A stretch of DNA of 63,436 bases, filler included, from Hyphochytrium catenoides (Eukaryota; Protista; Hyphochytriomycota), in assembly GCA_900088475.1 (NCBI GenBank). It is 9 parts of 9 records of this genome, joined end to end, with 100 filler letters (N's around TTAATTAATTAA, not from the genome) between each part and the next. Parts side by side here need not be neighbours in the genome. Positions count along the whole stretch, not along the records: positions 40,774 to 53,720 come from FLMG01000198.1; 8 more parts are not named here. One strand, given 5' to 3'. This document shows positions 1 to 63,436 of the stretch, piece after piece; the stretch's first letter is position 1; each line of letters opens with the position of its first letter. A program made the translations under genes and the position numbers. The notes under the pieces are model-generated. The model did not search any database. It was not told the origin of the DNA and saw only the letters and a list, made by a program, of their open reading frames with translations.

Positions 1-502
1 CTCTCCCTCTCTCTCTCTCACTCACTTTCTCTCTCTCCTCTGCTCTCTCTCTCTCTAGTGGTACTTATCTTCCTCCTCTTTTTTGGGTCCTTTTCTCTCT
101 TCTCTTCTTTTCTCTATCCTTCTCTCTCTTCTTTCTCTCTCTTTCGCTCAGCCAGTGTCTTCTTCTCTCGTCACGGTTAGAAGAGCTCCATGCACCCTTC
201 CTGTCGTAATAATCCTGTGGCAAGGCTTGAAGTTGAAGGACGGGCAAGACGTGTACACAAGAGAAGATCCGAAAACGAGAGAGAGAGACAAAGAGAGAGA
301 GAGACGGGAGGGAGGCGAGAGAGAGAGAGAGAGATCACAACCTCAATAGCCAAAAGAAGAACAAAGAGGGATCTTGCGGCAAGACTGATCGGTAAGAGAG
401 CCAGTAAGGGAAGACATAAAGGTATGCACAAAAGGAAGGGAGACGATAGACAGAAGGATAGAAAGATGAGACGGAGAGGAAGAGAGAGAGAGAAAAAGAG
501 AA

Positions 503-551
<49 letters not shown>

Positions 552-1015
552 CACGCAGTCTTGTTGTCAACAAACTGTCTTTTGCTCGTGTCATAATGTC
601 CCAACCTCAAGGGCAACAAACCCAGGAGACATTTGGAAAAGGGGCAACCTAAGATCAATGGCTTCAAAGAAGGAGAGAGAGATATAGGCGAAGAGGGTGA
701 AGAACTGCAGGACGGGAGAGAAGAGACAGAGCGAGTAAAGAGAGCAAAAGGGCGGGGGAAAATGAAGGATTGGCGTCCTTGAGTTCTTGCCTTACGATCA
801 GCTGAGTGGCAGTCGTCATGATCTTCAGGAGCCGCTTCAAAAAGGTTCTCTCTCTCTCTCTNNNNNNNNNNNNNNNNNNNNNNNNNNNNCTCTCTCTCTC
901 TCTCTCTCCCATTCCTATCCTTACCTCCTATGTTCCCAACCTCATCTATGTCTCTTCCTTGTTACCAGTTCCCTCTCTCTCTCTCTGTCCGCCCCCTTCC
1001 TCTTTCGCTTCCGAA

Positions 1016-1047
<32 letters not shown>

Positions 1048-1434
1048 TTTCTCTCTCTCTCTCTCTATTCTGGGCCCCTCCTCGCCGTTTCAGTAACTCC
1101 GTTCCCCCTTATTAGGCGGTTGTTAGTGAGATCATAGGTTTTGTGAGTTGCGCCTTGAGGTATCCTACTGTTCAAGGCGTTTAGGGAAGGCGTGCCAACC
1201 CTCAAAATGTGTCATTCTAGCTTCCACCATTTCTAGGGAACCTTTTATTCTTTTTGGGAAAAGTAACAGTGGTGAAAGCCTATGAATTAATGCACAGCGA
1301 GAATTTTAGTTCAGCTTATGGTTGGTCGTGAAAAGAGATACGTTTAGAAAGGCTGTCAGAGGCAAGAGACAGAGACAGAGAAAAGCAGGAAGAGGTGAAG
1401 GGCAAGTGCAAAGCCACATGGTGGTATCACTTTA

Positions 1435-1479
<45 letters not shown>

Positions 1480-2326
1480 GTCTCTCTCTTTCGCTCTCCG
1501 TGTCTCTTTCTGTGTCTTCTGTCGCTCTGTCTCTCGCTCTGTCTCTCTCTCTCTCTTCAACAGTCCCTCTCTTCTTCTTGTTCTCCTCTTCCTCTTTCTC
1601 TTACTTCTCGTCCTTTGACTTTTTGCCCTTCTTCTTTGTATCCTCCTTCTTCTTCTATTAATTGTCTTCTCCTCCTTCACTCATCTACTTGTTTCTTCTT
1701 CTTCTTCTTTATTTTCTTCTTTGTTGTTCTTCAGTTCTCTGCTACTGATGCGGCTTCTTTCCCGTTCTTATTCTTCTTTCTTCCGCTGCTTCTTTTTATC
1801 TTCTTTGTTTCTTCTTTCTCTTTTGCTTCTTTTTCTTACTTCTCTTTCTTCTTCTTCTTTTCCTTGGCTTCCGCACCAACCCGATCTTTTACACGGCCGG
1901 AAAAAGATCTTTGAAGAGAGGACGAGATAAAAAAGTCTGACACATAATAATGAAAGCACTAGCTGTGGAGGAGGAGAGAGAGAGTTCTTCCTCATCCAGT
2001 TCCCTGCGTATTGCTCTCTCTTCGCTACTGTCCTTGAGAGAAGAATAGATAGAAGAACGTACTCCTAGTAGGACGAGAAATGTATATAACGGAAACTTGA
2101 CCTTAACCTATAAACAGAAAGGAAAACAAGAGAAAGAAGAAGTGTGCGTCTTGCTAGCCTTTCTTCTATATTTACCTGATTACTTAGCCATAGGATGAGA
2201 AACGATAAGCAATGCATGGGACACACCATAAGGACTAGGAATCAGCCGTCGAGCTTATTAGCCAAGCGCAGGAATGATAGNNNNNNNNNNNNNNNNNNNN
2301 NNNNNNNNNNNNNNNNNNNNNNNNNN

Positions 2327-2359
<33 letters not shown>

Positions 2360-2956
2360 TTTGCCTCTCTCTCTCGTCTTCTCCTTTGCCTCTCTCTCTG
2401 CTGCTTTTAAGAGATAGTTTTACGGTCTTCATTCTCTACTAGTCTCTCCTATGTCTTTCTCTCTTCATTCTTCTGGTAGGTTGCCTTGGTGTTGAGTAGC
2501 AAAGATCTCTAACTTCTTATGCATTTCATTGAAAAGCCTTCTCTCTCTTTGAAAAGTTGTATCGAATTCGTGCAAAAGTCTTCCGCCGCTGTGTCATTAT
2601 CTGCACGATGGAGGCCTGACCATCAGCCAAGCTTGCAAGTCAATGCTGACCAAGTTTACTCGCCGTCCCTCTTTAGTTTTCTAGAGGTAAACAGAGAGAC
2701 GGACGACAAAGATTGAGGAAGTTTAAAGGTAGGAGAGCAAAGAGTGGAGAAAAGAATCGCGGAGAAGAAGGAGGAAGGCAGACGACTGTAAGGATAGCTC
2801 GACAATAAGGTCTAGCTTTTCTGCTTTATTATCCTGCAAGTCTCCCCTTCATAGAGTCCTACAGCTTGGAGACGCTAAGTGTTATATGTGTATACTCCAT
2901 GTACTAGTACCATATACTCTTCTCAACGACAAGCTCTCGCTTCATCTCTTAGAGTA

Positions 2957-3780
2957 AGCGCTTGGGCCAGGAGGTGAATAGTAGGAGAAGGCGTGGGCGA
3001 GCGCCGCGGCCTCTCTAGAGAGGAAGCCGAACGAGAGTGGATAGTTCGAATCTCCTGGGCCAACAATTGGCTATCCGCATAGCGCTTACTAGGAAAAAAA
3101 GGCGGGTCTCATCTCTAGTTCTATCCCTTCTTCTCTTCTTCTCCCTCTTCTTTCGCTTCCGTGGCGCTCCTCCCTGAGATCGATTCGCTTTTGCTAACAG
3201 TGCTAATAAGTCAATAAAGTCTGATCTAAGAGAAAAGTCCTGAGAATTGCTTCCTCTGCGAAGCTTTGTCAAGAGTTGAGGCCTGGCCAGCCGAAGCGAA
3301 GACTTATCTGAACCCATTGACTCACTCTTTCTGTACATTACATGGTAGCTGATAAGCTCAGCTGCGACCATGTAATGTAAGAGACCAATGATGAGTCTTG
3401 AGGGAGAGGGAGAAGGTCCTTGTCTGTACCTTGGCTGGTCAGACCTCAGCCCGGACAAGCACCACGCAGAGGAAGACTTCGGGGAACGCGCGCCAGTAAC
3501 AAAAGTGTCTTCTTCTTCAGAAGAGAGAAGTTTATTGACTGCAGTACCGTTAGCAAAAGCGAATCCATCTCAGGGAGGAGCACAGAGTGAAAGGGGGAGA
3601 AGAGAAGAAGGGATAGAACCAGGAGATGATGAGAGCAGTCTCCATAGTAGGAAGGGCTACGCTGATAGCCAATCGTTGGCCCAGCAGGAGACTCGGACTA
3701 CCCATCTCGCGGCTAGTTCCTAAAGGGGCCGCGGCGCTTCTGTCCTCGCCTTCTTCCATCCACCTCATGGCTCAAGCGTC
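2957..3780. repeat. Diverged inverted repeat; arms about 2957-3220 and about 3530-3780
   Basis: The reverse complement of the left arm shares collinear blocks with the right arm, e.g. GTTAGCAAAAGCGAATC-ATCTCAGGGAGGAGC, AGAAGAAGGGATAGAAC, GATAGCCAAT-GTTGGCCCAG and GGCCGCGGCGCT. Confidence 0.8.
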
Positions 3781-3938
3781 GACCCAATGCAGAAAAAAGA
3801 GAGCCCCCACAAGGGAGGAGAAGGGCGAGACTATCTGAGTCTGAATCTATGTCCAAAGATCTTGAAGAGGGGAGGGGAAGAGAGAAAAAGACAGAGCGAG
3901 AGGGAGAGGGAGAGAGGAAAGGGGAGAGAGGGAAGAGC

Positions 3939-3990
<52 letters not shown>

Positions 3991-5117
3991 GATGAGGTAG
4001 ATGAAAGGAAGGAAGAAGGTACAACAACTAGAGAACAGAAGACTTAGAGAAGACGGTGATAAACGTATCAGAAGAACAACGAATGAAGCAAGACGAAAAA
4101 GAGTGACATTGCAAGCGGTGTCCCAGAGTGCGAGGATGCGAGGATTGCGGTAGGAAAGAGGACTACTTTTCTCAATTTTTCTCTTCTCATTTCTATTCAA
4201 GGTGTCTTCTCTCGTTCTATTCTCTCCTACTTTCTCATCTCACCACCGCTATTTATGCTTGTTCGCTCTGTCTTTGCTGTGAAAGTCTCTCTCGCAAGCG
4301 TCTCTTGTCTCTTCCTCTCTCCCTTTCTCTCCTTCTCTAAAGAGAGTATTCACAAGTGCAACTCAGCCAGAGCACTGCCCCGCAGAAAGAAGTCGGGAGA
4401 GAAGAAGTCGATCCAGAAAGTTTTATTCTCTCCTCTCCTGAGCCCGCGCTGCTGGCGGAATAAAATCCTAGACCTCCACAAACTTAGGCTCATGAGCTTA
4501 GACTTACAGAGAGGAGGAAAGACCGAGGATTGCCCTCTGACATAACAAAGGTGAAAAGAAATAGTGTACCGTAGTTCTAGACAAGTGATGGGGAGAAGAG
4601 AAGAGAAAGAGAGAAAAGACCTGCCACCTCCTCTTCTCTCCCGTTTTCTCTCCCCTTTTCTCTCCCCCTGTCTCCTGCTATCTTCCGAGCTAAAGTTGAG
4701 GTCTAAAGTGGGGGATTCTCCGTAAGCAAGTACAAGTACCACGGACGTTGCGCTCTATTTGCTACTTATAACTTCTATAGTCGACAAGTACTGTTTTACT
4801 TAATGTTACCGGTAGTAGGATGGTCATCCTCATCGCGCACCCAGTTCTATTACAAGTATAAATTCTAATGGTCCTTCAACTGTACGTAGTTCGTGTACTT
4901 GTAATTGGTTGTATATCATCCTCCTGATGACTACTTGTAAGGCATTAGATAAAAGACAGGGCAAGCTCATCTTCCGCTTTTAGTTGTACATGGAAAGGTA
5001 CTTGAATATTAGTCGGCATGTCGATCGTGCCACTACTTGTCAGAGCTGATGAGCGCCTCTCCAGGTGCACTGTCGTTATAGCCTGCGGTCTTATTAGTCT
5101 AAGTATTGTACTTGTAG

Positions 5118-5203
5118 AGGTGTTAGGGCTACTTGTGCAAGGAGTCACGCCCACTGTCCGAGGTGTTAGGGCTACTTGTGCAAGGAGTCACGCCCACTGT
5201 CCG
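5118..5203. repeat. Perfect 43-bp tandem duplication
   Basis: AGGTGTTAGGGCTACTTGTGCAAGGAGTCACGCCCACTGTCCG x2. Confidence 0.9.
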
Positions 5204-6890
5204 ATGATAACAATGTGTGACACGTTTTGACGGTCTTGACTCAATGATACAAGCAGCAGTGTAATGAGACATAACAAGACGTAGAGCTACTTGTACGACA
5301 CACGTGGGCGCACTGTAACCCGCTCAAGGGTAGCATCGAGCATTAATTAATGTGTGCCTTGTGGGACATTGCGGGCATCGCTAGTGCTCTAGAAGACGGC
5401 GGCGTTCATGTACCTCTGAGAAATTTTCCTCCTCAAGGTCTTGGTCACCTGATGTAGTCCGACGTGGTCCAAGGAAACCAGGGAAACAGACAGTAGTGGA
5501 CACTTTCTTATCGTCCTCCTCACTGCTCTCACAGTCACACCATCTCACAGAGATTGTGCTTCTGATCCCCATCAACTATATGAGGGCGTTCGTCTTAGGA
5601 CTCTATGATGCGTGGCTTGTGGTGGAGGTACGATGAGCATTGGCTATTTATAAACAACGGAGGTATCACTCCTTTTTACTTCGAGGCGAGGATCAGTGAG
5701 CTACGTGCCATATCTATGACTTTCTGGTTTGGACAAAGATCCAATATGGGTTGGCTCTAGCTCTTAGGCTACCTGTAGAGACCACATTTGACTTCATAGA
5801 GAAGAGAAGATCCACAAATAAGACTAGGAAGAGATGGAGACTTGCCATTTTGACGACGACTACTGCAAAACGGTAACTAAACTATGGCAAATTATTCTCT
5901 CCTCCTGGTTCAGGAATTCCTTTACTGCGAGGTAAGTATTCTACTTATCAAAGCTAACTTATATAAGTATAGCTTTAGAAAGAAGAGTGCTAGAAGTACG
6001 CTAAATAAAGCGTCTATAAGTACAAATACGACTATCATCATAGAGACGTCCAATACTTATGTACTGCAGAACAGTAATTTTTGCGAGGAGGAGGTGGCTG
6101 CGAGACAGAGTGCGCCTAAGTCTATAGATGCCGTTTGTAAACAGGATGTAGGAACTACCCAGATCTAAGATGACTCTGAAGAAGAGAATGAATAAGGAAG
6201 AGCAGATCTGCTCTGCGAAACATAGCGATTTTCCTCCATAGTTAATGCCTTCGTTATCATGGAGTTAGGCTACGTAGTATCTAAGGACGGTGAGCACTCC
6301 TCGGGTCCAGGATCTCTTAGACTTCTTCCAGGAAGACCGAAGACCCACTGAGCAGAGGGAGGGCCAGGGACGAGACATTAACATATGTCTAAGATCTAGT
6401 TCTACCATAAGTCGCAAGGAGAAGTGGTGAACGACAGACATTCAGAGGAAAAAAGAGAAAGAGAGCGAGAGAGAGAGCAGTGGAAAAGAGAGTAAAGCGA
6501 GGGGCGACCACAAGCCCTTACATTTGGACTAAGACCGAGGCGTCTCCCCTGACTAAGAGAAGCAGCCGGCGACGAGATCCCTTCCCAACCATAGACACAG
6601 AGCAGAGAAGGGCGGCTGGCGCAAAGGTGGGCTGACAGGAGTCCAATTGCCCGAACAGGCAGCTTCTCTCGCGAAATCCTTCCGCACTGGACCGAATGTT
6701 CAAAACCTGTCCTTCCCAGAATAGTACTCTTCCATTGCTCCTGACTACAGTGATCACGAAAACAAGCAGGATCCAAAAAGTAGGTAAGCTTCTGCGCTCT
6801 GCTTGAAGTAGCACTCTCTCTTTCTCTTTATCTGTCTCTCTTCTCTCTCTCTCCCTCCTTCCCCCTCTATAACAGATTTACAACTCTCTC

Positions 6891-6921
<31 letters not shown>

Positions 6922-7759
6922 CTCTTTCTCTCTCTCTCTTCCAAAGAAGGATAATAACCGTCTATAAAAAAGTGAGGAAAATCGACTGATCCTTGCGGAT
7001 CCTGACACACTCCTCCGCCCCGCATCACAACGAGAAAGAGGGTTGACCTTTGGGGCCAATGTGGGTGCAGCCGGAGAGAAAGAGAGAGCAAAAAGGTCAG
7101 AAAAGTAGGTCCCTCCTCCGTCTCCCTTCCTCACTCTCGAGGGCGAGGTTAAGAGAAAGTGAAGAACAAAGAGAGGAGAGAGATGGTCATCTCACTCACC
7201 ACGATCTCTCTGTAGGTTGCTTCTTCCTGTCTCTGCCAGCAAGTGGCAGGCTTATTATCAGCTGTCAAGCGATCTTACTCTCACTTTTTCTCTTCCTCCC
7301 TCTGCCCCTCTCTCTCTATTGTAGACTCTCTCTTCCGACAGTCTCACGGCAAAAAGAAAGAAGGATCATCACTTTCTCTTCTGGAGCCTTCCCTTCACCT
7401 CTTTTAGCCCGGATAGAGCTTTGCCGCTATCATCTCATGAAGGTCCTGTAAGGGTAGAATCCAGATATCTCCTTCTTTCTCGCTCTCTCTCCTTCCAGCC
7501 GCCTTCAAAGGCGAGCGGCCCTCTTCTTCACTACCTCTCTCTCTCTGTCTCGACCTTCTGTCTGACTGAGAGGGAAACTCCCTGTGTCCACGATATGCGG
7601 GGCATCCTTTCTTAAAGAGAGAAAGCACCCAAACAAAGGAGACAGAAGAGAATCTGTCTTTTAGCTTCGAGGGCCATTCTTAACTCGGTCTTCCATCTCT
7701 TTTCTCTTCCTGTTCCCTCTCTCACCTCCTTCCTTCTCTCTCTCTCTCACACTACTGGA

Positions 7760-10534
7760 ATGGCGATTTTTCTACCCTCAAAGAGTAATCTGCGATGGCT
7801 CCTTCTCTTTCTCTCCCTTCTCTCTTTTTCTCTCTTCCTGGCACCCACAGAGTCAGGCAAAGTTGTTCCCCTTCCTCGAGGCAAGAGACACTTGGCAGAG
7901 GCGACAGGGCGAGGAGGAGAGGCTCTAATGGTGGAACTGACGGGGCCTCCGAAGATTCACGGCGGAGAAGAGACATCTCTTCGCTCTCAACAAGAAGCGT
8001 TTCTTAGCAAACTAAAAGAAAGAGGCGTGCACTGTGAGATCAGAGCCACGTTCAGGATGCTGGTCAACGCGATATCGCTCCATATCCTGGATGGCTCCAG
8101 TTCGGCCGGTGCCATTGCTAATATGACCGAGGTCCGGACGGTCTATTATAATTTCCTCATCACCAGCCCAGACCTCCAGCCGATAACTAAGGAGACGCTA
8201 CGAGGTGATCTCTCGAACGATAACTCGTCTTTGACGGAAGTTTATCAGCTGGTCTCTCCTCATAACCGGACGGGCGTTGCAAAAGTGCACTCAGAGCTGG
8301 GCTTGACAGGGAAAGGCATCAAGGTCGGAGTGATAGACACAGGGCTGGACTATAGACATCCAGCCTTTGGAGCCTGTAAGGCTATTGGGACGCCAGGGTG
8401 TCGTGTCGCTTATGGCTGGGACCTCGTAGGGAACGCGTTTGATGCTTCTTCTTCTAACCCAGACCATCAGGTTCCCCGGCCGGGTCCAGATCCCCAGGAC
8501 TGTCGTGGCCATGGGACGCACGTTAGCGGGATTATTGGCGCGCAGGACCGGCGTGGCATGGGCGTGGCCCCGGACGCGGTGCTTGGCGTGTACAAGGTCT
8601 TTGGATGCAGTGGATCCTCTGCCACGGATGTCGTGGTTCAAGCGATGGAGAGAGCGTTTGAAGATGGGATGGACGTGATCAATCTCTCTCTTGCCGACGT
8701 TCCCTCGTGGCCACAAGAGCTAACGGCCGCCACAGCTCAACGGCTTGTAGATAATGGTCGGGTCGTTGTTATTGGAATGGGAAATGCGGGGAGCTTGGGA
8801 CTGTGGCAAACGCCGTCTCCAGCCGTCGCGGACGATGCGTTGGCCGTGGCATCGACAGATAACGACTATCTGCTGCAGATGCCTTTCTTCCAAGTGGTTC
8901 CTGGAGGTGGCATCCGCTACTTCTTCTATAGCCCGCCTTATATGGCCGACAGGATCCAGAATGGACCGCTGCGGATCTCTCCTCATATCCACAAGCGCGA
9001 TGACGGATGCTCGGCCTATCCTGAAGGAAAATTTAAGAACAAGATCGTTCTCGTCCGAAACGGGACCTGTTCCTATCTGACCAAGGCGCTGAATGTTCAG
9101 GAGGCAGGAGCTTCCATGGTTCTCCTCATGTTTTCTGAGACTTCGTCGGAGGCGGAGCTCAAAGATTCTGCTCTGCATATCCCGGTCGGGATCTTAGGTG
9201 AGGCAGTGGCAGAGTCTCTTCTGGCCGTGGTTGGGGACGAAGATACCGACGATCTGGGCCGTTCTCTGCGGTTCTCTCTTGAAGAAGTTGCCCGGCCCAT
9301 TCCCAGCGCAGGGCAGGCTAGCACGTTCTCTAACTGGGGACTGGGGCCGAACCTCTATATCAAGCCTGACATTAGTGCGCCTGGAGGTTACATTCTCTCT
9401 ACTTTTCCTATCTCTCTTGGAAGCTACTCAACGGAGAAAGGGACGTCCATGGCCACGCCATACATCGCTGGCGTGGCAGCTCTCTACTTAGAAGCTGCGC
9501 GGTCCGGGCGGTTCAGCCTTCCACCTGCACCGGCAAGCGGCAAGCTCTTGAAGCAGTACATACAAAATAACGCGGTGCCGGTCAAGCATCCTGAGCTCCC
9601 GCTTCACGAGTCCGTCGGCCGACAAGGAGCCGGTCTTATTAATGCTTATAAGCTCCTAACAGCTCGAACGGTGGTCTCTCCGGCCGTCCTAAGGCTAGGC
9701 TTCGCTCCAACCAAGAACCATACTATCCGGATGTTCCTAAACGTCACCAACTATGGGGACCTGCCGGCGGACTATGAGTTCACTCATGAACCGGCTGTCT
9801 CGGTCGATGTCACGGTCTCTTCTCGACCATCAGCGGGAAATCGGCCGTCCTCGGTCCGGTTTGAGCCGGCTCGGCTTGAGGCTGTAGCCTCTCGTACCAG
9901 TCGTCGTATCTCTGTCTTTATAACCGCGGACCAGAGCTTACCGCAGGACCAGCGATGGCTCTATTCTGGGTACATTCGCGTCGAAGACAGCCGAGGAAAC
10001 AGTCCTCTATATGTGCCCTACGCAGGTATCAAGGGCGATTATAGAGATTATCCTGTCTTTGCTGGTGGAGCAGACGCGCCGTACGTGCGGAGTCTCTCTC
10101 CTGAGAACGGAGGAAAGATCTACAAATCCCCCACAGAAACAGCTCTTTTCACCTTCAACGCTCAGATGCAGGATCTCCCTAGCTTTTATCTATGGATCCT
10201 GCATCCTGCTCGGCTCATCACGTTAGAGCTGTATAACCAACAAGGAGAGCGCCTTGGATACATTGCCTACTGGGAGTTTGTCGGCCCAAGCACGAGAGAG
10301 AGACCAAAAGAGAGAGAAGCGAACTTCCGATCGGCAACGTGGCCGACCTTGGACCGCCGTCCTGCCGTTTATAAGGACGGGACCAGGAAAGAAGTGTTGC
10401 CTGTGAAGGACGGAGAATATGTTGTCCAAGCGGTGGCGCAGAAGGCGCTGGGAAACAAGAAGAAAGACTTTGAGATCTGGACCAGTCCGAAGATTATTAT
10501 CAAGACAGCGACGAGTGCTGCTTTAGAGCCATGA
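7760..10534 (+). CDS. Secreted subtilisin-like serine protease (S8A) with I9-type prodomain, PA insertion and C-terminal Fn3-like region
   Basis: Intronless 924-aa ORF. Hydrophobic N-terminus (WLLLFLSLLSFSLFLA). Catalytic motifs VGVIDTGLDY (Asp), GHGTHVSG (His), GTSMATP (Ser), oxyanion GNAG. PA motif KIVLVRNGTCSYLTKALNVQEAGA. C-terminal LYSGYI..LYVPYAGIKG. Confidence 0.95.
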   Translation: MAIFLPSKSNLRWLLLFLSLLSFSLFLAPTESGKVVPLPRGKRHLAEATGRGGEALMVELTGPPKIHGGEETSLRSQQEAFLSKLKERGVHCEIRATFRMLVNAISLHILDGSSSAGAIANMTEVRTVYYNFLITSPDLQPITKETLRGDLSNDNSSLTEVYQLVSPHNRTGVAKVHSELGLTGKGIKVGVIDTGLDYRHPAFGACKAIGTPGCRVAYGWDLVGNAFDASSSNPDHQVPRPGPDPQDCRGHGTHVSGIIGAQDRRGMGVAPDAVLGVYKVFGCSGSSATDVVVQAMERAFEDGMDVINLSLADVPSWPQELTAATAQRLVDNGRVVVIGMGNAGSLGLWQTPSPAVADDALAVASTDNDYLLQMPFFQVVPGGGIRYFFYSPPYMADRIQNGPLRISPHIHKRDDGCSAYPEGKFKNKIVLVRNGTCSYLTKALNVQEAGASMVLLMFSETSSEAELKDSALHIPVGILGEAVAESLLAVVGDEDTDDLGRSLRFSLEEVARPIPSAGQASTFSNWGLGPNLYIKPDISAPGGYILSTFPISLGSYSTEKGTSMATPYIAGVAALYLEAARSGRFSLPPAPASGKLLKQYIQNNAVPVKHPELPLHESVGRQGAGLINAYKLLTARTVVSPAVLRLGFAPTKNHTIRMFLNVTNYGDLPADYEFTHEPAVSVDVTVSSRPSAGNRPSSVRFEPARLEAVASRTSRRISVFITADQSLPQDQRWLYSGYIRVEDSRGNSPLYVPYAGIKGDYRDYPVFAGGADAPYVRSLSPENGGKIYKSPTETALFTFNAQMQDLPSFYLWILHPARLITLELYNQQGERLGYIAYWEFVGPSTRERPKEREANFRSATWPTLDRRPAVYKDGTRKEVLPVKDGEYVVQAVAQKALGNKKKDFEIWTSPKIIIKTATSAALEP

Positions 10535-11054
10535 GCAATGGGGCTGAGCTACCGACAAGGAGAAACGAGAAAGAAGAGAGACAGAGACCAATTTCTTTCT
10601 TTCTCTCTTTGCTGCTCCTCTTCTTCGTTCGTCTTGATGCTGAGTGAGCGTCTCTGTCTTTCTCTCTCTCTCTCTCCCTCTCTGTCCCCTAAGTGTCTGT
10701 GTCTAAAGAAGGAGAAGAGAGGAGAGCAAACGACTGCTTCCTCTCTCTCTCTCTTTTATCATCTTTGTCTCTTCGCTGTGATGCGAACGTCTACTTTTCT
10801 TTGTTATTTTTCTAGTTATATAATTGATTTCCTCTGCTTCATGCTTCTATTTATTTGGCAATTGCCAAGCCTTCTTGGACTCATTTTTAAATGATCAATT
10901 TATTTTGTCATCAGACTCTAATGAAGAAATGAACAGACTATCAACGGCCTCTCCGTCTCTCTTCTCCATTTATTGATATATAATTTGGTGTTTAATAGAG
11001 ATTTTTTACACTTGCGCAAACAGCTCCGGATCCTGTCAGGACAGAGAGAGAGAG

Positions 11055-11320
11055 AGAGACACGATGAGCATGGAAGAGATAGAGAGGAAGAGACGATGAG
11101 TGCGGAAAAGAAAGAGAAAGAGAGACAATGAGCACGGAAGAGAGAGAGAGGGAGACGATGAGCGCGGAAGAGAGAGAGAGAGACGATGAGCGCAGAAGAG
11201 AGCGAGAGAGAGAGACGATGAGCGCAGAAGAGAGCGAGAGAGAGAGTCAATGAGCGCGGAAGAGAGAGAGAGAGAGACAATGAGCACGGAACACAGACAG
11301 AGAGACGAAGAGCGCGGAAG
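11055..11320. repeat. About 30-bp minisatellite (GAGACGATGAGCGCRGAAGAGA..) x about 8
   Basis: Recurrent ACRATGAGCRCRGAA core separated by GA tracts. Confidence 0.8.
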
Positions 11321-12162
11321 GAGAGGAGAGAGAGAGAGAGAAGTATTCGCAGAGAGAGAGAGAGAGAGATTGGCAGAGAGAGAGAGAGAGAGGAATATTG
11401 ACAGAGAGCGAGAGAGCAGTCCCATAAAATGAAAGAAAGAGAAGGCGAAGGAGGATGACAAGGGTCAAGAGTAGGGAAGAGGGAAAGGTCAAAGGAGAGA
11501 GAGACACAGACGTATAGAGATCAGGCCGAAGAGAAGTGTGCGGGGAAAAGAGAGAGGGGAGATGCACGAGAAAGGAGAAGAAAAGAGAGAACTATGTCCT
11601 TTACCTGAGCACTTTCAATGCCCTTCTGTCGCTCCTGTGTCTCTCTCCTGCTCAACGGCGGAGCGCTCTCTCTTCCCCTCTCTTCTTCTCTCCCTATTCT
11701 GCTGTCTTCCTCTCTCTCTTCTCGCTCTTGTGCTTCTCTCTCTCCTTCTCTCTCTCTCTCCTCTCCTAGGGTCTGTCTAAGTACATCACAGAGGAAGAGA
11801 GAGGAAGGGAGACTCCCTGCATATTGCTTGGGGTCTGTCCAGTCTTCCGACCAGAGAGAAGTGTCCGTGTGCTAGGAGAGACAGAGAGAGAGAGTGAGAA
11901 GGGAGAAAGGGACAGAGAGAGAGAGAGAATCAAATAAAATGGAAACAAAATGAGAGAGAAAAAGAGACAGACAAACAGACAAAGAGAGAGAGACAAAGAG
12001 AGAGAGAGAGTGGTAGAGAGACAGAGACAGAGAAAAAAAGAGAGGACAAAGACAGAGACAGAGAGGAAGAGAGAGGGCGGGAGAGAGACAGACAGACCGA
12101 GAGAGGAGAGAGACAGACAGACAGCGAGACAGAGAGATGCAGAGAGCGAGACAGACAGAGAG

Positions 12163-12207
<45 letters not shown>

Positions 12208-12602
12208 GTGAGAGAGAGAGGGAGAGAGAGAGAAAGAGAGAGTGGGAAAGGAAGAGAGAGGGAGAGAGAGGGAGAGCGAGAGAGAGAGGGGGGAGAGGGA
12301 CAGGAAACACGGAGGGAGCGAGAAGACAAGTAACGAAGAGTAAAGAGAGAGGGACAGGGTAAAGGCTGAAAGCAAAAGACCGAGAGCGGAGGGGAGGGAG
12401 AGGTAGGGCGTTAGAGACCGCGAAGAAAGAATAGAGGAAAAGACAGTGAGGCACCGACACAGACAGAAAGAATAAAGAGAGGTGTTCAGTGCGACCAGAA
12501 AGAAAAGTGATATTCTCTTGAGAGATGAAAACGAGAAGAGGGGCAAGGTAGAGTATTTGATAGAGGCGGAGGGACAGAGAGAGAGAGAGAGAGAGAGAGA
12601 GA

Positions 12603-12702
12603 NNNNNNNNNNNNNNNNNNNNNNNNNNNNNNNNNNNNNNNNNNNNTTAATTAATTAANNNNNNNNNNNNNNNNNNNNNNNNNNNNNNNNNNNNNNNNNN
12701 NN
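12603..12702. other. Artificial contig linker N44-TTAATTAATTAA-N44; also at 22272, 38295, 40674, 53721, 55165, 60635 and 61748
   Basis: Identical 100-nt blocks carrying stops in all six frames. Confidence 0.97.
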
Positions 12703-15404
12703 ATAGTTCTTCTTCTTCAAAAGTAGCAAAAGTAAAATGAAATGCGAGGTAAAAACAAAATAAACTAAAAGAAAAGAAGGAACAGTAGTCTACTAGTCAC
12801 TCTTTGATAAGCTAAATCCTTGCTCGTTGATAGAAGGCTTGAGAAAACGTCTTCATTTATAGATTACTCTATTATGGATTTATTGTTTTTATTGGGTTGA
12901 TGTGACCGTTTATATTTCAGACATTAGTATATTCCTTTATAGTTGAGTTGGCCCTTTATCTAAACGAGCACTAATTATAAAGGAATGACTAAGGTTAGTA
13001 GACTACTGTTTTGAAAGGAAGATATGAAAAAAATTGTACGACGAACAAGAAGAACAAGGGCGAAACCTACTACTTAGAAGGCCAGAAAGGGGAAAAAGAG
13101 GAAGGAAGCAGCCCCATCATCATCAACAGGGCGGCCACTAAGGGCGACGGTCGGGGAGAGGATGTTGGGCAGGAAGCGGGAGCTGCGGGGTCATCTTCCT
13201 CACCAATAATGCGAGAGAGAAAAATTTCTTGATCCTCCTCTGAGTATCACCAGGAGGAGGAAAAAGAGCCCGGACGGTTGTAGGTTGAGAAGAAGAAGAA
13301 AGAGGAAAAAGAAAGAAAGGAAGAAGAAGAAGAAAGCGGAGTTGTTTTTTTCATAGAACTGCAGGAGGTCTTTTATAGTTAAAAGAGTAAGTGATGAAGA
13401 AGAAGGAGAAGAAGAAGAAGAAGAAGAAGCAAGAACAGCTAAGAGGCCTTGGTCTCGTCCTCAGGAAGAATCATATTTGATCTCCTCAGTGAGAATAATA
13501 AGGGGAGAAGGAGGAGGAAGAGGAGGTGAACCACCAACCACAATGTCATCACCAACAACTCCAACCGCCGCGAGGCAAGCAAGAGAAGGGTGGTCTAGCT
13601 GCTCAAGAGGAATACGCTTCAGAATCGATGAAGCGTATCCTTCCTCATGAATCCACAGAGAGAGACTCTCGTGTGAAGGCGTAAAACCATGGCCAAACGG
13701 GACCATTGACCAAGATGCCGAGAAGCATCAAGAGCAGAGCGGTCACATTGAAGCTTCACCACGTGTCCCACACCATCGACAATGCCCGGCATAGCTCCCG
13801 CAAACGACTCCCAAACTAGCGGGAGAAATTGTAGCCCCTACAACCTTAAAAGAAACCTCATACTTCTTCAGCGTCGCCTCCACAGACAAACGATCTTGGT
13901 AGCCTGCATGGACCGCTGCATAACGAAGGGCTCTAAATCGCAGCGAGGAGTCCGTGACAGATACATCAAAGGCCGTAGTATGCTGACATGAGGCGGAGAA
14001 GCCACGAACCAACAAAGCTCACGCTTTCAGATTTGACCTCGGAAGGGACGAGGTTCGCGAGAGACGTTGAGACCAGAGTCCCAAAAAGCATGAAAGGAGA
14101 GAATATCCTGAACACGACGCTGACGCTGACGCTGACTAGCGCCATCGCCACGGCGATACCGTGATGTTATTACGTGATGTTAGTATTAGCCAGCTTGGCT
14201 CTAGATGACCAGAAGGAGAAGTCTTCTTCATTGTCGTGCCTGCTTCTTCTCTAATAACAGAGGCGTGACCACCACGAAGAGGAAGATGCATCGGGTATAT
14301 CGGCATTTCCGCCGCTGTAGAACTACCGAGTAGAACTACCTGCGGCTACATCTCTCTCTCTCTTTCGCTCTCTCTCTTCTAATTTCTCTCTCTCTGTCTC
14401 TCTCTCTCTCCTCGTTTCCTTCTTGCTCTTTAAGGATCACTGATGCATAGCTGTCACCGCCAGCAACAATGACCGCAACCACAACCATCACTCACAAAGG
14501 GTAAAATTTTCCTAAAGAGTTATTGTTATTATATAAAAGTAAGTAGAAAGAGGGCTAATTCTAGTAAGACGCTCCTACGTCCCACAGCCTACAGAGTCTC
14601 TCTCTCTCTCTCTCTCTCTCTCTCNNNNNNNNNNNNNNNNNNNNNNNNNNNNNNNNNNNNNNNNNNNNNNNNNNNNNNNNNNNNNNNNNNNNNNNNNNNN
14701 NNNNNNNNNNNNNNNNNNNNNNNNNNNNNNNNNNNNNNNNNNNNNNNNNNNNNNNNNNNNCTCTCTCTCTCTCTCTCTCTTCTTTTTCTTATCTGGACAG
14801 GCCAGTTGTTAAGACAGAGTCATCGAACTATATATATTCTTATAGTACGCACTTTTTATCAACAGAAAGTGGACCATCACGACTACTTTGGGTGAGGCGC
14901 GCGTCATGACCATTTTGTAAAACGGTAGGTGCCGTTTACTCCTTATTCCCTGACAAAGCGAAAAAGACAGAGGAAGGTGCTGCATCATCTTCTTCGCTGT
15001 TATTCTGCCTACCCCTTTTTTCTCCCTGTCTTCTTTTCTCTTTCTCTCTTCTCTGTCTATCTCATCCTCGCTCTCATTCTCTCTTCCGCTCTTCTTTCAC
15101 TTCGTGTGTTTCTCTGTCACTCTCCAATTGTCTCTTCTCTCTCTAAAGTCTTGCCCCTTTCGAGTGTGTTATCTCTTTCTTCCTCTATTCCTTTTCCCCT
15201 CTGTCTTTCTCTCTCTGTCTTTCTCTTTTTCCTTTTCTCATTCTCATTCTCTTTCTCATTCTCTTTCTCTTTGTCTCTCTCTCTCTCTGTCTCTCTCTGT
15301 CTCTCTCTGTCTCTCTCTCCCCCTCTCTCTCTCTCTCTCTCTGTGTCTCTCTCTCTCTCTCTCTCTCTCNNNNNNNNNNNNNNNNNNNNNNNNNNNNNNN
15401 NNNN

Positions 15405-15435
<31 letters not shown>

Positions 15436-16074
15436 CCCCCTTCTGTGCATTTGTCAACTGTCCTTCTCTCTCTCATCCTCGCTCAATTGTTTCTTCGTTT
15501 TAGGGTAGAGTTCATCTACAAAAGTTATCCCTTTCATGATATGTCGAGTCTGTTCTCTTCTCCTTTCTGCTGCGTTCCTCTCGGCTTTCTGTTCTTAGCT
15601 ATCGATATCTTCCTCTTCTTTTTTCGTTTCTACTCATGGCGCCTGCTCTTCAGTCTGTTCTCTTCTTCCTTCCCTGCTCTCACTGACGCTGCCTTCGAAT
15701 CTCTATGATCCTCCAGAAAGTCTTCTCTTTCTCCCTTTCTTTTCTCTCTCTTTCTCTCTCTCTTTCTCTCTCTCTTTCTCTCACTCTCTTCTTTTTTTTT
15801 TCAGTTCTCATTGTCTCCCATTGCCGATCATCTCCTACCTATGAGTGGCTCCTCCTCCTTTGCCACTTTCGTCTCTTCGTTCTTGGACTCTCTTCTCACT
15901 TCTTCCTTTTCTGGCCACCTCTCAATCCAACCGCCGCAAGAGTAGAAGATAAGGGAAATAGGAAAGGAACAAAGAGAGGGAAAGAGAGAGAGAGAGCACG
16001 ATAGACTGTCTTATCTGCTAGGAAAGAAGAGAGCACTTAACCACCGCTGTCTTTCTGTCTTTCTGTGGCAAGAG

Positions 16075-17091
16075 ATGAAGACTGTCTCTGCCTCTCTCGT
16101 GGCTGCTGGCGCTATCCTCAGTCTTCTTCTTGGCAACAGCATCTCCGCCGTTGCCAATGAGCTCAAAGACCAGAAAACATGGGAAGAAGAAGAGACTCTT
16201 CCTCTTTCTCGACCATCTTCTTCTCTGCTGCGCGGATCTTCCGTCCCTCTCTCTTCTTCTCTCGTCTCTCGTCTCTCCCGCTCCTCCATAGAAACAACAG
16301 CATCCATACAGGCGGCCTCGCTAGGGAAGGAAGGGAGAGACTCCAGAGAAGAAGAAGAAGAGCATGCCGACGAGAGAAGAATGATAGAAGAAGAAGAAGA
16401 AGAGGAAAACGAGCAAGAGAAGAAAGAACTTCATCGCACACTTCAGGCCTTTGCTAGCGCCTCCAGTAGCGCTTTCTCCAATGGCGGCACTGCCCAGGCA
16501 TCCGCTAGCGCTCAGACCACAAGCTCCGGCGCTGGATATGCCAGTGCCGCTGCCCAAGCCCAGGCAATAAGCACAGGCAATGGAGGAGGAAGTCAAGCCA
16601 TCGCCACCGCGAATGCCAACGCTGCGGCCACAGGCTTTGGAGGCGGCACCGCGTCCGCTTCTGCCACTGCACAGGCAATCGCAGGCGCAGGAGCTGCTGG
16701 CGGGTGGTTTCCTGGTGCTCAAGGTCCTGCGTGGACCGTGCCAGCAGCTCCTCAGGCTCCTCAGTGGACAGCGCCGGCTCCCTACTGGCCACAGTTTCCT
16801 CCTTATCCGGACTGGCAGAGACCGCTTCCTCCTTTGCCGCCGGTGCCCGGACCGCAGTGGCCAGTAATATCTCCTCCTCCTTTGCCGGTGCCGCCGGCTC
16901 CTCAGGGATCAGAGCCTCCTTCTCACTGGCCTCGACCTGTTCCTTACCCTTGGTCACCATCGCCGCCGTCTCCCGACGGGCGGGTCCAGCACCCCGGCTA
17001 CTGTGGGCCACCGGAGGGACCAACGCCTTGGCTCTGTCATTACGCGCATGAGTATACCGCGGAAGGACGGACATATAAGTGCTGTCCATAG
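16075..17091 (+). CDS. Secreted low-complexity protein: signal peptide, acidic spacer, Ala/Ser/Gly repeats, Pro/Trp-rich linker, 4-Cys C-terminus
   Basis: 338-aa ORF that is not microsatellite-derived. Signal peptide MKTVSASLVAAGAILSLLLGNSISA, five AxAxAxA..GGG blocks, and a C-terminal YCGPP..LCHY..KCCP. Confidence 0.75.
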   Translation: MKTVSASLVAAGAILSLLLGNSISAVANELKDQKTWEEEETLPLSRPSSSLLRGSSVPLSSSLVSRLSRSSIETTASIQAASLGKEGRDSREEEEEHADERRMIEEEEEEENEQEKKELHRTLQAFASASSSAFSNGGTAQASASAQTTSSGAGYASAAAQAQAISTGNGGGSQAIATANANAAATGFGGGTASASATAQAIAGAGAAGGWFPGAQGPAWTVPAAPQAPQWTAPAPYWPQFPPYPDWQRPLPPLPPVPGPQWPVISPPPLPVPPAPQGSEPPSHWPRPVPYPWSPSPPSPDGRVQHPGYCGPPEGPTPWLCHYAHEYTAEGRTYKCCP

Positions 17092-17359
17092 CTTTCTTAT
17101 TCTCTCTTTAGAAAGATGGTGGCGTCAGCGCAGCCTGATGTCACGTAGAAGGGAATGAGGTGGAGATGACTGAGGTCCTCCCGTCTGTAGAGAGGAAGAG
17201 TGTTGGCAAAGAGAGAGAAAGAGAGTGTGTGTGTGAATGAGAGAGAGAGAGAGAGGAAAAGAGAGAAACCTGATTTTACGTAAAAGGGAAGAGGTGGAGG
17301 CGATTGATATTCATCCATCAGTAGAGAGGAAGATTGTTGGCAAAGAAAGAGAGAGAAGA

Positions 17360-17410
<51 letters not shown>

Positions 17411-17658
17411 GAAGAGACGGCGGAGATAGAAAGGAAAGCAGGCAATGGTGCAGTAGGAGAAAATGGGGAGTCGCGAGAGATCATGGTGAGTGATTGTACT
17501 GCTGAGCGGTGAGAAAATGGAAGAGAGAGAGAAACATGTAAGGGTAAGAGAGAAAAGGTGAAAGGAGAACAGGAAGTGGCAGCGATAAGCCCGATGAAGA
17601 CAGCGGAGACATTCACGCTCTCTGAACCACGATGGTTGTGAGAGAGAGAGAGACAGAC

Positions 17659-17690
<32 letters not shown>

Positions 17691-17794
17691 CGAGGCAGAG
17701 ACGGAGAAAGAAAGATAGGAAGAGAGAGAGAACGGGAGGATCAGAGAAAAAGAGACACACAGACAGACAAGAGCTTTGAAAGTGATCTTCTAAC

Positions 17795-18339
17795 CTGCAT
17801 GAACATCATGAGCTGCCCAAGAGAGTGGACCTTGTAGCGCGTCATCTTTCTCACAAAGTTACCGAAAGAGACCAGAAAGTTGAACGCAGCAGCCGGCATG
17901 CAGCAGCCAAGGAACAGGAGCCCCAGATCCGAGCACCGCGCACTTGCCAATCTCTCTTCTTCTTCTTGGCTCTGGCTCTCGTCTCTCTCTTCATAATGAC
18001 AGAGGGTCCCAGCTATGGAGAAGAGCACCATATACGCCACGGTGGCTATCATGCAGAAATAGTAGATCCGCTTGGCGCCTCTCTCCCATTTTTGCTCGAC
18101 CATTCTCTTGAAGAGAGACGCTGTTATCAGGTCGGACCGGTGATAGTCCACGAGTACAAGGTAGAGCTTCTGAAGAGTTCGAAGAGGGAACGCGGCGCCA
18201 ACAGCGCAGTCATACGTCCATAGGACCTGGAGGTTGGAGAGGACAGAGAGAGAAGAAAGGAAGCAAGAAGAAAAACGTAACGAACGATGAGAAAAGAAAG
18301 CGAGAGAGAGAGAGAGAGAGGACAAAGACAGAGAGAGAG

Positions 18340-18370
<31 letters not shown>

Positions 18371-18914
18371 CGGTAAGAGACAAGCCGGCAGTACCAGCTA
18401 AGAGTTAGGCGACGCTCTAGAGAATCTCTTGTTGCCTCCATTCTTTTCGCAAATCTCTCTCGCTCCTTGCTGACCAGTCTCTCTCCTCCTTTCTCTTGCG
18501 TGTCGCTCCCTTGAAACCTTGCCCCTTTCTTATTTCTCTTCTCTTTCTCAATGCTCACCTTCTTCTCTGCGTTCAGCACGTGCTCTAACGTCTCTAAGTT
18601 ACTCTTTTTTGCTGCCATCGTGATGGGCGTGTCTTTCTTATGGTTCTTAGCGTCTCTGATCAGTCTGCGAGCTGGAGCAAAGCTTCTTCTAGGACCTGAC
18701 TCTTGGCCTCTCTCTCTTGAAAAGCCTCTCTTTATCTCTTGATAGTGCTTCTCTTCCCATTCTTTGAGCACACGGTAGACTTCTCCTTTGTTGTGCCGCA
18801 CAGCCAGATGGGCCGCTGTGTTTCCGTAAGAGTCTTCAGCAAAGAGGTTGGCCCCGTGCTGAANNNNNNNNNNNNNNNNNNNNNNNNNNNNNNNNNNNNN
18901 NNNNNNNNNNNNNN

Positions 18915-18947
<33 letters not shown>

Positions 18948-19201
18948 AGAGAGAAGGGGAGAGAGAGTGGACAGAGACACAGAGAGACAGAGAGGGAAGG
19001 GAGAGGCGAAGCCATGAGGGAAGCTATTGGAGACATATTATCGAATGCAAACACCGAAAGAGAGATGAGGATCCAATGAAGTTTAGAGAGGAAGGGGAGG
19101 TGAAGGAAATGGAAAAGGAAGACTGACAGAGAGACAGAAGAGAGAGAAAAGTGAGACAGAAAGAGACACACAGACAGAGAGAGAGAAAGAGAGAGAGAGA
19201 A

Positions 19202-19242
<41 letters not shown>

Positions 19243-20055
19243 AAACAAGAGAGGCAGAGAGGGAAAGAGCAAGGAGTTTCTGGCTACAAAGGGGAAACTA
19301 GGAACGAGAAGAAAAGTGAGTAAGATCCTGGTGTATAAAAGGTAAGAGAGAAGTTTCAAAGTTTCTCTTTCTCTCTCTCTTCTATCCTCTTCTCATCTCT
19401 CTCTCGTTCACGCCATGCGTGGCCTTACCTGTCCTGTGCTCACAGCAAAGCTTAGGGGATATTCTCCAAAATAGCAGGTACTTCCCTTCTGGAAGAACGT
19501 TCCTCTCGCTCTCACAGTCAAGGTTGCTCCTCTCTCCACGAGCAGCCTCACAAGAGAGAAGTTTCTCTTCACGATCGCGATGTGCAGCGCTGTCTCCCCC
19601 AAATAATTGCTGGCAGTATACTCAGCGTTAACCACCGCTCTTCCTCCTACGGAGAGAAGATACCGAGCAATCTCTAGATGCTTTGGCGTGTGATAGAGGA
19701 TGCACAGATGCAGCGCTGTCTCTCCTAGATACCCGACAACCCTAAGAATAACGAACGGATCTCTGCCAACAATCTCTCGGACAATCTGCAGATTTCCATC
19801 TCTCACGGCGCGCAAGAGAGGAATTCTCTCAATGGTAAGCTCCTGCTGCCGGAGAAGCTCCATGTCTGTCGGGAGAGAGATGATAGAAGAGATGAGGACG
19901 CCGCCTTGGGTCAGCAGAGCATCGCCTGTGCTCTTTATCGCGCCTCCCGTGTTCTTTAGAGCTTCTCCTGTCATCTTGAACGCCTCTTCTCCTTTCGTTA
20001 ACATGCCATTCAGACCCGGAAGGTCTCCGGTGGGGAGAACCTTCGTGGCTGCCAT
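17795..20055 (-). CDS. TRPV-like ankyrin-repeat channel protein, multi-exon and partial. Exons 20055-19429, 18858-18559, 18226-17795; a short exon is probably missing near the gap at 18864-18914
   Basis: Ankyrin repeats GETALHLCI, GETALHIAIV, GNTAAHLAV and DTPITMAAK. TRPV-type finger ARGTFFQKGSTCYFGEYPLSFAVSTGQ. Linker LWTY, pre-S1 VEQKW and at least two hydrophobic helices. GT/AG sites keep frame (627, 300 and 432 nt exons). Confidence 0.8.
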
Positions 20056-20699
20056 TGCTCTGTCTCTTCTCTCTCTCTTTCTCTCTTTCTCGGTCTCTCT
20101 CTCTTGCTATTAACGTAGATAGTGTGTCTATCTTGCTTGTCTCTCAGCGAAGAACCGTCAGGATGAACGCCGTACGCAAGTACGGAAGGAGAGGGAGAAG
20201 TAGAGAGAGAGAGAAAGGGAGAAAAGAAGGAAAGTCAGTGAGAGAATCTCTCCGGACTCGCTTGGAACTTGCTTCCTCGTGTCAATGTCCCCGCTGCACG
20301 CTGCGCTCCTCCTCGTGTGCTAAAAGTGAAGTCTTCTCTTCCAACACAGAGAAGCTTTGCAAAGAGTGAACATACTTTCCTCTTCCTCTCTCTCGTTTTT
20401 TCTCTCTCTCTCTCTCCTCAAGGTGGCTGAAGATTGAGAATTCACCTTTCAAGAAAACTTTTCTGGACATCCATGGTTTGCCCCTCTCGCTCTCTTTCCA
20501 GTCTGAGGTAAGCCACCCGTAGATTTTTCTCTCTCTCTCTCTCTCCCTTTCAATCTCTTTCTCTCTCCTTCGCGCTGTCGTAGTCTTCTCTCTTTTCATG
20601 CCATTGCCGGCCTAGCCTGGTCTTAGGCGAAAAGAAGTTGAGAGGACGCCATCGGAATGTCTCAAGACTCAAAAGCGGTACGCGAGGGAAGGGGAGAAT

Positions 20700-20744
<45 letters not shown>

Positions 20745-21146
20745 CGAGGGAGAGAGGAGACAGCATAAAAGATGAGACTAAGTTGAAAGACAAAGGAGGA
20801 GGACGAGGAAAGAGGAGGAGAGAATGGACCCGTCCCGGACAAAGGCGGGAATGACAGGAAGGACGAAAGAGGAGATTGGAAGAGAGGCTTCTTGAAGAGT
20901 AAGGCAGGAGAGAGAGAGAAGAGAGACACAAAGAGAGAGAGACAGACAGACAGACAGAGAGAGTCTTATGGATGCAGCAGTCGCCATTGCGGGAGGAGAG
21001 TCGACTCAGAAGAACTGAGTGCGAGTGAAAAGAGCGGAGGAGGAGGTAAGCGCAACTGTAACCGCCAGCCTGCGGGTTCTTCCTTCACTGGCTTCCTTGC
21101 CTTCTTTGCAGAAGGGCTTTTTTACTTGGACACTGGCTACTCGCTT

Positions 21147-21206
<60 letters not shown>

Positions 21207-21357
21207 TTCTCCCTCTCTCTTTCTCTCCTCTCTCTCTCTTTCTCCCTCTCCGCTCTCTCTCTCTGTCTCTCCCTCTCCGCTGTCTCTCTCTCTGTCTCTC
21301 TCTCTTTCTCTCTTTCTCTCTTTCTCTCTTTCTCTCTCTCTCTCTGTCTTTCTCTCC

Positions 21358-21388
<31 letters not shown>

Positions 21389-21479
21389 CATAAAAAGCTC
21401 TACATCCAGGATCATAACGGACCGCTATCTAGCCGCTAACTGACAGTCCCACTGACTGACTCCGCAATGCGTAGCAGGT

Positions 21480-22270
21480 AAACGCATACAAATCCCCTGA
21501 ATCCCTTTACTATGAAAGGGGCGGATACCGGACTTTTCTTCCCAGGGTGGCATGATTCTCCATAAATAAAAGGTGATTCCGGATCCGGCTATGAGGTGGT
21601 TATGTTTGGAATTTTAGTGATGCCCAATAATCTCCATTCTCAAATCTCCGTCATCGGCCTCCAGAATCTTCAGTCAGAGCTTCAGACGAAGATCTGAGTA
21701 TTGTCAGTGGGGATCTAGCTTGGTTATTGGGGATCTATACTCTTCGCTAGAAGTGAAAGGCCAGGATGGTGTTTCAGGGTCAGGACAAGTGGAGAACACA
21801 TCCACTCATCTCAAGGCAAGCCAGCAGGCCCCTTACAGGCTTTGGAATCGCGTCTGGTATCTTCAGCTTATATTTGATTAGAAACTACTTTCAAGGTGAG
21901 TGATTGAAGGGGGCCGAAACTGGTAGGGCAACATTGACATAACCTCTCTTGGCTTGGGTAGCTCCTACAGGTCATCACCATGAACACAAGGCAACAGTAA
22001 CCTTTACCAGAGGAGACATTGATGACATCCCTGAGCCTGTGGCTGCTGAAGACAAGTACGTGCTTGTCTTCTATGTCGTCTACCTTGGACCTCTTCCCTA
22101 TCCCTCACTTCATCACTCTATCGTCTTCTACTCTCCTCAAGGGTACTCAGATCTGCTGTTCCAAGGTGTCATAACCATTCATGTCTGACTTCTTTGGTTC
22201 TCTCATGTCTGCGCTGACTACTGACTACTTTTGTTAGTACCCTGACGGACCAGTAGAAGGGCTCACATAC
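21480..22270 (-). mobile_element. Possible decayed Gypsy 3' end (integrase tail and PPT)
   Basis: Microsatellite-free block. Minus-strand fragments IKYKLKIPD and EIIGHH..W resemble GPY/F and chromodomain pieces, and a purine tract is followed by TG near 21490. Confidence 0.25.
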
Positions 22271-22905
22271 TNNNNNNNNNNNNNNNNNNNNNNNNNNNNN
22301 NNNNNNNNNNNNNNNTTAATTAATTAANNNNNNNNNNNNNNNNNNNNNNNNNNNNNNNNNNNNNNNNNNNNAAGTGAAAAGTTTGACCGACTTTTCACCG
22401 TATAAATTCCCTCTAATTATAAACATCATGAACAACAAATTCGGCTGGAAGGAAGAGGAAGACTATCTCGTCCCCAAATCTCTCCCGTGCAGCACAGAAG
22501 AAAGCAAGATCCTGTCTCTTTCCTTCAACCCGCATAAAAGCCATAACATGAGGAAGAGAGGGCGACGACGACAGAGGACAAGAGAAAAGAAGAAAGAAAG
22601 AAGGATGACCACTATGTTCAGGCAAGAAGGGGACTTCCTTGTTGTCTTTTTGCTGTCGTTGCCTGCTAGCTTCTAACTTGAACAAGGAGGAGAATCACAG
22701 CTGTGCCTCCCAGTCGTTACGTCTCTTGCTGTCCTCCTCCTATGGTCTCGTCTCTCTTTTATACTCTGCCTGGTAATCTTCTCTTCTCTCTTCTTCTCTT
22801 TTGCTTCTTTCCTCTGCTCTCCTCCTCTCGCCTTCCTCCCTTTACTCTCTCTCCCCTGTTGGTAGCCTTTTCTTTCCCGTGAAAGTCACTTCTCATATCG
22901 CACTA

Positions 22906-22949
<44 letters not shown>

Positions 22950-23502
22950 CGAGAACGTCTCCTCCTCCTCTTCTCCTCTCTTCCACAACTGTTGTACTCT
23001 CCATCCCCTTACCATCTTTTGTCTTCGATTCTTCCTCGCTCTCTTTCTTGCTGTCGTCTCTCCCCTACGACACTGTTAAGAAATGTCTCTGGCTTTACAC
23101 ATCATCAACCTCCTCTCTCTTCTCTTCTCTCTCGACGACGACCAGGCGCGAGGCCCTTCGACGGTTATCTTAACCTCAAAAACAGGTCTGAGAGCGTGTG
23201 TCTTGTTCCTTCTTCCTGTCCCTTTAGTCTCCTCTCTTTCTCTATTACTCTCTTTCCAGTCCTTTTCTTTTTTTTAGTTAATAAACAGCAATGCGAATGG
23301 TCGCTCTGTCTCACAGCCACGTCATCCCTCGTTAGCCTGTTTTTTTCCTTTCCTCTCTCTTCTTATTATAGAATTATACTCTCTCTCTCTCCGTGTCCCA
23401 CAACACCTCTTCTCATTCATGTTTTGGACCTTCCTATAGAACTCCTCCCTTCTCTCTCTTTCTCTTTCTCTCTCCTTCTTTCTCTTTCTCTCTCTCACTC
23501 TC

Positions 23503-23537
<35 letters not shown>

Positions 23538-24195
23538 TTTGCTTTTCTCTCTTGTTCCCTGTTGTGCCACGTTATAATCTTTGTCTTTGTCCTCTCTCTT
23601 CTGCTCCCTCTCTCTTCTGCTCCCTCTTCTTCTGCTCTTTTCCTTCTTCCCCTACTCTTCACATAGAACGACTACGACGAACAGTTACTCAGTCCGTTTT
23701 TCTCTCTTCCTCTTCTCGCTCTTTCCTCTCAGCCTTGACACGTCCAGTCCCGCATGCGGATTCCAGATCATACATCTGTGCCATCACGGTAATGTATGGC
23801 ACATGTGTGGCATATGACGAATCAGAACGGTGACATTCTGAATATGTTGTCCCGGCTTGTAGATGTAAGCCACGGAGCGCCATCAGCCGTCAGAAGAGTA
23901 AAACAGTACTGACAGGAGAACGAAGGGTTGCGCAAGCGGGTGAGTGAAGCGGCAGTTGGCTCCAGTCGGCGGTTTCTCCTTCCTCTGCCTCTCTTTCTCT
24001 CTCTTTCTCTCTCTCTCTGTCTCTCTGTCAGTCTCTCTCTCGCTCGCTTGCTCTCTCTCGTTCTCTGGTTCTCCTCCCTCTCTTGCTCTCTCCGCCCCTC
24101 TCTCTTCTCCGCTCTCCCTCCTCTTCCCTTTTTATCTCTCTTCTTCTCTCCCTCCCTTACTCTCCCTCGCTCCCTTACTCTCTCTCTCTCGCTTC

Positions 24196-24226
<31 letters not shown>

Positions 24227-25342
24227 GCTTCTGTGACTCGCCCTCTCTCTATTCTTGTCTTTGCCTATCTCTCACATTCCATTCTACCAGAGAGTATAGA
24301 ATCTCCTTACTACATTTCTCATCTCTTTCCTGCCTGACTACCCATCTCCTCGTTAGCTCGTTCTCTTAATCACTCTCTTCTTTCCTTCGCATCCTTGCAT
24401 GTCTCTTTCTCTCACTGGTGCCATTCTTCGTCAATCCAAGCACGTGTCTCTCTTAAGAGACAGGGACGGAAGCAGTTTCAATCTAGTACTGGCGGTAATC
24501 CAACGAAGTCTTACGACAGAGGCAAGTGCTGGGTCCGAACCGTTAAACACCTGAGAAGAGATAAAAGAGGGATGATAAGAGCAGGAGGTACGTCAGGAAG
24601 TCTTCTCCAGGTGCAACGAGCAACTGCAAGATAGGAATGATAGAGGAGGATGAAGAAAGAGAGAGAGACACGAGAGAGAAAAAAGCGATGAGGAACAAAA
24701 GAGAGAGACGAGGAAGGAGCGGAGGCCGCTTCACGTAGTAACAGGGACAAGAGTGGGAAGAACAGCAAGCAGCAGGCTGCTGGTGAGCAGAACGGACAGA
24801 GCATAAAGAGACGGAGCAAAAGAGCACCTATTATTGCTCATCATACATGGGACACGCGACAGGTAACTTCCGCATTAGATAATAAGGAAAGAGACAGTTA
24901 CCGGTGATCCCTGGCTCCTTCTGCGTGCGTGCAGATCTCCTTCTTCTTTTTAGCGGCTCTTCTCCCTCAACAATCAACGTTTATCCCTTCTTGAAGGACA
25001 ATATCACTGATGGCTGATGAACTCACTATCGATGATGGCGACCAGTCCGTTCGCACGTTTTCTCTCCCTCTCTCCTCTCTCTCTCTCTCTCTTTCTCTCT
25101 CTTGCTTTTCTCTCTGCCTTTTCCACGTCATCAGCCCTTGCTTGCCCGTGAGCCCTTTCTCCGTCTGCACTTCTTCTTATCACGATGGTTGGTTCAAAAG
25201 GCGGGACAGTCCTGGAGCCCACTATCGTTTCAACCGCCGCAGCTGTTACTTTCAGTTCCTCGTATCCCGCTCAGCCTCTAATAATCTTCTTTGTACTTGT
25301 ACAGCTCTTCACCGGGCACCAGCCGACCATTGGTCTATTCCC

Positions 25343-25401
<59 letters not shown>

Positions 25402-25640
25402 CTTCTTCCCTTCTCCACTCTTCTCCCTCGCTCTCACCACTCTCTCTCTGTCGCTCTCTCTTCTTCTCTTTTTGTCTTCCCTAGGTTTCAATGTGTTTGT
25501 GGCGCTTCCTGCATTTGAGAAGAAATATAATAGTCCTCGCTGGCATGGACCTATCTCTATCCTTCTCTGCGCGTGCCATCATCTCCTTCTTACATTTCTA
25601 GACGAGAGCCACCGCACAGGGGAGGAGAGCTTGGAAATTC

Positions 25641-27821
25641 GTGGAAAGAGAGAGACAGAGAGGGAGAAAGAAAGAGAGAAGGCTCGAGCGCCGCCGCCTC
25701 ATATTGCCATCAGCAGCAGACAGAAAACAACTTCTTCGTCTCCTGGACGGCCCAGCAGGCATAGAGAGCATCGTCATCATCATCAAAGAGATGATGTTAC
25801 CGCCACTTCCGCCTCCTCCCCTTCAGTCTTTCCATATACTTGCATCCTCCCCTGGGCCGATGCGCTCTTCTTCTCTTTCGCCTTCGTTTCTCTCTCTCTC
25901 TTCCTCTTCGTCTCCGCAACTCGGAATCCCTGGCCATCAACACCTTAGGAATACTTATCAGCTCGTACCAGGAAAGCAGGCCTTTGAAGGGCATCATGGT
26001 GGCCAGCAGGCGATTTCTTCTCTCTCTCCTTCAATAATGTCTATCTCTTCTACTTGTTGTTCTTCTCCTTGTTGTTCTTCTCCTCCCTCTTTCTACACAG
26101 CCTCTCGATCACCAGAGAGGAAGACGGATAGAAGAATAGAAGAGGCTTCACTATGGCAGCGTTCTCACCATGATAGAAACAGGTTCCATCCTTATGAGAT
26201 GAAAGAACGATGGGGAGTGAGGGAGGAGAGAGAGAGACGGAGAGAGAGGAGAGGAGAAGGATCGTACCAGCAGCTTTATCCCGCTGTTACCACTTCGTCT
26301 TCCTCTTTCAGTTCTTCTCTTTCTTCAAAAGCTGCCAGCAGCATCCCTATTCTGGAGAACAGGGAATCTACGGGTTTAGGAGAGAGAAGAGCTCGGAAAG
26401 GACAAGAAGATGAGAGCTTTCCATACTCTTCTCTACCGTTCTCTTCCTTTTCTCCCAATGAGGAGCACTGCTATCCTCATACCCCACCGGAGATGAAGAA
26501 GGACCCTCTTTCCTTCCGTCAGTCTTCTTCTGCGTCCTTCGGCAGAGAGAGGGAGGACTACGAGCCACACTGCCTCCCGCATAGCATCATGCACCGGTTG
26601 AAGAAAGAGAGAGAGAACAACCGCATGGGGTCTTTCTCATCCTTCTCTTCTTCTCGACCTGCCGGTGACCACTATTACGCATCGGGACAGCCTACCGCCA
26701 TCTACCGTTACCTGGCTGAGCAACAAGCCAGACGACGGAGTAAAAGCAGTGGAGAGAGAGAAGAGAGAGAGAGAAGAACTTTGGAAGAACGGTCACCAGT
26801 GATGGGCTGTTGTCAAGAGAGCAATCATGGTGAAGAGAAGAGTAGCCAGACGCCTTTCTCCTCTGTTACCTCCTCCCATAACTACTACCAGGCGGTCGAA
26901 AGAGAGAGAAGAACTCTTCATCATCTTTCTCTCTCGTCCTCTTTCTACCTTGAAGGGCGTGGAAGCTCTCTTTCTGTCAGAAAAGTGCCTTCTAGCCGTC
27001 TATCTTGCCGTTCTCTTCTCAATTCCTCTTGTCCCGCCAACTCCAGGCTACAAGGGACGTCATATACGGAAGAGAGAACGACTGGAAAAGACAGGATATC
27101 GTCTTCTGGCTCCCGTTCCTCTCTTTCTGATCTAAGCTCTTCCACTGCTGCACTCTCAGCAACTTCAAGTTCCTCATCATCTGTCTCTTCTTCTATATCC
27201 TCCGTTTCTTCTCTCTCTTTGTCGTCTTCTTCTTCCTCGTCCCCTCTAGTGATCAAGGGACCTTGGACACCTAGGGAGGATCAGATTCTGATGCAGCTCG
27301 TGAAGAAGTTTGGACCAAAGAAATGGAAGACGATTGCCGCTGCTCTTCCCAATAGAGTTGCTAAGCAATGCAGAGAGCGTTGGTGCCATCATCTCTCTCC
27401 TGGGATAAGAAAAGACCCCTGGACGCCGGAGGAAGACGCGATCATCATTAAGAGCCATGCAGAGTTAGGAAACAAATGGGCGGACATTGCGCGGTTATTA
27501 CCAGGTAGAACGGACAACGCGATCAAAAATAGATGGAACTGCACTCTGAGGCGGATGTTGGACGCTGATACTCTGGCTGAGGAGGAGAAGAACAGGAGAA
27601 AGATGAGAGGCCCTCAGAAGGATGACGTCGATAGAGCAGAAGAAGCCTCAAGCCCGGAGGACGACGAAGACGACAGGGCTAGAGAACCAGCAATGAACCA
27701 AGAAGAGGAGGGAAGAGCGAGTGTCCTGGACCGTGACAATGAGATAAGAAAGCAGGCGCCAAAGACATCCGGAGAAGAACTGATGGAGATGTGCAAAGGT
27801 CCTCTTCAGTGTCCACTGTGA
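25641..27821 (+). CDS. R2R3-type Myb transcription factor with long Ser-rich N-terminus (true start uncertain, possibly ATG near 25791)
   Basis: Two Myb repeats: KGPWTPREDQIL..KKWKTIA..RVAKQCRERW and KDPWTPEEDAII..GNKWADIARLLPGRTDNAIKNRWN (about 27250-27555). Confidence 0.93.
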   Translation: MERERQRGRKKERRLERRRLILPSAADRKQLLRLLDGPAGIESIVIIIKEMMLPPLPPPPLQSFHILASSPGPMRSSSLSPSFLSLSSSSSPQLGIPGHQHLRNTYQLVPGKQAFEGHHGGQQAISSLSPSIMSISSTCCSSPCCSSPPSFYTASRSPERKTDRRIEEASLWQRSHHDRNRFHPYEMKERWGVREERERRRERRGEGSYQQLYPAVTTSSSSFSSSLSSKAASSIPILENRESTGLGERRARKGQEDESFPYSSLPFSSFSPNEEHCYPHTPPEMKKDPLSFRQSSSASFGREREDYEPHCLPHSIMHRLKKERENNRMGSFSSFSSSRPAGDHYYASGQPTAIYRYLAEQQARRRSKSSGEREERERRTLEERSPVMGCCQESNHGEEKSSQTPFSSVTSSHNYYQAVERERRTLHHLSLSSSFYLEGRGSSLSVRKVPSSRLSCRSLLNSSCPANSRLQGTSYTEERTTGKDRISSSGSRSSLSDLSSSTAALSATSSSSSSVSSSISSVSSLSLSSSSSSSPLVIKGPWTPREDQILMQLVKKFGPKKWKTIAAALPNRVAKQCRERWCHHLSPGIRKDPWTPEEDAIIIKSHAELGNKWADIARLLPGRTDNAIKNRWNCTLRRMLDADTLAEEEKNRRKMRGPQKDDVDRAEEASSPEDDEDDRAREPAMNQEEEGRASVLDRDNEIRKQAPKTSGEELMEMCKGPLQCPL

Positions 27822-28044
27822 GACATCTAATCAGAGAGAGTGAGAGAGAGAGGCGCAAGAGAGAAGAGGTAAGGCCTACTACTGGCCCCTTCCCTTCAGA
27901 GGAAGGCTATATATCTTATATAACAAGAGACGCGATCTAGACGACTGCTCAGAAGTATCCTGAGAATCAATAGATGACCTTTTTGTTGGGATGATGTGGG
28001 CGCCCGTCTGTCCCTGAGGCTAACTCCTACAGAACCAATGACAC

Positions 28045-28086
<42 letters not shown>

Positions 28087-28089
28087 NNN

Positions 28090-29485
28090 CCCAGAGTTTC
28101 TGCACATTCTCTCTCTCAGTTGTCAGGCTCCCAATGGAGATGCGACACATCCATCTTCCATCAAGAACGGCCGGCGTAAGATAAGCTGCTCCTGATCGGT
28201 TCACTCTGTCAACCCAGCGCTGCGTATGGGCGTCTAATAACGCTTCGTCCTCCAGTCCTCGAGGCTCGTGACGGACACAAAGAGTCTGCAGGGCCAGAGG
28301 AGCCACCAGTCTCCACCCTTCCGTGCTCTCTACTCTCTCTTTCAGCCACCGCGCGTTCTCTACGTCTCGCCTGAGTCTTCTCTGCAGACCTGAGACGCCT
28401 TGTTCCCTTATCACGCACCAAAGTTTGAGCGCTCTAAAGCGCCGGCCCAGCGGAATGCCCCAGTCTCTATAATTCTTTACTTGCCCGTCAAGTGCGCTCT
28501 TAAGATAGCTTGGATTGGTCGACATTAGTCGGATGAGCTCAATGGGCGTGCGCACATAGTATAAGGAGCAATCGAAAGAGACGCCCAGCCATTTGTGCGC
28601 ATTGACGACGATGGAGTCGGCTCCTTCGATGCCGCGCCACATCCACCGACACTCGGGAAGAATCATCGCAGATCCAGCCATCGCGGCGTCCACATGGACC
28701 CAGAGCCCAGGAAAAGCTCTAGACGCGACTATGAGCTCCTCTAAAGGCTCAATAGCTGTAGAGGCTGTGGTTCCAATGGTCACCACGATGGCACAAGGAA
28801 CCTTCCCTGCTTCTATGTCTGTTTGAATAGCGACACTGAGCGCCTCAGGATCGAAGGTAAGACCCTTGTCCTTGTTTGCAGGGATAACGCGGATGTTGGA
28901 GCGGCCGAAGCCTGCTAATATGGCCGCTTTGTCTATAGAGCTATGGCTCTGCGAGGAGATGTAAACGATAAGAGGCTTCTCTTGGCCTTGCAGTCCTCCC
29001 CTGTCGAAAGAATAGTTAGAAGCTCTCTCTCGGGCGGAGAGAAGAGCGAGGAGACTGGCAGTTGACGCTGTGTCCTGGATCACTCCGCTCCAAGCCTCTG
29101 AAAGCCCCAACATTTGCCTCATCCAGTCCGTCGTGACCTCCTCTAGCTCGGTCAGCGCAGGACTGGACTGCCAAGAAAGACCGAGCACTCCGAGTCCCGT
29201 ACTTAAGAGGTCTCCTAAGACCGCTGCCAGCTCTCCATTTGAAGGAAAATAGGCGAAGAAGTCAGGGTGCTGCCAGTGTGAGAGACCTGGCAGGATCTTT
29301 GTCTTGACATCTGAGAGAATGGAATCGAATGGTTCCGGAGACTCCGGCGGAGAAGGAGAGATTGAGGCGCGGATCTCTCCCGGTTGAACCTGAGACATGA
29401 CAGGGAGAGAGGCATTGGTGGCCCTGTAGTCGGCGATAAAGTCAATGACTTGGTGCCCAAGAGCCCGAAACTCTTCTGGTGTCAT
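28090..29485 (-). CDS. ddc: PLP-dependent aromatic-L-amino-acid (DOPA/Tyr/Trp) decarboxylase, bacterial type; 3' end obscured by a 3-nt gap and GA tract
   Basis: Group II decarboxylase motifs HWQHPDFFAYFP, SPALTELE, HSSIDKA, HVDAA, PLP-lysine NAHKW and DWGIPLGRRFRALKLW. Intronless, about 465 aa. Confidence 0.93.
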
Positions 29486-30183
29486 CTCTCTCTCTCTATT
29501 TCTCTTCTCTTCTGGCCCTATNNNNNNNNNNNNNNNNNNNNNNNNNNNNNNNNNNNNNNNNNNNNNNNNNNNNNNNNNNNNNCTCTCTCTCTCTCTCTCT
29601 TCTTATTTAACCTCTTGCTTCAGAGCCGCGGTGGCTCTCTCTCTTTCTCTCTCTCTCTCTCTGTGTGTATGTCTCTCCTCCTCTCTCTCTCTCTCTGTCT
29701 CGATCTCTTTCCATCTTCCTCTCCCTCTCCCTCTGCCTTCGCTTGACTCGTAGCCCTTGGCTTTGAATCCCTTCCCGCCTGCCTCTGATGCGCTTGAGGT
29801 TACCTTTCGAGGTCAGAAAGGAAGTTGAAGTTCCATGATCTCCATCCCCAACCCTCAGTCATCAATGCAATAGGTTTTAGATCAATTATCTGATTACCGA
29901 AGGAGTTTGCCACGATTGGTTATCGATAAGGCTATCAAGTAGACATATTTCTCGCCTTACTAATCATGAATAATAGACGCTTAAATTAGGCTATAACCCA
30001 TCAAGAAGATATACAGATTAGGAATCATAGTGAACGAAGCGGCGTGAGAAAAAAGTTTCGATCGCCCATCATCACGTGACCGATACCAAGGACGGGCCGT
30101 GCACAGAGAGAGAGAGAGAGAGAGGAGAGCAGCATGTGAGAAAGAGCGCGCTGGACCGGGGGGAGAGAGAGAGAGACGGGATG

Positions 30184-30243
<60 letters not shown>

Positions 30244-31989
30244 CACAGAGAGAGAGAGAGAGAGAGAGAGACAGAAACAGAAGGGAAGAAATGGCGAGAG
30301 AAAGAGAAGGAAGAGAGGAAGAAGAAGAGGGAAGTAGCGACGGCGCCATGAGGATGCAGATAGGAGAGCGCGGGAGAGAAGGAGAGAAAGACAGAGACGC
30401 GGGCACCTAGAAAGCGTTGATGGAGGAAGCTCCTTATCATGAACAAGCGATGGAAAAAAGTTGATTCATCATCAACCTTCCGCCTCCAGGACTGAGGGAA
30501 GCCGGTAGCAGACGCTGATCACAGATAGACGAGTATTGGCTGTTACTCTAGTGTGACAGCAGACGCTCGCGTAGCAGCGGGTGAAAGGCCTGGATGGAGG
30601 TCAAGTTATTCCTGGCGATAGCTACTCCTCGTCAGGCTGGTAGGACGGGATAGCTGTGACAGGAGCGGAAGAAGAGGCAATCTTTGTCTTCCTCTTCCTC
30701 GCCCTGGATGGAGCCGTACAGAGGACGGCAGGCTACGGCCAACAGAAGGGCCAGGTGAGGCGAACAAGAGGGCATCTCAGATAGCTAATGGTTCCTTTCT
30801 GGCTCTCAATACTGTCTCTCTAATCTAGTTAATCTTTCTTCCCTCCGTATGATCCTTCCCGTTCTCTCCCTCTTATTTCTCTCTCCCTGTCTCCTTCTAA
30901 TCGTTGCTCTGNNNNNNNNNNNNNNNCCCAGAGCCCTTGATCCTGGCTCCCCTGCCCAATTGACAGCGCATCTATCCACTTCTTCTCCTCTTCGTCAAGT
31001 GGAGACGCCACCCGGCCCAAAGTCGCCAATTGTTAGGGCACAGACGAGACAGAGACAGCGCGATACTCAGGCCAGAATTCAAAAAGCATGGGCATTTGGG
31101 CAGAAGGAGAAGCACGAGATAGCTGATGGCAAGGAGAAGAATAACTCGGAAGGGGGAGAGGCTCCCGCTACAGAAGAGACAACATCTCCTGATCTGGTGC
31201 CAAGAGCAAGCGAATTGAAGTGAGTGATGCTTTTGTAGGATTGTTGGCTTGAAGTGCATCGGTGACTCTGTGTGTCCTCATTCCTTTGTACTTGGCGCTC
31301 AGACCATTTGGCACGCTTTCTCTGCTATCTCTCTCTTCTCTCTCTGTCTTCCATATATTGGCTCCATTAACTTCACTTAATGTCATGCCTTCCGTCTCTC
31401 CTCTTCCTCCGTCTATCAACGCTTGCTGTCCTATCAAGCTCTCTGCTCTCATTATCTACTTTCCCATCAGAGTTTGCCTTCATTCTCTTTCTTAGCAACG
31501 CGTCTGACTTCGCTTCGCCTTGCCACTTCCTTAGTGCCTCTGAGCCTACCAAGTTTCCTAAGATTAGAGCTGCTACTCCGCAGCCTGCTGAGGTTGACCA
31601 GCAGAACGAGCGGGAGAGAGCGGAGGTTAGGGGAGAAGACCTCGATGAGGGTGGCAAACATAAGGAGAAGACTCAAGGTAATAGAGATATAGCTGCTGTA
31701 TCATCCATGTCGTAGGCCAAAGCGCTCGCGTCATGCTTCATCGGCTTTCTCTCTTCCCATCCCGTCTTGGTGTCCGCGACAACTGACTGCCGATGGCCAT
31801 CCTGGCTCGGTGGCATGAGCAGAAAGGAAGAGAGTGAGCCTTACAGAAAAAGATATTTAGCCGCAAAGAGGAAGGCGACAGAACATTTTGAGACTCTCTC
31901 TTCTTAATAACGTCTGGACGCCAGCTCTCACTCTCTTATCCATTGCGCCGCTCTTCTTCTCTACCTAATTTCTTTGTCTCTCTATCTAG

Positions 31990-34900
31990 TCTATGGGACT
32001 CCTCAATCCGCCGTCTGCAAAGAAACACGCATCTCAACTCTCCTGACTCTCTGCTTTTGCTCAGAATACCTGCTCCTGCAGATTGAAGAATGGAAAAAGA
32101 GCTTCTCATCGCCGTCTCTTCCATTTTCCTCTCTCGCTGTATTTGCGGAGTACAAGCTCCGGGAAGTCTTCCTCCTGACGGAAGGGATGGGGCTGCCCAA
32201 TGAGTATCGGACGGCTGTCAGCTGCGATTTGTTACTGAAATTGACGAAGGAGGTTGGGCGGTAAGGTATCATCTCAACGGATCCTCTCTAATCCTTTGTC
32301 TTCCGCGAGCTTCCTCGAGATATATCCTCTGACCTCCCAATAGTCCTGCCATAGAAGCCGCGATGTCACCACTGTCTTGCTTTTTGATTACCTCGCTCTC
32401 TTGGCCTTTGAGCCCCTATCTGTCTTTCTCTCTCTCTTTCTCTCATTCTGCTTGGACTCTCTCTCCGGCCTTCTCTTCTACCTTCCTCCTGTATGGCACA
32501 CATGCCTGAAATGATCAAAGTGGAAAGACTTATTGCGTTCTTTAAGGTATGACACTCTGCTGGCGCTGGTGGCTCGGGAGGTGCTACGGGCCATCTACTC
32601 CGACTTTGAAGCCATCGACCATGGGCCAGACACCTCCGCAGAGAAGCTGCTGCACTTAGGAGCACCCTTTTTTGCAGTCAGTGCCTCCAAATATGCTCTC
32701 TGATGCCTCTTCCACTTGCTGTCTTCCCTGCCGGTCGTCACTCTCTGTCAACTCAATTTCCTACATCTCCACAGTCTCTAGTCCAAGCTCTCTCGCTGTC
32801 TCTGTCCGACGCAGCCCAACATGTTCTTCTAAGCGTAAGTTCTGATCTCATTCATACAGCAAGAGACGCAGTTCCGGGATCGGTACGAAGAGGTTGTCCG
32901 TCAGCTGGAGGTCTATCACAAGCAGATAGGGACCATGGACGATGAGCTACTGAGGAGGCGAAAGATGCTAAAGTACGCTGTCAGACAATGGCAGTCCATC
33001 CTCAAATGCCACACATTCTACTCCTGGAAAGTCTTTCTGGAGCTCAGAGAGGCTAAAATCAGGAGGTAAGACCGCAGAAGCAGACAGTCTTAGGAAATAA
33101 ATTGGACACCAGCAGAGGCAGTGCTCTCTTCTTAGCTGTTGTCCTCTTCCACAACGGCTCGGATAACTCTCACTATCTTTCTGAACGCTTTGGTGGGGCT
33201 GCGCTGTACGCTCTCCCTGGTTTTGTCTTTCCTCCGTGTCCGTGCTGTCTCTTGCCTTCCCTTGGACTTTGCCAAGGATGATGAGCAAATGAAGCTTCTC
33301 TTTCCAGTGATTCTTCCACCCTTCATACTATTTCTCTTCGGTGCTTCCAGTGCCTAACCTTCTCTCTTCGTGGCCCATGCTACAGATTTCACCGCCGGAG
33401 ACTTCAAATCTGGTTCATAGGCTGGCGGCACCGCCACCTCCTGAAAGTGTGCTATGGCCTCCGGTATATGCCTCTCTCTCCCTCTCATCTCTCCTTCCTC
33501 CAACTCCGCCTACTCGCCATTTGCATCGTACCTTGCCCCCATGATCTTCAATTGTCCTGCTCCGGCAATGCTTTCGTGGAGCTACAGCCTGATCTTTCTC
33601 TTCACAGGCCATCCCAATGAGCTTACAATCCTCTGCCTGTTCCTCGTCCTTGCTCTCTTTCTCTCTCATCTTCTTTCCTTCCAACCTCTGCCACTTCGAT
33701 GTTTGGATGGGCCTCAGCGTGTCGAAGAAGATGTTGGAAGATCTCACCGAGCGGCGTACGAAACAAGTGGAGGCTCTTAAGCTGGAGCTGGAAGTGATGG
33801 TACAAAGACAAAGTCACAGCACGGGCCAAGAGCAGCAGGCCGACGTCCAGAGAGACAAAGAAAGAGAGAGAGAGAGAGGACAACATCATGAGACGCAGAG
33901 GAGCAGGGAGCATGACAGCCTTAGCAATGGAGAGGGTGGACCTCTACATCTTCATTTCCCTCCTGGTAGTCAACCGTCTACCTACGGATCAGGAGGCCAG
34001 AGCCCCACAGAGAGAGGAAAGAATCCTGCAGCGCAACAGATCAAAGAACTAAAGTGCGTACGGCTCCAGCTTCCCTTCTCTCTCTCTCTCTCGCTCTCTC
34101 TCTCTCTCGCTCTCTCTCGCTCTCGCTCTCGCTCTCGCTCTCTCTCTCTTTCTCTCCCCATTCTCCTTGTCTCCGTCTTTTTCTCTCTTGCGAGTTTCTC
34201 TCTCTTGTGCTCCCTATCCCTACTGTATCTCCCACTCTCTTCTTTCTACTTACTACTTCTCTTTTTCGAACTCCGTCTCTACCCCTTCTTTTCCCATCAG
34301 CTTTCTCTGCCACACATGGTTAGTCTGTACTCTTCCTCCCTATTGCTGAGTTCTCGTCTCTGACCTCTGTACATCGTCTCAGGGGCCGTGTGGTAGCTTT
34401 AGAGTCTGCTCTGGCTGAGGCTAAGGCGATGCGAGAGACAGTGATAGTTTTATGCAAGCACGCGGCGGAAGCATGCACTGCCTTCCAGGAGACTGGTGAC
34501 TACAGGTAACAAAAACACTCTTGCTCTTTGGAACGGTTTCTCTCTCTCTCTTTCCTCGTGCTCCTCTCTCTCTCCTCGTGCTCCTCTCTCTCTCCTTTCT
34601 CTCTCTTTGTGTGTCTCTCTCTCTTTGTCTCTGTCGCTCCCCTACCTCTCTCTCTGTTTCTTTTCCCCCGGTTCAAGCACACTCCAACTCTCTTTGTCTA
34701 CTTTTGTCCTTTCTTGTTAATCAAGTCACTCTCCTCCATCTCCGGCTCTATTTCTTCTTAAGTTTCACTTTCTGTCTCTCTCTCTCTGCGCTCCCTGGGG
34801 CTCTGCTCTTTTCACCATTTTGTCAGGAAACTAGTGCGAGAGGTTGCGCTTCTAGAACGGAAAGTAACTGGATCCACAACTGTCGATCCTTCCAAGCAGC

Positions 34901-35573
34901 CGCCGGCCCAGTTTCGGCACAAAGTCATAGAAGAGACAGCCTCTGCCTCTCCTTCTCTCTCTCTCTCTGATACGCGGAGCCAAACACGGAGTGTGCCTCC
35001 TAGAGATAAGGGAGGAGAGAGAGGGGGAGGAGAAAGAGAGAAAGCAGGAGCTGGGGAGGATGAAATGGATGACGGAAGAAGTGCACAGACATCTTCCACT
35101 AGCAAACTAGAGCTTGAGAGCTCCTTCCACTTTCAGCCAAACATCCCAGAGGAGCCACGCAGCTTGGGAGAGAAGAAGAGAGATGACGACGGAAGAGAAA
35201 GAAGAGACTCAGCCAAGCGGACTCCTGATCCCGCTCTCAGCTCCGCTGGATCTCCTCTTTCTAACTCAGACGCGGCTCCTCCGGCTGCTCAACCTCTGGT
35301 AAGCAAAATGTTGACACCTTTTGGGGAGAGAGGTGGAGAAAAAGACCTTTGGGGAGAGAGAGAGGCAAAAAGACCTTTGGATAGAGAGAGGGACAAAAAG
35401 ACCTTTGGATAGAGAGAGGGACAAAAAGATATTGAGGTAGAAAAGAGACAACATGTGGAGAGTGGAGGTAAAAATCGCACTAGCTTCTTCCCTGTCTCAC
35501 TGTTCTTACAAAGACTTCGTAGAATCATGGGGTTGACTATTCTTTGACTCTTACTGCTCTCTGTTCTGTCTCT

Positions 35574-35609
<36 letters not shown>

Positions 35610-37172
35610 CTCTCCTTTTCTTTCCGTCTTCTCTCCTCTCCTATGTTACATCGTAATCTTTGTTGGGTCATGTCAAGGATGTGCCCGCGCCACCAGCTCG
35701 GCGCCCGTTCGTCTATCATCTAAGTATTGGCATACAAACGAACTGCGGGGAAGGAGACCTTCGACAGGCCAGGAAGGAGCAAAAGCGGAAAGAGAAAGAG
35801 AGAGAAGAGGAGAGACAGAAGATCCTAAACGATGGAGCCTCCTCGTCGTCCTTTTCCGCGCCCTCAGCACCGCAGACTTCACTGAGCGAGGCAATAAAAG
35901 AGGGACAGGAAGAGACAGACAGATCGCTGGAAGATAGCCAAGAGAAGGAGGACGAGAACGATGCGACAGAGGAAGAGACGGACGAGGAACGGGATGAGAG
36001 AAGCAAGATGCTGTTAGAGTCTCTCGCAGACTATGTGCCGCGTATACACCAAGAGGTCAAGTGGCTCCCAGACGACAAAGTAAGAGACACAACTCTATTT
36101 CTCCCCTTATGAACGCTATTCTCTTTCTCTCTTCTCTCCGCGGCTGCTGCAAGGAAAGAAGACGGGCCGCCTCTCATATCTGGCTCACATATCTTCCTAT
36201 TCGTATCAGCTTTGCTTCAGAGGGAACACCTCTCACTCCCTATGGCTGTCTTTCTTCATTGGTCTCTCTCTTTGACGTTTGCCTGCAATCCTGACCCTCT
36301 CCTTATTCGCTTTTCCTCTTGCGCATCGACTCCCTCTCTCTCTCTCTCTTTTCTATGTCTTCTCTCACTCGGTTCAGGTGGAGCTCGTGCTGGAGTATGA
36401 CAGCAAGCTTCTCTCTCTCTTTGGCTCTCTTCCTGTCATCGTAAAGTGGACCAACATTGCAGACACTGCGGACTGTGGCGCCACGATGGTGACAATTGCG
36501 AAGAACCTGCAGGAGCAGCTTCTTGACCTCTCTAGGAAAGCCATGAAGGGACAACTTAGGGTATCTGCAGCAGGTGAGACAGAGAAGAGAGGAGGAAACA
36601 AGGGAGGAGGAAACGAGAGACGTTGCCAGGGAAAGGATCTTAACCTTCTTTCTCTTGTCTCTCCGCACTCTCTTGTTCCAATCGGCAATTTTTTCCTCTC
36701 TCTTTTCTCCCTGCGTTCTTCTCTCACATCTGTTTCTTCTCCCTCTTTTCGCTGTCCTTCCCCCTCTTCTCAAGGCATCCCCTTTGGATCCTCGGCCTTG
36801 ACAACTTTCTACGCGACCAACCTAAAGCCTGAGGCCCAGTATTCCTTCAAGCTCCTTTCTGATAACACAAGCGGCAGAGCCATCCTCTCAAGAGATTCCA
36901 AGCCTGTCACCATTATCATCCCACCGCGCCCGGTCTCTTCCTCCCTCGCTGCCCCGCCCATGGAAACGCCATCTCTCTCGAAATCTGCCGTTCCTAAGGA
37001 GGAGATAGGGAAGAAGAAGGACGAAAGGAGCATCGGTGTTCAAACGATAGACGAAGAGGAAAGCGACAGCGATGAAGAAGAAGAGGATCTTGAGAGAGCG
37101 GGAGAAGGAATGTCCAGAGATCAAAAGTTACCAGCTGGTAACTCGGAAACTCTTTTCACCTGTCTCTCTCTT

Positions 37173-37220
<48 letters not shown>

Positions 37221-37810
37221 CCGCTGGTTTCAATGATCCGTCGCATATCTTCTTCTCTAGCATCCCACGATATCTCTCAATTTTGCGCTTACCTTTGTTC
37301 TTACTCTCCGTCTTCTTCTATTTGAACCGCTGCCCTCAGGTTTTGATCCTAAATTCCTGAGTAACCTCGTGACAGTCCAGCCCAATGAAGAAGGCAAGTT
37401 CAGCATCTGCTCTGCCTCAAGAATTTTCTCCCAACCCATTCTTCTCATTCTCCTGTTTTCTTCCTATGTGTGGTCTGTGTGTCTCTTTCTTTTCTGCTCT
37501 GCTCTTGCTTTGCTGCTCTCTCTCTTTCCCTCTCTCTCGCTGGACGCGTTCTCCTTTCTCTTTTCATTCAATTGTCATTTGCTTTGAACTTTTAAAAGGT
37601 CTAAGCTTATTAGAAACCCTGGTCGCCTGTCTTACCTGTCTTTCCTCTCTCTCGTCTTCCTCACAATCTCCTCTTTCACTCTCTGAGCAGGCCGCAGCCC
37701 TAACAAGGAAGGGACAGGAGACAGAAGATCGTCAGAGATAAACCAGGGAAGTGGGAATGAAGGAGGAAGCCCGGGAGGAGCTCCTCCAAAGCTTAGGAGA
37801 AAAAACACTG
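31990..37810 (+). CDS. Putative multi-exon protein with Trp-spaced helical repeats, coiled coils and an FN3-like exon; boundaries approximate
   Basis: Coding-like exons bounded by AG/GT with CT-rich introns: about 31990-32260, 32860-33065 (YAVRQWQSILKCHTFYSWKVFL), about 33690-34050, 34383-34505, 34827-35298, about 35680-36078, 36378-36573, and about 36775-37137 (FYATNLKPEAQYSFKL). Confidence 0.5.
35340..35432. repeat. 28-bp tandem repeat, probably intronic
   Basis: AAAAAGACCTTTGGATAGAGAGAGGGAC x about 3, downstream of the GTAAGC donor at 35299. Confidence 0.75.
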
Positions 37811-38099
37811 GTAAGATCTTCTTGGGCTGGCTTCCTTTTCTCGTTCTCTTCGCGCTTTCTCCTTGCCATTCACCTCTCCTTTCTTCTATTTCTCTCTCTT
37901 GTCTCTCTCCTATGTCTCTCTCTCGCCTTTCTCCCTATCTCCTCCTCCCTTTTAATTATCATCGATTTGTTATCATGTTAGGGAAGTCTCGATCAGAATC
38001 TCTTCATGTTCTTCATTCCTCTCCCTCTTGTTGACGTCTTCCTCCACTGAGGCAAAATGAAAGGACCAGTCCTTGAAAATTTGTCTACTTCTTTCTCTT

Positions 38100-38151
<52 letters not shown>

Positions 38152-38797
38152 GTCTCTCTCTCTCTCCGTGTGTGTGTGTGTGTATGTGTGTGTCGCGGCT
38201 TCGATTCTTATACGCCGTTCTCACCTATTACATTCTGCCGTGCTTCCCCATGTTTAACTTCTTAGTCATTGTTAAGATACTGAGCGCCGCCGAANNNNNN
38301 NNNNNNNNNNNNNNNNNNNNNNNNNNNNNNNNNNNNNNTTAATTAATTAANNNNNNNNNNNNNNNNNNNNNNNNNNNNNNNNNNNNNNNNNNNNAGAGAG
38401 AGAGAGAGAGAGAGAAAGAGACGACGGAGAGAGAGATATGACACACAGAAAGAGAGACACACAAGAGAGAGAGAGACACAAGAGAGAGAGAGACATAATA
38501 GAGAGAGAGAGAAGGAGAAAGAGAATGAAGAGAGAGGGTAATCCACGGACACAATGTAGAGACTGTTTAAAAAGGGAAAGCCCACGCACCATTAATGCAT
38601 CTCAGGCGCGTGGCGTCAGAATTCTCGTCATCTTCTTCTTCTTCCGCTGAAGGAAGCTCCTTCACAGCTCTTACGTGTTCCAAATTTGTCAGCCAGACAC
38701 GATGGACGTTCAGAACAAAGACCTAACCGTGGGAAAGAGAGATGAGAATGGGCAAGAGAGCGAAAGAGATAGAGGACACCACGCGCGGGCACGAGGG

Positions 38798-38830
<33 letters not shown>

Positions 38831-38862
38831 NNNNNNNNNNNNNNNNNNNNNNNNNNNNNNNN

Positions 38863-38936
38863 AAGCAGAAAGAAAGCAGAAAGAAAGCAGAAAGAAAGCA
38901 GAAAGAAAGCAGAAAGAAAGCAGAAAGAAAGCAGAG
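38863..38936. repeat. 11-bp tandem repeat (AAGCAGAAAGA)n
   Basis: About six copies adjoining a gap. Confidence 0.85.
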
Positions 38937-38949
38937 AGACCAAAAGGAA

Positions 38950-39781
38950 GGAACTTCTCCCGGGTACAAAGCAAGAAGAGGAGAGACAAAGGCAGCTGTC
39001 CGAAGATAAACAAGAGAGAGACTTCCTTTCACCTTCATCTTGTTTCTCTCTCTTGCTCTCAGGCTGGCCGCCCAGTTCTCCTCTCGAATATTAGCATAGA
39101 TCTTTTCAATGATGGGGTGGCGGGAGACGTGAGGAACAGCCAAGGGAGAACCCGTCTTTCCTCTCTCTCTCTCTCCCTTTCCTATCATTTGCTGCTCCAG
39201 CGCTTCCTGTGCCTTCTGCGACGCAAGCCACGCCGTCTCTCTCTCTTCTTCGGAGCGATATTTCACGCGCAGATCTTCAATGGTCCAGCTCGTGGGGCCC
39301 TGGTACATAAGAAGGAAGAAACAAAAGGTGAAGAGGCAGCTAAAAAAGAAGGAGAAAGCTACTCCTTCTCGTCGTTTCTCTGCTTATCTCTTTATCACTA
39401 TTCCCTCTTAATGTCTCTCTTTCTTTTTCGCCTCTCTCTGTCATGAGCTCCCTCTCGCTCCCCAGACCTTCTCTCTCTCCTTTCTCTCTTCCTCTACAGT
39501 CTCTTCTCATTTCTCTCTCTCTGTCCCCGTCTCTCTCTCTCTCTCTCTCTCTCTCCACACTTTCACCTCACCTGGAGCTCTTCCAGTCCCTGCTGTGCCA
39601 TCAGCGCGAGCGGCCTGAGTCCCTGGCCACTGACAGCTGTGATGCGGTCCGGGTCCGACCAACAGGAGAGACAGAGCCGTCCGTCACAGGCGTGGTCCGC
39701 TCTGCCGTGGACGTGGCCGTGCTGGATGCCATAGTTTGTACGGGCACCCGCTTTGATCGACTCTATCAGGGCCATAGCTAG

Positions 39782-39817
<36 letters not shown>

Positions 39818-40060
39818 NNNNNNNNNNNNNNNNNNNNNNNNNNNNNNNNNNNNNNNNNNNNNNNNNNNNNNNNNNNNNNNNNGAGAGAGAGAGAGAGAGA
39901 CTCTACCGGACATAGGGGCTAAACCACTCTCCATCCTCCTGCCCCTATCCTCTCTCCTTCATGATGCCTTCTTACCTTCTGCTGGGGTAGCATTCTTGGC
40001 GTCAGAGAGAGACTTGAAGAGCGGAGATTTGAGCAGCTTCGACTGAACCTTGGGATCCAT
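38950..40060 (-). CDS. Exon fragments of an unidentified gene
   Basis: Non-repetitive open stretches ending at GT donors (..NATPAEG|gtaag near 39975; ..GLEELQ|gtgag near 39572; YQGPTSWTIEDLRVKY..HPIIEKIYANIREE), separated by sense-strand CT tracts. Confidence 0.3.
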
Positions 40061-40303
40061 CAGTTGGGCGCCTCTCTCTCTCTCTCTCTCTCGGACTCCC
40101 CCTCCTCCTCTGCTGCCACTGAGAGAAGGGAGGGAACCTATGCCCTCTCCTCTCACTCCTCCGCCCTGCTGGGACGGCGAGCTGGGAGAAGAGAGAGGTG
40201 GGAAGCTTGTAGTTTTACTAGGAGAAGAGACGCCATCGCTGCCAACCTGGGACCACCCAAGAAAGGGAGAGAGAGAAGTTGAGAGATGGAGAGTGTGTGA
40301 GGG

Positions 40304-40353
<50 letters not shown>

Positions 40354-40773
40354 ACTACCTCCTCCCCCACTGACAGAAACTTGAGGCGGAGATAGAGGAA
40401 TAGACGCCCAGCACAGGCGCGATCAAAGATATAAAAGACACGAGAGAGACAAGGAGAGAATAGGGAAGTTGGAGGAGAAAAAGAGAGAGAGAGAGAGAAA
40501 GAAAAGGAGATGAAGGAAAGGAATAGTGAAAGGACCTTGCGGAGGGTAGAGTGGACAGGGAAGAGGGAGAAAAAGAGACATTACCCTTATTGTCATAGAA
40601 GATCCGCTGTAAGTAGCATTCAGCGCTGCTCTACTAAGGTGCGAGGAGGAGGAGGAGGTGCCTCCCTCGTCCGNNNNNNNNNNNNNNNNNNNNNNNNNNN
40701 NNNNNNNNNNNNNNNNNTTAATTAATTAANNNNNNNNNNNNNNNNNNNNNNNNNNNNNNNNNNNNNNNNNNNN

Positions 40774-40923
40774 TGGTGTATGGTGCATACTGGTTAGGGT
40801 GTCGGCATCAAAGACAGAGGTCCTGGGATTAAATCCCGGAGGGTACAAAACTTTTCTCCGGTATATTCAGACATCCCCCAATATTAATTCAAAGTGCTCA
40901 CCATCAAATGATAAAATCTAACA
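40774..40923 (+). mobile_element. 3' part of tRNA-containing LTR (family D), 5' end lost in the linker gap, inserted in a family-A LTR
   Basis: Matches the D LTRs at 47683-47938 and 51199-51444, ends in TCTAACA and is followed directly by family-A LTR sequence. Confidence 0.85.
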
Positions 40924-41044
40924 CGGGTTTATTAGGAATAGTTGGCATAGTCAGAATAGCTCTAGTTTATGGGACCCCAGTTGGGCTTATAAGTCGAGCA
41001 CTCTCATCTAATGACATTGTCCAATCATCCCATCTAATCCAACA
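40924..41044 (+). mobile_element. 3' portion of Copia LTR family A
   Basis: Near-identical to 52833-52954 and ends in TCCAACA. Confidence 0.85.
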
Positions 41045-41279
41045 GCAGTTCCTTCTTTCCTCCATCCGGAACAACCATTATCCCGCATACCGCTTCGCTT
41101 AAGCTGGATAATTGTCCAGTTCCAAGGATGGAGAAGGCTGGAACCTCCTTGATGACTTTGCTGGGGCAAGGAGGCAGGTTACCATTATTACTAGATGGTT
41201 CCGTACTACGCATACCGCACCTGATGGTGATGAGGAGACGGTCCCCCCAAGAGACATGATGAGGACTCAGCATGGGCGT

Positions 41280-42330
41280 CTACTCACCACCAACATCCTC
41301 CCTTCCCAGCGCCTTTCGAGCTATGTCGCAGTTCTTCTTGCGACCTTGCAGCGGATAGTCCTCGAACACATCGGACCTCCAGCGCCCCAGCTTCTTGATT
41401 GCCAAGGAGTCAATTCCGCCTCCGAACATGGCTGTCGCTCCTCCAATTCGTAGTGAATGCGTGGAGAAGTCACTTGCCTTCCGGCCGACCTTTGTGCTTG
41501 CGTCCTTGATGACCTTGGCAAGGTGCCCTCCTGATAGGTATCTGCCTCCCTTTTCTGAGACGCTGATGGCGCACTTGGAAATTGGGGAGTCGGGAAGTGA
41601 ACCCCACAAGTGGTGGACTCGTTTGACCACCTTAGCCGCTTAGACGGGACATAAGACATTGTCGCCTGATCGCTGGAGAAAACGTTCTGCTCCTCTGCCA
41701 ATCTGGTCACTCTTGGCTGAGCGTAGATTGATAGAAACGGTTGTTGCTGCTGCTTCTCCGCACTCGCGTCCGTCGTCATCAAGGAGTCTGAGGTCAGAGA
41801 GTCTAAGATCATGGTCGCTTCCCTTGCATCGGACAACTTCTGACTTTCTGAGGAGGAAGAAAAAGGCCAACAGGATGATACCCCATAGGAGTTGGTCAGC
41901 GGGTTGGCCGCCCCATAACCGGGTGGTGATAGAGGTGAGCATGGCGACCGTAACGGGCTGCCTCTTGCGAATGGGCGGGGAACTTCTGCGGATGCCGGTG
42001 AGGAGATGTCGGAGCTGAGCAGTGAAGGCGACCTCAACCCCGTGGTATTGGCGGTGATACCAGCGGATGGCGGACAACTTATTGATGAATGTTCCGTAAC
42101 AGTTGGCGCGGCCGGCACGGTTGAACCCCATGGTGCGGCAATAGACAAAGAACTGGCTAACGCGAGAAGTGTTCTCTGCGTGAGATCCAAGGAGCCAGGG
42201 TCCGTGGCCAAGGAAGCTACACCAGGCCGTCCACTGGTGCCAAGCGGAAGCATACTTTCGCTGGCTCTGGGTTGCGAGAGCGTTGAGCTGGATATCGTGT
42301 TCCAGAAGCGCCAGAGATCGCGAAATTGCT
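41280..42330 (-). pseudogene. Tyrosine recombinase of the DIRS/Ngaro element, frameshifted near 41640
   Basis: Catalytic set visible: FFLLRKSEV (R), SAKSDQ (K), HSLRIGGAT (HxxR) and GRWRSDVFEDY (W..Y). Confidence 0.88.
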
Positions 42331-42349
42331 CCGGGATGGGAACCCGGGA

Positions 42350-44497
42350 TCAGGTGGAACAGAAGTTAGTAAAGTCAGTCCGGCGATCAGGGCGCGACCA
42401 CACCCGGCTGCCGGCATCTGCGATATCATTGAGATCGCCAGCGATATGCTGGGCGCTACAGAAGAGGCCGTAGCGCACCTCGGCATAGGCCAATAGGCGT
42501 AGAAGAGTCTGGGCTCGAGGGTTGGAAGAGTAGCGTCGCCGATTCCACGACACAGCGGAGGTGTTGTCAAGCCAGAAGTTAATATGCACAAGTGCGCCCG
42601 AAGCTGCCTGGTGCCACGAACCACCCCACAAGAGGACCGCAAAGACGGCGCTCGAGAGTTCACGAACGTTGATGCCCAATGGACCCTTCGAGGACTCACG
42701 GAAGAGAGCAACTTCGTCAGGAGAGAACTGGACCTGTAGGTATTCCTTCGAGTGCGGATTGAGGACGCACAGGCCCTCATCCGAAGCGTCCATGAAGAGG
42801 TGGATATGTGGTCGGGACGACTTGACAAACAACTGGAGTGGAACACGATTCATGTGGCCCAGGAGCAGAACAGTGCGAAACCAGACTAAATCTTGAGATG
42901 CTATAGAAGAGAGCGCAATGCGTCCGTAGCGAGGAGCCACTTTGAGCAGAGAAACAAGACCTTGAAAGAAGGCGGTCGCAGCCGGGAAGCAGATGGCAAC
43001 GTGGCGAAGGCTACCAAGGAGCTTTTGAAGACTGGAGCGAGACACAGCACCCGCCGTAAGGGTGAGCGCGATGCGATCCAGGGCCTTGCTCACCTTATCC
43101 GCAGGCATGGATAGCGACAGGTCCGGGAGGTTCCAGATGAGACCCAAGGACTTGCCTTCCGTGAACCACGTTGTAAACTTTTTGTCGTTTAGTGCTTCCG
43201 GGCCAAGAACGTCCACCATTGCCGTGCAAAGTGCGAGATCACTCTCGTCCAAGCGGAAGCCAACATCCAACTCGACAGAGTTGTGGTCATCACGCCAATA
43301 GAGGGAGGTGAAGGAATTGGCATGCGCTTGTGGTTGGTGCTCCCACTGCGGTGAGGAGGCCGCGTATCGGCCTGCGATGGATTGCGCCGCGAGGTTATAG
43401 AAGCCCGGAGAACCCGTCCATCCGAAGGGGCACGACAAATCGATGACCAGGGCGTTATCTTCTGGCAACACGGCGGCGAACTTGCAGACGTCTTCCGCGG
43501 CGATAGGAATGTGCCTGAATGCACCGGAGACATCACCCGTCATCATCTTGGTGACGTGCGGCTTGGAGGAAAGTTCGACAACACGCCGCGCGATGGCTTG
43601 AGCAGAATCGTAAGAGACTGAAGGTACCTGGGAAGTGTCTGTAAAGTCGTTTACGGAAGCGTTAGCTGGAAACGATAGGTCATGGATGATCCGGCCATCC
43701 TCCGTCAAGGGAACGCCTGGTTTCTCCACTACGCCCAACGGACTGCATATGACCTCAGGCCCGCTGGAGGAGGTCTAAATCGAGCACGAGGTACCTTCCC
43801 TGGTCCTGTCCCTCCCGCACATGGCGACGAACCGTGGCGATATGCTTTCGAGCGGAGTCATGGTTATCTGGTGGTTGCGACTGCGGAGGTATAGCCTGAA
43901 GCCACGGCGGTCGAACCCCGTTAATAACGATGGAGTTCCACAAGGCAGAGGCAGAACCATAAGGGGAAGGGTGTGAACCGAGAATTAAAGTTCTATAGGT
44001 CGTGGATCGTCCTCCGTCTCCCCGCGAACCAGTTTGACTAACGCCACCAAACTACACCCGCTACGTCTGACATACTCAGATGGAACCGTCTTCATTTCGT
44101 GGTCAAGGGGAACGTTGGTCGCTGGAAGAGAAGAACTGGCCAGAGGCGGTAACTGGAGGTCATATTCCGCCAGTGCAACGAAAAACTGGTCCTGGATAGT
44201 GCATCGAGCCTCCGCAAGGCTCTCCTTGCGCGATGTAATATAAGCGTTATGGTCAGCTGTGGCCTCAGTGACGAAGGTGGTGGGATCTGAACACAAGTTG
44301 CTCTCAGCAAGCGGCTTGGACGATGGGCGGGCCTCCGCTGACGTCGGTGGGTTCGCCTCCGCTGACGTCGGTGGGTTCGTCTCGCCTTCCAGAATGGTTG
44401 TACACTTCCGGAGCATTGGTGTGCGGCCCTGTGGCGACAGCAGCACAGGTCGGTGCTTAGCAGGATTGTCCCTCCATTTCCGCACGTTGGCTAGCAA
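42350..44497 (-). pseudogene. DIRS/Ngaro reverse transcriptase-RNase H; frameshifted upstream of 43740, intact frame 43738-42350
   Basis: GRIIHDLSFP, GDVSGAFRHIPI, CPFGWTGSP and YWRDD (YxDD equivalent). RNase H motifs FMDASD, INVRELSS, LDNTSAVSW and HIAGDLNDIADAGSR. Confidence 0.9.
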
Positions 44498-44572
44498 AGA
44501 ATCCTCAAGTCCCGCATCAGGTGGCTCTTTCTTTCGCTTCCCCAGTGGCGTGAAGGGGCCACCGGGGCGCCA

Positions 44573-46015
44573 TCAGTTGCTGGACACTGAGACACTCAAA
44601 TCGCCCATCGCCTTGCGAAGGTGATCCCGGACGACTGCAGGCAGAGAGTCGGGCACAAAGTGAGCTCTACTGGCAGAATAATGGCATCCACCGCCGGCTT
44701 TGTCGGTACACCCTTTGGCTGAGAGATAGCGAAGGCACACGACTTGGTTTCCCTTCCTGGGTAGAGCTCGAAGGACCGCCTCCGGAATAGGAACCACACC
44801 TGGTTTGCCAACGCCTTGGCCGCCACGTGGCGGTGCTGTGGGTGGAACTGCTGCAGGTTGGGTAGAACGTTGGTGACGAAGAGTGATCCTTCGCTCTATC
44901 TCCATGAACGCAGGATCAGCTATTGAAAAGGCCGCAATGGCCTTCTCATTGGAAGAGTGCTCTCCAGTGTGGAGCCTCGAACGCCACCAACCCAGCCGAT
45001 CATTGAGCCAGATGACAAGCTCAACGAGGAACTCGCTCTCAGTCGAACACTCAATGACCTCTAGCCGTTCCAAGAAGGCCAAGGCACCAGTGACCACCTC
45101 CGCTGTTTGTAGGGTCCAAAACTCCTTGGCGAATATCTGGAGTCCTCGAACAGCCCGAATGATCTCCCCTAATGAGCCTGGTGGAGGACATGTAGGGAGC
45201 ACCGCAGAGCGTGCGTAGTCGTTCATGTGCCCTGCTTCGGCAGAGAGCTGACGCTCAAGGGTGAGAGGTCGAAAGTGCAAGACTGACAGCCTCTTAAAGC
45301 CGAAATCAAAGGTATAAGCCGCCATCAGGACCACGGGAAGCGCTAGGAACGTAACAGCCGGGTGGTGGAGCTGGAGGGACTCAAGTAAGGTGTGTGGATC
45401 CTTACCTCGGTGTCGTTCCGCCAGCAGCTTGCTGGCCACCTCTTGTTGCAGCGCACTCGGCCGGAAAAGTCCCTTGTCCTTCACGCCACGCTCGGTGGTG
45501 CTGGAGGCCGCTTGTTGCATCACAACTCGCGCTTCTTGGAGCTCCGCAAGCTTCTCCTTGAGGCCCGACATCTCCACTTGGTGCAGTTCCTGTTGTCGGG
45601 TTATAGTCGCGAGCATCTGCTGCTGGAAGGCTTGTTGCTGACTATTAGCTTGCAAGATCTGCAACAGAATCCCTTGCAAAACGTCTGCTCCGCCCATAAC
45701 TCCTGGTGACGTTGAAGCCATCGGTTGCGGTGACGCTGGTGGTACTGCAGCGCCAGGTGGTGCCGCAGTTAGTGGTGGTGGAGGTGGAGCCGAGGACGAT
45801 GCTGCTGCTTCAGGCATCCGGGCCGATGTTGATGAGATCGATGGAGGGCTGAATACCTCCTCGTCCTCACCAGTGATATCACTTTCATCGTCACTCTTCA
45901 TCACTTCGTCTGCTGAAGCCCCATCATCCTCGACTTCCTCCTGTGCTGCTAATGGTACCTTGGTACCACCCTTCTCAGCCGCCGCTGTTGCCTTCTTTCG
46001 ATTGCCCTTAGCCAT
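44573..46015 (-). CDS. DIRS/Ngaro gag-like ORF1
   Basis: 480-aa ORF with an acidic/Pro-rich N-terminus, a coiled coil and a C-terminal Cys/His knuckle (VCLRYLSAKGC..GCHYSASRAHF), directly upstream of RT. Confidence 0.8.
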   Translation of the reverse strand: MAKGNRKKATAAAEKGGTKVPLAAQEEVEDDGASADEVMKSDDESDITGEDEEVFSPPSISSTSARMPEAAASSSAPPPPPLTAAPPGAAVPPASPQPMASTSPGVMGGADVLQGILLQILQANSQQQAFQQQMLATITRQQELHQVEMSGLKEKLAELQEARVVMQQAASSTTERGVKDKGLFRPSALQQEVASKLLAERHRGKDPHTLLESLQLHHPAVTFLALPVVLMAAYTFDFGFKRLSVLHFRPLTLERQLSAEAGHMNDYARSAVLPTCPPPGSLGEIIRAVRGLQIFAKEFWTLQTAEVVTGALAFLERLEVIECSTESEFLVELVIWLNDRLGWWRSRLHTGEHSSNEKAIAAFSIADPAFMEIERRITLRHQRSTQPAAVPPTAPPRGGQGVGKPGVVPIPEAVLRALPRKGNQVVCLRYLSAKGCTDKAGGGCHYSASRAHFVPDSLPAVVRDHLRKAMGDLSVSVSSN

Positions 46016-46622
46016 CGCCGAAGAGCAGAAGAGAGAAGAGACGCAAAGAGATAATTGACTGCTGCTGTTGTTTGTAATAATGTAGAAGAAGGACTACGTG
46101 TCGCTTCTTAAACCGTCGTCGGTTAAGTTGATGAAGGACAACGTTGTCGCTTCTTCAAGAGTTACAGAAATCTGAACTCCGTTAGCCCACAGTATCAGCG
46201 TTGATGCTGCAGCTTCTCGAGATCTCGGTAACTGCGCTGCTCGTGACGATCTGCTCGCTTTCTCGCTCCTTTCCCGGCCCGAAGGAAGGTTGAGTCTTCT
46301 CTCCGCTGTTCCTTGAGCTGACGCTCTCGCCTTTGCCCTTCCTCTTCTTCACCGTTCCTTCTTCTTCTCTACTACGTTATTACTACTACGTCTGCTAACT
46401 ACTTGCTGCTAAGGTTGACTCACTGTTGGCTTGTTGGATTCACCGTAACTATTACTATTGATAGAACCACACGGAACCTCTGTCCGTCATGATGCCGATG
46501 TTGTGATGAATGATTACAGTGTCTGCTTTGAAGGAGGTGTGGGCAGGGCGGCTCCTTCTTTTCTCCATCCGGAACAACCATTATCCCGCATACCGCTTCG
46601 CTTAAGCTGGATAATTGTCCAT

Positions 46623-46880
46623 TCACCTGATTCCCAACCACACAGTGCTTGACACATCAATAGATGTCGATTTTGGTATCGGTATTTCGCAGACTGTTAT
46701 TATTGTGCTGTTGTTATCTTGATGTGAGACGATGGGTCTACCCAGTGGACACTGAAGCTCCTGTAAGGAATAAGACATGTGTTCTGCATGTTTGGATCCG
46801 GTCAAACATGAGATACACTCTGCTTCAGTGGTCGAGGACGCCACTATGTCTTGCTTCTTAGCCTTCCAACTATTAGCACC
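46623..46880 (-). pseudogene. Copia RNase H remnant, cut off at the DIRS element boundary
   Basis: SWKAKKQDIVASSTTEAEC..QDNNSTI motif. Confidence 0.8.
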
Positions 46881-46929
46881 AGTCCCTAGGTAGCCATAGT
46901 GGGTTTTTTGTCGTTATGACCATTCGCCT

Positions 46930-47584
46930 TGATGAATGTATGGGATTCGGAGACAATTATATTATGAGTTCCTGCTCGGCTTATAAGCCTGATAAGCCTG
47001 AAAGGGTAGTCTCCAGATTGGGGGACCCTATTGGATTTCGGATCCTGAATACTAGTGAGATGTGTTCCTAATAGGGAGTACCTGTTCTCTCTTAGTATTA
47101 AGCCATAGATAACATTAGAGTCCATGTCTTCCTTCAAATCTCTGCTTCTTCTACTTGCAGTTTGGGACTGTAACTTGGACAGTTGGTCTGGTACATCTTA
47201 GTTCTATGAAGTAAGACTCAGATATTCCATACTGTTGAGTGCTACTATGTTCGTTGTCAGTAGTGCAGTAGTCACTCTCTATACACACCTAGCTCTCAGG
47301 GACATAGACGTTACGGGTACACCTGTGTTATGGGAAAGAGGGATGTGAGAAGAATTTCCAGAGGAACACAGGAGCAGCAGAGGAGAGAGAGATGATGAGG
47401 GAAGCTGGGCCGAGCAAAAGATGTCGAGTCCAGACCAGGCTCTCAGGACTGAGTGATCATTCATAGAAATCTCCATCACACATCAATATCAAGTCCCTTT
47501 GTTATCATTGCATCTAGATTGTGCTCATACAGAAGCTTCAGGCATTGCCACCCATCTCTGTAAAATTCATCATATACTTCAACA
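46930..47584 (-). mobile_element. Copia 3' LTR (family C, about 310 bp) preceded by a PPT and interrupted by a family-B solo LTR
   Basis: Minus strand reads GCGGGGAGG|TGTTGAA...CCCATACATTCATCA, with partial similarity to family A. Confidence 0.7.
47233..47572 (+). mobile_element. Solo LTR family B
   Basis: TGTTGAG..TTCATCA, flanked by CATAC/TATAC (5-bp TSD with one mismatch). Homologous to 48280-48630 and 50733-51070. Confidence 0.88.
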
Positions 47585-47682
47585 CCTCCCCGCAGTTCCA
47601 AATGTCTGTAGGTAAGAGAGGTTGAGGGGTTCGATCCTGAGAGAGAGGATGGTCATATGGTAGGTTTGTTGGGTACTATTCC

Positions 47683-47938
47683 TGTTAGATTTTATCATTG
47701 GATGGTGAGCACTTTGAACTAATATTGGGGGGAGTCTGAATATACCGGAGAAAAGTTTTGTACGCTCCGGGATTTGAACCCAGGACCTCTGTCGATGCTG
47801 CCGACACCCTAACCAGTATGCACCATACACCAAACGTACACTTGACTAATCTCCGTTTTTGTTTATATACCAGGGGTTCTTCCCCTCTGCGTCGTCCGCT
47901 GTACACTTTTTGGTTTCAACGTCGATCACAGTTCAACA
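47683..47938 (-). mobile_element. Solo LTR family D (256 bp) containing a tRNA-like gene
   Basis: Minus strand TGTTGAAC..TCTAACA with a perfect 5-bp TSD ATTCC at 47678-47682 and 47939-47943. Confidence 0.92.
47759..47839 (-). ncRNA. 81-nt tRNA-like RNA within LTR D
   Basis: Acceptor stem GTACGTT/AGCGTAC plus discriminator A. T arm CTGGG-TTCAAAT-CCCGG (B box) and an A-box-like D region. TATATAAA about 30 nt upstream and TTTT just downstream. Confidence 0.75.
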
Positions 47939-47944
47939 ATTCCT

Positions 47945-48279
47945 AGCTGAGGGAGTAAGGCTTGGAACAGTGGAATCGGTAGTGCCTTGGTGAGGATATC
48001 AGCAGTAATATCTTGGACGGACAATAGGCAATCCTTAGGACATTGCGGTTGACTTTGTCGCGGATAGCCCAATGTTTGACATCGACGGGATTTGATATTT
48101 GGTCTTGGCATTTGACATATAGTGATGGTGTTTTTGTTGTCTTGGAATGCTTCTCCAGCTCCTACTTGCGGGTAATCGATTTCCCTCGAGGAAAAGGTTA
48201 TGTTCTGCGTGTTTGGATCCTGTCCACAGGGAGATGCACTCAGCTTCTGTTGTCGAAGATGATAAAATGTTTTGATTTT
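47945..48279 (-). pseudogene. Copia RNase H C-terminal remnant
   Basis: SSSTTEAEC, VDVKHWAIRDKV and ADILTKALP motifs across frameshifts. Confidence 0.8.
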
Positions 48280-48630
48280 TGTTGAGTGCTACCAGTGTTC
48301 GTTGTCAGTAGAGTAGTACAGTAGTCACTCTCTATACACACCGAGCTCTCAGGGACATAGACGTTACGGGTAGACCTGTGTTATGGGAAAGAGAGATCTG
48401 AGAAGAAAATTCCTGAAGAACGCTGGAGCAGCAGAGTAGGAGAGAGCGAAGATGAGGGGAAGCTGGGCCGAGCAAAAGATCTTGAGAGCAGACCAGACAT
48501 TCATGACTCAGTCATTCAGAGAAATCTCAATCATAGATCAATATCAAGTCCCTTTGTTATCGTTTCACCTAAATTGTGCTCATACAGAAGCTTCTTCAGG
48601 CATTGCCATCCAGCTCTGTAAAGTTCATCA
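48280..48630 (+). mobile_element. 5' LTR (family B) of a Copia element, followed by PBS GGTTATAGGCCCAC (48631-48644)
   Basis: TG..CA termini. The downstream GGTTATRGGCCC motif is the copia/Ty5-type PBS for the internal initiator tRNA-Met fragment, and gag follows. Confidence 0.88.
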
Positions 48631-48699
48631 GGTTATAGGCCCACACTCGCAGTTGGGCGTGACTGCTTGCTTCTCTTCGTCTCTCTTGAGCTGCTAGAG

Positions 48700-50129
48700 T
48701 GAGTTCATCCGCACAATATCGCTGTTCTACACAGCAAGGACCAGTATCCTATCTGGTCAAGCCGGGTACGAAGTTACCTGGATGAGTTAGACCTACTCGT
48801 TCACATTGAGGATGAGAGTCAGACACTGATGGCCGATGGCAAAACCCGCTCACCAGTAGGGATTTCACAGAGACAAGCAAGAAGAACTGGAAGAAGAATG
48901 ATCGGAAGACGATCAACAAACTGGTTCCCCTAGTTTCTGATGAGTTCCTGTCGCTGCTGGAAGGGCAAGAATGAGCGTACGCGGGATGGCTAAAACTGCA
49001 AGAGCAGATGAATGGAAAGGAAGGGGACAACGTCCTCAGGCGCCTTCAGGAGATCACCAACTCAAGGTTTGATTCTGGAGGCACCAACTCTGAGATCCCA
49101 CCTGTCCACCCTGGAAGAGAGGACAGAGGCTGACGATTTAAGGTTAATGACTCTAAAGAATATCTTCGAAAGGAGAAACAAGAAAGAGAACCAGCAGGAC
49201 ATTAATGAGACAATCCTCATATTTTCTTCAATTCTCCAAAGCCTCTCCGTCCTTTGGCTCGATAGTGAGCCACCTGTACGTCTTAGGGACTTCTTCCTCT
49301 CTGGCTGCAGATGAGGTCATCGACCGTATTATGGCTGATGAACAGAGAGGAGTGTCTAGCTCTGTACACTCTCCGGTTACTCTACCTTCTTCGGAGAGGA
49401 ATGCTCTCTCTGCCCCAGGGGAAAGGAAAAGAGAAGATCCCCCAGATCAGCGAAGACAGGAGGAGAAACCTGCGCGTGGCAGCAGGCAGTGCGGCATCTG
49501 CCGGAAAAAGGGACATAACAGCGCAGACTTTGAGAGCTTTCAGAAAACGCTGCTCGCAGGCCAGCTGGCTGGAAGTCTCGCCGCGTCCACTTGCAAGCTG
49601 CCGTTGGTACAGGAGCCCAGTAAAAGCAACACGGCAACTTTGTGCACTCTTAGCTGCTCTCCTATCCTCCACTTCTTCTCCCTAGCTTCTATCCAGCAGG
49701 CTGCAGCGAAGGCAAAAGCCGTCCAGAGCAGCCACAAATGGCTGCTAGACAGCGGATGCTCCAGTCACATTACTGGAGATCGATCACTCTTTCTCTCTTT
49801 CACTCCTATTGACCCTCTTCCCCTCTTTACCGCTGACAACCAGCCAGTTTTTGCCTCGAGTCACATTACTGAAGATCGATCACTCTTTCTCTCCTATTGA
49901 CCCTCTTCCTCTCTTTACCGCTGACAACCGGCCAGTTTCTGCCGAGGAAAGAGAAGCATAATACTTATCCCAGCTGCCAGTGGAGCTACCACTCCTCTCT
50001 ACCTGCCGAATGTGCTTTATGCGCCAGGCTTTCCGAAGCATCTTCTCTCTATTGGTGGACAAGGCATCCAAGACTCCTCTAGTGAAGCAGTGTTATTTAC
50101 CTCAATTGTAGCTTACTCTCAGTCCTTCA
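48700..50129 (+). pseudogene. Degenerate Copia gag-protease
   Basis: Gag-like WKKNDRK..WLKLQE, zinc knuckle CGICRKKGH, protease WLLDSGCSSHITG and LYAPGFPKHLLSIG. Contains stops, frameshifts and an internal duplication of about 90 bp (49763-49938). Confidence 0.85.
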
Positions 50130-50445
50130 TGTTCGAGTCACAGCTATGTGGCTTACAAGCTGGCAAGCTTAACTACCAAAGTTTCAGCTCCAAACTCCCA
50201 GTAGAAGCCGAGATAGAAGTATAGGAAATGTCCCTGTTTATATCTATGACTTATGGTGAGTACCCCAGGATACCTCCAGGACTGACTATTCTAGACAGGG
50301 ATATCCCTATAACTCCATATCCTAGACTATATTAGGAATAGTTGGCATAGTCAGAATAGCTCTAGTTTATGGGACCCCAGTTGGGCTTATAAGTCGAGCA
50401 CTCTCATCTAATGACATTGTCCAATCATCCCATACAAATCCAACA
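50130..50445 (+). mobile_element. Solo LTR family A
   Basis: TGTTCGAGTC..TCCAACA with perfect TSD CTTCA (50125-50129 and 50446-50450). Confidence 0.9.
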
Positions 50446-50626
50446 CTTCATTGGTCAAGGACATGCAAGTTAACCTCACAAGAACAAGTGAGACGTATGG
50501 GTTTGACCAATGGAACAGTTTAGTACTCCTCGGACACTGCCGATGCACGGGGACAAAGTGACTCTTCTCCTTCAAGACTAGCCGCAGCTACGAGCAAGCA
50601 AGAGCCTATCACCCTGTGGCACAAAT

Positions 50627-51198
50627 TGTTGGATTTGTATGGGATTTTGGACAATGTCATTAGATGAGACTGCTCTACTTATAAGCCCAATGGGGGTCCC
50701 ACAATCTAGAGCTATTCTGACTATGCCAACTATGTTGAGTGCTACTATGTTCGTTGTCAGTAGTACAGTAGTCACTCTCTATACACACCTAGCTCTCAGG
50801 GACATAGACGTTAAGGGTTCACCTGTGTTATGGGAAAGAGGGATGTGAGAAGAATTTCCAGAAGAACACAGGAGCAGCAGAGGAGAGAGAGATGATGAGG
50901 GAAGCTGGGCCAAGCAAAAGATCTCGAGTCCAGACCAGGCTCTCAGGACTGAGTGATCATTCAGAGAAGCTCCACACACATCAATACCAAGTCCCTTTGT
51001 TGTCATTGCATCTAGATTGTGCTCATACAGAAGCTTCAGGCATTGTCACCCATCTCTGTAAAATTCATCAAACTATTCCTAAGAAAACCCTAAGACATTC
51101 AGTAATAGAGAGATCCCTGCCTAGAACAGTTATTACTGAAGGTATTCCGGGGTACTGACCATAAGCCATAGATATAAACAGGGACATTTCGTTTGCTT
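50627..51198 (-). mobile_element. Inverted family-A LTR interrupted by a family-B solo LTR and by the TRIM
   Basis: 50627-50732 and 51071-51198 are consecutive reverse-complement pieces of LTR A. Confidence 0.85.
50733..51070 (+). mobile_element. Solo LTR family B
   Basis: TGTTGAG..TTCATCA with perfect TSD AACTA on both sides. Confidence 0.92.
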
Positions 51199-51287
51199 TG
51201 TTGAACTGTGATCGACGCTGAAGTGTACAGCGGACGACGCAGGGGGAAAATCCCTGGTATATAAACAAAAACGGAGATTAGTCAAGA

Positions 51288-51368
51288 GTACGTTTGGTGT
51301 ATGGTGCATACTGGTTAGGGTGTCGGCATCAAAGACAGAGGTCCTGGGTTCAAATCCCGGAGCGTACA
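51288..51368 (+). ncRNA. 81-nt tRNA-like RNA in TRIM 5' LTR (candidate self-encoded RT primer)
   Basis: 7-bp acceptor stem, canonical T arm/B box GGTTCAAATCC, variable loop AGGTC and TATATAAA at 51258-51265. The anticodon domain is enlarged and non-canonical. Confidence 0.75.
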
Positions 51369-51444
51369 AAACTTTGCTCCGATATATCCAGACACCCCCC
51401 AATATTAATTCAAAGTGCTCACCATCAAATGATAAAAACTAAAA

Positions 51445-51458
51445 TGGTGTACGCTCCG
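51445..51458 (+). promoter_or_regulatory. Primer-binding site of the TRIM
   Basis: Starts with TGG at the LTR boundary and is the reverse complement of CGGAGCGTACA+CCA. Confidence 0.85.
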
Positions 51459-51666
51459 AGCGATTTAACTCGGGCAATATAGTGAGCCATTCGGTTCTGT
51501 GACCATTAATGACCATCACAGTTCCATTTGAATCTAGAGCTTACAGAGTTCTCTAGATTCCGGGGGAGTGTTGAACTGTGATCAACGCTGAAACCAAAAA
51601 GTGTACAGCGGACGACGCAGAGGAGAAAATCTCTAGTATATAAAGAAAAACGGAGATTAGTCAAGA

Positions 51667-51747
51667 GTACGTTTAGTGTATGGTGCATACTGGTTAGGGT
51701 GTCGGCATCAAAGACAGAGGTCCTGGGTTCAAATCCCGGAGCATACA
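51667..51747 (+). ncRNA. tRNA-like RNA copy in TRIM 3' LTR
   Basis: Same sequence as 51288-51368 with two G-to-A substitutions. Confidence 0.65.
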
Positions 51748-51750
51748 AAA

Positions 51751-52420
51751 CGCCCCCTTCAACTCGTCCACTCCGATGTTGGCATTGTCAATACACTTAG
51801 CCTTGGCGGTCATCGTTACTACGTGGTTTTCGTCGATGACTATACTCGTCGAGTTTTTCTGTATCTCATGAAGAATAAGAGTGAGGTCATCACTCACCTC
51901 GAAACCTTCATCAGATGGCTGAGCGCCAACAAACAGGACTTAAAGTTCAACGTATTCGGATCGACCGAGGTGGGGAATACTGCCCAGAGCTCAGAGGCTT
52001 TGAAGGAGTATTGCAAGACACGTGGCATTCTACATGAGCTTACAGCTCCATAATACAGTCCAGCGCAGAACGGAGTTGCCGAGCGACGCCAGAGGACTCT
52101 TGTGGAGTCTGCCCGGTGCATGCTACATGCCGCCAAGCTACCGCCCTCCTTTTAAAGTGAAGCTTTGTTAACGGCTGCATATGTAGGTAATCTCTCCCCA
52201 ACAAGCGCCTTACATGGAGCAACTCCCTATGAAAAATGGTTCAATGCCAAACCGGACGTTAGTCATCTCCGTGTCTTTGGTCTTGCCTATGCACTCGTTG
52301 GGTACCCAGACAACTCAAAGGCCTATCGACTTTATGACAGAGAGAGTGGTACCATCATTGAGCGTAGGGATGTTGTGTTCGCTGAGGGGGAATTTGGTTC
52401 GCTACTTCAAACCTCGCCTC
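51751..52420 (+). pseudogene. Copia integrase core, degenerate
   Basis: PLQLVHSDV, YYVVFVDDYTR, PAQNGVAERRQRTLVESAR, TPYEKWF..PDVSHLRVFG and VGYPDNSKAYRLY, with stops and frameshifts. Confidence 0.9.
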
Positions 52421-52628
52421 AGCTGCGTGACTCTGTACTCCATCTCTTTGATATACTTAGCGAGGAAGACAGCTCCCTCCCCAACAATCCGACTCGTAAA
52501 GGGGATTCTGATCAACATATGTCCATCCAAGTGCCCCCCCCCAACGAATACCTCGCCAAACAACCTCTGAACCAGCAGACACCGTCAGCTTCGACCCTTC
52601 ACAAGAGGGAGTTGGAGCTGCGGGGAGG

Positions 52629-52954
52629 TGTTGGAGTCTGAGGGCCCAGCTCTGTGGACTACAAGCTGGCAAGCTTAAACTACCAAAGTTTCAGCTCTAA
52701 ACTCCCAGTATAAGCCGAGATATGAAGCAAACGAAATGTCCCTGTTTATATCTATGGCTTATGGTCAGTACCCCGGAATACCTTCAGGACTGACTGTTCT
52801 AGACAGGGATTTTTCTATGACTGAATATCTTAGGGTTTATTAGGAATAGTTGGCATAGTCAGAATAGCTCTAGTTTATGGGACCCCAGTTGGGCTTATGA
52901 GTAAAGCACTCTTCATCTAATGACATTGTCCAATCATCCCATACAAATCCAACA
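52629..52954 (+). mobile_element. Full LTR family A (326 bp) flanked by an upstream PPT and a downstream PBS
   Basis: GCGGGGAGG|TGTTGGA...TCCAACA|GGTTATGGGCCCAC, with a 7-bp terminal inverted repeat. Confidence 0.9.
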
Positions 52955-53434
52955 GGTTATGGGCCCACACGTCCCCCAGGACTCGGAAACTTGTTCTGAG
53001 GTCTCTGAGCCAACCACTGGACCATTGCGATCCCGAAATGTCCCTGTTTATATCTATGGCTTATGCTGGGAGTTTAGAGCTGAAACTTGGGTAGTTAAGC
53101 TTGCCAGCTTGTAGTCCACATAGCTGGGCCCTCAGACTCCAATACCTCCTCGCAGCTCAAACTCCCTCTTGTGAAGGGTGGAAGCTGAACATTCAACAAT
53201 ACCGACAATTCAGCTTCGATAGATCCGTGTTCACCTCCCGATGACCGTTGCGAAAACCTGCGCGTTTGCCCAGACAGTCTGGTCTACAACAACCTCTTGC
53301 CCAACCCCAGCAGCACGAGCAACTGATTCCCCACAACAAGTACCTCCCTCCCGCATTCCGCTTTTCAAACGCCGACTTCGACAAAAAGACTCTATTTTCT
53401 CCATGGCTAATCACCTTGGCAACTCCTTATCACC

Positions 53435-53720
53435 CAATGAACCCCGAACGATAGAGGAGGCTCTTTCTGGACCGGATGCGTCGGAGTGGAACGCCGCTAT
53501 CAGTGAAATGGCATCTATGGAACAACACGACCTCTGGGAACTCGTTGAACGTCCTTCAGGAGCAAACGTCATTGGGTGTAGATGGGTGTTTCGCGTAAAC
53601 TATGGAAGTGATGGCACCATCGATCGCTATAAGGCATGACTCGTTGCTCAAGGCTACAAGCAGAAACAGGGGATCGATTACAACGAGGTCTTCGCTCCAG
53701 TGGTCAGCTATGAGTCCGTC
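53435..53720 (+). pseudogene. Copia reverse transcriptase N-terminal part, runs into the linker gap
   Basis: EPRTIEEAL, WELVERP..VIGCRWVF, YKA*LVAQGYKQKQGIDYNEVFAPVV. Confidence 0.9.
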
Positions 53721-54824
53721 NNNNNNNNNNNNNNNNNNNNNNNNNNNNNNNNNNNNNNNNNNNNTTAATTAATTAANNNNNNNNNNNNNNNNNNNNNNNN
53801 NNNNNNNNNNNNNNNNNNNNATGTGTCTCTCCTTGTCCGCGGGAGAGGACAGGAGACAATCGTCAGATCCTCGAGCGTCCTCCGTCGGGCAAAGCGGAAC
53901 TCGGAGTCGAATAGATTCGAGAGAGAGAGCTCCAAGAGAGAGACTGGACATTCCAGGTACCAACTCTCGTTTCCCTGACATGCAGGAAACGAGGGGGAGA
54001 GAGAGGCAAGAGAAGCAAAAAGAGAGAGGCATAGAGAATATAACTAACCGAGGCAGGAAATCATGTCCGCCTTTGGATGGGCAGGGAGAGAAAGGGACAC
54101 AAAGGGAGAGAAAGAGAGACCATAAAGAGAGAAAAAAAAGAGACAGGTGGACCGAGATGATAGCTCAATGATCTCTGCGACATAAGAAAAGAAAACGCTA
54201 GTCCCACCTACGATACTAGGAGGATAGTGTGAACCCGGACAAACAGAAGTGGTAGAGCCAGATGTGGCCTTGAGCCTCTCTCTCTCTCTCTGGGGCGCGC
54301 TCTCTCTATCGCTCTCTTCCTTCCCTTTCTTTCTCTCTCTCTCTTTCTCTTTCTCTCTCAACTCTTCCGTCCTGCCTCCCTCCACCGTCCTGCGATTGCT
54401 ACTTTTTCCTACCGTGGGTGCCAGTCTCGAGGCGGAGCAGCAGTCGAGACAGTACTTTGACGCGCCATCGAGCTTCTGCAGGTTCTCTGTCTCTGTGGCT
54501 TTATATCCTCCCCGAGAGAGAGAGTCGCGGCAGGAGGAGAGACCCAGTCCTGAATAGCACGTCAGGAGGATGGTTGCGGTGTCCACAGGTTGCGCTATTA
54601 TTTGGCAGAGTTAATCTTCAGTTAGTGGCTTCTCGCTAGAGGACAATAGCAACTTAACTTTCTCTCTCTCTCTTTCCGGAGTCTCTCTCTCTCTCTTTTT
54701 TCTGATCTTTCGCCTACTATTCTCTCTCTCCTCTCTCTCTCTCTCGTTATAGGGACACTACACGGCAGCAATTTAACTCCTGAGGAGCTCCGATATCTTC
54801 CTCCTCCACTTGCACGTCAGCTGA

Positions 54825-54861
<37 letters not shown>

Positions 54862-55116
54862 TCTCTCTGTCTCCTTCTCTCTCTCACTGTCTCTCTGCTG
54901 CGCTCTCTGTGCACTTATGGCTCCACAGAGATACTCAGGAGCATATTTCCGCTCCTCCTCGATCCTTCCATCGCTTACTCTCTAGGACGCTTGTCAACTT
55001 TAGGACTTACCCGCGGGCTCCAGGACTCCAAAGATTCTATAAGTGGCCTCCTGGTGTTTACATAGAGACAACAGCGTATCAGTATGGGGCTTTGCAAGTA
55101 CTGAAGAAGTAGAGAC

Positions 55117-55152
<36 letters not shown>

Positions 55153-55264
55153 GAAAAAGAGAAGNNNNNNNNNNNNNNNNNNNNNNNNNNNNNNNNNNNN
55201 NNNNNNNNTTAATTAATTAANNNNNNNNNNNNNNNNNNNNNNNNNNNNNNNNNNNNNNNNNNNN

Positions 55265-55700
55265 CCCTTACCCGCTGCCTTAACCCGGTGCCCTAACCCA
55301 CTTCCCTAACCCTAATATGCTGCCTTCAACCGCTGCCATAAACTGCTGCCAATATTGCTGCCATTAACTGGTGCCCTAAACCGCTGCCCTAACCCTAACC
55401 CTTATCCGGTAACCCTTAATATAACCCAGTGCCGTTCTCCTCATCGCTGCTTTCTTCTACCATTAAGCTGTTTTTCTATCTCGCAGCGGTTAAGCTGTTT
55501 TTTTATCCCGCAGCGGTTAAGCTGTTTTTTTATCCCGCAGCGGTTGCCCTTTGCTAACGCGGAACCGTTATATAACTCGCGGCCACCAGCGGTTAAGCTG
55601 TTTTTTATCCGGCGGCGGCCCTTCGCTAACTCAAAACCCTTATATAACCCGCGGCCATAACCCGCGGCTGTGAGCTTCGGCCATAACCCGCTGCCATAGC
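55265..55700 (+). repeat. Degenerate CCCTAA-containing minisatellite and GCGGTTAAGCTGTTTTTTATCC repeats
   Basis: Recurrent CC(C)TAACC-GCTG units of about 13 bp (55265-55430) and about four 27-bp units (55460-55612). Confidence 0.7.
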
Positions 55701-56383
55701 CCGCTCCCGAAACGCACATTCATAGCCTCCTGTCATAATTCTAATGCCCTCTGTATCATATTCTGGTCCGCTTGACTCATGTGCTCTTGCTTTAAATTGC
55801 TTCTTACCCCTAAACCCGTACTCATGAATTTCGGTCTCCTCGCTCTTACTTCCGCGCTCTGAATTCAATATCCTTGATCTCGCGAACTTTGTCCCCTGTA
55901 TGAATCCTTGCTGATGCTCTTCCTCTTCCTTGCTCTTTTTGTGTACCTCTCGTGGTGAGGAATTGCTCTCGCATTCTCTTTGCTAGCCTAAAATGCTCTC
56001 TAATATCGCCCCTACATACCTACTAGCTGTACTCGAATATTTCTCTCACTTCTCTATCATTTCTCTATCCCTTCTCAAGAACTCTACCCACTGTACAAAT
56101 CTAGCCGGGAAAGAAGACTAGACACAGTTGTCCTAGCCGTTGCTGCAAGAGAGAACACATGAGAAGGATCGTGAGACCAGGAGTGGGCAAGATGAGGAGA
56201 GACGCAGATCGGATACTCAAGCCAGTCTTTATATAGGTGTACGTGCCAACCTAAGTACCAGCGACATGCCAGTAGTGGTGCCTACCATAGATGCCATTTA
56301 AGGTACCACCCTAGAAGCCAGCTTCACTCTGCCACCTAGGTACCAGTTAGCAGAATCCTGAATTCCAGCCTTAGGAAACACCA

Positions 56384-58600
56384 CTATAGGGTCTGTTCTT
56401 TGCCACTCCCCTCTCCTGAAGGCATTGTGCTTCTAACGCGGACTTGCGGTTGATGAGCCTCTTGAACACGCATAATGAGGTTTTGCCAAGCTGTTGAGCA
56501 GCGGCGAAAAACTTCTCTCTTGTCACTCCCAAGAAGGCTCAAGTACGAACTGATTAGTCGCACATACTTTTCACCAGCTGTTCTTGAGGAATGCCCCATC
56601 TGTTGATCGTATATAGCCTAAATCGACCTTTTTGCCGCATCTGCCGCTTCACCAAGATGAGCATTCGTAAACGCCTTCACCGCATGCCGGAACTCGTTGA
56701 AAGTTAGTCTCAAATTGTATTGTAGACAGTACACGGTGAACACTCTTCTGATCTCCTCCGCAGAGGCGCGTCGCTGTCCTCTGACGAACAGAAAGTCTTT
56801 GTAGAGATTGCTCACGCTAGCATTGTACAGCTTCTTGGCAACAAACCTGTATGAAGGAATGAGCAGTGACGTGTCGTACTTATTCCCGCGCATTGTGACG
56901 AGCCTGGGAAATGTTGGCGCCTACCTCTCAAAGCGTTTCACGAGACACAGGTAGTTTAAGAGGAGATTCGCGACAGGCTTTGGTAAAAAGCGAGCGATTG
57001 CAGCGTCGTGGTCAGTTAACGAAGAAGTTTGGCTGTATTGCTGAACGATCATAAACGTGTCTTGGCATATGAAAACGCTTCGGAGGCCACTCCGAGAATT
57101 GGTCAGCATATATTCCCTTATCTCAGTAGCTCGCGCTGGCTGTCCACTGGTAAGGTGAACAAGGACTAGGAGAACGTTAACAAGCTCAGCAAACTTCTCG
57201 GCCCATAATGAAAGCTCCGCCTTGTTCCACTGGCGAGTTCCAGTGAAAGGCTGGATGAAAAGAAAGCTTCTCTGTGGGTCACGTGACGGGAGCTCTCGGA
57301 TAAGATGTTCGCCAAGCGCCGTCTTGTCGGACTTCAAGATTTGATCGTTCTTTCTTTCGGTAAGGAACGAATACCCAGGATCGTCTTCGCAGAGACGGTC
57401 CACTAACTTCTCCATGATCTTTTCGTCTAATGGCTGATAGCCTCTTAGAACGTCCGCGATTAGTATCCTTTGCGCTTTTTCTAGAATATCCGCTGTCATC
57501 CTGCGGATATCTTCCAGAGCCAGCTTATGTCCTCTCATCCTGCCCTTTGTTTTTAGAGAACCTGGTACCCAATCCATGTTCGGCTCACTTATCTCGTCTT
57601 TGGCGAGAACGTCTGCAAGAACAAATACTTCATGGACCTAATTGTAGGGAGTTCTCTTTCCTTCGCAGGAGATTTCATAGACTTGTGCATACGTTCTATA
57701 AGGAAACAATACGAGAGTTAAATCTTAGTTAGTGACAGGGGACTCGAAATTGCTCACTCGTCGTTCTTCCTCAGGCGATTAAGAGCCTCAAGCACAACGG
57801 TTGTTCGGCAGACAAACTGTAGCTTTGCGGCGACCTGCTTTACCGGGCTGGCTCTGAGAAGCGCACCAGAATCCGAAGTACATATTAAGGATAAGAGCCG
57901 CGCCACCGGACTTCGATATCTTTCCTCAGCCAGCACTTGTATAGGAACGTAGTAGCACCAAACGCTTACATTCACCAGGTGTAGGAGTCTGAGGGCACTC
58001 TTATCTCCTAACAGAGTTTTCAGCATCGCGGCAGTATCTTCTTGCGCGTTCCTCTTGGTCTCGTGGCTTTGTACTATTCTCTGAATATGAACCACAAGAT
58101 TTATGCAGTGCAACCTAAGCTCATCGGGAGGGACCAAGTCTAAAGACGCAGCGCGAAACTGGCGGCAGCATATGCACCTTATAAGCATGACAAGGAGCCT
58201 GCAGTAGCATAAAGAGTATTTGGCGTAGCTTTGTGGGCTCTGAAGACCAGCGTAGTGTAATTATTGTCACAAACAGAGGTTTCTGTGGTACTTTATTTAG
58301 GCGGCTAAGCTTGATCTGGGAAGCAGGATCAGAACTTCACTGCCTACTCAACCCCAGGGTAGTATACTCAGTCTTGGTTAAAGAGCACTCCATCCATCTC
58401 TCAGATAGGGGACTACCCACCTCTCCAACAATGGACCCTAGGCTAAAGTATTCCAAGAGCATGACTGAGAGCCCACCCAGATTGTGGCAATCTAGGCAAG
58501 GATACCAACGAGAAGAGTCACACTAAGAAGACAGAGGAGATTGCACTTACCTGAGTAGATAGAACATAACACTTTAGGCAGACGACACTTTGTACTGGTA
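56384..58600 (-). pseudogene. Intron-containing tyrosine-recombinase-like gene (fungal GQPAR type, as in DUF3505/telomere-linked helicase-associated proteins), disrupted
   Basis: LTSGQPARATEI (R), FNEFRHA, QQMGHSSRTAGEKY (H..Y), IARFLP and N-terminal VCLKC. GT-AG introns at 56847-56924 and 57696-57757 restore frame, but in-frame TAG stops remain. Confidence 0.7.
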
Positions 58601-59206
58601 AAGAGCTAATGTCATTTCAGTTGAGAAAGAGCAACGTGGCAAACAAGTGCTAAGTGTCAGACTGGTGACCAGAGAGAACAACTCTGTGCTAATCAACTCT
58701 AGACGGAATCTAGTGTAAGGGATTGTACTAGTATAGTAGAGTAGCCTAGACCTCCCCCTGGAGCCATGGGGTGACTGAGGTCATCGAGTGGCTTGGGGCG
58801 GCGCGCTAACAACGATGAATATGATCATTCTGGCATTTCCCGAGCTCCCCTCTCGCCTCGTCGCTAGGACCTTACATGGTGCATTCACCGGATGTGAATA
58901 GAAAAACTACCAAGAGACCACAACAACTCACCCACCACGCTATACTAGCTATGACTGCTACGAAGAGAAGCACTCGTAACAACCCATCAATGAAAATGCA
59001 AGCCAAGCCCATCTCCAGCTGCACCCGCAACAGCAGCGGCAGAAACAACAGCAGTAGCTGCAGAAGAAATAGACCCCGAAACCTCGACCAGCGAGGAGAA
59101 TATGGTTATTGAGGACAATCCAGGAGACAACCGGGCTCCTACTACAAAAGAACCTTAAACAACAGCGGACCAGCTGCTACCCACCGCAGAAGAACCACGA
59201 AACCAA

Positions 59207-59760
59207 GTGATCTCTTCTGAACTGAAGAAAGAGATCCAGTATCAGATCCAGATCGCAATATCCGCTGTCAAAAGCGACCTTACCGTCTCCCTACAAAGCC
59301 AGTTAGAAGTCATCTGCTCGTTAGTCAAAAGACTCGAGAAGGACGTCCAAGCTGTCCCAGAGAGACCTTATCCGGCCCTGCAAAATACGCAGAACCAGAA
59401 AATCAAGGCACACCTCCTCCCTGATTATAGCCTGATGAAAAGAACAGGGAGGTGCGCTTTATCCTCTATGTACAACGGTTCATGGAAGTTATGTGAACAA
59501 CACGCATAAATTTGCGTCTGACTCCGTAAAGCGGAACGAGCTTATCGGAAAAATCCAAGGTCATGTGGACCCTGATACCCTAGTCCCTCAATCAAGTCGG
59601 AATCTATGACTTTTGAAGAGTACTGCGCAAGACTTATCGAGAGATACGTTAAAGGAAGAACGAGAAGAAGGACATCAAGTAAGAGAACAAGGAGCGAGAA
59701 CATAGAGACATAGGGAGAGGTACAAAGAGAGAGAGAGGCAACCCTGCGTCTCTTCGGGGA
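59207..59760 (+). pseudogene. Possible degenerate Ty3/Gypsy gag remnant
   Basis: Coiled-coil segment followed, across frameshifts, by FASDSVKRNELIGKIQG and MTFEEYCARLIERY, which resemble capsid motifs. Confidence 0.3.
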
Positions 59761-61847
59761 GACTGTTGGAAGAGCAAGAAAGTGCCTCATTTAGAGGGAG
59801 AGGAGAAGACGATATCTTCTCTTGTTGAGAAAAAAGCTAAACATTCCGGGGCTTCGTCTTCATAAAGAGGAAGAGATTCTGACTTCTCTTTTCTTCGGGT
59901 CTCGGCCTGCCATCCCTTTGCCCAACATCTTCCTCCTTGACGGACAGACTTCTTTCCGGTCCCTCTAGCTTGCAGCAGGTCTTTGGCGCTCCTTTTCCTG
60001 CCGAGTTGGCTCTTGGACGCGGCGCTCCTTTTCCTGCCGGAGTTCGCTCTTGGGCACTCCTTTTCCTGCCAGAAATGGCTCTGCTCCGCATTTCTTTTTT
60101 CCCATCACCTTACTACCTTGATGAGATCTATCTACTATGACTTTCGATCTCTCTTAACTCTCCATCCAGTCCCATCTTTGATGAAATGGCAGAGTTGGTT
60201 AGAAGCTCTTCTCGTTGTGGTGCAAATAGCAGAATGAGATCAATGAAGATTATGACCTCGAGCAGAGCTCAATGGACTAATGATACCTAAGTCCTATAAA
60301 GCCTAAATATGCAAAGCTATGAGAATGACATACATGAGAGAAAGCAGAGAGGAACACTCTTAGCAGCGGGGGAGAGTAAAATAGTGTTTGGAAATGATTG
60401 AATGGTCACCAAGGGATCCATCGTCTCAGACAAGAGAATCGGCAATAGATTGGTGGCCAGAAGGAAGGGAAGAAGTAAAGTCGGAAAAAGAAAATGTTCA
60501 AGAAGCAAGAACAAATTTCTAGAGAAATCGTAAGAAAGTAGGTAGGACAAGGAATCAAGAAGAAGAATATTTGTAGTATGTAAGAATAAGAGTGAGTCAA
60601 TGGGTTTAGCTAAGTCTTCGCTTCGGCTGGCCAGNNNNNNNNNNNNNNNNNNNNNNNNNNNNNNNNNNNNNNNNNNNNTTAATTAATTAANNNNNNNNNN
60701 NNNNNNNNNNNNNNNNNNNNNNNNNNNNNNNNNNCAGGGCTCCCCAAGGGGGCGGTGTCAATGTAACCTCACTGGAGGCCTCACCACCAATACAGCCATC
60801 TATAAAAAAAAAGAGTATTAATGTCGAGAATGATAGAGGAAGGCAAGCACGTGGTAGGAGATAAGGAGCTTGATTCTTACTTTCCTTGTTGAGAGAGTCC
60901 AATTATGGTCAATGCCTTTGGAGATCTCCTTCAGTGCGGCCAAGAGTATCATAAGATCTCACATGCCAAGAAAGGATCTCATAAGGATAAGCACTGCCCT
61001 CTTGTCACAGCTGTGAACTGATGATATGCGGCGGCGCAGGACGGTCGGCTAGTAATATATTATGCATAGCGAGGAAGTATAGTGCTCAACCATAACTCGA
61101 GCAACTTGTTTATAATCCTTCAGTCAAGTTCATCTTTATTGTGGCCAACGGGATAGCGAACGTACACACCAGCGACACATGAGAGTGCTTAACCATAAAC
61201 ACAAACTCTCTTCTTGATCCTTTGCCCAGCTCTCTATTTTTTTATAAAGGTCCCCGCTCTTGATCCCACTGTTCAACTCTACAATCTCTAGTGTTGCGCA
61301 TAATTGAGCGAACTGGATGCATCACATAGCGCACACCACCAGCTACTGAGCTTATCTCCATTATCCCTGAAAGGACCCGAGCAGAGAGATCCCTGGATAC
61401 CATGCGCTAGGGCAGACTAAGAGATCAATATCGAGGATAAGCTCAAAATTGGAGAAAAAAGAGAGCGGAAAGTCTTGGTCCTCCTGCGTCTTGATCTCTC
61501 ATTCCAAGATCGCGGACATGCACCAAGTGGACACTCTACCGCCGTCACTACTGCTGTGACTTGTTGAGAGTTGAGGGTCGGCCCGGGCTTATAAACCCTG
61601 CCTCACCTAGTCCATTGGGGACAGTTTGCCATAGGTATATTCAGCCACCAACAAGAGCGAAGGGTCGCCTCCTGGAGGTTCGTGGTCCAGTCCAGGTATA
61701 TCCTGGACCTGCTACTATTAACGCTCCTCACACTGACCCGCGGATAANNNNNNNNNNNNNNNNNNNNNNNNNNNNNNNNNNNNNNNNNNNNTTAATTAAT
61801 TAANNNNNNNNNNNNNNNNNNNNNNNNNNNNNNNNNNNNNNNNNNNN

Positions 61848-62100
61848 ATCATCGTCTCTCTCAGCCCAGCGACGCTTCTCTGGGAGAGACGAGGGACAAG
61901 ATCATCGTTGAAAACGAAAGAGAAGACAAAGTCTTTGCACCATTCTCCCCCTCTCTCGTCCAGAAGCGGAGGAGGAGCAAAAGCGTAGCAGAAAATGTTA
62001 GGGAAGGAGCTCTTGAGCAGGAGAGAGACGATAACGGCCAGGCCTGCGCCCATAGAGTGTCCTGTCAGCACCAAGCGATAATTGTTTGGGCCTGCGGGAG

Positions 62101-62140
<40 letters not shown>

Positions 62141-62628
62141 AGGAGAGACCAAGGCACACACACAGACGGAGACGGATGGTGAGATGGTAAAAAGAAAGAG
62201 CCGCCAGACAACAGACAGACAGAAAGACGAGAGAGAAGGAGACAGTCAGAAAAAGAGGAGAGAGAGAGAGAAAGAGAGAGAAGGAGAGAGAGAGAAAGAG
62301 AGAGAGAGAGAGAAGGAGAGAGACAGAGACACACAGAGAGACAGAGACACACACACAGAGAGAGAGAGAGAGGGGGAGAGAGAGAGAGAGAGAGNNNNNN
62401 NNNNNNNNNNNNNNAGAGAGAGAGAGAGAGAGAGAGAGAGCATATGCCAACAGATGGAGAATTAGAAAAACAAGAGAGAGTAAGCACCGGGCTAACAGGA
62501 CCAACCTAAGGAGAAATATAAGAGAAAAAGGGAAACCATTGACGGCAAGGAGATACAAACGCGAGAAAGGAGAATACGGGAGAGAAGTCAGAGGGGGAGG
62601 GGCTACAGAAGAGAGAAAGAGAAAAAAC

Positions 62629-62672
<44 letters not shown>

Positions 62673-62864
62673 AGAGAAAAGAGAGAAAAGAGAGAGAGTG
62701 TGTGTCGTTACCTCGCAAGTATTGTTCTAGAATCTCTCTCCTTTTCCCGTGCATGAGATGTTTGAAGAGATGTCTGGCGCTTCTCAAGAGGCCTTTGTGA
62801 GTGTAGGAAGGGAAAGGAAACGGAACTTCTCTCTCAGAGAACATTTCCACCACCGCCAAACCGT
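61848..62864 (-). CDS. Class 3 lipase (DAG-lipase-like), partial; exons 62864-62712 and 62091-61848
   Basis: YTHKGLLRSA, nucleophile elbow LVLTGHSMGAG, CYAFAPPP and NDDLVPRLS. The GT-AG splice joins in frame. Confidence 0.9.
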
Positions 62865-63348
62865 CTAGCGACCCATGGGGAGAGGGCGAGAGAGAGAGAG
62901 AGAGAGAGAAGAAGAGAGAGACAGAGGAGAAAAACAGAGAGACACAGAGAGAGAGAGAAAAGGGAGAGAAGAAGAGAGAGACAGAGGAGAGACAGAAAGA
63001 GAGACAGAGAGAAAAAGGGTGAGAGTGATTTGGAGAGGGGAGAGAGACAGAGAGAGAGAGAGAGAAAAGGGAGAGACAGAGAGAAAGAGAGACAGGAGAG
63101 ACAGAGAGAGAGACAGAGAGAACAAAGTGGTGAGAGTGAGAGGGTAGAAACGAAAGAGTTTTTTGGGGATTCAGGTAGGGAGAGAGGGGAAGAAAGAGAC
63201 TCGATGAGAAGAAACAGCTTCAGAGAAGACCTACAACGAGATTAAAGTAGAGAAGAGAGAGAGAAAGGATAAAGCAAAGAGACAGAAGAGAAGCGAGAGA
63301 GAGCGCAGGAACAGAGAGGGAGAAGTGTTGCATAAAGGCATTTTCATG

Positions 63349-63388
<40 letters not shown>

Positions 63389-63436
63389 TCACTGAGGCAA
63401 GACACGAGCAGTGAGAAAGAGAGAGAGAGAGAGAGA

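Follow-up and report, generated by a model that had tools for sequence, protein, structure and literature searches.

A miniature LTR retrotransposon of apparent Helenus type with a primer-binding site complementary to the tRNA-like unit of its own LTRs

To our knowledge, all tRNA-primed retroelements borrow a host tRNA, the only known escape being Tf1-like self-priming from the element's own mRNA. Tf1 primes with the first 11 nt of its own mRNA, released by an RNase H cut and lacking CCA; as the element supplies the primer sequence, Tf1 and Tf2 are independent of host tRNA. In Cassandra, the primer-binding site (PBS) matches the host initiator tRNA, and the 5S RNA of the element has no known link to priming. 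Outside the retroelements, mascRNA receives a CCA tail after cleavage by RNase P and RNase Z. Helenus is known from Pucciniales, some Agaricomycetes, six animal phyla and Selaginella and is thought to have arisen several times; the fungal and plant members have 5-bp duplications and are linked to copia (PMC10886601). Its origin has been modelled as insertion of a SINE into an LTR, and complementarity between LTR tRNA and PBS, asked for in section 3.6 of that study, was found in none of the families (Kojima 2024, PMC10886601). The preliminary description of the present locus, which took such a primer/PBS pairing to be probably undescribed, was right on this point, and our literature search for the primer and PBS strings returned only unrelated primer sequences.

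The window analysed here, the whole stretch of 63,436 nucleotides of DNA, contains a TRIM-type miniature LTR retrotransposon of about 0.6 kb overall with a tRNA-like unit in its LTRs (Table 1). Judged by its sequence, it fits the Helenus/TRIMp3 kind in every structural respect, having 1) two LTRs and a short non-coding internal region, 2) LTRs containing a tRNA-derived sequence that includes boxes A and B, 3) a PBS (TGGTGTACGCTCCG) at 51445 and a PPT (GGGGGAG) before the 3′ LTR, and 4) a 5-bp target duplication (GGAAT at the solo LTR). Sequence homology to Helenus families is not required for this assignment, because Helenus probably arose several times; in a comparison limited to k-mers, five 10-14-mers of the TRIM were absent from the published Helenus consensus file. 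While the position of PBS and PPT at the ends of the short internal region, the 5-bp duplications and the size are shared with Helenus, two differences are evident: the host is oomycete-like by its TE proteins, whereas Helenus has been reported from fungi, animals and Selaginella, and the PBS can pair with the CCA-extended 3′ end of the LTR tRNA-like unit, a match that was found in no Helenus (PMC10886601). The TRIM thus appears to be the first Helenus-type element seen with a PBS matching its own LTR tRNA-like unit. Like Cassandra (PMC10886601), it has a small gene of Pol III type within its LTRs, but the LTRs of Cassandra carry 5S and those of the TRIM a tRNA-like unit. Self-priming of the Tf1 type was rejected for the TRIM, since its PBS is complementary to the 3′ end of a distinct tRNA-like unit, to which a CCA must be added post-transcriptionally. 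The degenerate tRNA-like fold with intact acceptor and T arm resembles that of mascRNA, which differs in being a vertebrate lncRNA product of unrelated sequence with no known role in reverse transcription.

Table 1. Features of the miniature element and its surroundings (positions along the window)
Feature	Position	Strand	Description	Basis
5′ LTR of TRIM	51199-51444	+	246 bp, begins TGTTGAAC	repeat and alignment results
TATA box TATATAAA	51258-51265	+	−30 to −23 of tRNA-like first base	sequence read
tRNA-like unit of 5′ LTR	51288-51368	+	81 nt	ARAGORN call and fold
T-run	51373-51376	+	5 nt past tRNA-like 3′ end; TTTG in TRIM copy	
Internal region	51445-51568	+	124 bp, non-coding	high depth in public contigs
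PBS TGGTGTACGCTCCG	51445-51458	+	complementary to ...CGGAGCGUACA + CCA	
Imperfect extension of pairing into T arm	51459-51474	+		
PPT-like purine tract GGGGGAG	51562-51568	+	abuts 3′ LTR	sequence read
3′ LTR, truncated	51569-51751	+	cut 4-5 nt past its tRNA-like unit	
tRNA-like unit of 3′ LTR	51667-51747	+	acceptor G>A	
Solo LTR, same family	47683-47938	-	256 bp, TG...CA, begins TGTTGAAC, ends TCTAACA	
Second tRNA-like call	47758-47840	-	within solo LTR	ARAGORN
Fourth LTR copy, 3′ part	40774-40926	+	cut by piece edge; T loop and acceptor decayed	
Copia-A, decayed Ty1/copia	48280-53720	+	holds TRIM and other LTR fragments	
Copia-A 5′ LTR	48280-48630	+	TGTTGAG...TTCATCA	
Copia-A protease	~49727-50053	+		
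Solo LTR, Copia-A type	50733-51070	+	5-bp duplication AACTA (50728-50732, 51071-75)	
Copia-A integrase core	51757-52395	+	two in-frame stops	tblastn with copia polyproteins
Copia-A RT	53439 to piece edge	+		
Repeat Z copies	50141-50445, 50628-51198, 52678-52961, 40930-41044	both orientations		
DIRS-like retroelement	41321-46015	-	three long ORFs (480, 462 and 310 aa)	

The layout that had been proposed, an LTR, a 124-bp spacer and a second LTR, was borne out, except that the second LTR is cut off by the copia integrase junction. The end of the 5′ LTR was set by two further copies in the window, both of which stop at ...TCTAACA. In the TRIM copy the terminus reads CTAAAA, whereas the other window copies and most public-read copies have CTAACA and hence the usual TG...CA ends, with nearly all public-read copies carrying C at 51443. 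In the alignment of the 5′ and 3′ LTRs, 167 columns match, 7 are mismatched and 9 are gaps (96% identity), with a single indel of 8-9 nt. Only short ORFs of no likely meaning were found in the TRIM, the longest having 89 aa. At a microhomology of 7 nt, ACAAAAC (51745-51751), the 3′ LTR passes into an integrase gene that belongs to an unrelated copia; from 51745 on, public contigs of another repeat align, which upstream read integrase and not LTR. This junction therefore represents an illegitimate join at the shared heptamer.

An 81-nt tRNA-like sequence had also been claimed for each LTR, and the claim stood. Besides being called by ARAGORN, the unit folds with a 7-bp acceptor stem including one G-U pair, a discriminator A and an intact T arm (CTGGG/TTCAAAT/CCCGG) with a perfect 5-bp stem and a canonical 7-nt loop. 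However, the D and anticodon arms are degenerate, with a 7-nt duplication (TGGTGTA/TGGTGCA) inside the D region, and ARAGORN needs a 4-base anticodon to make the call. The Rfam tRNA model RF00005 gave no match to the unit, even in a 121-nt search, its sole Rfam similarity being that of the T arm to mascRNA and tmRNA, and the fold z-score was −1.7 to −2.1. A canonical tRNA gene was rejected on the basis of the 4-base anticodon, the missing RF00005 score and the weak fold z-score.

Sequences resembling a Pol III gene surround and occupy this unit. The TATA box TATATAAA is kept in all three copies spanning that position, box B is GGTTCAAATCC, and box-A-like TGGTGTATGG and TGGTGCATACTGG were found as well; the acceptor stem, the discriminator and the T arm are intact, in contrast to a disrupted box-A/D region. 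The T-run reads TTTT in two other window copies and in nearly all public-read copies (T at 51376), and as it directly follows the unit, a Pol III transcript would be a small RNA and not genomic RNA. The genomic trailer after the unit is AAAC rather than CCA, exactly as had been noted. Among the public-read copies, the one common variant in the unit is A/G at 51352 (37%), which interchanges TTCAAAT and TTCGAAT, both canonical T loops, and the last 14 nt showed no variant at 10% or more. RNase P, RNase Z and the CCA-adding enzyme all accept an acceptor/T-arm minihelix as substrate, so the proposed maturation of the LTR RNA is feasible; the features for it are present in the LTR unit, the processing itself being predicted.

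Examination of the sequence after the 5′ LTR confirmed that the PBS TGGTGTACGCTCCG is perfectly complementary, at all 14 positions, to ...CGGAGCGTACA plus CCA, the chance probability being 2.4e-7 for the 11 non-CCA positions at fixed register. This 14-mer is present once in the window, and its only near-matches there are the tRNA-like units, on the opposite strand and with TTT instead of TGG. In all window copies the TGG lies outside the LTR, the canonical layout for a CCA-tailed primer, and no variant at 10% or more was seen at 51445-51505 among public-read copies. The looser complementarity that had been described as continuing into the T arm proved to be real but weak: CCTGGGTTCAAATC pairs with CCCGAGTT-AAATC at 12 of 14 aligned positions with gaps (p ~0.036 by shuffling, for the extension alone). 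The extension segment by itself forms a hairpin (CCGAG/CGATTTAA/CTCGG) from 51456, and a fold in cis of 51340-51480 pairs the tRNA-like 3′ half with the PBS region in a duplex of ~28 nt (z = −4.7). Positions 15-18 of the PBS are AGCG, whereas pairing with the LTR tRNA would need GGAT, and no public-read variant above 10% makes them match. In Ty1, the primer sequence is not known to be inherited by the progeny; if the same holds here, this mismatch counts for little.

Rather than being complementary to the PBS, the 5′ acceptor strand (GTACGTT) is similar to it. It was also noticed that positions 8-14 of the tRNA-like unit, TGGTGTA (51295-51301), equal the first 7 nt of the PBS (51445-51451). 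One public contig fuses the tRNA-like 5′ strand straight to the PBS (joint 51648>51445), a joint that looks like a deletion variant between short repeats. The public reads also hint at subfamilies in which the leader and the 5′ strand differ in sequence.

The solo LTR of the same family at 47683-47938 interrupts a copia pol gene within its final codons, beside the RNase H C-terminus, and is flanked by a perfect 5-bp target duplication, GGAAT (47939-47943 and 47678-47682), which shows that the TRIM family has been moved by an integrase. With this duplication of its own, it was rejected as the 3′ LTR of an autonomous copia, and no autonomous gag-pol element carrying an LTR of the TRIM family was found in the window. 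The family copies diverge by only 4-7%. To assess abundance, Logan contigs of four public runs were aligned to 51100-51900; the TRIM was present in runs of organism A and of soil, rhizosphere and plant metagenomes. One run of organism A yielded 918 contigs of the TRIM region and another 353, and the summed contig depth in these runs was hundreds to thousands of times that of single contigs. The depth of the internal region in the public reads was about 1/3 to 1/2 of the LTR depth; therefore, LTR-124 bp-LTR units are common and no local accident. The unit with a complete 3′ LTR recurs in a 409-nt soil-metagenome contig, which covers 51356-51751 and then continues as normal LTR (TTTTCTCCGGTAT). 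The TRIM family is thus mobile and of high copy number in organism A.

Searches elsewhere returned no relatives. Two IMG/VR scans for further family copies or relatives and a GTDB scan with the LTR tRNA pattern gave no match, a GTDB scan with the PBS 18-mer gave only 8 chance matches in bacterial MAGs, and protein queries with spurious sense and antisense ORFs across the LTR, as well as an exact look-up of one window ORF, gave none. Contigs of the best DIRS homologues, including a Globisporangium splendens locus, contained no relative, tRNA or similar PBS.

From the observed anatomy, mobility, abundance and complementarity, we infer Pol III transcription, processing and the identity of the priming RNA as follows. 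With a probability of about 0.5, the LTR unit and the primer belong to the same tRNA lineage, a host tRNA being the regular primer and the LTR RNA at most a contributor. The TRIM would be a Helenus-type non-coding element moved in trans by copia-type proteins, as its 5-bp duplications suggest, and its tRNA-derived unit would be a putative Pol III gene by the TATA box, box B and downstream T-run. A CCA-tailed RNA ending in ...CGGAGCGUACACCA would anneal directly after the 5′ LTR and prime as in ordinary tRNA-primed elements. On the most economical reading, the regular primer would be the host tRNA of that species and the LTR would carry a degenerate paralogue of its own primer, probably retained above all for its role as a Pol III promoter or small-RNA unit; since its acceptor/T-arm minihelix is intact, the LTR RNA would remain able to prime and may contribute to the pool of primers. 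The tRNA-like sequence must derive from a host tRNA species, which makes that species the more economical candidate for the primer. Since the LTR segment derives from a host tRNA gene or SINE, and acceptor stems of tRNAs evolve slowly, a host tRNA with the same 3′ end probably persists.

Such a tRNA was sought in a JGI metagenome scan with a pattern of acceptor GTACGYT/AGCGTAC, discriminator A and standard T loop, the base after the pattern being required not to be A to skip LTR copies. No eukaryotic-type canonical tRNA with this stem was found in that collection, which is apparently poor in the organism; the matches were a tRNA-Ile(GAT) of prokaryote type, its CCA encoded in the gene, and one non-tRNA chance match. 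The blank is weak, because no mutated LTR copies were returned either. The tRNA-Ile(GAT) lies at 1133-1208 of metagenome contig L001, where it adjoins a tRNA-Thr(GGT), and has the acceptor GTACGTT/AGCGTAC and A73. It was rejected as a host candidate, being prokaryote-type, with a stem match imposed by the pattern and the rest unrelated.

Three points weigh against a host tRNA as the regular primer: 1) the JGI scan returned no host tRNA with this acceptor stem, a weak negative, 2) a unit serving only as promoter should keep boxes A and B, yet the box-A/D region is disrupted and the intact parts are those on which RNase P, RNase Z, CCA addition and priming depend, and 3) the occurrence of the same species in LTR and primer needs a cause, no such match having been found in the Helenus families (PMC10886601). 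In a second reading, plausible but less probable, Pol III would transcribe the LTR unit, and the product, after trimming by RNase P and RNase Z and addition of CCA, would serve as the main or only primer, the PBS having adapted to it. It would accommodate the 14/14 match of the PBS including the CCA, the weak complementarity that continues into the T arm and an intact acceptor/T minihelix in an otherwise degenerate unit. With a TATA box at −30 and a T-run immediately behind the unit, the Pol III product would be a small RNA, and the polymorphism at 51352 retains a canonical TTCRAAT loop. The LTR copies of the family, numbering hundreds to thousands, could swamp the primer pool, the only nearby copia 5′ end uses a different, non-TGG PBS, and the metagenome scan again bears on this reading, having yielded no canonical tRNA with the acceptor stem sought. 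On the other side, PBS positions 15-18 are unmatched, a point that is neutral if primer sequence is not inherited, and with copies differing by only 4-7%, the intact acceptor stem may just be young. It is accordingly put forward only as a tentative idea that the TRIM might be uncoupled from the host tRNA supply and from the primer choice of its helper.

We regard as improbable a third reading, that the match is a functionless coincidence or by-product, in which the LTR by chance received a SINE or tRNA gene of the primer species, or a primer enriched in particles was captured, leaving the unit as a promoter or relic. This would agree with the origin model of Kojima, insertion of a SINE into an LTR (PMC10886601). 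There being a few dozen tRNA species, an occasional same-species match is expected across very many windows; moreover, the unit has no score with the Rfam tRNA model, and the extension past 14 nt reaches only p ~0.04. It is opposed by the 3′ acceptor strand, which is kept though a promoter does not need it, and by the trailer with a T-run, which suggests a gene-like copy and not a captured mature tRNA; in addition, no such match was reported among Helenus families (PMC10886601). Two further origins were tried and rejected: an LTR tRNA arising as a read-through copy of the primer would lie antisense downstream of U5, and an origin as proposed for tRNA SINEs from strong-stop DNA disagrees with the absence of CCA and of antisense U5 after the unit. 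Highly improbable, finally, is a cis or inhibitory role, in which the tRNA-like 3′ half would pair with the PBS in genomic RNA as a cleaved self-primer, an annealing mask or a source of PBS-blocking 3′ tRNA fragments: the ~28-nt cis duplex and a TATA box that would start the transcript at the tRNA-like unit, placing it in R/U5, agree with this role, but the PBS TGG pairs only with an added CCA and the genomic trailer is AAAC, a cis primer without CCA does not fit a TGG lying outside the LTR in 3′ and solo copies, and the first mRNA bases, in contrast to Tf1-type cis priming, are identical and not complementary to part of the PBS.

If the LTR RNA were indeed the primer, an element encoding its primer would constitute a third solution to priming, and primer choice would be a property of the parasite rather than of the host tRNA pool or the helper element. 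This would explain the retention of small Pol III genes in the LTRs of TRIMs such as Helenus and Cassandra, and would bear both on the compatibility of TRIMs with helper elements and on host control by 3′ tRNA fragments aimed at primer-binding sites. Even with a host tRNA as the regular primer, the conservative reading, TRIMs bearing tRNA sequences would gain a new host group (oomycetes, by TE homology), and the LTR tRNA and the primer would for the first time be of the same species.

The TRIM is embedded in other transposable elements. Copia-A, the decayed element that holds it, was rejected as a member of the same family, having other LTRs and another PBS: its 5′ LTR is followed by GGTTATAGGCCCAC, not a TGG-type PBS, which we take to resemble a sequence complementary to the anticodon stem-loop of a tRNA, the arrangement in Drosophila copia, Ty5 and fungal Helenus. 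In protein searches, the integrase piece had a best identity of at most 58%, mostly 30-50%. The Copia-A-type solo LTR is nested in an LTR-like repeat, Z, which begins with TGTTGGATTTG at ~50628, and the same Z copy also received the TRIM, between ...GTTTGCTT and CATATCTCGG; with Z copies in opposite orientations, the TRIM is framed by long inverted repeats. Of the three family LTR copies with a readable flank, two lie in or beside Z, which could reflect a target preference or mere nesting in a TE-rich region. A further neighbour is considered DIRS-like because several homologues of it are annotated with a Tyr-recombinase domain; its 480-aa and 310-aa ORFs had no Pfam match, and the best named matches of its 462-aa RT ORF (42350-43738, minus strand) were from Phytophthora, Pythium, Globisporangium, Nothophytophthora and Aphanomyces at 36-52% identity. 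By this homology of TE proteins, the host is of putative oomycete affinity.

A hairpin was also noticed just upstream of the TATA box in each LTR copy (51240-51257, 51619-51636 and, on the minus strand, 47880-47900). Its stems change in pairs between copies (CAGGG..CCCTG, AGAG..CTCT and GGGG..CCCC), and the hairpin may be a conserved U3 structure.
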